A stretch of DNA of 64,000 bases from Centroscyllium fabricii (taxonomy: Eukaryota): assembly GCA_051313645.2 (NCBI GenBank), contig JBNRSN020000001.1, positions 379,750,001-379,814,000 of the forward strand. Direction: 5' to 3'. This document shows positions 1 through 64,000 of this stretch, in pieces. Below the pieces are notes generated by a model. The model searched no databases. It saw only the letters and a list, made by a program, of their open reading frames with translations, and was not told the DNA's origin. Every line of letters begins with the position of its first letter. The first letter of the stretch is position 1. Position numbers and translations under genes: made by a program.

Positions 1-330
1 CTACCCTCTCCCCATATCCCCCGACACCCCCAACTCTAAGAACTATATCTCACACACATACTCACGGGCAATTTTTTTTTTCGTATCTCCAATTCACCTA
101 GTGAGTTTACAAGTCAGATTGAAACCTAACTCCTGATTTTATTGTCATTTTTATATCAATATCCACCCAACACTGTTTTTGATTGTCATGAAAGTGACAA
201 TATAACTGTGGTCTAACCTTACAATCTGTATTATTCAACCCTGACTAGTTGGATGTGTTATGTTATTTAACTGTAACTACAGAGTTGGAGTTGTAGCAAC
301 AAACTATTGTCCAAAAGGGTTACAGTAGTG

Positions 331-572
331 TGTAGGAAACTGATCTCCTAACAAATAAATCAGCCAACTCGGAGGAGTAACTGCAAAACTAGTCTTTTCT
401 GTTCAAGCTCCAAAAACATTCTAACAACAAAAGCCCGCAGAATGCGCAATGACATCACCAACTGATCTGTTTTCCCTCTCTCTTAAAGGGCAGGGGAAAC
501 CTGTAAGTTAAAGGGGATTTTACATTTAATTATTATGTACAGTCATTTATTCCCCGATGTGGAAATGCCCCT
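331..572 (-). repeat. 3' LTR of element A
   Basis: Starts TGTAGG and repeats 9004-9247; the CA end of this copy is mutated and it abuts the polypurine tract. Confidence 0.9.
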
Positions 573-653
573 TTTCCCCCCCCAGAAACCTCTTCAACTG
601 AAAAAGTCAATCGTTCAGGTGGCTTGATCAAACGGCCATAGCGGCTGTCGTAC

Positions 654-3209
654 TCAGAGAGTGGACGAGGAGGAGTATCTGGGAGGCTGGCAGGTTGAAG
701 AACAGACGAGTCCGGTGGCCGGTCTGACGTCGGACTCGCAGGATGGTCTGCGGGTGACGATGACGAAGAAAAAGAAGAAGACGATTGGCAGGCGGGCGGA
801 CTGGTTGACGACGGGTGTTGCAGGAGGTCTGCTGTGACGTGGAGGAAAATCTGGCTGGACTGGAGAACTGAGGTCTAGGTGAGCCGGCTTCAGATGATCC
901 ACCGAGACGTAGTCCGGCTTTCCGCCGATGTCCAGAATGAAAGATTTGTCTCCCGCCTCCAAGCCATGGAAGGGCCCCGTGTAAGGGGCCTGAAGAGGAT
1001 CTTTGTGCGCATCCCAGCGCACGAAAATGAATTCCGCCTGGTGTAGATCTTTTGGAACATGGGAGAGATGAGGGCCATGCTGGGACGTGGGTACCAGCCA
1101 AAAGCACCTGGTTGCCTCTTGGTGCAGTGATCGTTGTATTGAAGCGGACCACGGCTCTGTGACGAGAGGAAGGAATTCGCCCGGGACTCTGAGTGGTTGC
1201 CCATTAACCATTTCAGCCGAAGAAGAGTTGAGGTCTTCCTTGGTTGCAGTAGGAAGTCCCAGAAGAACCCAGGGCAACTTGACTATCCAGCAGGTATCTA
1301 ACAGGCAGGCCGGCAAGGAGGCCTTCAACAATCTGTGAAAATGCTCACAAAGGCCGTTCGCCTGTGGGTGGTAGGCTGTGGTTCTTTGGAGTTTTGCCCC
1401 TAGCCCATGAGCGATGGCATTCCACAGCTGAGAAGTAAACTGAGGACCTCTGTCTGACAAAATGTCGGCAGGAACTCTGAATCTGCCCACCCACAATGAT
1501 AAAATCGCCCTGGCCACGTCAGCCGCGGTGATGGAGATTAGAGGGACTACCTCCGGCCAGCTTGTGGTGCGGTTGACTACAGTGAGGAGATGCGTGTAGC
1601 CTCGTGATGGCGGGAGTGGGCCAACCAGATCCACATGAATGTGGTCAAACCTTCTCTCAGGCACGGGGAAGAATTCCAGTGGCGCTTTGGTGTGTTGATG
1701 GATTTTCGCCCTCTGGCAAACCACGCATGTGTTCATCCAGTCTCTCACGTCCTTGTGTAGACCGGGCCACATGAACTTCGCTGCTATTAGCTTCTGGGAT
1801 GTCCGCATACCTGGATGAGAAAGTCCATGGATGATATCAAAAACTCGCCTACGACAGGAGGATGGAAATACTGGCTGAGGATCTTTAACTGACATGTCAC
1901 AAAGAAGAGTTGTACCAGCCGCCTGGAAATGAATGTCGGCCAGGCTGAGGCCAGCAACCGACGATCCTAGGGACTGGATTTAGGGCATCAGATGCCCGGT
2001 CCTCTGCCATACTGGCATAGTCCACGCCCAGGTGAACGGTGTGAAGAGAGGGTCGTGAGAGGCAATCTGCCACCATGTTTTCCTTACCGGCCACATGGCG
2101 GATGTCGGTGGTAATTCGGAGATGAAATTGAGCTGGCGCGCAGGCCAAGGTTCCGCAGTTTTTGCCATAGCGAAGGTTAGCGGTTTATGATCATCGAATG
2201 CTATGGAAGGTCGAGCATCTAGCAAAAATCTGAAGTGTCTGACTGCCAAAAACAAGGCGAGTAGCTCTCTGTCAAATGTGCTATATGCCCGCTCGTTCTT
2301 GACCAACTGGCGACTGAAGAACGCTAGTGGTTGCCAAGCCCCGTCGATCCACTGCTGCTGCACTGCGCCAATGGTGTAGTCGGAGGCGTCAGTTGTGAGG
2401 GCGACCGTGGTGCCTGAAATGGGGTGTGCAAAAAGCGTGGCATTGGCCAACGCCCGTTTGGTTTTGTCGAATGCTGAGGACATCTCTTCCATCTATGATA
2501 GCGGCTGTTTGCTCATCTTGCCCCTGGTGGCTTCGTAGAGAGGGCGCATGAGGAGGGCAGCCTTTGGTACAAAACGATGATAAAAATTAACCATACCCAG
2601 GAACTCGTGAAGAGCTTTGACTGAAGTGGGCTGAAGAAAATCCGATACTGCCTGTACTTTGGCCGGGAGAGAAATTACCCCATCCGCCGATATCCGATGG
2701 CCGAGAAAGTCGATCTGTGCAAGTCCGAATTGGCATTTTGCACGGTTGACGATGAGACTGTGCTGACTCAGGCGCTGGAAGTGAGATCACAAGTGTGAGA
2801 TGTGCTCCGCTTTGTCAGTGCCGGCCACGAGGATGTTGTCGAGGTAGACGAAAAGAAAAGGGAGGTCCCAAAGCACCGAATCCATAAGGCAATGGAAAGC
2901 CTGCGCAGCATTCTTCAGCTCGAAAGGCATTCTTAGGAATTCAAAAAGGCCAAAAGGGGTGATGACCACAGTCTTCTGGATGTCAGCCTGGTGAATGGGA
3001 ACTTGATAATAACCCCGGATCGTATCCACTTTTGAGAAGATGAATTTTCCCGCCAGGTGTGCAGAGAAGTCCTGGATATGCGGTATGTGTTAGCGATCAG
3101 ACGTGGTAGCATCATTGAGCTTCCTGTAATCGCCGCAGGGTTGCCAGCCACCGCCCGGCTTAGGGACAATGTGAACAGGAGAAGACCAGGGACTATTCGA
3201 GCGGCGAAC
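654..3209 (-). pseudogene. Element A pol, 3' part (RT, RNase H, integrase), frameshifted
   Basis: ORFs 2787-3029 (RT: [15 protein letters not shown]), 1980-2492 (RNase H) and 654-1895 (integrase with HHCC, DDE-region and GPF motifs) lie in different frames. Confidence 0.92.
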
Positions 3210-3213
3210 GATG

Positions 3214-3458
3214 TGTGTCGGCACGCCCACTAGGACACCGAATCCGCCTCGGGAACACTGCGGGGCATAGCCCCGCCCATTGGGTGACGCGATGACGTCA
3301 CCACGACTTCCGGCGTGATGAGGTCACCAACGGCGGGCCGTTTAAATAAGCCTGCTTCGAGTGGTTCACTCTCTTCTTGTGTTACTGTGATGCATTAAAC
3401 AAGTGTTTTTTCTGTCTCTCTGGCTCACACGTGGGTCCTAGGCCCTGCAGGCGCTACA
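3214..3458 (+). promoter_or_regulatory. 5' LTR of element B with promoter and poly(A) motifs
   Basis: GC box CCCCGCCC 3271-3278, CRE palindrome TGACGTCA 3293-3300, ETS-like ACTTCCGG 3306-3313, TATA-like TTTAAATAA 3341-3349, ATTAAA 3394-3399. Function is inferred from motifs only. Confidence 0.75.
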
Positions 3459-3549
3459 GTGGTGACCTCGACTTGGAACGACTTCCAAAGAAAAAAAGCT
3501 GCCGCAGGATCAAGGATCACCAGCCTAAGGACGCTTAAAAAGGAAATAC

Positions 3550-6500
3550 ATGGCTTCAAGAACAAGGAACCAAGCTCCACGAATCCAAGGACTTGGCCAG
3601 AACTTTGGGCACAGACTTACCCTGCCAGAGTTCTGGGAGCAACGACCAGCGGCCTGGTTCATGTGCATTGAAACCAGCTGCCGCACAACCGGCGTCCAGG
3701 GGGACGACCGCTACGACTTGGTCTTTTCGGCCCTACCGCAATCGACGATCGACCGGATGTGGTCCAAACTACAGCGTGTGCGCACGGCAGGCAGGTATGA
3801 GTTCCTCAAGGCCGCGCTCATAATTTTTTTTACCCCCTCTCAATTTGAGCGCGACTGCCAGCTCCTTAACCTCCCCGAACTCGGGGACGCAGACCCATCA
3901 GACCTTTGGGGTCAGATGCAAGCGCTCACCGCCGATCCCACCTCCGTGTTCCGCACCGTTTTCCTCCTCAAACTACCCCGCTCCATCAGACCGGCCCTGG
4001 CGGGCCTCGGCCAGCGGAGCGGGGACGAGCTCGCTGAGGAAGCCGACAGGCTCATGGCGGCCGAGCGCACCCGCTCAACCACGTGCGAACCTAACGCCGC
4101 ATCTATCGAGTGCAACCACTCGCCCCCCAGGTCCAACCTCATGCCTGAACCTAGGGCCCCGCGCCCACCCAGGCAACCGCGTCCATCAAGCACCGGCTGG
4201 TGCTACTACCACATGCGGTTCGATAATAAAGCGCACCGCTGCGTCCAGCCATGCGCATTTAAGCCACGGCCCACTCCAGCCCCCACTATGTCTGTAGGAC
4301 ACACAGGAGCACTGCTCTTTGTCACAGACACCGGCACAGGCCTCAGGTTCCTCTGCGACACAGGCGCGCAGCACAGCATCGTGCCAGCCTCCCCTGCAGA
4401 AGCCAAACAAGGCACCCGGGGCCCACCTCTCGCAGCGGCCAACGGCTCCAATATAAAAACGTACGGCACCCGCAAGCTCACTATTAGACTTGCAGGCCAC
4501 ACGTATCACTGGGACTTCGTCACAGCCCAGGTCACTTCACCCCTCCTCGGGGCAGATTTCCTCTGCGCCCACGGCCTGCTGGTCGACATGACCCGGCGCC
4601 GCCTGGTCGACATCAATAACATGTCGACCATCCCATGCTCCACAGGGCCCGCACTCCTGGCCCACGCGGCCGCCCAATGCCGCTCTCGGAACTCTGACGC
4701 TTATGGCACACTCCTTGCAGAGTTCCCAACCCTCACCAACCCCACGTTCACCGCCCGCCGGGCCAAACACGGGGTAGAGCATTTTATAACCACCACCGGC
4801 CCTCCCGTCCATGCCCATGCCCGCAGGCTCGACCCGGCCAAACAGGAGATCGCGCGCACCGAGTTCCGCACTATGGAGCAACTCGGTATTATCCGCCGCT
4901 CCAACAGCCCCTGGGCCTCTCCTATCCACATAGCCCCCAAGCCGGGCGGGGGTTGGCGCCCCTGCGGCGACTACCGCCGCCTTAACAACGCCACTACCCC
5001 GGATAGGTACCCCGTACCCCACATCCATGATTTCTCCGTCAGACTAGCAGGCTGCACGATCTTCTCCAAGATCGACCTGGTGCGTGGCTACCACCAGGTT
5101 CCGGTGCACCCGGCGGACATCCCCAAAACGGCCGTCATCACTCCCTTTGGACTCTTCGAGTTTCTTAGGATGCCCTTCGGCCTTAAAAACGCGGCCCAGG
5201 CCTTCCAGCGCCTCATGGACTCGGTCCTACGGGACTTGACGTTCATTTTTGTCTACCTGGACGGCATCCTCGTGGCCAGCACCTCCCCCCAGGAACACCT
5301 CCTGCACCTCAGGACCCTGTTCCAGCGCCTGGTCGAACACGACCTCATATTAAGCCCCACAAAATGCAAATTTGGCCTCCAAATCATTGACTTCCTCGGC
5401 CACCGCATTTCCCAAACCGGGGCCATACCCCTGCCCTCCAAGGTGCAGGCGGTCCAGGAATTCCCCCGCCCGCACTCCATTAAAGGGCTGCAGGAATTCC
5501 TTGGGATGGTTAATTTCTACAACCGCTTTATCCCGTGAGCAGCCGCTCTCATGGACCCCTATACCAGGCCACACGCGGGCAGTCTGGCAAAACCGCGGTA
5601 GAGTGGACGGCCGACGCCGACACCGCCTTCACCGCAACCAAAACCGCCCTGGCTAACGCCACCCTCCTAGCCCATCCTAGGCCCAACGCCAGAGTAGCCC
5701 TCACCACTGACGCCTCCGACCACGCGGTCGGGGCCATCTTTGAACAGTGGACCGGCAACTCGTGGCAGCCCCTGGCCTTTTTCAGCCGGCAACTCCGGCC
5801 CCCAGAGGTCAAGTACAGCGCCTTCGATAGGGAGCTCCTCGCTCTCTACCTCGCAGTGCACCATTTTCGCTTCCTCTTGGAGGGCCGCCACTTTACAGCC
5901 TTCGTCGACCACAAGGCACTCACCTTCGCTATGGCTAAGGTCGCCGAACCCTGGTCGGCCAGGCAGCAGCGCCAGCTCGCGGCCGTGTCGGAGTTCACGA
6001 CCAACATTCAACATATCTCCGGCTGCGACAACGTGGTCGCTGACGGCCTCTCACGCCCCACTATTAACGCCGAACAAATGGCGGTCGATTACGCCCAGCT
6101 GGCAGCAGACCAGCTGGCCGACCCTGACCTGCTCAACCCCGCAGCAAACCTCCCTGGCCTCCACTTGGCCAAAATCGCACATGGCCCCGCTGCCACCGTC
6201 GTCTGCTGCGACGTGTCCCTAATGCAGCCCAGACCCGTCGTCCCCCACGCATAGAGGCGACACATTTTCAAGACCCTCCATGACCTGTCCCACTCCGGCA
6301 CCCGCGCGTCGATTAAACTAATTTCGGCCCGGTTCGTATGGCGCGGCCTGCGCAAAGACGTCCGCGCCTGGGCCAACTCCTGCATTGCCTGCCAGCGCTC
6401 CAAAGTGCACAAGCACATCAGGGCACCGCTGGAAACATTTACAGTGCCGGCCAGACGCTTCAACCACGTCCATATTGATCTCGTCGGGCCACTACCGCCA

Positions 6501-7379
6501 TCCCGGGGCCACACACACGTAATGACCATGGTCGACCGCAACACTCGCTGGCCAGAAGCAGTCCCCCTCGCTGCCACCGGCACCACGGACTTGGCCAGGG
6601 CGTTCATCGCCACCTGGGTCGCCCGTTTCGGCGTGCCCACCGACATCACGTCGGACAGAGGACCCCAGTTTACGTCAGCACTATGGGCGGCCATCGCCCG
6701 CGACCTCGGGGTAACCTTGCATCGAACCACCGCATACCACCCACAATCTAACGGGCTCTGCGAACGGTTCCAACGCTCTATGAAAACATCCCTGCGGGCC
6801 AGCCTCAAAGACGCGTCATGGACCGACCGTCTCCCATGGGTACTCCTCGGGCTGCGCTCGGCAGTCAAAGAGGACCTAAACACCTCGGCAGCAGAACTCG
6901 TCTACGGCCAAGCTCTAACAGTGCCAGGCGAGTTCCTAGCCGAGTCAAACGCTCCCTGGTCAGCCGACCAGTACCTAAAGGACTTTGCCAACCCGGCACG
7001 AGCGTTCCAACCACTACCAGTGGCCCGGCACGGAGAGCCGGCAGCACGCGTACCGGACGGCATTAAAAACTCAAAATTTGTGTTCGTCCGGCGCGACGGA
7101 CACCGATCACCACTACAGCCACCATATGATGGCCCTTATAGAGTGCTTCGGGCGGGAGCTAAAGCTTTCCAGCTTCAAATGGGCAACAGAACAGAAACTG
7201 TTTCAATAGACCGGCTCAAACCAGCACACGTTATAGCGGGCGAGACGACAGTCCCCGCACAACCACCGCAACGCGGACGCCCTCCCGCAACAACACCCGC
7301 CCACACTCCACCGCAGAACCAGGAACAACGCACAACACGTGCCGGCCGCATCATCCGGCCACCCCAATGGCTCACATAG
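3550..7379 (+). pseudogene. Element B gag-pol polyprotein (gag, PR, RT, RNase H, IN) with few lesions
   Basis: CHCC gag knuckle CYYH-x9-C-x3-C, protease DTG, RT (YLDG in place of YLDD), RNase H TTDASD, integrase with GPY. Interrupted by TGA 5536-5538, a 1-bp frameshift near 5555 and TAG 6252-6254. Confidence 0.95.
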
Positions 7380-7420
7380 ACTCTTTTTAATTCTCCCGGA
7401 CAGATTCTGGGGGATAGCTG

Positions 7421-7665
7421 TGTGGCGGCACGCCCACTAGGACACCGAATCCGCCTCGGGAACACTGCGGGGCATAGTCCCGCCCATCGGGTGACGCGAT
7501 GACGTCACCACGACTTCCGGCGTGATGAGGTCACCAACGGCGGGCCGTTTAAATAAGCCTGCTTCGAGTGGTTCACTCTCTTCTTGTGTTACTGTGATGC
7601 ATTAAACAAGTGTTTTTTCTGTCTCTCTGGCTCACGCGTGGTTCCTAGGCCCTGCAGGCGCTACA
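7421..7665 (+). repeat. 3' LTR of element B
   Basis: Near-identical to 3214-3458. Confidence 0.97.
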
Positions 7666-8956
7666 GATGCCCATTTTTCCATTGTCACGAACTCTGCCTT
7701 GGCCACGGCCATTTTGGCTGGATCCAGGCGCCGGGCACGAGCATACACCGGGGGACCTGTGGTGGCAATGTGGTGTTCAACGCCATGTTTAGTCGACGTG
7801 GCCGAAAAAGTTGGCTGCGTGAGTCCAGGAAAATCTGCCAGAAGACGTGAGTAGTCATCCAGTGCGGTCGAGGCGCAGGACAGGATGAGGGCCGGTCTGT
7901 TGCTGCATTGGAACAACAAAGAATTAAATGTGGCCGCATTGATGAGGCGTCGGTCGCGGACGATAACCAGAAGGCCGTGGGGCACACAGGAAATCTGCAC
8001 CAAGCAGGGGCTGTGAGACTGAGGCCGTGATGAAGTCCCAGGTAAACCGCTGTCCACTGAAGCAGATTTCCACTTGACGTTTTCCATAAGTGCGGATGGC
8101 GATGCCATTAGCCACCATGAGGGGAAGTCCGCTCCGACCCGCCAGTTTATCATGGGTGGAAGCTGGTATAAATACTGCACTGTGCACCTGTGTCACAGAG
8201 GAATCGCCAGCCAGAAAGCGAATCGGTGATGTAGAGGAGTTTCCCTGCTGAACCGACGGCCATCGTGGCGGCAGGGGGTCGCTCAGATGAAATCCGCCGG
8301 TGGTGAGGACTCGGTGAGTCGGGCAGGGTATCCTTTTTTTTTGTTGCGAACGTGTAGGGCGGGCGGCAGCGGTGAGCCTTCGCGCCAAAACAGGCGTGAT
8401 AATAACAGAGGCCTACAGCCTGATGAGGTGGGTTGCGCTCCGTGGGGGAGGGGAACCTCGTGGCTGGGCAGCTGAGCTGGGCCACGGAGAAGATTTTGGC
8501 TGCCACGGCTGCGAGCTTGATGCAGTCCGTGATTGGGGAACCGGCGAGGGCAGCTTGAACTTGTTGAGGAAGCTGGGCCAAGAATAAAGCACGAAAAAGA
8601 AAATATTGTGGCTCGGACCCCAGAAGAGTGAGCATTTGGCTCATTAACTGGGTCGGGGTGGAGTCTCCAAGGCCTGGTAGCAAGAGAAGCCTGCATGCTC
8701 TCTCCTCCTTGGATAAACTGAAAACCTGCAGGAGTCTGTCCTTAACTGCCTCGTACTTTCCGGCTTCTGGAGGGTTCCCCAGAAGGTCGATGACTTATGT
8801 AGCGGTGGATCTCTCGAGGGCCGACACAACATGGAGGTATTTTTCTTCATCGTCCTCAACTTTCCACAGGGAGAACTGGGCTTCTACGTGAGCAAACCAT
8901 ATGGCTGCTTGTTGCTCCCAAAAAGGGAGTTTTAAGGCTGCAGCACCGGTAGCCAT
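7666..8956 (-). pseudogene. Element A gag, protease and RT start, decayed
   Basis: ATG at 8956 reads MATGAAALKLPFWEQQAAIWF. CYYHACFGAKAHRC, LCDTGA and HGVEHHIATTGPPV occur in shifting frames. Confidence 0.9.
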
Positions 8957-9003
8957 TATGCTGCGTGGGTCAGTAAAACCATTTACTGACTAGGGGTCAC
9001 CAA

Positions 9004-9247
9004 TTTAGGAGACTGTGATCTCCTAACAAATAAATCAGCCAACTCGGAGGAGTAACTGCAAAACTGGTCTTTTCTGTTCAAACTCCAAAAATATTCTAAC
9101 AACAAAAGCCCACAGAATGCGTGATGGCATCAGCAAATGGTCTGTTTTCCCTCTCTCTTAAAGGGGAGGGGAAACCTGTAAGTTAAAGGGGGTTTTACAT
9201 GCAATTATTATGTGCAGTCATTTATTCCCCGATGTGGAAATGCCACA
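9004..9247 (-). repeat. 5' LTR of element A
   Basis: Adjacent to the PBS; ends ...TGCCACA followed by TSD AGTG. Confidence 0.92.
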
Positions 9248-9351
9248 AGTGTCTGCAGGTATATTATAATGTGCAAAGCCAAAAAGCTAAGAGTATTCTA
9301 ACACACACTATGGGCGCGAAATTCGTGAGCGCACGGATTGGGCGCTAAATT

Positions 9352-10474
9352 ATTTTTTTTATTCATTGATGGGATGTGGGCGTCGCTGGCTGGCTAGGCC
9401 TGCATTTAGTGCCCATCCCTAATTGCCCTTGAGAAGATGGTGGTGAGCCGCCTTCTTGAACCGCTGCAGTCCATATGGTGTACGTACACCCACAATGTTG
9501 TTAGGAAGGGAGTTCCAGGATTTTGGCCCAGCGACAGTGAAGGAGCGGCGATACAGGTCCAAGTCAGGATGGTGTGTGGCTTGGAGGGGAACTTGTAGGC
9601 GGTGCAGTTCCCATGCATCTGCTGCCCTTGTCCTTCTAAGTGGTAGAGGTCGCAGGTTTGGAAGGTGCTGTTGAAGGAGCTTTGGTGAGTTGCTGCAGTG
9701 CATCTTGTAGATGGTACACACTGCAGCCACATTGCGCCGCTGGTGGAGGGAGTGAATGTTGAAGGTGGTGGATGGAGTGCCAATCAAGCGACCTGCTTTA
9801 TCCTGAATGGTGTCGAGCTTCTTGAGTGTTGTTGGAGCTGCACTCATCCAGGCAAGTGGAGAGTATTCCATCACATAACATAATCATAGAAACATAGAAA
9901 CATAGAAGATAGGAGCAGGAGTAGGCCATTCGGCCCTTCGAGCCTGCTCCGCCATTCAATGAGATCATGGCTGATCATCCAAACCCAGTATCCCGCCCCT
10001 GCCCTCTCCCCATTATCTGCGATCCCTATCGAGCCTGCACCGACACATATCCCACCCTATAACCGTAACCCCACATATATAATCCCCCTAACACTAAGGG
10101 TCAATTTATCCTGGCCAATCAACCTAACCCGCACATCTTTGGACTGTGGGAGGAAACCGGAGCACCCGGAGGAAACCCACGCAGAGACGGGGAGAATGTG
10201 CAAACTCCACACTCTTGACTTGTGCCTGGTAGAAAGGCTTTGGGGAGTCAGGAGGTGAGACACTCGCCGCAGAATTCCCAGCCTCTGGCCTGCTCTTGTA
10301 GCCACAGTATTTATATGGCTGGTCCAGTTCAGTTTCCAATCAATGGTAACCCCCCAGGATGTTGATAGTAGGGGATTCAGCGATGATAATGCCATTGAAT
10401 GTCAAGGGGAGATGGTTAGAGTCTCGCTTGTTGGAGATGGTCATTGCCTGGCACTTGTGTGGTGCGAATGTTAT
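9352..10474 (-). mobile_element. 5'-truncated LINE (CR1/Jockey-group RT C-terminus), same family as 21282-26943
   Basis: ORF 9419-9874 MEYSPLAW...LDTIQDKA...HSLHQRR, an A-rich tail at ~9352, and homology to 21282-22320. Confidence 0.88.
9876..10210 (-). mobile_element. Chimeric insert: 5'-truncated HE1-like V-SINE plus CR1-type 3' tail
   Basis: (CATAGAAA)n tail and the CR1-type tail also seen at 41626. V-SINE core GGAGGAAACCGGAGCACCCGGAGGAAACCCACGCAG. Confidence 0.8.
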
Positions 10475-10756
10475 TTGGTGATGTGCTAAAATTTAGCGCC
10501 GCCGCTAAATTAGCGCCGAGATGGCCGATATTGGCATTAGCACTGCCATTGCAGAATTAGGCGCTAATTCACGTCTTGCACAGCTTCCAGGCGGCCAATA
10601 TCTTGCCGCTAATGGCCGTTCCCGGGCGCAGCGCTCCCTCACTAACTGCTTGCTTTCCCATGACCTTTGCAGCCGATTAGGCCTTAAAGGGGAAGCAGAG
10701 CAGCATCTTTCCCTCCCCGTTCTCTAATCCTCTGCCGACCGCGGGCCAACGGCAGC

Positions 10757-11025
10757 CACGATCATCCCTCTCCCCTCCCTGCTCTCCGATCGGCAGCTGC
10801 GGCCATCCTTCCCCCCTCCCCGCTCAGCGATCAGCAGCCGATCTCCTTCCCCCCTCCCCACTCTCCGATCAGCAGCCGATCTCCTTCCCCCCTCCCCGCT
10901 CTCCGATCGGCAGCCGCGGCCATCCTCCCCCCCCCGCTCTCCGATCAGCAGCCGATCTCCTTCCCCCCTCCCTGCTCTCCGATCAGCAGCTGATTTCCTT
11001 CCCCCCTCTCCCGCTCTACGATCAA
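10757..11025. repeat. ~38-40-bp GATC-rich minisatellite, about 7 degenerate units
   Basis: Recurring unit CCGATCAGCAGCCGATCTCCTTCCCCCCTCCCCGCTCT. Confidence 0.85.
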
Positions 11026-11426
11026 CTGGCACATCGGGACGCCTCCCCCCACTCTCTCAGCAAGTGGCCAATCTCGGGCTGAAGAGGGAGGGTGGCCCTT
11101 TTAGCAGCGCTGCAGCGGCCACTCAAACCCGATGCAGCGCTTGCAAAAGCTGGCGCTGATAGCGCGGGGGGCGGTGGAAAGGTGCTAAGCCCAATATCAG
11201 GTGCAGTCCGCCAGGCGGGCGTTGCACACGCATTGTCCCGACGATTGGTGATCGCCAGGCAGCGCAGCACTAACGTTTAGCGCCGGCGCTAACCACTAGG
11301 TCAATTTAGCGCCCGCCGCTAATTTGGGCGCTACGTCAGCGCTGGCGCATTAGCACCGATTTTCGGCGCTAATGGGCTGGTGCTAAGGCGCCAATTCCGC
11401 GGCCAAGGTCTGTAATCAAATATATA

Positions 11427-12255
11427 GGGCCCTATTTTCCTGTGTGCCGGTTAGTGCGTGCGCTAGGACCCTGGGGACTCCTAATCGCACGCACCAACAT
11501 TGCACAGAAGTTTCAACGTCAATTTCCTCCCCGTTCCTGTGCTGCGTGGCAGTCCAGCCACGCTAGGTGCGCAGTGTAAGCCCCGCCCACAGATCCCAAA
11601 TTTAAATAAAAAACGCCCCCCAGATCCCTAATTTAAATAAACAGATCCCGAGTCGGACCTTTGTGAGAGCAGGGAAGTGCGGAGCTGCACTCACAGACTC
11701 GGTGGAGGAGCAGCGCGGGCACAGCAGCTTCTCAGAGGAAGAAACGGAAGGTAAGTCTCCCATTTTGTCCTCTTAGATTTTTTAATACCTAGAGAGTTAA
11801 AATTTCAGAAATTTAACTTTAAAAATTAGCGATTTGAAACAGGTAAATTAACTTAAAATCGGATTTGTAATTTTTTTTTTTAAACTTTAACTTAAAAATT
11901 TAACGCTACCGATCTGGCCACACTACTCCCAAAAACTGTAAAAAATTACAATTCAAGTTAGAAAATTAACTTACCTGCTTCAGTAACTAAATCTTCTCCC
12001 TCACGCATGAGTTTACTACTCGTTTTTAAATGTGCAGCTTGTGAGCCAGTTGCACACAGAATCACTCTCCAAAAATCACCGTTCTGACAGGAAATCGTCA
12101 GTGCAAGGTCTTCCTGCGTTGGAAGCTGACGGGCCTTGCCCATCAGCACAGGAAATTACCGTTCGTGGGCATTCCCCGTGCTGCACACCCACGGGGCATT
12201 TCTGACCACCCTTCGTGAGTGTGCAGCTCCTCTGGAGCACAGGAAAACAGGGCCC
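11427..12255. mobile_element. MITE with PIF/Harbinger-like TIRs
   Basis: TIR GGGCCCTATTTTCCTGTG vs (rc) GGGCCCTGTTTTCCTGTG, 17/18 match; A/T-rich flanks; no coding capacity. Confidence 0.8.
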
Positions 12256-12439
12256 ATTATGTTTTCATAATTATAACTTGAAAATTCAGGTGATTTTGTG
12301 TTCACTCGCAGATTGTGTTATGCTATATCAGAAGCCAATAATTTCTCTTTGATTGTCGAGTGCGTTTACAGACAACTAATCCCATAGATGCCAGTTAACA
12401 AGCAGCAGTGAGGATGGTATTGTAAAAAATGATAGCTTT

Positions 12440-12760
12440 TCTTACTAGCTCAAATGTCCCACATCCTCCAGTGCTCTGACTCCAGTCTCCTGTGCACCTC
12501 GCCTTCCCTCTGCTCATCTTTAGTGGCAGACTGTTCGGTGGCCTCAGCTCTACTCTTTGAACTGCCTCCCCAAATCCCTCTGCCTCTGTCCCTCGCAACC
12601 TCCCTTTCCCCCTTCTCAAAACCTATCATTTCAATCATACGTTCAGCCACCTCTTCTAAACATCCCACAAATGTTTGGCACCTTTTCCTTTTCTCTTCTG
12701 TGAAGTACCTTGGGAAGTTTTTCTATGTTAAAGGAGCTATATAAATGCAAGTTGTTGTTA
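12440..12760 (+). mobile_element. Old L2-type LINE 3' fragment
   Basis: Ends ...GTTAAAGGAGCTATATAAATGCAAGTTGTTGTT, a typical L2 tail. Confidence 0.6.
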
Positions 12761-14248
12761 TGTACAAATATTGCATCTGGTACTCAATCTATTATGGCAC
12801 TCTATTGAACGAGGAGTTACAAAATTGACATTACTGTAAACTTAAGTTCTTTTCTGCACCCTAAGCATTATGCTTATTTACTATTGATGGAAACTCCAAT
12901 TGGAAATTGCATTTCTTTTCAAGGAGGTTCCTGTAAAGAAGGCTCATTTGTATGATGTCAATGATCATCAAACATTTATTTGCGTTTGGGGGAAAAAAGA
13001 GAGGGAGTGTGTGAGGTATGCAACAACATAGATACACAAGACTCACACATGTACAAACACACACAGAGTGAGGGAGTTAGCACAAGAGTTACTGTAAATG
13101 AAATTTAGACATGCAGAATGATCTCTCTCACATATAAAATAGTTTTACTAGTTTCCTTGTTCAGCTTTGCTTTAAAAATAAAAAAACATTTTTTAACAGT
13201 CCCATGCTTTGTGGTGTCAGCAGACAATGAAATCGACTAAAGAATGACAGCTCTTCAGGTACTTGTGCTTTATATGTCAGGCCAGCGGTATAATATATTC
13301 AGACATATGCAAATATGTATGTAATATATGCATAGTCTCTTACATGCCATGTATTGTCAAGATTTTTTACAGAGAACTTTTATAGGAGGATTTCAAAAGA
13401 ATTTTTGGATGCTAAAAGATACCTCAAGCACAATGTTATTGTTGTTTAAGCCTTCATATACCTAATCACAACATTTCTCCTCAAAAATAATGTTAAACTG
13501 ACGGCTGGTCACTTTAGCCCAAATGTACAATAATGTGCTGGTCCTCTGACTGGCCTCCAGTGAATGGAGGACTCATCAAAAGTTATTGATTAGTAATGAA
13601 CCATGTTAACCACTCAAGCATTTAACTTTAATTCAAGATAAAAGAAAACAAATAATGTTTGGTACCTTCTGCTTTTAGCAGAAATGGTAACATGAAAATA
13701 TTTCAATTTTTTGTTTTTTAGCCAATGGTGTTACATTAATGGAATTGCTGGGAGGTGATAAAGTACGAGTGTGTCAGATTTTGACTATTTAATGTACAGG
13801 CTTTGGATATTTAGTTTGCAAATCTTGTTGAAAGTATGTTTATTCTGTCAAATATAGACTTTGGATTTCTTTCTATATTAAAGCACAATAAGTGTTTGAA
13901 CCTTATTCTGTGTAAAGCAGGATCTGGATTTTTTTTCTACCACAAATTTACTGAGTATGCTAATCTAAATCCACACGGTCCTGATTCTTAAAAACAATTG
14001 GGTCCTTTTCTGTTATTTTTCACTGGAGTGCTGCTGTGATAAAACTACAATGAAGACTTATATTGTTTCAAAGCAGGCATTAGCACAGCAGGGTGCCTAC
14101 ATCCAGCACTGTGAGAGGACAAGCTCAGGTGAACACATCACCTTGCCTAGTGTACCAGCTAAATTCTATGAATTTTTACAACCTTTCTGGCCTTTGTACC
14201 TCTCTGTACCTGAGTACACAAACACAATACATGTTATGGAGTATAAAA

Positions 14249-14430
14249 TAACAACAAAAAATGCTGGAAAAACTCAGCAGGCCAGGCAGCATCGGTGGAG
14301 AGAAATATAGAGTAAACGGTCCCAACCCAAAACATCAACTCTATATTTCTCTCCATCGATGCTGCCTGGCCTGCTGAGTTTTTCCAGCATTTTTTGTTGT
14401 TAGTTTGGATTTCCAGCATCTGCCGTATTG
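14249..14430. repeat. Short inverted repeat of a Penelope-type terminal repeat
   Basis: Arms 14249-14313 and 14338-14402 are near-perfect reverse complements; the same repeat recurs at ~16340, ~31430 and ~42600. Confidence 0.8.
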
Positions 14431-14822
14431 TGCTATCGTACATATTATGGGCGAATCCCTACCATTCTAGGGATTGCAGCTGTTTGTTTCTCCACCAACC
14501 ATATCTACCAAGAGATTCTCAAAAATAGATTTAAACATATTTCAGTTCAGCTGCTTCTTTCTAGGGTGGCAAAAATATACCACAAAGTAACTGTGGCAGT
14601 TCTAATAGTGAGTGATTTTCTTCATTTGTTTGTCATGTTTATTTTGCATCAAAGGATGTGTCATAAAACTATCATCATGTCAGTCAATCATCACAATACT
14701 GAGATGAAAATGGCATGAGTGTTTTGGGTCTTCTTCTCCCTGTAACAAAGGCAAGGCTCCTTTAAACTGGTATGGAAAACAGTGGTGAATACACAGTGGC
14801 TTCTAGTTATACCAGTATCATT

Positions 14823-15775
14823 GATGTGGAGGTGCCGGTGTTGGACTGGGGTGGACAAATTCAAGAAGTCACAAAACACCAGGTTATAGTCCAACAGTTT
14901 TATTTTAAATCACAAGCTTTCGGAGCGCTGCTCCTTCCTCAGGCGAAAGAGAACTTAATTTGAAGACAGCACATGTATACCAGGGAGAGAGCAGTCCAAT
15001 CTCTTCCAATATCACACCTCAGCAGAGACACACAGAGCAGACAAAGGTGTTTCAACATATTTTAACATATTAATCAGGCACCAGTCTGAGATCAATGGGG
15101 CACAGTCACAAAGTGTCAAATGTTGCAGTCTTGTGTCTGTGAAAACACACAGAATGATGGCGAGACCATGCAGACACTGCGACAACGGATGAACGGACAC
15201 CGCACAACAATCACCAGGCTGAAGTGTTCCCTCCCAGTCGGGGAACACTTCAGCAGTGAAGGACATTCAGCCTTCGGGTAAGCATTCTCCAAGGCGGCCT
15301 TCGAGACACACGACAACGCAAAATCGTCGAGCAGAGGCTGATAGCCAAATTCCGCACCCATGAGGCCGGACTCAACCGTGATATTGGCTTCATGTCACTC
15401 TACATGTGACCCCGCCTGACGTAGAGTCATCCAGACTCGAGCCATCTTGGTCTTGTAAGGAAAATCCTTTTTTTTAAATCATTCTGTGTGTTTTCACAGA
15501 CACAAGACTGCAACATTTGACACTTTGTGACTGTGCCCCATTGATCTCAGACTGGTGCCTGATTTATATGTTAAAATATGTTGAAACACCTTTGTCTGCT
15601 CTGTGTGTCTCTGTTGAGGTGTGATATTGGAAGAGATTAGACTGCTCTCTCCCTGGTATATATGTGCTGTCTTCAAATTAACTTCGCTTTCGCCTGAGGA
15701 AGGAGCAGCGCTCCGAAAGCTTGTGATTTAAAATAAAACTGTTGGACTATAACCTGGTGTTGTGTGACTTCTTGC
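14823..15775 (+). mobile_element. Penelope-like element: GIY-YIG C-terminal fragment between inverted pseudo-LTRs
   Basis: Inverted arms 14862-15158 and 15478-15774. The spacer encodes GETMQTLRQRMNGHR...PVGEHF...EQRLIAKFRTHEAGLNRD (15159-15409). 12-bp direct repeat ACCAGTATCATT at 14811-14822 and 15776-15787. Confidence 0.9.
15686..15722 (+). ncRNA. Hammerhead-ribozyme-like core in Penelope pseudo-LTR (mirror copy at ~14914-14945 on minus)
   Basis: CTGAGGA, stem GGAG/CTCC, then GAAA; the stem I and cleavage-triplet geometry is not clean. Confidence 0.55.
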
Positions 15776-16337
15776 ACCAGTATCATTAGCAGCGATGGCT
15801 CTCACCTCTGATTCATTTGAAGTAAAGGATTTAAAATACATTCATCCGGGTTCTTTTGGGTTGTTGGTGTAAGGATAACTGCAGCTGTCGTAAAGACGGC
15901 AGGGGTTTGACTGACGGCTGAAGTCATATCCTGGCGGGAGCCGACGCCATCTTGACCACACTTCAGAGTAGGCTTGGAGTCAATGAGTAAAGACCTAATA
16001 AAAGGAGCTCCAATATAACTTGGTGTTAGACTGCTATTTCGAGCATTCAATTAACATTACAGTTGGTTTTCGTTTTCCTTTGCAATAAGTAAAGATTGAA
16101 TAATGCTGCTGCCATTTGTCTCAGAATGGTACCCCAGCAAGTTAAATAAAGCAAGTGTTTACTTTGTGTTTGTTGAGTTGAGGGATGAGCATGTTGGATG
16201 ATGGAACACATTTTCAGTTTTTGCATCCAGTGCAATTGAACACACAGAAATTAGCATTCTTCAGATAGAAAAGGAGGGCAATGCAGAGTTAAGCTTGCTT
16301 GATCATACTCCAACAAAACTCTTCAACCTTGATGCAA

Positions 16338-16466
16338 TAGCAAAATACTGCGGATGCTGGAAATCCGAAATAACAACAGAAAATGCTGGAGAAACTCAGC
16401 AGGCCAAGCAGCATCGGTGGAGAGAGAAACAGAGTTAACATTTCAGGTTGATGACCTTTCTTCAGA
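16338..16466 (-). mobile_element. Penelope-type terminal repeat fragment with degenerate hammerhead core
   Basis: The minus strand reads CTGAAGAAAGGTCATCAACCTGAAATGTTAACT; homologous to 42577-42680. Confidence 0.65.
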
Positions 16467-17115
16467 CTCTTCAACCTTGAGAGTGTGTTAACTCTGTTAA
16501 GTATAGTTTTCGATCTTTTCTCTATTAAAGTACTAAGCATTTGAACCTTACTCTATGCAAAACAGAATCTAGATTTATTTCCTTGTTAGTAGTCTTCTGT
16601 GTCTGCCCAACTTTTTTCACTAACAATAGTCAAAATCATTAACCACCTAAGGGCAGGGGAATGCTCGAGATCACAGTTTTGATTTCATCTCTTCTGATCT
16701 TTCTTTTTCTCTTTTTATACAGAAATTAGCATTCTTTAGTCTGGTTCTGATTTTCTCCAACAGGCCACCATCAAACAGTAGACTGTGGACTCCAGAGCTG
16801 ATGATCATTGTGCGGTGGCACCCTGTGGTAAACCTGTATTTCACCACTGTATTGTACCACTGTAATGGTACCATAATGCACCACTGTACATATGTAGATA
16901 TCTGTATACAGGAGCTTGCCTCAGCTGACCCACCTCTGACTCCTCCCCTGAGTCCAGGTATATAGGTGATTGCCTACCATCCCCCGGTCAGTACAGACCC
17001 GAGCTCAGCTGAGACACGCTCCATTCTATAGTTAATAAAAGCCTTTAGTTGAGGTAACTATTCATCTTTGTGTCTTAATTGATGATACGTCAATTTTATT
17101 AACTATATTTTGAAC

Positions 17116-18762
17116 ATGGAAAGCAGCGCAGTAAAAGCAGACCGCCTCGATATCAACCCTCAGGCACCAGATATGGCGAACAATTTCGAACATTGGTTTG
17201 GCTGTGTCGAGGCCTACATGAAGGCCATGAAGGCGACCATGCATGCCGTTGAAGAGTCCATCCCCTTCCAGGTGGAAAGCGACGCATCGGACTTTGCCCT
17301 TGCCACCACCCTCAACCAGGTGGGCACGCCCGTAGCGTTCTTCTCCCGGACCCTACAGGGACCCGAAATTCGCCACTCCGCAGTAGAAAAGGAGGCCCAG
17401 GCTATTGTGGAGGCAATGCGCTACTGGCGCCACTACCTGGGCAGTAAGAGATTTACCCTATTCACCGACCAACAGTCGGTGGCATTTATGTTTAACACTA
17501 AACAGCGGGGTAAAATTAAGAATGATAAGATCCTTCGGTGGCGGATCGAGCTCTCGACTTACGAGTACGACATTCTTTACTGGCCAGGTAAGCTCAACGA
17601 GCCCCCGGACGCATTGTCCAGGGGAACGTGCGCCAGCGCCCAGCTTGACCGGCTGCAGGACCTCCACGATCGCCTCTGCCAACGGGTGTCACCAGACTCG
17701 CCCACTTTGTGAAGTCCCGTAGCCTCCCCTACTCCATCTCGGAGATCAAGGCTATGACCAAAGAGTGCCCTGTCTGCACTGAATGCAAACCCCAATTTTA
17801 CAGGCCAGACAGGGCGCACCTCATCAAGGCCACCCACCCCTTCGAGCGCCTGAGTGTGGACTTCAAACGTCCCCTCCCCTCCACTGACCGCAACTCGTCA
17901 TTTCCACACGGTCATCGACGAGTTCTCCCGCTTCCCCTTTGCCTTCCCCTGCCCAGATACGACGAGCGCAATGGTGATCAAACACTTCACCACGCTGTTC
18001 ACCATTTTCGGTCTCACCAGCTACATCCACAGTGACCGGGGGTCATCGTTCATGAGCGATGAACTGCATCAGTTTCTGCTCCAGAAGGGGATTGCCTCGA
18101 GCAGAACGACCAGTTACAACCCCCGCGGGAACGGCCAGGTAGAAAGGGAGGACGGGACGATCTGGAGGGTGGTCATCCTGGCCCTGAAGTCCAGAGGCCT
18201 TCCAGTATCCCGTTGGCAGCAGGTCATCCCCGACGCGCTCCATCCCATCCGCTCTCTGCTGTGTACCGCTACCAATGCCACACCTCACGAACAATTGTTT
18301 TCCTTCCCCAGGAAATCGACTTCAGGGACAGCGCTCCCGCTGTGGCTGACCACCCTGGGGCCAGTCTTGCTTAGGAAGCATGTCTGCAGCTACAAGACGG
18401 ACCCTCTGGTGGAACGGGTGCACCTGCTCCACGCCAACCCGCAATATGCGTACGTGACATACCCGGACGGGCGCGAAGACACAGTCTCAATCAGGGACCT
18501 GGCGCCCGCTGGGACCACGATCACTGAACCCCCAGTTGAGCCTCAGCTCCACCAGCCACCACCCACCGAACACTGGCCCCCATACACACACACACTGGGG
18601 CCCTCGACATCAACAGCCGACGAACAGAGGTCGGACATCGCACCGCTGCCACCATTGGCGGATGACACGACCCCGACCCCGCGACCAGAACCACCATCAC
18701 CGGCACCCCGTCAGTCCCTCAGGAAGACACGACCACCCGAGAGTCTGATCACAGAATGTTAA
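17116..18762 (+). pseudogene. Element C: gag N-terminus fused to RNase H, followed by frameshifted integrase
   Basis: MESSAVKADRLDINPQ...HWFGC joins VESDASD (RNase H) and KIKNDKILRWRIELS. Integrase C-x2-C, IHSDRGSSF and YNPRGNGQVER follow. No protease or RT. Confidence 0.88.
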
Positions 18763-18883
18763 ATTGCCAACTGTGTTAACGCATGTTCACCCCGCCGGAC
18801 TCATTTTTAAAGAAGGGGTGAATATGGTAAACCTGTATTTCACCACCGTATTGTACCACTGTAATGGTACCATAATGCACCAC

Positions 18884-19128
18884 TGTGGTGGCACGCCCAC
18901 TGGGACATCGAATCCACCACGGGGACTCCGCGGAGCAGAGCCCCGCTCATCCGGGTGACGCGACGACGTCATCACGTCGGCCGACGCGCTGACGTCACCA
19001 ACCGCGGGACCATTTAAATATGCCTGTCTCGAGTGGTTCACTCTCTTTCTTGTTTTGTACTAGTTGATTAAAGCTGTGTTTTCTCTAGCTCTGGCTCACG
19101 TGTGGTTCCTAGGCCTGCCGGCGCTACA
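18884..19128 (+). mobile_element. Solo LTR related to element B, inserted in the 3' LTR of element C
   Basis: 245 bp, TGTGG...CTACA, same length and termini as the element B LTR. 4-bp TSD CCAC at 18880-18883 and 19129-19132. Confidence 0.93.
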
Positions 19129-22100
19129 CCACTGTACATATGTAAATATCGGTATACAGGAGCCTGCCTCAGCTCACCCACCTCTGACTCCTCCCCGGAG
19201 TCCAGGTATATAGGTGATTGCCTACCATCCCCCGGTCAGTACAGACCCGAGCTCAGCTGAGACACGCTCCATTCTATAGTTAATAAAAGCCTTTAGTTGA
19301 GGTAACTATTCGTCTTTGCGTCTTAATTGATGATACGTCACACCCCTAAGCCACTCAGAATTCTCAATTTATACTGCATCCTTGATTCAGATCTGGATTC
19401 TGCCTCTTTCTCTGCTGTAGTTAGTGTCCTTACGCACTATTTACGATTTCAATTGGACCCTGTTTTGAATGTAGTCGTCTCAATTGAATCTAATAATGCC
19501 AAACTGTTGAAATTACCTTTGCCTTAAACAAGGACACACGATGGCGGATATCAGATGTCAAATCCGAAACGTGTGCCAGGACTTGCTGCTGGGAATAGGT
19601 GAGCAACAGCTCAGATCCAACTGCTAACAGCCGTCAGAGTTAAACTCATTTATATCAGAGCTGATTTTAATCTGTCAAGTAGTAGGGTTTAAATCAAAGC
19701 TGACATCAAAGTAAAGTAATTTGCAAAGTTGAGACATTTGTGTTTTGACTTGGAACAGTTGCAGATTTGGAATGAATCAGAATTTAAAGCTGTGATATAA
19801 ACGCAGTTGGAACTGGCTATTATTTTTCACTGGAGCAGAGCCAGACTGAACTGAAGTTATTTGCAATCCACACAGTAGCTTTCTAATTCCCTATAATAGC
19901 TCCACATAGAAAACATTCATTTGTCTTAATCCACAAAGTCCAGTTTGTTAACCAGCTGTGACAGGCCTTTGGTGCTGCTGCCCTTGTAACTTTTTTTCTT
20001 GCGTGTGTTTAGTGTCTTTTGAGACATATCCCTTTTAGTTTTGGCCTTGTGATTTCTGCTTTTCTCAAATATTTTGCTTTTATCTTCTCTTTCTGTTGTT
20101 TTCTTTCCCCAACAGCACGCACGATTCCCTGCCTGAAAGAATAGACAGGCTACCTGCTATCAGGCTGCTCTTTAATTGACTGCTGTGCGAGAGTGGTGTG
20201 GGGTAAATTGGCTGCTGATTTTTTCCCCTCCCTGTGGGGAACCGGTTATCCTGCACTTGGCACCTTGCCCTAACAGCCCAGCTGAGATCAGAAACATACC
20301 ATGTGGGGAATTGTGGGCACAAACCAACATCCTGTCATTTCATGGTACAATGTTCACACCAACATGTGCTGAACCAATGGACCTGTATATCTTTCTCTTG
20401 TAAGTATTTTCCTTTCCACTCCCTCTTATATTTGGGGCCCAAGAGATTTCATATTTCCTCCAGATGAGAGGGCAGAGCTATCCAAGCTGTCAGCTTATCC
20501 ACAATCTGCTACCCCAAGTGGCACTTCAAGATCAGCCAGTAGAGAGATGCCCATTTATTCAATGTCATGTGGCCTGTGCCTAGTGGTTCCCAGTCAGTGG
20601 TTCATGTTTTAAATGAACCACTTCCAGGTGATGCATCGTAATTAGACACTAAAAGCTACCAAATTCATTAGCAATCAAATATAATCCAAAACGTGCCTGC
20701 GACATAGTCACACTAATGGTGGTACCAGATGTAATCTCTGCAAGCAGTCAAAACCAAGCTTCTTCCCCGCACTCTGCTCTGCTGCACAACTTCAGCTTCT
20801 GAGATCCAAACTGTGGAAGAAAGCTACGCAGTAACCTTATTGTCTTATCTCATAGTACTACCCCCAGCCAGAGTGATAGAAGCGCTTGAGAAATGTTTAG
20901 ATACCGTTAACCCTATAGTGCTGTCATACCAGCAGTGCCAACTTCTGCAGCAGAGTTATGAAGTAATTGAAGTGCTGCAGGTGCTTCTGGAGGCATCGAG
21001 ATCCATTTGAATGGTTGGTTTCACCATCATCTCAGAGGCACCAGCACCTCAACAGCAAATATAAACATTGCCTCTGGGTACAGGGCAGTTCCCATTCCTT
21101 TAAGCTGTGGACAAGGCTCAGTCTATCTGACAGGAGGTTTCTCCATTGCCGATGCGCACAGATCTCTCCCTTCCCCAGCCCCAACGGAATATCCAGTGCC
21201 CAGAACAAAGTGATGAAACATGACTTTCAAATAACCACATAAAAAACAATTGTTTATCTATTGCTTGGAAACCATGGAACCTTTTTTTTAAACATTCATG
21301 GGACGTGGGTGTTGCTGGCAAGGCCAGCATTTATTGCCCATCCCTAATTGCCATTGAGAAGGTGGTGGTGAGCCGCCTTCTTGAACTGCTGTTGTCCATG
21401 TGGTGAAGGTACTCCAGCAGTGCTGTTAGGGAGGGAGTTCCAGGATTGTGACCCAGTGACAATGAAGGAACAGCGATATATTTCCAGGTCAGGATGATGA
21501 GCAACTTGGAGGGGAACTTGGAGGTGGTGGTGTTCCTATGCGCCTGCTGCCCTTGTCCTTCTAGGTGGTAGAGGTCGTGGGTTTGGGAGGAGCTGCCAAA
21601 GAAGCCTTGGTGAAATGCTGCAGTGCATCTTGCAGATGGTACACATAGCAGCCACGGTACGCTGATGGTGGAGGGAGTGAATGTTTAAGATGGTGGATGG
21701 GGTGCCAATCAAGCGGGCTGCTTTGTCTTGCATGGTGTCGAGCTTCTTGAGTGTTGTTGGAGCTGCACTCATCCAGGCAAGTGGAAAGTATTCTATCACA
21801 CGCCTCATCAATGGGAGTCAGGGAGCAAATGCTCCACTGGCTGGAGTCATACCTAGCACAAAAGAAGATGGTTGTGGTGGTTGAAGGTCAATCATCACAG
21901 TCCCAGGACATCGCTGCAGGAGTTCCTCAGGGCAGTGTCCTAGGCCCAATCATCTTCAGCTGCTTTGTCCTGTATGGTGTCGAGCTTCTTGAGTGTTGTT
22001 GCAGCTGCACTCATCCAGGCAAGTGGAGAGTATTCCATCACACTCCTTACTTGTGCCTTTTAGATAGTGGAATGGCTTTGTGGAGTCAGGAGGTGAGACA

Positions 22101-22835
22101 CTCACCACAGAATACCCAGCCTCCGACCTGCTCTTGGTGCCACAGAATTTATGTGGCTGGTCCAGTTATGTTTCTGGTCAATGGTGACCTGCCCCAGGAT
22201 ATTGGTGGTGGGGGATTTGGCGATGGTAATGCCGTTGAATGTCATGGGGCGGTGGTTATATGCTCGCTTGTTGAAGATAGTCATTGCCTGGCACTTGTGT
22301 GGCATGAATATTACCTGCCACTTATCAGCGCAAGCCAGGTCTTCCTGCATGTGGGCATGGACTGCTTCATTATCTGAAGAGTTGGAAATGGCACTGAACA
22401 CTGTGCAGTCATCAGCAAACATCCCCCCTGCTGACCTTATGATGGAGGGAAGGTCATTGATGAAGCAGCTTAAGATAGTTGGGCCTAGGACGCTACCCTG
22501 AGGTTCTCCTGCAGTGATGTCTTGGGGCTCCAACACCACAACCATCTTCCTTTGTGCTAGGACAGCCATTGGACAGTTTTCCCCCCGATTCCCATTAACT
22601 TCAGTTTTACTAGGGCTCCTTGATACCACACTCGGTCAAATGCTGCCTTGATGTCAAGGGCAGTCACTCTCACCTCATCTCTGGAATTCAGCACTTTTCT
22701 GCATGTTTCGACCAAGGCTGTAATGAGGCCTGGAGCCGAGTGGTCCTGGCGGAACCCAAACTGGGCATCAGTGAACAGGTTATTGGTGAATAAGTGTTGC
22801 TTGATAACCCTGTTGATGACACCTTCCATCACTTT

Positions 22836-23157
22836 CATAGGATCATATAATCATAGATCCCTACAGTGCAGATAGAGGCCATTTCAGCCCATCGAGCCTG
22901 CACCGACACATATCCCACCCTATCCCCGCAACCCCACATATTTAATCCCCCTAACACAAAGGGTCAATTTATCATGGCCAATCAACCCAACCCGCACATC
23001 TTTGGACTGTTGGGAGGAAACCGGAGCACCCGAACGAAACCCACGCAGACACGGGGAGAATGTGCAAACTCCACACAGATTGTCACCCGAGGCCGGATTT
23101 GAACCTAGGCCCCTAGCGCTGTGAGGCAACAGTGCTAACCACTATGCCACCATGCCG
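22836..23157 (-). mobile_element. Full-length HE1-like V-SINE
   Basis: tRNA-like head (TGGCATAGTGG A box, GGTTCAAATCC B box), V-domain core, CATAG-type tail, and TSD CACTTT at 22830-22835 and 23158-23163. Confidence 0.88.
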
Positions 23158-24396
23158 CACTTTGCTGTTGATTGAGAGTAGACTGATGGGGCGGTAATTA
23201 GCCGGATTGGATTTGTCCTGCTTTTTGTGGACAGTGCATACCTGGGCAGTTTTCCACATTGTTGGATAGATGCCAATGTTATAGCGGTACTGGAACAGCT
23301 TGGTTAGAGGCGCGGCTATTCTGGAGCACAAGTCTTCAGCACGATCGCTGACATGTTGTTGGGACCCACAGCCTTTGCTGTATCCAGTATGCTTAGTTGT
23401 TTCTTGATATCACATGGAGTGAATTGAATTGGCTGAAAACTGGCTTCTGTGGTGGTGGGGACTTCAGGAGGAGGCCGATATGGATCATCCACTCAGAACC
23501 TCTGGCTGAAGATGGTTGCAAACACTTCAGCCTTGTCTTTTGCACTCACGTGCTGGGCTCTGCCATCATTGAGGATGGGGATATTCATGGAGCCTCCTCC
23601 TCACTTTAGTTGTTTAATGGTTCACCACCATTCACGAGCAGATATGGCAGGACTTCTGAGCTTTGATCTGATCTGTTGATTGTGGGATCACTTAGCTCTG
23701 TCTATAGCATGCTGCTTCTGCTTTTTAGCATGCATGTAGTCCTGTGTTGCAACTTCCCCAGGTTGGCACCTCATTTTTAGGTTTGCCTGGTGCTGCACCT
23801 TATTGGACTAGGGTTGGCCCCCTAGCTTGATGGTAATGGTAGAGTGAGTGATATGCCAGACCATGAAGTTACAAATTGTGGTGGAATACAATTCTGCTGC
23901 TGATGACCCACAGTGCCTCATGGATGCCCAATTTTGAACTGCTAGATCTGTTCTGAATCTATCCCAATTAGCACTGTGGTAGTGCCACACAACACAATGG
24001 AGGGTGTCCTCAGTGTGAAGACAGAACTTCGTCTCCACAATGACTGTACGGTGGTCACTGCTACCAATACTGTCATGGACAGATGCATCTGCGACCGGTA
24101 GATTGGTGAGGACGAGTTCAAGTAGGTTTTTCCCTCGTGTTGGTTCTCTCACCACCTGTCGAAGGCCCAGACTGACAGCTATGTCCTTCAGGACTCGGCC
24201 AGCTCAGTCAGTAGTGGTGCTACCAAGCCTCTCTTGGTGATGTACATTGTTCCATCACCCAGAGTACATTCTGTGCCCTTGCTACTCTCAGTGCTTCTTC
24301 CAAGTGGTGTTCAACATGAAGGAGTACTGATTCATCAGCTGAGGGAGGGCAGTAGGTGATAATCAGCAGGAGGTTTCCTTGCCCATGCTTGACCTG

Positions 24397-26299
24397 AAGT
24401 CAATCTTTACAGTAGAGGACACTAAAAATATCCCAACACTGGACAAACAGGGGGCTCTAGGGGGGGAGGAGCTAATTACGATTAATGTCACTAAGGAAGT
24501 GGTACTCAGTAAAGTAATGGGACTTAAGGCGGATAAATCGTCTGGACCTGATGGCTTACATCGTAGGGTCTTGAGGGAAGTGGCAGTAGGGATTGTGGAT
24601 GCATTGGTAATAATTTTTCAAAACTCTCTTGACTCGGCAAAGTTCATGGCAGATTGGAAAACTGCTGATGTAACGCCTTTATTTAAAAAGGGTAGTAGAC
24701 AGAAGGCTGGAAATTATAGACCAGTTAGCCTAACATCTGTGGTTGGCAAAATGTTAGAGTCCATTATTAAGGAAACAGTAACAGGGCATTTGGATAAACA
24801 TAATTTAATAGGACAAAGTCAGTATAGTTTTACAAAGGGGAAGTCATGTTTGGCAAATTTGCTAGAGTTCTTTGAGGACATAACATACAGGGTGGATGAA
24901 GGGGAACCAGTGGATGTAGTGTATTTAGACTTCCAAAAGGCATTTGACAAGGTGCCACACAAAATATTATTGCTCAAGATAAAAAATCACGGGATTGGGG
25001 GTAATATTTTGGCATGGGTGGAGGATTGGCTTTCTAACAGAAAGCAGAGAGTTGGGATAAATGGTTCATTCTCAGACTGGCAATCAGTGACTGGTGGTGT
25101 TCTGCAAGGGTCAGTGCTGGGACCCAAACTCTTTACAATCTCTATTAATGATTTGGAGGAAGGGACCAAGTACAACATATCAAAGTTTGCGGAGGACACA
25201 AAGGTGGGAGGGAGTGTGATGAGTGAGGAGGACATTAAAAACCTGCAAAAGGACATAGATAGGCTAAGTGAGTGGGCAGAGATTTGGCAGATGGAATATA
25301 ATACTGGAAAGTGTGAAGTTATGCACTTTGGCAGGAAAAATAATAGAGCGAGTTATTATCTAAATGGAAAGAAACTGGAAAGTACTTCAGTGCAAAGGGA
25401 TCTGGGGGTCCTGGTGCAGGAAACACAAAATGTTAGTATGCAGGTGCAGCAGGTGGTCAGGAAGGCCAACGGCATGTTGGCTTTTATTACTAAGGGGATG
25501 GAGTATAAAAGCAGGGAGGTCTTGCTGCAGTTGTACAGGGTATTGGTGAGACCACACCTGGAGTCCTGCGTGCAGTCCTGGTGTCCATATTTAAGAAAGG
25601 ACATACTTGCTCTCGAGGCAGTGCAAAGAAGGTTCACTAGGTTAATTCCAGGGATGAGGGGGCTGACATATGACGAGAGGTTGAGTAGATTGGGCCTCTA
25701 CTCATTGGAGTTCAAAGAATGAGAGACGATCTTATTGAAACATATAAGATTGTGAGAGGGCTTGATCGGGTGGATGCGGTGAGGATGTTCCCAATGGTGG
25801 GTGAAACTAGAACTAGGGGGCATAATCTTAAAATAATGGATTGCCATTTCAAAACTGAGATGAGGAAAAACTTCTTCACTCAGAGGGTGGTGGGGCTGTG
25901 GAATTTGCTGCCCCAGAGAGCTGTGGAAGCTACTACATTGAATAAATTTAAAACAGAGATAGACAGTTACCTGGTAGTGAAGGGAATTAGGGGTTATGGT
26001 GAGCGGGCAGGTAAGTGGACATGAGGCTAGGTTCAGATTGGCCATGTGATATCCTGGACCAGTTTTTGATCGCCTAGATGGGTCGGAGAGGAATTTCCCA
26101 GATTTTTTCTCCCAAATTGGCCACTGGGTTTTTTATCTGGTTTTTTGCCTCTCCTGGGTGATCACATGGGTTCAGGCGGGATGGAGAGTAAAGGTAAAAT
26201 TGAGGTTAAGATCAGATCAGCCATGATCTTGTTGAATGGCGGAGTGGGCTCGAGGGGCCGAATGGCATACTCCTGCTCTTATTTCTTATGTTCTTATGT
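24397..26299 (+). mobile_element. 5'-truncated CR1 LINE nested in the older LINE
   Basis: ORF 24379-25722 (NYRPVSLTS, YLDFQKAFD, QGSVLGP, FAED), continued by frameshift to 26024; 3' tail ...CTCCTGCTCTTATTTCTTATGTTCTTATGT. Confidence 0.93.
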
Positions 26300-26864
26300 C
26301 CGGAGTCATTGTTGAGTACTCCCAGGGCCACTCCTTCATGACTGTAAAACACTGCACCGCCCCCCCTGGTGGGTCTGTCCTGCCGGTGGGACAGGACATA
26401 CCCAGGGATGATGATGGAGGAGTTTGGGACATTGGCTGAAAGGTATGATTCTATCAGGCTGTTGCTTGACAGCTCCCCCAATTCTGGCACAAGTCCCCAG
26501 ATGTTGGTGAGGAGGACTTTGCTGGGTCAACTGGGCTGGGTGTGCCATAGCCGGTGCTGAGGCTGATGCTGGGTGGTCTGTCTGGTTTTATTCTCAGTGT
26601 TTTTTGTAGCGTTTTTTTTACAACTGAGTGGCTGGCTGGGCCATTTCAGAAGGCAGTTATGAGTCAACCACTCTGCTGTGGGTCTGGAGTCACATATAGG
26701 CCAGACCAGGTAAGGACGGCAGATTTCCTTCCCTAAAGGACATTCATGAACCAGATGGGTTTTTAATGACAATCCGATAGTTTCATGGTCACCATTACTG
26801 TTACTATCTTTTTATTCCAGATTTATTTAATTAACTGTATTTAAATTCCCCAGCTGCCGTGATG

Positions 26865-26939
26865 GGATTTGAACTCGCATCCCCAGATCATTAGTCCAGG
26901 CCTCTGGATTAGTTGTCCAGTAACATAACCACTATGCTA
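26865..26939 (-). promoter_or_regulatory. tRNA-derived Pol III-type A and B boxes at the LINE 5' end
   Basis: Minus-strand A box TAGCATAGTGG (26939-26929) and B box GAGTTCAAATCC (26876-26865). Confidence 0.7.
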
Positions 26940-27188
26940 CCTACTCTGTAATATCAGTCTTAAGACAGTAAATAGTGAAAGGTTATTTCCAGTGGTTGCT
27001 GCGTTGGTAAAATGGGCATAGCTTTAGGGATTATCACGGGAAAAACAAAGGGAGAAATTGGAAGATTTTTTTTCACACTGAAGTTATTAGAGCATGGAAT
27101 GCTTTATCACAAGTAATTATTGAAGCAGAGACCATAACATCATTTAAAATTAAACTAGATACGTATTTGAAAATAATTTAGATATGAA

Positions 27189-27648
27189 GGCCTAGAAATC
27201 AAACTGGGCACTGGGATCATTCCCTCCACCAGAACACGTAGGCCTGAGGCATTTAAATGAGACTGGCGTGCTGTGGACGTGTTCCAGACATCCCCAGGCT
27301 GCTCGCCGACAAATTGACATTGGATTTCTAGCTGCTGCATCACCGGCAGTGGCATTAGATCGGTCCTGGGGCTGGGGGGCTGGAGGGTAGGCGATCAGGA
27401 TGGCGGTAAGAATTTTCTTAACAAACGTAACCTTTGTAGTGGAGGCCTCCAATGGTCCCTTTAAAGATCGGTGGTTAGATACATTATCCCGAGCATCTGT
27501 TTCAGGCGCGGGCCCTGGACGCCTCTTTTTTTGCTTTACCAATATGCCAGGTGCTGCTCTTCCGGTGCAGAATGCCCGCCATATTGGATGCTTTGGTGCC
27601 CATATTACACCTGTAAAATGAGCACGCCATTGACCTATTTCTAGGCCC
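27189..27648. mobile_element. Decayed MITE
   Basis: Perfect 11-bp TIR GGCCTAGAAAT at 27189-27199 and ATTTCTAGGCC at 27637-27647. Confidence 0.65.
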
Positions 27649-29207
27649 AGTTGTTTTAAAATGCTCTTTTAAGTTAAAGCTTGCCTTAAAGGAATTGAAT
27701 TCACAGGACAGAAGGATTAACAGGTGTGCATTAAATTTCAGCTATTAAATCTGAAACATCATCCCGGAGACAGCGAAAGATAATTTGACACACAGTGACT
27801 GTGCAGACTCAGTGCTGCTGTAACAAACTATTCATTTGAACTCAGCACACAGTCATTGTCAAGTTAGGCTGGCAGATACCAGTCTTGGTGGGGGGAGGGG
27901 GTACAGACAGAGTGTACAGTGCATGTTAGGACTTAATTCTGGTAGGACTGGGTTCCAGCAGGTTATTAAATGTGGTTTCCATGCAGCAATTGATTACCAC
28001 TTCTAAGTGACAAATTTAAATGTGGGCCTTACAGTTCTTTGTGATCCATCTGCTCGGCCGGCTCTGGTGTACTGTGGCCCTGGCAGAGACATTCCTTCCT
28101 CCCTCTCACTGGGATGGGTGTCCCAGTTGTGCCAAAAGAGTGCAAATGTCTGCCCAGAATATGTACATTTGATGAAACTGGGAGCTCAGATGGAGTCAGT
28201 ATTAGGGATTGCTGGCAGGCAGAGGTGCCATCTCACTGTATTTCCTACTGTAGTGGCCTACCACAACCTTTGGAATTATGAACTTACTTTCACTGAGTTC
28301 AAGCTTGTTGGAGGCCAATTAATGCCTTTTTATTGCGTTACTGATTCTACTGGTGCTGTTCCCACTGATTTCTACTTAAATACTCCAACTGTTGCTTGCT
28401 CTTACTTTGCACTACAGTAAAAAAGCTAATGCTGCACAATTTACAATCAGCATCTTTGCCAATGTTTCTATTTAGTGCATGGATGCAGAAGCTAGAGGGT
28501 TGAAGGAGAGTGCAAATATGGAGTTGCAGGAAAAATGGGCAACGATTTGGAAGGTGAAAACGCATTCTCAAGGACTTTGGAGAGGAAAGGGTGGTTGGAA
28601 TGGGACGTTAGTTTGCAAGGACAGAGGGGTCAAGATTAAGAATGTGAAAGATTCTAAATCTGACAGCTGCTCTGACTTTTTCATACAATTCCAGTGCTAT
28701 AATAAACAATCTCACCTTGAGATAATGCCAGGTTTCTCCTCCACTGTCACCAAACATAGTCAAGGACTAAAGAAATATATTGCAAGAGGTGCTAGTTTGA
28801 ATGTCAGGGCACATCCCTGTGACTGGACATAAAGCTGACACTGCTATCACTGAGCTGCTCAGCTGCATTATTTGAATCTTTTTTGATATATTTGATATGC
28901 GGTGATTGTAGTGAAGCTATGGACAACGTTCTTGATATGATACGCAGAATAGGAGACCAGGTGGACAGGAAACGAATTGACCATTAGATGTATTATGATG
29001 TGATATGCTGTAGGGCGATGGTTTCTGACTCAGTTACAATCCATTTGAACAATGGCGTGAAATGAGATGATGTCAATTAATATAGTTGCCAAAGCTGTTG
29101 CCCTAAAGACAAAAGGATGTGGCTTGAAACCTTGCCATAGGACCAGCATCAACTAATATGAACACTCTGTAGTAGCTGGCCGGAGACTCTGCTCTGACAG
29201 AGTTATT

Positions 29208-30016
29208 GGCCAAAATTTTCATGTCCCTGTGAGGTGGGGTTTTCAGCGGCTCGGACGGCAAAATAGCGGAACCGGTGGGTTGCGAACCACCCCCCCCACC
29301 ACCGGATCCCCGCCGCTTTTGCATTTTCTGCCACCCTGACTCCCCGCCCTGAATCTTTCCCGCTGGCGGCCGGTGGGAATGGTTGTTCAGCTCATTAAGG
29401 GCCCTTAATTGGCATGTGTAATGCCATTTTAAGGGCCCTTAGTAATTTTCACCCCCTTCCCACCCTAACCCTGCCATCCTAAAACCCTGCTGGTGAAAAC
29501 CCAGTGGGAGCACAGTGGTCTTCCTAACTTTCTCCTTCAAGCTGTTGAAGAACCTAGAGCAAAATGCTTCCCTGGCCTTCAACACCCTGGAGGACTAAGT
29601 CACTAGCTTGGGTGAAGACCAGCTGTGGGCAAAAACTTAGAAATCATACCTTCCCAGCTCCACTGATAGCCGGTGGCTAGCTGTCAAAGATTTGGAACCC
29701 GCCCGCCCCCCTGTCATTCACCAGCACTTGGCCTTTCCCATTGGTTCCACTCCACTGTGATGTCACAGTGGAGTGTTTCCATGGGAACTGTAAACACACA
29801 GTTCCCGCAGCTGTCTGAAAACCTCCTGCAATGCTGTTTGAGCCCCGGAATTGGCGACTCGACTGCTGCAATTAGCAGGGGCACCCCGCACGCGGAGCTT
29901 TAATTGATCAATTAAACGAAAATTGCGTCAGCTTCCCAGTTCCTTGGGCGGGCAGGACAGGAACCCGCCCCGACCAATCCCTGCCAGGTTCCCACACCTC
30001 CAGGAAAATCCCCCCT
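29208..30016. mobile_element. GC-rich non-autonomous TIR-like element, decayed
   Basis: Ends resemble GG..ATTTTC and GAAAAT..CC as in neighbouring MITEs, with a GC-rich subterminal sequence; the TIR match is weak. Confidence 0.45.
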
Positions 30017-30371
30017 ATGTGCTTCCGATAACATGTGACTGAATTGCACAGGTCAATGTTGCTCCAAGATAGTTTCTCAGCACCTTGCTTCCCAAAGGTC
30101 TCGAGCTATATGTAATATGTTGTTTCAATACACCACCCTGGCAAAGCTATGCATCAAAGTAGCACCTCCAGTGTTTCAAGTAAATAAATCAATCTCTCAA
30201 TGTGAAGCTTGGCCTCATAACTAAGAATGCAAAGCTTATAGGTAACATTAGTTGCCCTATTTTAAATGCATTATTATGATAATATCAAACTGTTTAACCT
30301 CCACTGTAGATTTATTGTAATCAAAGCTTGTTTGCCTATTGAAGATAACTTGAGATTAAATTTTTAAAATA

Positions 30372-30978
30372 CAGGTTGAGCACCATTAATTCAGCACGGG
30401 CGGGACTAGGCCTGCGCCGGTATACCGAAAAAAACAGGAGAATGAAGCCAGCCAGTGTGCATGTGCACCATTCAAAATGGTCGCGCGCATGCGCACAACA
30501 TTGGAACTGGCCGCCAGAAGTTTTGATCACCTGCAGTGTAGCTGCAGCAGCCCAGAACCCACCATGCAAAGATCCCTCGGTTCGGCTCGGCTCACCAGGC
30601 AGACAGGATAGGACTCACCCCCCATCCCACCCCGGCACATGCTCCATAAATCGAGCCCCATGCAGCAGGCCCAGCACAGCACTAACAAGTTAGTAGATCC
30701 CGGTCCCGGGCAGTGCTGAGGGAGTGAGGCCGGAGCGAGTGGCAGATCCTGACCGTTCGGCGGCGCACGAATGAGGAGGCAAAGGTTGGTCCAGCCTCCG
30801 GCGGCCGTTTTGAATGATTTGCGCATGCGCTCGCCATTCGGCGGCGCATGCGCAGATCATTCAGCGAAGCATCAATCGCGGCAGCCATTTTGCGTATGCG
30901 CAGGACAGTCGGGGCAATTTATACCGGACGACCGAAGTTGGCGGCTTTTCGGTTACCGGATTAACGGTGCTCAACCTG
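30372..30978. mobile_element. Tc1/mariner-superfamily (pogo/Tigger-like) MITE
   Basis: TIR CAGGTTGAGCACCATTAATTC vs (rc) CAGGTTGAGCACCGTTAATCC; TA duplication at 30370-30371 and 30979-30980. Confidence 0.9.
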
Positions 30979-31424
30979 TATTATCTTCAATTAAAGTTAA
31001 AGGATGCAGAGGTTATGATCCCCTCTGTCACCACCACCACCTAAAAACATGTTTTAAATCACCTGCCAATGCTGGCCTCCTGATTGAGTCCAAAATTTGT
31101 ACAATATTTCCAAAGATGGGTATTGAAAAAATATATTTTGGTGCTTGGACATTGCTCCCACTCCTGCCCCTCTCCCCATCCTCTCCTCACATTCACTCCT
31201 TTTTTGAGCAGTATTCAATGCTGGGGGTGAAGCCAAATGTCCCCATTTTATGATTTGGCAACAAAGTTCAGACATGGCACAAAGATAGTTTCCAATTACA
31301 TTTTTTAAAATTAATTACTGGGCAACTATTATTTTAGACAAATGCTTGTGAACAAGCCACTGAAGGCCCTTATCCTGACCTTTCAAATGAGGAGAACATC
31401 ACAAAAATAATCATTTGTAACTGA

Positions 31425-31620
31425 ACAAAAAGCAAGCTACTGCTGTTGCTGGAAATCTGAAACAGAAACAGAAAATGTTGGAAACTCTCAGCAACTCAGG
31501 TCACATCTGTGGAGAGAACAAAAATCAATGTTTCAGGGATGGAATCCTTTTTCAGAACTGCGTTCTCTTGACAGATGTTGCCTGTGTATTTCCAACATTT
31601 TCTACTTTTGTTTTAGTCAT
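31425..31620. mobile_element. Old inverted Penelope-type terminal repeat remnant
   Basis: Degenerate copy of the 14249/16338 repeat in both orientations. Confidence 0.55.
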
Positions 31621-32139
31621 TTCTAATTGTTTTGTACATTTGTCACAATTAATTTTCAATACCAGTGCAGTCAAACTTCAAATTCCACTTTTTATGTTTT
31701 AAATTCAAGGTCGGGATTTCCACTAATTAAAGGCTTTGTGATTTCAGCCTTCCCATCTGTCACCGAGTATTACTGTACACCTTTTATCACAGTATTAGGA
31801 TGTTACAGCATGCACAAGAGAACTTTCAAGCAGAGGCATTTGGTCAATGTGAATGTGGGACCAACATCCATTGACTGGAGAACGACTGTGTCAGGGACTG
31901 CTGATCTTTAATAGATTGATCTTTAGCAATAAATTCTGCGATAATTCTAATAATAGTCGTACATATACTGTAGATAGTAGTGAGTGAATGTAGATGTGTA
32001 GAACTAAATTGATGAGGTACAGAATGGAGTCCTGAATTAGATACAGAATTAAACTTAGCTGGGAGTGTGTTTCCAGGTAAAGGAATGGTTAGAGGTTATC
32101 ATAAATCACATGCTTCAGCAAGCAAATGTACCAAATAAG

Positions 32140-32490
32140 TTGGTACTGATTCATGGGGACCTGATCTATGCTGAGCTTGTTGATCTTAGCCGAGAAGGTG
32201 GTAGGGACAGTATAATTGGCCTCAGTAACCGTGGGATACGGAGGGGAAAAATAAGCCATGGCTCCTGCTCCTGATAACTATCCAATGACCTCTGCTAGGA
32301 ATGTGTGTGTCGAGTGAGGACCGAATTGGGCTCAGCTGTGACCCATTGTTGAAAAGCCTGCCTTCTAGCCCTCACTGCCTAGGTTCACACATAAAAAAAT
32401 GATCACTTCAGTGTGGTGCCAAGGGCGTGCTGACACTTATGGAACTCTCCACAGTTTAAACCATCGTTTGCAGGAGATGAGGGGGAGCAA
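32140..32490 (+). mobile_element. Ancient SINE-like interspersed repeat, family uncertain
   Basis: Resembles, from memory only, ancient vertebrate SINE bodies (CTCCTGCTCCTGAT...TATCCAATGACC...GTGAGGAC...GGGCTCAGCTGTGA). Confidence 0.35.
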
Positions 32491-32663
32491 AATAGAAAAC
32501 AAAACTGCAAGAACAAACTTTTGGAAGTTTAATCAATGTCACCTAAACCCTGAGACATGTTATTGCTGAAAAACATTCCTATGCTTGTTGTTTTATAGAA
32601 CTTATATTTAGAAGTGCAGTAATTTTCTCAATGCATATACCCTGTACCTCTACTGTAATCTTT

Positions 32664-33872
32664 CATAGAATCATAGAATCATAGAAATTTTACAGTGCGG
32701 ATAAGGGCCATTCGGCCCATCCAGTCCGCACCGGCCCAGAAAAACTCCTCACTGTACTAACCCCAGTTGCCCGCACCTGGCCCATAACCCTGTATGTTAT
32801 GGTCCTTCATGTGCTGGTCCAAGTATTTTTTAAATGTTGTGATGGTTCCTGCCTCCACCACCCTCACAGGCAGGGAGTTCCAGTCTTCCACCACCCTCTG
32901 GGTAAAGAAATTTCTCCTTACCTCCCCCCTAAACCTCCCCCCCCTGATCTTGAATCTATGTCCCCTAGTGCTTGACTCTCCCACCAGGGGAAACAATGCA
33001 CCTTTGTCTACCCTATCGTGTCCCCTCATGATCTTGTACACCTCAATCATGTCACCCCTCCACCTTCTCTTCTCCAAGGCAAACAACCCCAGCCTGTCCA
33101 GCCTTTCCTCGTAGCACAGGTCCCCCAGACCAGGTATCATCCTGGTAAACCTTCTCTGCACCCTCTCCAGGGCAGCCACATCCTTCCTGTAGTGCGGTGA
33201 CCAGAACTGCACACAGTACTCCAGCTGAGGTCTCACCAGTGTGTTATACAAGTTTAACATTACCTCCCTACTTTTGTATACTATGCCCTGGTTAATAAAG
33301 GCGAGAATTCCGTATGCCTTCTTAACTACCTTGTTAACGTGTCCAGCAACCTTCAGGGAGCTGTGCACCTGTACCCCCAGGTCCCTCTGTTCCTCGGTCC
33401 TATTTAACGTTTTGTTGTTCATGGTATATTCCCTTACCCCATTTGGTCTACCGAATTGAATGACCTCGCATTTCTCTGGGTTGAACTCCATTTGCCATTT
33501 TTCTGCCCAATTAACCATTATATCTATATCCTCCTGAAGCCCCTTACTATCCTCATCGTTGTTTACCACCCTTCCGATTTTCGTATCATCAGCGAATTTG
33601 CTGATCGTACCCCCTACTCCCATATCCAAATCGTTGATGTATACTAGAAACAGTAAGGGTCCCAAAACCGATCCTTGGGGGATGCCACTGGTTACTGGTT
33701 TCCAGTCACAGAAGCAGCCCTCTACCATTACCCTTTGTCTCCTATCCCCCAGCCAATTTTCGATCCACTGTGCCAAGTTACCCTGTATCCCGTGCGCTCT
33801 AACCTTTGTTATTAGTCTCCTATGTGGGACTTTATCAAAAGCTTTGCTAAAGTCCATATACACTACGTCCAC
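32664..33872 (-). mobile_element. 5'-truncated young CR1 LINE with uninterrupted RT ORF
   Basis: 371-aa ORF 32757-33872 with YMDFSKAFD, PQGSVLGP and KFADD; (CATAGAAT)n tail at ~32664-32687. Confidence 0.95.
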
Positions 33873-34099
33873 AGTACTCCCTTTGTACTGCCTTGCAATG
33901 GTATGGATTTTGATTTCACTGCAAGCTATTCAAAAAATGTATGCACATTCTAAAATAAATTCTGGATTTTATGTGCCATGTGCCTGAGCTGTCTTAATCC
34001 TAATCGTTAGGTTGCTTAAGTAAACAATGTTATTTAGCTCTAATTAGACAATTATGCTCAAAATGATCATAGGAACAGTTGATGATAAATAGAAATGTT

Positions 34100-35853
34100 G
34101 GAGGGAATTTTAACCTAAAAAAAAATGGATGGGTTTCGAGTGTGGGGTAAATTGTTAAAAATTGGATTACCAACCAGAACCCACCTCCATCCTGCCCACT
34201 TCCGGTTTTAACGGAGGCAGGTTGGAAAGCAGGATGGGAGTAGGCAGCCAACCCACTCCCCTGAGGTGGGACATCAATTTAAATATTATAATGAGACTGG
34301 AAGCCTCTTTTTTAATCTCCATTTGGTTTTTAACTACATATGGACAGGCTTTACACCCTTCGTAAAAACCGAGAGTTACAGCAAGGCGGGGACGGCTGCA
34401 TCCAAGAGGGTAAGTGCCTTGACACCTACCTCCTGGATCCAGGGTCCCTGCCTAGCCCAACGCCCCACCCACCCCCATGGTCAGAGATCCCCGCCCTCCA
34501 ACGAAGCCTCCGATCACCCGCCAGCCCTCCGATCACCACCCCCCCAGGCCTTCCTCCACCCCACCAATGATGCTGATGCCAGTCACAATCTTCTCTTCTT
34601 CCCCTCCTCCCCACCCCCCACCACCACTGATCATCCGGTGGCTGGCCCTGATCCTCTGGTGGCTGGCCTTGATCCTCCGGTGGCTGGCCCTGATCCTCCG
34701 GTGGCTGGCCCTGATCCTCCGGTGGCTGGCCCTGATCATCCGGTGGCTGGCCCTGATCATCCGGTGGCTGGCCCTGATCCTCCAGTAGCTGGCCACAATC
34801 CTCCGGTGGCTGGCCCTGATCATCCAGAGGCTGGCCCTGATCCTCCAGTAGCTGGCCACGATCCTCCAGTGGCTGGCCCTGATCATCCAGTGGCTGGCCC
34901 TGATCCTCCGGTGGCTGGCCCTGATCCTCCAGTGGCTGGCCCTGATGCTCCGGTGGCTGGCCACGATCCTCTGGTAGCTGGCCCTGATCCTCCGGTAGCC
35001 GGCCACGATCCTCCGGTGGCTGGCCCTGATCATCCGGTGGCTGGCCCTGATCCTCCGGTGGCTGGCCCTGATCCTCCGGTGGCTGGCCCTGATCATCCAG
35101 AGGCTGGCCCTGATCATCCAGAGGCTGGCCCTGATCATCCAGAGGCTGGCCCTGATCCTCCGGTGGCTGGCCCTGATCCTCGGGTGGCTGGCCACGATCC
35201 TCTGGTGGCTGGCCCTGATCCTCTGGTGGCTGGCCCTGATCCTCCAGTGGCTGGCCCTGATCCTCCGGTGGCTGGCCCTGATCCTCCAGTGGCTGGCCCT
35301 GATCCTCCGGTGGCTGGCCCTGATCCTCCGGTGGCTGGCCCTGATCCTCTGGTGGCTGGCCACGATCCTCTGGTGGCTGGCCCTGATCCTCCGGTGGCTG
35401 GCCCTGATCCTCCGGTGGCTGGCCACGATCGTCTGGTGGCTGGCCTGATCCTCCGGTGGCTGGCCCTGATCCTCCGGTGGCTGGCCACGATCTTCCCTTC
35501 ACCACCTCCCACCCGCCCCCGATCATCTGGCCTTGTCTTCTTTCACTTTGCCCCCCCCCACCCCGATCCTCTGCCCAACTCCCCCAGCACCCCCACCCGA
35601 TCCTTTAGCGACCCGGCCCCCACACGTACCTTCCCTCCCTCCTCTGTATGGCCTAGTGCTGCAGGCCTACCTGCCCGCAGCCGGCCAACCACTCAATCTG
35701 TTGGATGCAGGCGTGAAACTGAGGCCTTGCATGCAAATCAGGCCCTGCTGTTAAAGTTGGCAGGACCTGCGGGAAACACGGCCTCCTGGGTTTCCCGACC
35801 GCCTCGGAGCTCGCCCGTACCCCAAACCTGCCTTACTCCTTAAAATCCAGCCC
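34100..35853. mobile_element. Non-autonomous TIR element carrying an expanded minisatellite
   Basis: Imperfect TIRs GGAGGGAATTTTAA and (rc) GGGCTGGATTTTAA; GC-rich interior. Confidence 0.55.
34628..35492. repeat. 21-bp minisatellite (GATCCTCCGGTGGCTGGCCCT)n, about 41 copies
   Basis: Directly visible tandem array; it explains the PDPPVAG and EDQGQPP periodic ORFs. Confidence 0.97.
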
Positions 35854-36489
35854 ATTGAGTTGATACAAGCTCATCTTGATAATTTTCTAAACTGTGGTTA
35901 AAGCAAATTGTTTGGACAGAGTGAGCTTTGACCTGCCTCTAATCTGATATACCAGACCTGGCGGTGTCAAATGCTGAGACTAGGTCAAAAGTTTTTTTAA
36001 ATGTATTCCATTTACCAGCACCGACAGGTTTCATTTTGATGAGTACAAAATAACTTTGACCATTTGCATTGTAGTTAATATGACATCACCTGATTCATGT
36101 GCCAGCCATAGAGTTCAGAACACCTTTCAGGCACCATTTTAGCAGCATTGATAGTGTTGCAGGAACATGTTTCCTTTGGTAGTGGGGCGGGTGTCTAGAT
36201 AGATAACTTTTAAAAGTGTGGCAGGCAATTAAAAAAAGAATTGCCTATAACTGCCAGCATCTAATTGCATCACAATTTTATATTGTTCTGACCAAGTTCT
36301 GTTATAGAAATTAACTGTGAATGTAATGATTATGAATATCGCACATTACTGGTTTCTTTATAATCTTTTTCTCTTGCCAATTTTCTCAGCTCCCATCCTT
36401 CTTCTCTGACAGCATTGACTCCTTCCTGGGGTATTGTTCCATTCACCGCAGTCATCTCCCAGTACCTCAGTTGTTGTGCTTCATCTCCA

Positions 36490-37270
36490 AAGGAATAGAA
36501 TATAAAGGCAAGCAAGTGCTACTGCACTTAGACAGAACTAAATTTGGGAAATGATGTTCCGTTTAGGGTGCCCCACCTTAGGAAAGGTATACTAGTTTTA
36601 AAGGGAGTCCAATTGCAACTCACCAGAATCCCTGGGATGAAAGAACTTAGCTATGATAAGAGTTATATGCCTTGGAGATGAGGAAGTTAAAGGTGATATG
36701 ATTAGGTACATAAAATAATAAAGGTAATTGACAGGGGTCAGTTTCTCTAATTGGTGAATCTAGATCAATTAGGCATGGGGAGTAATATTTCTTTGGACAC
36801 CAGCGGAAAACAATGGAAACGGAAATTAGTAGGGTATTTAATGGGCGGTTGATCCACAACCATCAGTTTTCATTGCTCAAAATGAAAATTACCCTCATAA
36901 TCTTTGAATTAGACCTGAGCCAGTCAAATGTGAATCCAAGATTTTTTTTTTACATAAAGCGCTGCAAGAACACAAAGTATACTGCCCTGTTAAGCATTGA
37001 AGCAGAATCAATTGAAGTGTTCAAAAGGGAGATAGATACTGACTTTGGTACCTGCACGCCTGATAATGAACTTTACTGTATGCAATTTATTTATGTAATT
37101 TATTTCTTTTGTCTACACTACTCTCGGGAGAGTCGAGTCTTCGTCTCGTTGTATTGTACTAGTACTCTGCAATGACAATAAAACTTGAATTGAATTGAAT
37201 TGAATTGAATTGAATTGAATTGAATTGAATTGTTAGTAAAGGCATTAAGGGATAGGTTCCTGTTTTCCTA
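36490..37270 (+). mobile_element. Highly decayed CR1 3' fragments with a nested LINE tail
   Basis: Degenerate GIEYK...LL and FKREID motifs; a younger tail at ~37040-37231 ends in AATAAA plus a microsatellite. Confidence 0.55.
37185..37232. repeat. (TTGAA)n microsatellite, a LINE-type tail
   Basis: About 9 perfect pentamer units directly after CAATAAAAC. Confidence 0.9.
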
Positions 37271-38011
37271 TATTCATCTGTTAGCCTTGGCAATGGGTGT
37301 CAGCAGGCTAATCAACTAATCAGCATCATAGAGGTGTATTTTCCACCCAGAGGGGACTTTGGGCAGCTGACCAGTGAAACGCACCAACCGGCCATCTAAT
37401 AATCCCTGTAGGAGGCCTTTTTGAGCACCAGGCATATTAACATCGAGCTAGCAGACTGCCACTGGAAATTGATCGACCTGGGGGCAGCCCCCCAGCTCCG
37501 AGTCACTGCAATATCAGGCGGCCCACTTGGCTTCCTGGCCCAAAGAAGGTAGGTTCCTTAAGGGGTTAGCTGGAATGGCAGTGGCCCAGGCAGGTTTTGT
37601 GGAACCTGAAGGGGTACTTTTGCTGCTCCCGGCTCCACAAAAATGAAATCTAACTTACCTTTCAGATCCTTGTCAGCTGATACTGGCTGGAACGATTGGC
37701 TGAAATCAAGAAAATTTGTAGTCTCTGACTTTAATTTCTTTCTTGGGCCTCAAAACTGTAACTCTTTACTTCCATCAGTCTTTACTTCCTCCTACAATCT
37801 TCTGGCTTTTCAAGCAAAGCTTGGTGTTGCCGAATCACTACTTCCTGATTCACCTCATTGCATTTATTCTTTTCAAGTTTGGTGGTGTCTATGCCATATA
37901 CCATGGCTTTCACCTTGGGTTAAAATACATGAATTTCATGGAGAGGCTTAGGACTAGGGAAAGCTAACTGATAAAGCACCTATTGTTTTCTCAGGATCTG
38001 AATAGACACAC

Positions 38012-38150
38012 AAGAGTTGAAAATTAACTTTGGCAGTGGCGCAAAACAGATGGTAGTAGATCGACCACCATCAATTAGACAGGGTGTGTAACTGACCAGC
38101 AGTCTGCTGCTGCCCATTTTGCACCACTGCCAAAGTTGAATTTCACTCCC
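38012..38150. mobile_element. Short hairpin MITE
   Basis: ~33-bp imperfect inverted ends (AACTTTGGCAGTGGCGCAAAA and TTTTGCACCACTGCCAAAGTT). Confidence 0.7.
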
Positions 38151-41100
38151 ATAGATTTAGGGTTCATAGACAACATTAATTTTTTTTGTATTTCTTAATT
38201 TGTAAAACAGAATTAAATGTGTTTTGATTCTTATGTCAATTCTGCTGCAGAACCATTAAAATGTTCCGCACTGGTAATACGTTAACATGCTAAGTTTTCA
38301 TTTCTGCAGCCTGGATTCACACCACCCTAGACTAAAAGGATAAAAATCTTCTTTCCTTATCATCACTAAGGGTTCTTTCAGAATGCATTTGGCCAGTCTC
38401 AACACAGTTCCTAGCGAATAAAGATCAACAGCATGAAACTGCTAAGCATTATACAGAAATTGGTAACTGATTGCTCGTCTCATTCAGAGAGGCCATAAAA
38501 TGGGTGGTAGGGGATTGAAACATTAGCAATAATGCAGTTTGGGGGAGGAGGTACAGTGTGGCCCTTTCAAAGTTGGGTGAAACAGCAGTGGGGTAGAGGT
38601 AAAGGGAGCTTTATAAGATATTTGGCCTTTGCTGTGTCTTATGCTGATAGTGGCTGACAAAATTTAAACTTCCAGACTGGATATCTATCATCTTCATAAC
38701 TTAAAAATTCACCAAAAGAAAAATATAAACTTGAGAAAAGACTCCATGCTTGAATAAAATCAATTTGCATCTTTTTTTACAACAAAGGTTTAACATCAAT
38801 ATGGTTATTCTTTGTTATGAATATATAGTTATATATTCTTATGAATATAATATATTCTTAATATATGGGTAATACATAGTAGGAATCCAACTGTATTTAC
38901 AAGTTGGTTTTAAGAAATGTATAACCCATTAACATAGGTAATTTTGAGAATGTATACAATATACATGAGCACCATATACTGTGTACCACAATATTTCCCT
39001 TTAGGAGTATAATTTTCATTTTAGCTTGCTTTCATTTCCACATTTGAGTGAAGTCTAAGGCACTCGCAGAAATATTCTGAATATGGTACATAAATTATAC
39101 TTACAATTGCGTAAGAGTTCAGTAATTGTGTATGATTTCCGTCACTATTGTAATTTCAATTATAGTCTCTATTTCAATAGTCAACAAATATGAAACAGAG
39201 GTAGAGTACAGAAAGACACCGCTCTCAGGAATGATTGGCTTGTCAGACAGGTATAGATGATAAAACGAAAGGTCAGAGCTAACCTAACCCCAGCAATTGA
39301 GTTAAACAGAGAAACCATGTGCATTTCTTGTTTCTAAAGAAACTAAATATGGGTAAAGAAAAATAAGTCGGGCTAGGGCCAGGTAAGACTTTGGGGCCTA
39401 TAGGACTTCTATTTTTATGAACGCTTTCCCCCAGCTGGAACCTTGCCCACCAAGGCCGCATATTGAAACTGCACACCCATGCTTTCTGCATATGCGCTAC
39501 CAGCGGGCAAGGCTCCCTACTGAGAATACACATCATAGCCTCATACACAGTGAGCTGAGAGTAAAAATGTGAGCCTTGGAATTACCTAGTGTGGATAGTA
39601 ACAGAATTGCTTCCCCTATTTGTATGAAATGCCTTTGTTTGCTACGAACAACGGCATCAATACAGTTAAAATAGATTAATTAATACCTCTATAAATTCCC
39701 ATTGTTGTTTTGAAACAGCCATCAAAGGAATATCATACAAAGCATTTGGCATTCAAATGTTATTTGCACGGCATAATTTCAAGACCATTGAAGTACATGT
39801 AAGGGTAGATTTCCCAGTCCTCACTCAGGCAGCCGACACTTACCCCATTCGCGTTGGCTGTGGGCAAATCCACCCTTCAATGTCCAGCTGTGGATCCTAA
39901 AGCTTTGATCACAGTGCAGAAAAGTGGCATATAAATGGTACACTTTATAACTTAAATAAATGTTCCAATGTTTAAACATCCTGAAATACAGTAAGTTTAT
40001 TGTCGTCACACTTTTCAAACCTTTACCAAATGCCATAGACAATCTCCCAGGGACAAATGGACGCTCATATTGTAGTTGCACGTTATTGCTTTACTAAAAG
40101 AGAAAGAGAGAGAAACAGTTCATTTTGGAAGCAAGGTTTATTATGTGTTCATTTGTTTCTTGAAGACAAATTGGTTTTCATTCAAATAACCAGTAGGTGG
40201 ACAGACCTAGCAACATAATCTGTCTGAAAAGTGAAGCAGCATCACATTTAAACTGAATAAAATACAACAAAATCACAAGGTACTCAACTTTTTTTTTCTT
40301 AAAATGAGACCACAACTGGACAATAAACAAGTTCTACCCATCACCTTTACAATGTGTCTAGTGAACAGAAATCAGATAGTGGACTATCTAGCGTCAAGCA
40401 TTTTCAACCCACTCACAGAGGTATGGAATCAGAGATAAATACCCCGCTACTGGCTCACCATATTTACAATCCCATTAAATTAACATTAAATAAATATATA
40501 CAAACATGGACAATGACAACCCCGCCCTCCCCCTCCAAGCTGATTCCCAATGGAGATCCAGCAGAACTGATGTTCCAAGTTATATAATTGTTTGGAAAAT
40601 TTTTATTAAAAATTCAGTTTACCCAGATACTGGAGTCAAACACATGTGTGTCGCATGTGACAAGGATGGGAACGGTCCAAGCTATGTAACCTGCTGGTAT
40701 GTATTTTGGGCACATGGTGATAATATGAGTTCTGACCACATTTTTGACAACGTGGGGTCCCTTTTGAGACGAATAAGCAGTTTATGAAGAAATGTGCGTT
40801 ATTTGCCGGAATCCAGTGTCACATTATTACATGGCAATGGAGTAGAGATTCCCTGACAGGATTGTTGATGGGTTTTTAATTCTGGTTGAAAGGAGAATGC
40901 GAACTGTTTCAGACTGTTGGTGTGAGTTTCAAATTTGCCATGTTCACTGGACACAGAAAAACACTGGGCGCAGCGTTGCGTCTCGGCAGGTTAAATAATG
41001 CCACCTACAGAAAGATACTCAATTAACAGGGACTCACAGGTATGGCAAATAGGGATGATTAGACTGGTTTTAGATATTGAATGCTTCTGTTTTGTAACGT

Positions 41101-41625
41101 TTCTGCTTGATTTACGATAATATTACTCATCAAATGTTTGCTCACTTCATCTCAGCTGATTTGGAGGATTATTGAAATTAGAATACGAAGTGTTTCATCT
41201 TGTCAGTGGGTTATTGATTGGTTTGTAGGATTTTGTGACTGATGATGAGACCGTTATAAAATCGGCTGGGGTAGCACACTCCTTCCTGCAGCACTAACTC
41301 AATCATTAGATGAAAATCGTGCTCTTCAATCCATACCTAAGGTTTTAGATGTTCACACTAGCCAGTGATAATTGTAAAGGTTTGTGTTAATCATTAGGTT
41401 TAGCAAAGTCAGAGAGGGGTGCGCCAAACACCACTGTAAATACACGAGTTCTGTCGTGTTAAATTTATTGTGGGGTTTCCCGCCAAATAAAGGGTTTTCA
41501 GACCGTGTTACACCATCATTGTGACACTAGTATTAATCCAGTTCTTGACCAATTGTAATCATTCTTTATCATCAGGTCCCAACTACTTTTGATTGGAAAT
41601 TGAACTATGTATTTTGTAAACTTTT

Positions 41626-42112
41626 ATAGAAACATAGAAACATAGAAGATAGGAGCAGGAGTAGGCCATTCGGCCCCTCGAGCCTGCTCCGCCATTCAAT
41701 GCGATCATGGCTAATCATCCAAATTCAGTAACCTGTCCCTGCTTTCTCCCCATATCCCTTGATCCCTTTAACATTAAGAAATATATCTAACTCCTTCTTG
41801 AATATATTTAGTGAATTGGCCTCAACTGCCTTCTGTGGTGGAAAATTCCACAGGTTCACCATTCTCTGAGTGAAGATATTCTTCCTCCTCTCTATCCTAA
41901 ATGGCTTACCACTTATCCTTAGACTGTGACCCCTGGGTCTGGACTCCAGGGCCATCGGGAACATCCTTCCTGCATCTAGTCTGTCTAGACCTTTTAGAAT
42001 TGTATAAGTTTCAATGAGATCCCTTCTCATTCTTCTAAACTCCAGCAAATATAAGCCTAATCGACCCAATCTCTCCTCATAGGTCATTCCTGCCATCCCA
42101 AGTATCAGTCTG
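41626..42112 (-). mobile_element. CR1 LINE 3' fragment
   Basis: ORF 41725-42147 (YEERLGRLGLY...RPRGHSLR...FTQR) and a (CATAGAAA)n tail. Confidence 0.9.
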
Positions 42113-42282
42113 ATTTTTAAAACAAATGAAATGTTCGACATACTCATAGCTATCTGATTGCAATGTTGTCCTCGCCTCTAAATGTAGAACCTATAGTTTA
42201 CAGCATGCAATTGTGCCATTCGGCCCATCGTGTCTGTGCGGGCTTTTTGGTAAAGCAATTAAAACCTGATCCTCTGTACCTT

Positions 42283-42554
42283 AAAGAAAGTCTTGCATTT
42301 ATGTAGTGCTTTTCACGACTACTGGACTTCCCAAAGGGCTTTACAGCGAATAAAGTACTTTTGAAGTGTAGTCACTGTTGGAACAGGGCAGCCAATTTGC
42401 GCACAGCAAACTCCCACAAATAGCAATGTGATAATGACCAGATAATCTGTTTTTTGTGATGTTAACTGAGGGATAAATATTGCCCAGGACACCGGGGATA
42501 ACTGCCCAGCTCTTCTTCGAAATAGTGCCTGGGGATCTTTTATGTCCACCTGAG
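42283..42554 (-). mobile_element. Deu-domain SINE fragment (SacSINE1/AmnSINE-like) with L2-type tail
   Basis: GAGGGATAAATATTGCCCAGGACACCGGGGA...CTCTTCTTCGAAATAGTGCC...GTCCACCTGAG matches the Deu core as remembered. Confidence 0.7.
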
Positions 42555-42576
42555 AAACGAAGTTAACGTTAACGTC

Positions 42577-42613
42577 AGTTCTGACGAAGGGTCATCGACC
42601 TGAAACGTTAACT
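42577..42613 (+). ncRNA. Minimal type I hammerhead ribozyme in a Penelope-type repeat
   Basis: Stem I AGTT/AACT, core CTGACGA, stem II GGTC/GACC, GAAA, palindromic stem III AACGTT, and cleavage triplet GTT. Confidence 0.7.
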
Positions 42614-45600
42614 CTGTTTCTCTCTCCGCGGATGCTGCCCTGGCTTGCTGAGTTTCTCCAGCGTTTTCTGTTGTTATTTCCGATACAGAAACTGTTCCTT
42701 GTGCAGAAGTTCCTCACCTTTTCAGATCCTGGGGGGCGGAGGCGCCCTGAAAACTTGGGTTTCCTCTGCTTATTCAGCAGTGTTGCAGGTTACATTTAGT
42801 TAGCTCACTCCCAGTGGAGTTTTGACAGAATAGATGCGGTTCAAATGTAAAGTTGTGCTAGAATTTCCGTATTTTGTAATAATTGTGCCTGGTTTGCAAT
42901 ACTTGTGCCTGGTTAAGTATTGCATTTGAATATCTAAAGTACCAACTTTGCATCTAGTTCAGAGCTAAACAGTAAGCGATTACCATCAAAAGGGACGAGC
43001 CTCCGATCAGGGATTATATGAAAATCCCCAGTGCACAAGCATGGGTTCATTGTTTTAACCTGGGGTAAACTTTAATAAAACCTTTTATCCTCATGAAACT
43101 GATCGACATTTACCGACAGAGGCTGCATTTCTGCCTTTAGTCAGTGAAAATAAAACAGGCGGCAGACATATCTTTCATAAATTAATCCTGTCCAATGATT
43201 TCATTTTAATTACCCGAGAATTCAAAAAAAAATCCATAGAATGCATCGACTCTTTCCCACAGACTGCTTTCCCTTGCAGAATCCCCGGGACCTTGATCTT
43301 ATTTATATTCAGCGATAGCTTTAACTGGGAATATCAATTTCTTTTGTTAAAAACAAGTTCAAAATAAACAAGACCGGCGTGTATTTATCAGGACAGTATT
43401 GCCGATAATTGCTTCTTTCTAAGTGCCTTGAGTAACAAAGCAGGCAGATATTCCTCTCACACCTGTGTTCTCCCAGCATTCCAACTTTCCTGCTAATGTG
43501 TCTAATGGGTTCAGTCAGTTCTGGTGTTGGGTTTGTTTTGTGTCCCCACAGGGAGATACACTCCATCCGCCACATACCACCTGTGGACTCACGGAGCAGC
43601 ACAGGTTCGGCTTGTGGTAACGCTTCCATTGAACTGCATGGCCTGGGGCAAAGAAGTAGAAATCAAGGAAAACATGTGAAAAGGAAGCTCTTATTCAAAA
43701 GAGCATTGAATTCTGTATAATTTCTTGGTGGTTTATCTTAAAAAAGATTCATTTAGTAAGGTAATATAGCTGTATGCGGAAGTAATAAGGAAATATTGCC
43801 GTATGGGCAACCACTTGGGTACAAGACTAAAGAAAATGGCTGTATATTGTAGTAAGTAGAAACTCATGGTGTGCGTATTGATTATATGCTGACAATATGA
43901 AGGTTAGAGGTGTTTGTAATAGTTATATCGACCATATGGCTGTCCGACAGACTAATATGGCCTAAATTGTTGAATGTTACAATAATGCATTCAGTTTCTA
44001 AATGGATAATTGCTGTAATTCGCTACGAAGAGAAAAAAAAACCTGCCCAGGTGCAGACAGCTGGAATATTATCATTCTCAGTACTACAAACTGGGATTAA
44101 AGAGAAGCAATCCGGCTCCCTCGGCTACTTTACTAACTCTTCATGTGTGGAATTTGAAGTGTGTGCCCCACCCTCCCGCCCCTTGGAACGTTGTTTTCAT
44201 TTCTTTCAAAGTCTTATGCAGACGAGATATTTGAGTTCAGTGCGATTTCATTGGCTGAAACAAAAATAGATGAGGAGCAATTCGAAATGTTTATACATTC
44301 ATAACTGATAGATATCTTCCAGCTATGAGGACAAGAGTTTGCTGTCCCTTCCGGGAAATACAGAACAGAAACACAATATAAGAAACAGGAATTTTGTTAT
44401 TTTTAGGAGAACGCCACTCCTTCAGTGTGAGAGCCCCAGGGCTTCCAGAGAATCCAGCTCCCAGAATTTGCATGTTATTCTAAATGCATAGTTTACAGGC
44501 CCGTGTCTACTAGCCTGCAAGAATCAATCCTCTCTTTTAAACATGGCCCTCATCTTTTTTCAATGTGAATGCTGTCAATTTTAGTGAAGTAGTATGACAG
44601 AGTGTTACATATGTATGACTGCAAATGGCTGACTAATGGTGATGAATGTAATCTTAAATATCTGTATATATAAACAGAAAGATAACCGTGTCATATGTCT
44701 GTGCAATATATTCTAAGGGGAGGCACAATTCTAAAACCAGATTCTTTTCGGACTAGCAAATATTTTAGTAACTGTGATGTTTCTTCTTAACTAATCATAT
44801 CAGGCCGCTCTGGTAGTGTAATAGTCCATAGGCTTTCTTCGTGACCTCGGGCCTGATGTTCAGTCTGTAGCCTTGCTTGCTGTTGAAATCTCGCATCTAC
44901 AATTAAACGCCATCAGTTCTCAACTGGGTCACTAGGTGGACGCCTTGCGTTAGTACAGTGCCTCATTGTGTTTACCGGCGAATATATGGCTAAACTCATA
45001 ATAAGCAAACTGCCCCATCAGCTGAGGTCAACAATCCTTTGGGTGGAGATGTTGCTCACTCGCCCTCTGAGCTGAGGGAGGTTGCACGATGGTAAGAGTC
45101 CTTGAAGGGATAGAGGAAAGGCCTTTAAAAAGGCACCGAAAGCAACATCGAACAAAATGGTAATGGCTTCTCAAGAGGAGCAACCTGTCTTACTGAGTAT
45201 TTAAGCAGATGCTTCCAAATGCAGAACAATTATCGAGAGGAAGACCAGTCAAATTTAGTGATATGTTGGAATGTACCAAAAATGAAAGAGAGTACGCCAT
45301 AGGGGGGGAACACTGCCCATTTCTATTACGCGATGCTCCCTTCTCATTAATCTCTGTTGGATTTCAGTCTGTCTCTTTGAAGTGAACTCGCTCTCTTGTC
45401 TGTACTCATTCTGCTTTTCGCAGTTATTTTTGCAGTGCTGATGTTCACCTTGAACTTGATCTGACAACTGCAATCGAGGGTGAATAATTATCTAGTTAGA
45501 GCTCCGTTTAGATTCATGTCGAGTGGAAGGTTATGGTCAGTCATACCGCAGACTGTAGGGTTATGCTTGGAGTTAAAATGAGCAGGTAAATGTCATTATT

Positions 45601-46091
45601 GTCACCATATGTCAAAATCTGTGTGCAAACAATTAGACATTGGGTAGTATCTCTTTTAAGCTCTATATTAAAGCTAATGCATCCAAATGGGGAAAACACT
45701 ATTAAGTTTTTATGTTACCTGATAGTCATTTTCTTTTTTTTGCTGGAATGTTTCCATCCTCATAACATGGAGAACTGTGCACAGAAATCAGATCTGAAAT
45801 GAACGTGGGACCAAAGGGTTTTGATAATAATATAAAAAAAATCAATTTGCAGTCACACAAGTGGATCTTGGAATCACCTCCCATTCTGACATAAAATGGA
45901 AGTCAAAATGTTTGCAAAATTGGAAAAATACCAAGAAAAAAGCTCTTGATGCCTTGCATCCAGGTCCATATTGGTTGCAAACAGTTGACCCAGTGTTGCT
46001 CCGTTATGTGTGCGTTGTTGTCCTTTCCAAGTCAATAGAAGATTTTTTTTATATAAAGCTACAGAAAATAAAAAGTTTGGAGGAATGTTTC

Positions 46092-46389
46092 TCATTTCCT
46101 GTTCTTTTCCTCCTTGTCTCCAGCTTTGGTGCCTGCCTCCCCTCCAGATGTGTGTCTATTTGGGTTGTTGTTTAAGAACATCTTGTCCAGTCCCTTTAAT
46201 GCTTCCGTCAGGTAGTTCTGGACAGCTGTGAGAGCAGCACAAATGGCAGGAGAGCCAAAACCATGCGTAATGAGGCTAAAGTGAGTCAAACAGCTCTGGA
46301 TGCCTGGGTCTAGGATGGGGTTGGGCCTGGTGTTCCCCAAAGGAGTCCTATCCTGTGCCAGCAGATCTGTGAATTCTTTGCAAAGTTGC
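46092..46389 (-). CDS. TFAP2B: Transcription factor AP-2 beta, last coding exon
   Basis: (K)[16 protein letters not shown]...[10 protein letters not shown]...[15 protein letters not shown]...DKEEKNRK*. The C-terminal NRHTSG/DKEEK tail is beta-type. AG acceptor at 46391-46390. Confidence 0.95.
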
Positions 46390-49300
46390 CTGGGGGTTAA
46401 GAAAATAAGACAAAGAATGCTGCCGTCAGATAACACAAATCAGATGTATGCAATGGCACATTATCCGGTTGCTATGGAAATTGGTTTAACCCCCTCAACC
46501 CTCACATCGTGATTACCGAAATGCTGCCTGTACGGCATTGAGTTCCAATTTATACGAATTTCTATTTAACATTTCCTTTTGCTCATAATAGAACTACGAT
46601 AGTCAAATAATTCAGGATGTTTTTAATGGAATCTCATATGTTCTCAATTCCCACAATGACCCACGGATGTGAGTCTTTCTTTAATTTACTAAAGAATGAA
46701 TGTAGCAGTGCAAACCTAAATATAGATTAATCTCATTGTGAAAGAATTCGGATAAAACCAGTACAAGTTCATACCGGTGGAAGAGTTACGGTTAGGTTAC
46801 ACATTTACTGGGGCCATTTTTCAACCAATAACACATGTGAGTGTTACCAGCATATTTTGGTCCTTGAAAAAAATCTCGTCCACCTCGGAGATGTGCTAAA
46901 TCAGAAATCATTAAACATGAATATCACCAGGAAGACATGGAAAACAAATTCAAACAGAATATTTTGCAATAGAACTGCAGAGGGAATGCAATCCCCAGGG
47001 AAGTTAATAGTTAAAGGGTTAAATCGGAGAGACCTGCCATTGCATGTGTGGATCACATCTAAAAACTGAACAGTCGGAAGAGTTTTTCATTTCCAGGCCA
47101 TTCGTTGCAAGGAGAGACAGGTCCTGCATGTTCTAAACTTTGTTCGTTTTTAGTTTCTGTTAGTTTTTTTTAATAAGGATTTAGTTTTTGAAAGAGGATT
47201 ATATATAATGAGGGATTGATGACACAGTGGATCAGCAAGCGGGTGTTTTACTTCCAGCATCTCGGGTTGAATCCAGCCAGACCGAAGGATGGAAGTTTGC
47301 TCTGTTGACTGTCAGAATTTCATTTTGTAAAGTGAAAGATGGGGTTGGGCTGAGACGCAGGAGGTGAGCTTCAGTCGTGATTCTACCGCTCATCTGGGGC
47401 AACGTCCACAAAAGAGCCAGGAAACCCCGGAAAACTGTCTGGGGTCTGCGGGTCTCTTCTGCAAAATGACAGCGGACGAGTGGAGATACTTCCCCACCCA
47501 CCTCCTTCCCACCCCGCGGAAATTCATCCCGAATTGGGGCAAACGAAGATTCACTCTGCTTGTAAGGGGGAATTTGCAATTGAACTTCAGTTTGTCTCTG
47601 AAGTCGTTTCTGCTTGACGGTGATGCTAAAGATTAGAGTATAAGTCTGAGCTAACAGGGAGAAAATTGGTAAAGCTCCCTGGAAGAGGTCATTTACAACA
47701 CTTGTAGTTAACACTGCACGCAGTGTGACTCGAGCGCGTGTTAAACCTGATTTTAAAACTGCTCAAGGGACCCATGGGCCTCTTGGATATTTTTCCCAAC
47801 CCACCTGGGGTGGATGTAAATGTCCAGAGAGTGCAGGAGCTCCTGCTCGTACTCTTCAAATATTTAAAGTCCACATATGCGCACTGCTATCTCACTCTCC
47901 TGGGTAGGACCATTGCCATTCCAGACAGAGAGCGCAAACTGGCTGGAGCCTATACCACAGCCATCCGTATCAGACTGGTAGCTACTGTATAATTGCAACA
48001 TAATGGTGCTGCACCTGACCTGGAAATAATTAATATTTATACTGAGTGTTGAAATGGAAATGTGTCCCATTTCCCAGCATTGGCCTCCATCACCTTGATG
48101 GACGCAAGATCTCCCCAAAACGCATTTTAAAGAAAATATTTGAATTGTAAGGTTTAACAATTAACAAAAATAAAATCTCAGCTCATCGAGAAGTAGGTAA
48201 TACTCTGTAAAGTGTCCATCGCCTAGCATCCTGTTGTTGGATTAACAATTTACCGAGTATTGTTGTTTTCGGAATGACGGACATGATGCCTATATCTATA
48301 TTTAGAACATTTCTTCTGCTTCTGAATGCGTACCCATGCCAATGTCATTGACATACAGTGTAGAGTGCAACACTGTATTCCTCTAAAGATCAAGTTTTCT
48401 TTGTTAAATATTAAGCTAATCTTATCAACGATCACAGAGAATATAGAGCTGGGAGTGATTACAGGACGGTAATTTCATCAAGGGGTTCAAATAGTATCAA
48501 CTATGAGAAGGAAGTCCAAATGGTTTAGTAGCATTATGCCAAGCCTGAAATTAGAATACAGCCGTGTAATCATTTCCACTGTATATATTTTTAATATTAC
48601 TATGTATGTATATACATCAAGTTCATAAGGACATTTCGGATCCACGTAATTTCCCTACGCCAGATGCCATTGTGAACATGGATGTTCAAAGCACTCTACG
48701 TCCTGGATGCTCGATATATCCATGCTGAAGGATTGTGATTTAATGAATGATCATCAACATTTGATTTCTGGGAAATAATACAATCAGTGTATTATATTTA
48801 TTGTAATGACTTATTCGATTCAAAAAAATCAGTAATATGTATGTAAATACTGTTCAATAACCATGGAATATCTATACTAAAAGATGCGTTTGATAGAAAA
48901 TCAGATTATATTAATAGGCAGGAAGAGATTAAAGAACTTGGAGCCAAAATATCTGTGATCATTATTATCAATATCGTTAATAATTGGAATTGTTGTGTAG
49001 TTGGCCCTAATCTTTTGTAAATGGAGCCAAACAAATCATGGCGTTATATTTGATCTTCAATCAATTAAGGTTCAAAGTGTGGCCTGGTACATCTTACTTT
49101 GAACTTACTGCCATCCCCAACTAAAGGAACAGAGGCGCACTCCTCACAAAGAGCAGCTTTCGGCTGACCCAAGTACACGTGAGCAGAATTACAGAGACAA
49201 TCAGATCCGAACAATCGTGGCCACCTTTGCATTCAGGAAATCTGATGTCAACAAATATTCAATGAAGTATATTTTAAAAAATGCAATTTTTGCTTTTCTT

Positions 49301-50244
49301 GTACGTCCTCAATCTCTGCTGACCCTGTTTTTTTCTGCCTATCTCTTTTTCCGCGTGTGTGGTACCGCACATGTATCAGAGAGACGCATAGGAAATTGCT
49401 ATGGGAACATTCTAAACGCCTGCGTTCATCGCCCTTGTAATTTTTTTTACTATGTAAAGTAGGAAACGTCCACCATGAAGGATTAATGGCAGGGAAGCCA
49501 AGCGCTTCTAGTCTTCAAAGAAAAAGAATCGCCTGCAAGCAATTAAACTTCTGAGATTGTGATATCTTCTGACCCGGCGGAAAGAAACAATTACATTCAA
49601 ATCACGTCTAGCGAACATCTGGACAAATTTGAGCAAATGATTTTTCAGCCTTTTCTTAAAAAATCTTTGGTGGGAACTGGGGGGATTTTCTTCTCAATAA
49701 TGTTAAAGGCAGACCACGGTCGTATATTTTAAGACGCTATTTTGTCTTTGACAGATCTGATCGAAACTGCTTGAGCTCATTATAAGTTTGGAGGCATTCT
49801 TATTTAAATGTTTTCTGAAAACTAACTTCTTAACTCCAGAATTCCGCTTAAATTAAAACGTAGTTTGACTCGTTAACTATAACTATCGGTTTTCACTCGC
49901 TTTATTTTGAATAAAGGAGACCAATTTTATGAAGGTTTCGTGGACTCATATTGAGTGAAATTATTTAAACGACAGGAAATCAGCAGCCAGTTTATGTAAT
50001 GCACTCATTTGTCTGTGTCTACTGTAACTACATGTTCATGCATTGTTTGAAAGGACCTAAATCACAGCGAGTGAAGCCTTAAATCAGACAAAGTCTGCTT
50101 TGTGCAGATGCGGTACAAGACGTGTCACCTAATTTCAAATATTGCATTCTATTCATGGTATCATTGCTCAGCAGCTACAAGATTAACTGCTCGTGATTGT
50201 TCCTGCAGGCCTCAAAAACAGGTAGGAGTATGTGAATGACTCAC

Positions 50245-50386
50245 TTTGTGGCCAGTATCATGTTCTTTCTGGAGTGCAGCTCGCTGGGGTCTGTGTGCTG
50301 TCTGTTCAGGAAGTCGGCTGCAGCTTTGGCAGGGAATTCTGTCTCACAGATATACCCAAAATCCCGGGCTAAATGCACGGCTTCAC
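50245..50386 (-). CDS. TFAP2B: TFAP2B coding exon (helix-span-helix), 142 bp
   Basis: Manual translation: (G)[46 protein letters not shown](K). Flanked by GCAG| and |GTGAGT; phases fit the neighbouring exons. Absent from the ORF track. Confidence 0.95.
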
Positions 50387-53083
50387 CTGCAAAGACAAAG
50401 CCAAAATCACCTCAATACATTGCTTTCACACAGAGACAGGTGTGCTTGCGTGCGCAACTGTTCAGCTACGTATTCCATTATCTGCGAACATATTTATAAG
50501 GAAGGGGAAATAAATGAAGACAAAGAGATAGAGTGGAGCCAAAACAATATTGATGCTGCAGTTACCAGCTCTTTTATCATTTGCATTTCGAAAGATTTTG
50601 CACACATTGTACTCCGCGTTGCCGGCTATTAGCATTAAGTGCCCCACTCGGGTAGGCTGTGTCTCTTCATGTACTATCCGTGCACCAGCTCCCAACAATC
50701 TGTGCAGGACCTCCTTTGAGAATCCAGGAGATACTCCAAACTAAGAACTAAAGCAGACTCCCAATAAGGTCTATTCTAACATCTAGTAAATGTAACATTG
50801 AGATGATATTATAAATAACCACATGTGAATATGCTAAGTGGCCCTGTCCCCTGTCGGTGGAAGGGGTAGTGAGAAAAAAATGGTTATTTGGGCTTAACAT
50901 TTTACACTATAGATACGTTTCCAATTTATAATGTTGCAGTGTTACGTGATTTACTTTGCAAGGAGGACGCATATTTAGAACCTGAAGCTTTTTATAGCGT
51001 GCGGGGGAAGAGCGGGAAAATGGGCTGACAGTACTAGCATCCGCACCGACGCAATGGGGCAATTTTGAAGCCGCCCACTCCCAGATTTAAATATTTAGCT
51101 TCCACTTAGTATATAAACATAGAACCCATAACTTGCACACACAGCTGGTTATCGATACAAAGTGGCTTATAACCACCGTGAGTGTATGTTGTCAAAATAA
51201 ACTTTGTAAGAATCAAAACTAAACGTTTGGATTAATTCGCTATTTTGCAAAATGGTGGCTGTGTTGTTACCTTTTGGTCTTGCATATTCAGTTATTAAAT
51301 CTAATTTAAATGTTGCTTACGTTACAGAGTTATGTGATGGATGGCTTATTCGTATCATAGCGGTTGCGGCGTTATTTACCTCGGGTAGAGAGAGATTTAA
51401 ATCTTTGCTGTGGGCAATCTAAATAAAATGCCCGTTGGGTCACATTTATTGCAAAGCAGTTGGCTGTTATGAAGGGGTTGACTATGGAACATTTATCGTT
51501 GAAAAGATAAATATTGTAATTAAACGAGGAACACCCCCCCCCCCCCCCCCAGGAGTTTCTAACTGAGTGCTACTTGCCAAAATAACAAACTGGAACAGTG
51601 AAGTGTGAGCTTTCAGAATGAGAGCAAGAAGAATAATTAGAATCTATCTATCTGTTTATCTGTCTGTCATACTGTATATGGGGTGATCGCCTATCCATCT
51701 GTCGGTATGAATGTGTTATACAAGGAGCGGTTATCTAACAGTCCCTACTAAATTCTTCACATAAAACACTGGGAAATTACGTGCTGTCTGTCATAAACAT
51801 TTAATAACATAAAGTAGCATTTTATTGTGTATGATAGCATTGCCAGATTTAACTAAATACTATGCAGTGTAAGTCCTTTCTACTGGAGACAATAAACTGC
51901 AATACAATAGGCAATTTATTTTACTACAGCACAAGGCGCTTTAAAGAATGCTGCCTTGTGCAAACATTGTCGATCAGCCAGGAACAGCTAAAAGGCTAAA
52001 TCCTCACAAGAACAATTTAGATTGCTGAAAACTGGTGCGTTCTCTCTTTCTCATACGGAGAGAGAGGGAGAGAGAGAGATTTTTTAAAACACAGTTTAAA
52101 CAGCATAAACCAGCTAGAAAATACCTATTCCCTACATAGCTATTGTGAGTGTGTATGTGTGTTTATTGAGAGCACCCTGCAGGGAGTTCCATGTCATCAA
52201 CCTTCCCCGCCTGATGCTGATGTTTCAGAGAAAGGCGAAGCCTGGGTAACACTACAAAGCCAAGCTCTGGGGGGATTCAAGTAGATAATGCCTCACCCCT
52301 CCAGCACTGAATCTTTTCAAACAAAGTACTTTACAGGCGATAGCTTAGACTGTGCACATGAAATTAACATTAGCACTTACGAATTCAACCAGATACTGTA
52401 CTGCTAATGATCAAACTAATTATTGTCTGATTTTTTTTAACGTTACACCCTTAATGAGGGTATTGTCATAAAATATATATTGATAAAGTGCAACTTTTCA
52501 ATTTCTGTTACATCTTGAAATTAAAAAAAATAGGAGAACTGAGTTTATTTAGCTCCCTAAAGTTAAATAGTCATTACCCGTGTAGGAACAATATTTTTTA
52601 TAGACATATGGGTAAATGGTAAATAGGTGAGTGTGCCAGAAGAGGTGGTAAACAGAAAAAGGCGAATAAATAGACGCCCTACATATCTATCATGCCAATT
52701 TTCCTATTACGCACCATTCAACAATATAATAGAAAAAATCAACAATACTCTGAAGATTGCACGAGATCATCGGCTCTGTGATTGTTTAAGAAAGGTGCTG
52801 GGTGTTGGGTGTTAGGTGTAAGTAAAATCCGACGACATGCTTGTTGAGAAAGGATAGGATCGCTCTACATAATCGTCCACAAACGAATAATAATGATTCT
52901 ACTAAATATGCTTTTCCTGACATGAATTTATGTGCTATGCAGGTCACCTGATGTACATCGGAAATATATCTGTCCCTGATGTAGATGCAGAGAGACAGAG
53001 ACAGAGGGAGATCACGAGTGAGAAATAACAGGTACTTTCAAAAAATCATAGCTGTGCGCAGAAACAGGAATAGATATATGGAA

Positions 53084-53084
<1 letters not shown>

Positions 53085-53110
<26 letters not shown>
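53085..53110. repeat. (GT)n microsatellite
   Basis: Visible dinucleotide run; a second run is at ~53835-53852. Confidence 0.9.
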
Positions 53111-53117
<7 letters not shown>

Positions 53118-53656
53118 TTATGTGGTAACTAACTTATTGAAAACGCTGTTACATATGAAAATTTGAATACAATTATAAATTATTCATGAAGGTTAGCTAA
53201 AACCCCTTACGGCCATGGGATAAATGTATTTGTAATATTTAGTATTATTATTTATGCACAACGTACGATATTGCTTTAATTACATAATTAAAGTTATAAT
53301 TTCTCTTGCAAGTTCAAATAAATGGTCTGCTTGAAAATGCCAAAAAATCGTGAAAGTAGTATAATTTTAATGTTTTAGTCACCAATTCTCTCAACTGTCT
53401 TTAGTACAATGAGCATTGTTACATATAAAAGCAATATATAGAAAAGAATGCAATGAAATTATATCCCTGTCAGCATGATATACACTTAATGATATTATAC
53501 AAATAATTGACAAATAATCTTCTTATCGTTATGTCCTTGTGCATACGATGGTTAGATAAAGTCGGTGTGAGTGGCGTTAATTTTGGGATAATCATGCCAT
53601 CAGGTTATCAATACAGTCAGAAGGGTTCCTTATGAAAAGTGTTCCCAAGTCTTTAC

Positions 53657-53775
53657 CTTCTACTAGTGAGGTTAGTAAAGTGACGTTCGCAGCTTTACGT
53701 CTGCCTGCGGGTAAATTTAATCCGATCTTCTCTAGCTTTTCTCTCAACGACCTTCCACCGTTTTTCGACTTGGCT
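53657..53775 (-). CDS. TFAP2B: TFAP2B coding exon (basic region), 119 bp
   Basis: (R)[39 protein letters not shown](G); flanked by TTTCAG| and |GTAAAG. Confidence 0.96.
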
Positions 53776-55254
53776 CTGAAAACAATGCACGGTACATTTT
53801 GAAACTCCGCAATACATGAAGTAGTCCTGTTTATGTGTGTGTGTGTGTGTGTGGTAGAACTCTTCAATCAAGAACTCTGCTCTTTAATATTATGCGACCA
53901 TAATATTTCATACGTTCCTTATTCTGGGAAAAAAACTCTTAAAAGGCGACTTTGCATACGAGGTTCCAGCGGAAGTTTATAATAATGCCCATGGGCCAAG
54001 TCATTATTTCTTAAAGATGCAGTTGTACTACTACTTTCATATTAATGGGGAGCTGTTTTGGATGAGTATGAACCCGAAAGTGGCAGTATAATTGGGGAGT
54101 CAAGTCCCAAGGTAAACCCAGTACTCTAACGCCAGGAAGTGTGATATCATCCTACAGGCGACTGTCTCACACCAGCGTTGAGTTCACACGAGGTGCAGCA
54201 GGACGCCAGGTCAATGCAAGGCTGCATTATAAAATACTGAAGTGAGGCATTGAACAATCTGGGCGCTTAATACACTTACGCACCTATGATTTTAATTTTA
54301 GAAGAGGATTTTTTATCTTACTCTCCTCAAATTAAAATTGAGCCAGTCAGTACACAAAGCTCTTTTGTGGTTGACCTTAGTCAAGAGGTACAGTTGGCAG
54401 GCAGTATAGCCCCCAGTGCATCAACTGCCTACTCCACAGATACCGGGCTAGCACTGGTAGCTTCAATATAACTAACGGCAGCCCACGGGTACAGTTATAG
54501 ATACAGCTATGCTGCTACTTTTGCTTTTGAGTGCCCATTGAAGTGAAAGTGGCAATGTCCTGGAGTGAGGTTCTCCAGGGCACTGAAGCCAGGCGGTGCG
54601 GGACCACTTCTAAAAGATAGTCTCACAGCACTTTACCTTTCTACTGGGTCACTATCATTCCAGCAATGTGAAACTACAGTTTTAAAAATATCCAGACTGT
54701 TCATCGGCCCTCCTGGGAACTTTAAAACGTTTAAATGGAATAGTTTTAATGTTATGAAATGTCTGTATATTGGGTAACGTTAGTTTCAATCTTCTTAATA
54801 TGGCGACGAAACGAATATTCCGGCCAGTGCCCTCACATTAAAAAGCGAAGCACAGCCTGCGTTCAAACACCCATACATACAGATATTTTATGAACAAGCC
54901 CAGTGCAAGATACATATACCAGTTTCAGGCCGGTAGGTGTGGTATAACTGCATTCTTACATACCCACCGGCTTCCGAATTTGCGTTTTAATGGTTATTAA
55001 TATTATACTCTGAATTCCTGAGTGACAAACAAACAGAAGAATGGATATAGAAATATTAATTGAAATATTGTGCTATGAAGAAAAGTATGTGCGATTCACA
55101 TATGTCTGTATAATGTTGATAGATGGATCGATGGACGGGGGTTGGGGGTACCGGTAAAGACACTTTCAACTCTAGCTTTAGTCACACGTTATAGTTCTGT
55201 AGGTTTCCATATTGATTTATTTTGAAAGGTTGGTTTCCTGTGTTTGTGACCTAC

Positions 55255-55471
55255 CTTCTCAGCACTCCCCCCAACAATGACGCGTTCAGACACTCTGGTG
55301 GGGACAGGCGCCTCTGGACTTCTCCCACAGTCACCTTGTACTTGGACGTGGAGCTAAGCAGAGACAGGCGTCCTGGCACCGAACAGAATACCTCGTTATG
55401 GTTCGCGATTCCACCTAGTAGATTGTCTTTATTCATCGTCAGAGACGTGATATTCTTATGAGGAAGTGGGA
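55255..55471 (-). CDS. TFAP2B: TFAP2B coding exon (start of DNA-binding domain), 217 bp
   Basis: (V)[15 protein letters not shown]...[46 protein letters not shown](R); flanked by TTTCAG| and |GTAGGT. Confidence 0.96.
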
Positions 55472-58400
55472 CTGAAAGCAAAGGACACAACACCAGAAGT
55501 CAGCACTGCGTCACTATAAGTACAGATACAATCTGAAACGAAATATAGAACCTTTGACGTTTTACACAGAAGGCCATTCGGTCCATCGGGTCTGTATCGG
55601 CTCCGTTGGAACATTTTTCAGCGGACACATTTTTTGTACAATTCGCCCATAGGATGCACTGCACAGAGAGGTGGAGCTAATAGGTTTTATGGGGAGGGCA
55701 GCTGCGCTTCATTAATAAACTGGAAATTTGAAAAGTATATCAGTGTTTTATGGAATGATCTCTTGCATCTCACAAAAAACAAAAACACGTGTTTTGGGGA
55801 AGTGTGCACTGGTGCTAGATCTGGTGCCTCGATCGCGGTTTATCAACGTTAAATTCTACACAAACTCTTTGACGCTTAGACGGGGATAATACTTTTTGAA
55901 AAAAATCGTGTATCGTAGGGAACTACGCGTTTCCAAATTGGAAAACAAAATCTTACAAAACAATAAGTGCGTTCTTGAGAGTAATGTAAAGGAGCGATGC
56001 CTACTGAAAGTCTGCACTATATTTCTCCCCGAATATTTGTCAAGTTCAGATGCTTTCAAAAGAGTTAGCTGCTCAGAGTCTTCAGCTACTGCAACGACTG
56101 GAATTGAATTGGCTGCACAAAAAAAATATTTACCCAAGGTTCATTTGAAATGTATTATTAATTATAGCTGACTACGGCAGATGTTGACCTCCCATGTGTA
56201 TTATTTCTGGAACTTAAGAATTAACCGAAGCAAAAGGAGAAAATAATAGTGATTTTATTAGTAGTATTGGTACCAACAAGATAATTGTGGCCATGTGATC
56301 GTTTCCAATGTAGAATAAATTGCTACACCAGCCCACTAGCACAAGCTAATGGGTAAAAACTGAACAAAATACTTCAATGTCCCCTGCCTTATCTCATTAA
56401 TCCATTCTCAGGATATTTTGTTGTCGATCAACAATATCTATGGGCCAATAATTCACAATTCCACGTTAATGGGAGTATGGTATAGTTTGCTCTGACTTTA
56501 TTCGCAATATTAAAAATTGTTGATTCAGAGTTACTTTAATTGCGCCTTATTTCATTTTGCAGGTTTAGAAAGTTCCTTTTGCGTCTACCGTCCAGCGGTC
56601 CTACGTGATGTATAAATCCTCAATTTTCCAATTTAGGGAAGTGTGCCATTTTGTCCAAAAGATATTTACTTTCGGAATTTGCGGCTTATATTATTCAAGC
56701 AGCAAACGAGGAAAACACAGCAGCCAGTGCCAACTATGGTCATGGTCCTTCAACCTGCGTTAAATCGCTCACTTGTTGATTGGATTAGAGAAATCTTCGC
56801 CATCAGATCCCTTCTAAAGGATACAATTAATTATAATTAGTTTCGAAGTTAGTTATTTCTTTGCCCACCCTCCCTGGTATATAGTTTTAATGAAATGCTG
56901 GTGAAACTGGGTTGGTAGAGTTACTGCAGCCCCGCAGTACAAGGAAGCTGAATTTAACTAGCCAACTGAAAGCGAAACCTCACGGTGTCAGCAGTGGTGT
57001 TGGTAACTCAGCACTCTCACATTACAGTGAGGTTCGCTCATTCCTTGGGGAGCCTTTCCCCAATGATGCCATCAGCGTTCACTGTTTAACAAAAAGCGAT
57101 TTGTCGAGCAAATGCCACGGAATGAGATCGTAAAGAAAAAAACGTTTAAAAATAGTGATTTCAATAACTGATTTTTTTAAAATCCTCTCTTTATATTTAC
57201 CGTATATATTGCCGCCTGCAAATCACCCAAATAAATGCGTTAGTTTGAGAATTGAAAATATAACAGCAAACTTGCATTTTTTCTATACTTGGCCACATAA
57301 CTATGCTTTATGTCTTAATTAACATAAAGCAAACTGCTTCTAATTCCCCTCCGAATCCGCAGTTCCCACGCTCGGGCCAAGTATTCATTTCTACTTCAGG
57401 TAAAGTTTTTTTGTAACAAGCTGGCGAGTGCTACCCGGTCGCTTCCAAACAGATCTGTAAGCGTTTTGATGAAACCCAGATGGGCTCGAAAGCCGTTTCT
57501 GTTTCCAAATAATGTTGAGATCTGGCTTGTGAACTAGAAATGGTGTCACTAACACATTTGTAAGCAGTTGATTATCCGCCAGTTCAGAATAAAACCATCG
57601 GCTTTTGTTTCATCTGTTTGAATTCAGCCCTGCTAACTGTGTTTGAATGGGCATTATCCAGTCCCACTCGGTTTATTACTAGAATTGGGGGGGGGGGGGG
57701 GGGGGGGACACTAATTCCTATTTGGCTTCTGCGCCAACTGCTATTTTATTTGAGGGACAATGTAACTCGACAAGTTTGAACTTTTAGACAAGATGATGAA
57801 ATATCTGCGGCTGCCATTTCGGTGCGGTTCACGTTTGTGTTGATCCACCTTAAAAATACGATCAACACGTTGTCCGTGTTGCAGATATTTATTGTTAAAT
57901 CTCACTCATTTCAATCCGATTGCAGAGTTGCAATGATGCAGGTTACACATCCACCCATGTGTCAACGTGTTAGGTCCCCCATTATGAATTTACTTTAACC
58001 CGTCCTCCTCCCCTCGTCACATGAAGGGGCTGCATTTACATCGTGTCGGTGAACCCCGGCACAGAAAATCGGCCTCGTTAAATATCATTCGCCCGTCTTT
58101 TATTTTCTCGTGTGATACAAAATGTATAAAAACTGTTAACGAGAGAAAGGTACATGAAAGTTGACAAATTAAATGCAAACTACATAATAGCATTGGCCAC
58201 TGGTGGAAGACGTGTATTATAGTGGAAACCCACTGCATTTGCTATATTATTCCGTTTGCTGTGTGTCCCAAAAATAATTAATATGATTATCATAATTCCC
58301 TGTATGATTCCTCCACAGTGCGTATACCTTTCGCTATAAAGAAGACGACGTCATGTTAAAATTCGACTTAAAACATACATGCTAGTGGATCTGAATGTCC

Positions 58401-59924
58401 TAGTGGCAACTGCCTCTATAGGTCTGCAGAATGTCCTGAATCTCTCAGATGTTTTCCAAGTTTGCTAAAAATTCATTGCCGAGCATAGCTGCTGTCATTT
58501 AAACTCGCTGCAGTCATTTAAACAGCTCTGAACCTCTTAAAAAAGACATCTTACTTCAGCTAACACTTTAACATTGGCATTTATATACGCATGCTAGTAA
58601 TACTGCTCCTAGCGAGTTATTCCAGTATTAGAAGTGAAAAGTATTGCCCACAATCTGAACTTCCAAATTGGTGCAGATTCTGACAGATACAAGGCTGATG
58701 GCTTACTGAGCGATTCTACTCTAAGTTGCAATATCCCGCAAACACGAGCCATGCAAATACTTGGGAAAATAAATATTCATTAATTGGACAGTAAATATGC
58801 CCACATCAGATATGAATATGAATCTCCAACCCAAGCAATCTGTCCGCCCATCTGACTGTCTAGATCTTGTCATTTTTATTTTTCCACGAAATAAATGATT
58901 GCTACTTGATCAATAAACACCCAAGTATAGAAATTGTCATGTTCTAAACACCATCGTTAACGTACTGAAATGAATTATAAACCACTGTAGCATTGGCTCA
59001 GTTAAGTGTTTTCAATCATATTTATTAAAGTCTTGTAATATCACTTTGCTAATTTAGTTCTGGAATATCTCTAAGGCATATTCTCACGTTAATTTCTCTT
59101 ACAGATCATCAATATGGAAAACAATACTTGCTTCATTTGTTAATAATTATGAACAGATTGTGCTTTGAAACGTAATTCTGCAACGAACTTGATAGCGTTC
59201 AAACGACTAGAGGAAATCGCAAACCAATGGACCGTGACAAAAACGCAGCTTGAAGCCTTCAATTCTTTACGTGTTCAGAATGTTCAGCCCGTACTTCTTC
59301 GTAATGCAATGTGTAAATATGTTGCAAGTATATATGCAATCGTTATGCACGTTAATGTAATAATAATAACCACCAATGGTTGCACATTTAATATAGCAAA
59401 GGCGCTAACTTAACCCGTGCATAATTCTAACTACAAACAACACAAAATGCCAAGGCATTGGCTTCTATTTATTAGCAATCCTAATTCAGATATATCTCGT
59501 CAGTAATTATCAGGAGCTGCCCTTGTACATTCTAGATAAACAGAACCTATTCCATAGCTATTAATCAGAAATGCGCGGTGTCTACTGCATATGTTAGTGT
59601 TAATATAAAATCTTATGTATATAGATACATATCTTGAGATAAACCGTGTGTATATATTTACACATAACTGCTTTTGAGTCTAATTTGTTCAATGCAATAG
59701 CAACAGAGCATATGGATGTCTGGCAATGGGGACGCATATGCAGCTATTGAATATACTAACATTAAACGTTACAAAATATATAGATAAAAGTTTTAAGCTT
59801 CTCCATTTTGTACAGAGATGCAATGTGGATTGTAATATTATGAATATAAAATGCAGTATCCATAATCATTCATCTGCCAACTTTTCGACATAGATAAGTC
59901 GGCAGGTGAATGGCCATAGGTACT

Positions 59925-60348
59925 GAGTTTAGGTCATAGGTTCAAAACTAAATTCTAAATCATTAGGAAAAGATCTAGAGGGGAGATGAGGAGAATTTTT
60001 TCACTCAGAGAGTTGTCAGGATCTGGAATGCTCTACCTGAAAAGATGTTGAAGCTGGTTCCATAAATAATGTTAAAAGGGAGTTGGACAGGTACTTGATG
60101 CAGGCTCGATAGGGATCGAGGGATATGGGGAGAGGGCAGGGGCGGGGTACTGGGTTTGGATGATCAGCCATGATCTCATTGAATGGCGGAGCAGGCTTGA
60201 AGGGCCGAATGGCCTACTCCTGCTCCCAGTTTCTAAGTTTTTTTTTAGGATGAGCAACTTTCAGGGTTACGGACAAACAGCGGGGATGTGGGACTAAGTA
60301 TGACGGGCCGAGTGGCTCCTTCCATGCTTTAATTTTCTATGATTCTAT
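59925..60348 (+). mobile_element. Intronic CR1 3' fragments, one tail nested in another
   Basis: GAGATGAGGAGAATTTTTCACTCAGAG...TGGAATGCTCTACCTG followed by two successive GGGCCGAATGG-type tails. Confidence 0.75.
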
Positions 60349-62539
60349 CTATATGCCCATTAGACCAAATGTAAAAATATGCAAGTATTTCAATCATTGC
60401 AAAAGTTATTATATGGTATGAAGTGTCCACAAAGATAAACAAATATAAAAATGTTTCACGATTCTTTTTGTGAGGACTATCTCACACTGATTTGCTTGAT
60501 TTTAACCGGCATCGCCATTATCACATTATTGATTGTTCATTGACCAGGCCCTCCAAATCATATTTGCCTCCCTCTGTCAATCTATATTAGCAGAAACCTT
60601 TAAAACACCTTCCATTATCTTCACATTGAAATCAAGAGTGCGTTTTAATGTTAGCTGTAATGTCTCTGCCCAGACAGGAGCCACGGTCCCTGAGTACTGT
60701 ATTAATAGCTCAACAGGGGCTAATACGGAAAATTAGACTTAAACGAGCTCTAGAGATCCCTAAATGAAAGCGTCATTTATCACGCTGGCTACTTTAACTC
60801 TCCTCGTTTGCTCTCTCTTCTGGGACCAACTCATTTCCTGTTAAGTAAATTACCTTAAAAAGTGCCAGGCAGCTATTCCCACACAAAATACGACACAGTG
60901 ACTCTTGACCATCTCGTTAACCCCACTTTGGAAACGCAGCCATTCTATATTTTACAATTAAGTATTAGCTGCCCCCTTTTCTCGGTTGGCCTGCACTGTA
61001 TTTAATCCTTGAAAATGGAATCACCCAGATCCCTGCAATGAAATGTCTCGAATTTGTTTGAAGGATAGAAATACATTATTACAGGGATATACAACGATAA
61101 CAATAATATTTGGATAACAAATATGTAAGTATTAAGCAAACTAAATAATATGTGCGGGTAATTTCTAATGTCGACTTAAAATGCATCGTTGCAGTATCTC
61201 GGTGCGGCTTGTTTGAGAACCATCGTGGCGATCTTTACACATTCTGTCCCTGGTGTTAAATTCCTCTAAGGACTATATTTTACAGCTATGTAATCTAATG
61301 TTGCCCAATATTTGCAACAGCTCTCTTTTCAATTAGTTACAGGTGCAGTTTTTGTCTGTCTTATTTTTTTTTAATCTCAAAAGCGTTCATTTGCTATTGT
61401 GAACTGTTATTCACATCAATATATTTGTGAGCGCAAAGCTGATTACGGAAATCAACTTAACTCAAAGTTATTAATGTGAAATACTTTCAGTATTTACGTA
61501 TCTATTTGCATCAAGTTTCGAGCTTGTAGTTTGCACACAACTGAGCATCTGTCTTATTAACTCCAAAACACAGTGGGACCATTTTCTACATTGTAGCCAT
61601 AATTTTAGGAATGACTATACGCCTAAAGCAGTGTCAGACACGTGTTTAATTTGAGCTGAAGTTCTCACGAAGCTCCTACATATCCTATCATTACAGAAGA
61701 TCACTGTTAAGGTAGTGCCAACTACAGAAAGGGAATCAGGTGACCATACCCAATATATAAGGGTAGCCCCCCCGCCCCCCACCCCGCCACAATATAATGT
61801 ACATAAACATTTGCAAAGCTGCAAGACGGGCTTCCGAGCAATTTTAAACATAACGCGTCTGCAGTTTCAGTAATTAGAATGAAATTTTGACCTTTGTCAA
61901 CTTAAACGTGAGAATGCAGTTTTGAACGACATGCGTAAGTTTAACAAGCATTTAAAATGTATAAATAGCAACTGGCCAAAAAAAATCTGCACAATTATGC
62001 TGAAGAGATCCGACCAAAGTCTGCCTTGCGCACGCGCAGTGTACAGGAACCGGGAGTCGGCGGAGGTGAGGGTGGTGCCAACGCAAAAGGACCTGATGTC
62101 CTCACGTTGAGCAAACTTGAGTTTTACAAAATTGTTGCAATTTTGAGTGTTTTCTGCAACAGTTCCATTTCGCAGTTAAGATTTTTCATCGTTTCATTTA
62201 AGCTATTGACATTGCGGAGAGTGGTATTTTACACGTGTGCACTTACTGATTTTGTTTGACATCTTGGCTTTTACAAGCACTTTAATCAGCACGCTTACTA
62301 AACATGTAACTGCTCACGGTCTTATTAGTAGTGGATGGGAAATTGTCTACACGTGTAACGTTTGCTCCTGTCTATTTTCTTCATAGGCACACATCAACAT
62401 CCCAAACAAAGTTTTACATGTTGCCAGCTGAACATGGAAAAGATCTTACTTTACTAGCTCACTATAACAATCCTGCAAATTATTATAGTTTGATAGACAC
62501 AGTCATACTGAAACACTTAGCTGTTTTTCAACTGCTATA

Positions 62540-63600
62540 TAGAACTATAGACGTTTATGGCACAGAAGGAGGCCATTTAGCCCATCGCATTTCAGCTGAT
62601 TTTTGCAAGAGTAATGCAAAAACTAATCTCACTGCCCCCTTTTCTCCCATAGCCCTGCATGTCCCTCTGCATTGAACATTCGTCCAATTTCCCCTTAAAA
62701 GATGCAGTGGCCTCTGCCTTAACCACTTCCTGTAGCAAAGGCTTCCATTCTCTAAGAATCATCTGTAGCAAACCATTACCCCGGCCTCTCCCCTCACACT
62801 CTTACTGACAATTTAAAATTGACGACCCCTCATCACTGAATCCCAACCCAGAGAAAATAATCTTTCCCTACTCACACAATCAAAATTCTTCATAATTATT
62901 TTTTTTTAAAACCGCAGTGAATTTTCTCTTAGCTTTCTCTGATCCAGTAAAAAACATTGTCCTCTGTGAATAATTTCCATGAGGTTTCTCGTGATTGCCT
63001 ACTGCAACTTTGGTGGAATATTGCCTAAACCATTGAGAAATGGTATAAACAGTCATTTGCACTGTTTCTACAAAGTTTCTGCTGATCTTCTGCCAAAGTA
63101 TTGGCGTGAGAACCCCTGCAGATATGCAACCGTCCCCACAATATCACAAGTTTCCCCTGGTAACTGTCCTTTCCCATCCCAGGCATCCTCCCAGTGGAAC
63201 CAGGCTGTACACTTTCTATAGCATTAATACCCTTTCTATAATGGAGCATGCATATCTACACAATGTACTATGGCCTAACCAATGTTTTCATGACTTCATC
63301 ATTACTTCTTCACTCTATTATACGCATCTATTGATAAAGCCCAGCATTCCATTGGTGTTGTATGGCTTATCCACCAGCACTGGCACCTTCAGGGAATTAT
63401 GTATTCGAACTCCTAGGTCTCTGTCTTCATCTGTATCTTTTCACTAAGTGCATAATCCCATTTCCTTGGTTACCCTCCCATTTTGCATTGCCTCATGCTT
63501 ATTCACTTCAAATTGCATCTGACATCTGTTTGCTATTCTTCTGTATTATCTACGTCTCCTTTGCTAAACCTTCTACTTTTGTGCCATCAGCAAGTTTTGA
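62540..63600 (-). mobile_element. Decayed intronic CR1 fragments
   Basis: Tail ATAGAA...GGCCATTTAGCCCATC at ~62540 and degenerate RT sequence similar to 33150-33600. Confidence 0.6.
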
Positions 63601-64000
63601 GATTGTGTCTTAGAAACTGGACTGCATTGGACCCATTTTATGGGTGGCAAATGGGTACATTGAGGGCCATTTATGGGGTCAACCCCAAGGTCACCTGAAA
63701 GACGTGCAACCAGACATTGGGTAAGGCCATTGTTGAGGTGTTCAGGGTGGCTGCCTAAACCAGACAGTAGGTACCTTGCATATGCTAATGAGGAGGCTAA
63801 CATCTATTTCAGGACCCCTCTGGGAAATTGGGCTGCCTTGAACAGGCAGCTGCTGGGCCTCTTCTGCTGAGGTTTTGCTGGCGTGGATGTGGCCCTGCAG
63901 GTGGTAGACACTAATAAGGTAAATACATTTTCTTTCAAATTTGATATGGAGCAAGGAGGAGCAGGTGTGCTCCTGAGGGATGCTGTGATCAGCTTCCTTC

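Follow-up and report, generated by a model that had tools for sequence, protein, structure and literature searches.

A candidate self-priming configuration in a chromodomain-less Ty3/Gypsy clade of Centroscyllium fabricii and other animals

In Tf1 and Tf2 of Schizosaccharomyces pombe, Tj1, Tosmo1-3 and Tf1/sushi chromoviruses, the primer-binding site (PBS) has its complement in the element's own LTR, according to the passages cited here (PMC7175516, PMC4600332, PMC10085805). Tf1 requires flanking duplexes, one of which adjoins the self-primer, as stated in the passage cited from PMC10085805. Outside this group, self-priming has been predicted from LTR–PBS complementarity for the TAR/Houba lineage of Ty1/copia elements in plants (PMC6317226, in the section cited). 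As a body, the relevant passages of PMC3601003, PMC6934838, PMC7175516, PMC6317226, PMC6238403, PMC4600332, PMC5006619, PMC10085805, PMC2864245, PMC3670739, PMC8556966, PMC5341516, PMC2582038 and PMC2774666 link self-priming to Tf1/sushi and, as a prediction, to TAR copia.

Here we describe element C, a Ty3/Gypsy retrotransposon whose PBS is complementary to its own LTR and which belongs to a chromodomain-less animal clade, separate from the sushi-type chromoviruses of the same genome. The element lies in a window of 64,000 nucleotides of the C. fabricii assembly GCA_051313645.2 (contig JBNRSN020000001.1, positions 379,750,001 to 379,814,000, forward strand); all coordinates below are those of this window. 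A sequence-only reading of the window had presented the pairing as the strongest candidate for an undescribed mechanism, which overstates the case, since self-priming is already an established property of Tf1/sushi. The novelty lies in the clade and, should it be confirmed, in its geometry. No account of self-priming in this clade was found in our literature search, the scope of which lay outside subscription papers and Repbase; Repbase reportedly holds notes on self-primed Gypsy families in animals, and a prior description there is possible, though less likely than not.

Architecture of element C and its LTR–PBS duplex

Element C spans positions 16824 to 19340 on the forward strand, flanked by 5-bp CACCC target-site duplications (16819-16823 and 19341-19345). 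Its LTRs (TG...CA), target duplication and polypurine tract (18809-18822) are features of Ty3/Gypsy elements (Metaviridae). The 269-bp 5′ LTR (16824-17092) agrees with the 3′ LTR at 261 of 270 compared positions, and its right-hand end was fixed without use of the pairing—from the 3′ LTR match and the target duplication. The 3′ LTR (18823-19340) holds a second copy of the pairing arm described below and is split by a solo LTR akin to the family of element B (18884-19128, with a 4-bp duplication CCAC), which has no part in the mechanism. The copy is broken: the first ~38 gag codons continue in frame into RNase H (together 17116-17712) across an internal deletion, protease and RT being absent, and the integrase core frame (17854-18762) gave no chromodomain match in a domain scan.

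Elsewhere in the window, elements A (minus strand) and B are nested at 341-9244 and 3203-7666, respectively, and their RTs cluster together; element B has a TGG PBS, as CsRn1 elements do. Two tandem arrays were also recorded, one of 21-nt units at 34480-35600, for which ~39 overlapping copies were listed and in which several frames are open, and one of 38-nt units at 10758-11049. A search for tRNA genes in the window found none.

The PBS of element C (17094-17107) begins one base past the 5′ LTR end, after a one-base spacer (A17093), and TGG is absent there. As the sequence-only reading had claimed, it is the exact 14-nt reverse complement of an upstream arm at 17027-17040 that contains AATAAA (17034-17039). 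The two arms, 100% complementary and 53 nt apart, form the duplex on which our analysis centres, the upstream arm being the candidate self-primer and 17040/17041 the predicted cut. Both inner stems named in that reading were found, namely TAGTT (17046-17050) with AACTA (17056-17060) and AATTGATG (17077-17084) with CGTCAATT (17088-17095), the second overlapping the first two PBS bases. The TATA that it had placed about 65 nt upstream of the arm corresponds to a TATA-like box, with a putative promoter role, at 16959-16965, ~68 nt before the arm. Moreover, a GCCT...AGGT stem (17041-17055) has its first base directly after the predicted cut, and a U5-end hairpin (17079-17093) adjoins the PBS. In folding predictions, the 5′ arm pairs with the PBS at a probability of 0.94-1.0 over 12 of 14 pairs; for AATAAA they give an unpaired probability of 0-0.25 in the 5′ copy, and of 0.72-1.0 in the 3′ copy, where it is predicted to be free.

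At the level of this single locus, the pairing could reflect chance in AT-rich DNA or a quirk of a deleted copy—A and T make up 93% of the arms, and the local fold is only modestly unusual (z -2.1, with 5 of 200 shuffles equally good). The case against chance therefore depends on the relatives.

Conservation and covariation of the duplex

A DNA search of the C. fabricii genome gave 4,234 candidates, 40 of which were scored; 30 loci were fetched, one being the window itself. The same 14-mer was present in 28 of these 30 close copies and differed by one base in the other two, while a TGG PBS occurred in none (0/30), in line with the sequence-only reading, and a tRNA-primed element was rejected on this ground. 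Because the close copies were picked by likeness to a query containing the PBS, they establish the family state only. Two LTRs ~4.2-5.8 kb apart were seen in 6 of 12 loci examined as longer stretches of family members. Genome-wide, a pattern anchored solely on the hexamer, on the end of the LTR and on the start of gag gave 152,215 matches, against 146 for the reversed control, and a perfect run of 11-15 bp, including letters beyond the pattern, was found in 27 of the first 30 pattern loci. The clade of element C has at least 152,215 recognisable 5′ junctions in this genome, or about one per 47 kb. Sushi-type self-priming chromoviruses are likewise abundant there.

A search with a distant gag protein (P0001) returned 30 loci of four other families, whose gag N-termini are 30-38% identical to that of the element C family. 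All four keep the duplex in other letters: one has 15 bp around a 38-nt loop, one reaches 18 bp and mirrors an ATTAAA variant in the PBS, one has 13 bp and one has 11 bp or more. A look for compensatory changes between the arms, as the sequence-only reading had suggested, thus found the duplex kept across strongly diverged families, and neither a normal TGG PBS in relatives nor a loss of complementarity across them appeared.

The gag alignment was too variable for scanning collections, so the RT alignment was used instead. RT-RNase H relatives of 46-79% identity came from a sea anemone, a coral, a sea slug, a fluke, a spider, a butterfly, nematodes, rays and a catshark, and gag relatives additionally from a sea cucumber and a bug; the viral contigs searched gave no match. 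Several bacterial MAGs (L183-L190, L194-L196 and L202, labelled Ekhidna, Rubritalea, Hyphomicrobiales and others) hold animal-type Gypsy elements, which probably represent host DNA contamination. Of 44 other-host gag starts, taken from metagenome and MAG contigs, 34 have a perfect 10-18-bp duplex and ten lack any of 10 bp or more. An LTR-end anchor was absent in 7 of all 103 gag starts, and we read the starts that lack the duplex or the anchor as probably decayed or truncated copies. Of the remaining 96, anchored independently of pairing, 90 pair at no fewer than 9 of 11 positions; clustering at 80% identity sorts them into 43 families (19 from the C. fabricii genome and 24 representatives from other hosts)—families that are kin, their covariation counts not being independent events. 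The pattern-selected loci (L073-L102) are biased towards AATAAA or ATTAAA; the protein-selected ones (L043-L072, L103-L202) carry no such bias.

Since the register was picked to maximise pairing over 11 positions, with run length merely as a tie-break, three comparisons provide a fair test: positions 12-13, own versus swapped LTRs, and permuted positions 8-12. Positions 12 and 13, which lie beyond the register score, pair in 40 and 39 of the 43 families, and position 14 in 25. The best 11-nt pairing reaches 11/11 with the family's own LTR in 34 of 43 families, compared with 48 of 1,806 swapped LTR/PBS pairs. Positions 8-12 are paired in 206 of 215 cells; with swapped partners the mean is 125.5 (sd 5.9) and the highest value 153. 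In total, the families display 28 different PBS 11-mers, each matching its own LTR. A Watson-Crick duplex of ~13 bp, with compensatory changes, is kept in the 43 families, its length in the clade varying from 11 to 18 bp. Set against the pattern counts with their reversed control, the perfect runs and these swap controls, chance pairing is so improbable as to be negligible. Self-priming in some form by the element C clade is, in our judgement, very probable; as for the sequence-only proposal of self-priming after a cut near 17040/17041, the relatives support the reading, with the cut itself as a prediction.

Register, poly(A) signal and position of the primer

The register of the duplex is fixed as closely as its pairing. 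The length of the arm-final A run equals that of the PBS-initial T run in 38 of 43 families (3/3 in 20, 4/4 in 18), and the spacer between the LTR end and the PBS is an A in 38 of 43. LTR pairs were available for 18 other-host elements: in 7 of them the distance from LTR end to PBS is exactly 1 nt, and in 10 it lies between -1 and 2 nt. In LTR elements, the right LTR end is determined by the start point of minus-strand synthesis; a fixed duplex register is therefore what a primer site should show. In addition, 27 of 34 families have a stem of at least 4 bp whose first base directly follows the arm (null from shuffles 33%), in G.U, A-U and G-C versions, and a U5-end hairpin of at least 5 bp occurs in 13 of 34 (null 16%), mainly in own-genome families.

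Within the main duplex, G.U is not favoured, with 3 G.U and 3 A.C among 990 pairs; genome-wide, pair 10 is G-C in 61,652 copies, G.U in 556 and A.C in 524. As the arms are reverse complements, later mutation should yield G.U and A.C equally, and the counts agree; their near equality at pair 10 argues that no wobble lineage has spread at that pair. A test for primer-templated repair among pair 10 copies found 4 compensated A-U pairs against 4.7 expected, and the predicted excess was not seen. Pair 10, which is G-C in 39 of 43 families, may be under constraint.

The overlap of the arm with the poly(A) signal raises a different possibility. AATAAA or ATTAAA lies within the arm in 17 of 19 own-genome families, and a search for families combining three A's with some other hexamer returned 9 matches only, not one of them recognisable as the element C clade. 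These observations, like the predicted pairing of AATAAA in the 5′ copy and its freedom in the 3′ copy, would suit a duplex whose sole function is to conceal the poly(A) signal near the promoter; priming would then fall to some unrecognised tRNA fragment or other host RNA that displaces the duplex. However, masking has no need for a fixed +2 register, matched A and T runs or strict Watson-Crick pairs, and a single host primer would be unable to match 28 different PBS sequences. The canonical hexamer is also absent from the arm in 10 of the 24 other-host family representatives (two being mutated copies whose PBS implies ATTAAA), and in L103 and L105 it sits in the loop, outside the duplex. We consider masking alone quite improbable. 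The masking put forward in the sequence-only reading fares better as a plausible second role, on the strength of the predicted pairing, and is insufficient on its own for the pattern observed.

As a control for primer position, 16 sushi-type loci were fetched from the same genome, nine of them without a usable LTR end; of the sushi-type frames scanned, 7/9 contained a chromodomain and 8/9 an SH3 domain. An exact 11-bp LTR–PBS duplex was found in 5 of the 16 loci, with a damaged version of the same site in two more, and a TATA-like box lies 40 nt before the arm end in 6 of 16; with this spacing the arm falls at the start of the RNA, the arrangement of Tf1. In the element C clade, the sushi position lacks a TATA-like box in all 17 own-genome families; the box lies 79-85 nt before the arm end in 14 families and 64 nt in one, and an initiator-like motif at TATA+25..31 accompanies it in 12 of these 15. 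In element C itself, an initiator-like TCAGT at 16988-16992, identified by eye, predicts a start at A16990 (TATA+31). A leader of ~37-40 nt thus probably precedes the arm, placing the primer inside R, and a small hairpin often ends 3-7 nt before the arm in own-genome families. The sequence-only reading had suggested such an internal primer, a suggestion strengthened by the sushi-type comparison, on the basis of promoter motifs rather than RNA ends. A TATA box can seldom be recognised in other-host families, and in L127 and L139 TATA-like words precede the arm end by 34-39 nt; the internal position may therefore not be general. A pyrimidine tract with AG shortly upstream of the arm, observed in L127, L132, L140, L144, L149, L150, L154, L155 and L176, may represent a splice acceptor inside the LTR.

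These promoter motifs also bear on whether the clade might share the geometry of Tf1, its packaged RNA starting at or next to the arm (either from an initiator near 17023 that lacks a TATA, or after a second cut) and its primer being a 13-17-nt 5′ terminal piece, with the upstream TATA driving another transcript. Four of 17 own-genome families, element C among them, do have an initiator-like motif 14-17 nt before the arm end, which in element C directly precedes the arm (17021-17026); the outer edge of the duplex is fairly sharp, at 13-15 bp; and Tf2 has alternative start sites, according to the part of PMC5341516 cited here. Against such a start stand the conserved TATA and initiator at -31/+1 spacing ~37-40 nt 5′ of the arm (the 12 of 15 families noted above), the empty sushi position in all 17 families and the duplex length of 11-18 bp, compared with 11 in all five exact sushi-type arms. 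We hold a Tf1-like geometry to be unlikely, while giving it real weight.

The reading that we favour, and judge somewhat more probable than its negation, is self-priming with an arm internal to R, a cis cut at 17040/17041 and poly(A) masking as a second role. Transcription would start near A16990, leaving the arm ~37 nt inside the RNA, and the arm would fold onto the PBS and hide the 5′ AAUAAA, so that no early polyadenylation takes place. By analogy with Tf1, RNase H would cut where the duplex meets the GCCU stem, just behind ...AAUAAAA, and leave a capped fragment of ~51 nt with its last 13-14 nt annealed to the PBS. Minus-strand strong-stop DNA would measure only ~53 nt, and its strand jump would rely on the ~16-18 nt that, at the 3′ end, separate the poly(A) site from AAUAAA. 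Plus-strand synthesis would copy the primer up to the end of its paired part, with the small hairpin immediately upstream of the arm as a possible stopping point. The long unpaired 5′ extension counts against this sequence of events, as it poses the puzzle of where plus-strand copying stops.

For the poly(A) site, a search for captured tails at 12 distinct loci yielded one clear polyadenylated end of the clade: in L212 (1500-1540; G000:C845:26389704), the 3′ LTR of a clade member ends 16 nt past AATAAA in a tract of 18 A's and is joined to what we take to be a CR1-type LINE reverse transcriptase; a polyadenylated transcript was probably captured here. This one case is consistent with a working poly(A) signal. 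Nine other loci were not recognisable as LTRs of the element C clade, and L216 and L218 were rejected as poly(A) tails, both being inversions. The latter two (G000:C800:25351183-25354243 and C822:529751686-529754745) belong to one family and carry the same short inversion at two separate loci; it covers the LTR end, the PBS and the 5′ leader, with TGT/ACA bounds, and a polypurine tract precedes one LTR and not the other. Either a recurrent inversion or copying of an inverted form could be involved.

An element RNA other than the cis 5′ arm cut by RNase H could also serve as primer, whether the 3′ copy of R or short transcripts terminated in the 5′ LTR, with a nuclease trimming to the duplex edge and annealing in trans or across a circularised RNA. 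Covariation does not distinguish the 5′ and 3′ copies of the arm, and the 3′ LTR arm is predicted to be unpaired (0.72-1.0) and lies ~16 nt from the poly(A) site in the single case above. On the other hand, a distance of 53 nt separates the 5′ arm from the PBS, with which it is strongly predicted to pair, and the conserved stem exactly at the junction suits an endonucleolytic cut. We regard a primer from the 3′ copy or from short transcripts as improbable. The internal-arm reading makes predictions at the single-nucleotide level—a start at 16990, a cut at 17040/17041 and a poly(A) site near +16-18—that are decidable by RNA end-mapping.

Lineage and comparison with known systems

Relatives of element C in the clade have the domain order gag-protease-RT-RNase H-integrase, LTRs of ~170-270 bp and single ORFs of 1,184-1,253 aa, and their RT is nearest to Ty3 RT among solved structures (E 1e-45). 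Neither a chromodomain nor a Tf2-type SH3 domain was found after integrase in five long other-host ORFs (L183 possibly being cut by a contig end) or in five own-family integrase frames. RT-RNase H identity is 43-64% within the clade, 26-32% to sequences outside it and 29-32% to same-genome sushi-type elements. In RT-RNase H trees, which were quick ones built without named reference elements, the clade forms a long branch with 100% support apart from the sushi-type rows, so the phylogenetic check against Tf1/sushi suggested by the sequence-only reading separates the two. Seven of the 26 tree rows labelled 'selfpair' (L115, L128, L136, L145, L153, L166 and L186) have an unconfirmed duplex, their 5′ ends being missing or decayed, and row L270_m_2 is a nested CsRn1-like frame. 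A shared origin with chromoviruses as sister group received an AU p value of 0.024 for the clade with four sushi-type rows and of 0.36 with three unidentified neighbouring rows included. We rejected membership in Tf1/sushi, as the chromodomain and SH3 domain are absent and the RT-RNase H is not nested in chromoviruses.

The cited passage of PMC2582038 gives the CsRn1 clade a tRNA-Trp PBS, a 4-bp target duplication and a CHCC gag motif; with no TGG PBS, a 5-bp duplication and a CCHC-type knuckle, the clade of element C was not assigned to it. Saci-2 was rejected as a clade name, since its gag motif differs, the name 'Barthez' did not occur in the papers listed by the literature search, and 'Cigr' did not occur in PMC2774666. 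A Cigr-1 clade has been reported from molluscs and annelids, in passages that are silent on priming (PMC6238403, PMC8556966). Cigr-1 is a candidate name for the clade, and one of the MolGy clades is equally so. Cigr-1 of Ciona intestinalis has a short LTR of ~245 bp, a single ORF of ~1,210 codons and a SURL/Mag-like gag.

Self-priming is regarded as a hallmark of the Tf1/sushi chromoviruses. A second, very successful animal clade would mean that tRNA independence is common in Ty3/Gypsy, and would reopen the question of whether self-priming is ancestral or has arisen repeatedly. If the reading is correct, a large share of the LTR elements of this genome would lie beyond the control of 3′ tRNA fragments and go undetected by annotation that relies on a PBS. 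An internal primer would imply that a primer need not be the RNA 5′ end and would raise a testable question on the plus-strand stop, and the clade, with over 150,000 copies in this genome, would supply the first LTR element with an internal R segment as primer. As a switch, the poly(A) signal of the 5′ LTR would be hidden by the PBS and then cut out as the 3′ end of a capped leader primer. The fullest version of this proposal—separately evolved self-priming in cnidarians, flatworms, nematodes, molluscs, arthropods, echinoderms and cartilaginous fishes, with a dual-role RNA switch and an internal R primer—we advance tentatively, as a possibility short of an even chance.

The 5′ R region of HIV-1 contains a poly(A)-signal occlusion hairpin, with AAUAAA buried in a stem near the cap site. 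Compared with HIV-1, the partner strand in the element C clade lies outside the LTR, so that pairing is possible in the 5′ copy only, and the partner is the PBS itself. Like the clade, the TAR/Houba lineage would self-prime outside Tf1/sushi, as predicted in the passage cited, but it belongs to another superfamily and its hosts to another kingdom. With Tf1/sushi, as described in the cited passages, the clade shares the Ty3/Gypsy domain order, a non-tRNA PBS, LTR–PBS complementarity and a second duplex by the predicted cut; a by-eye look in element C for the third Tf1-type duplex, from U5 to the region 3′ of the PBS (the pretzel), found nothing evident. Unlike Tf1/sushi, the clade has neither a chromodomain nor a Tf2-type SH3 domain. 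Its arm measures ~13 bp, compared with 11 in Tf1/sushi, and overlaps the poly(A) signal; the distance from arm to PBS is mostly 35-70 nt, against 123-221; and the arm follows the TATA-like box by ~68 nt, whereas in Tf1/sushi it does so by ~30 nt.
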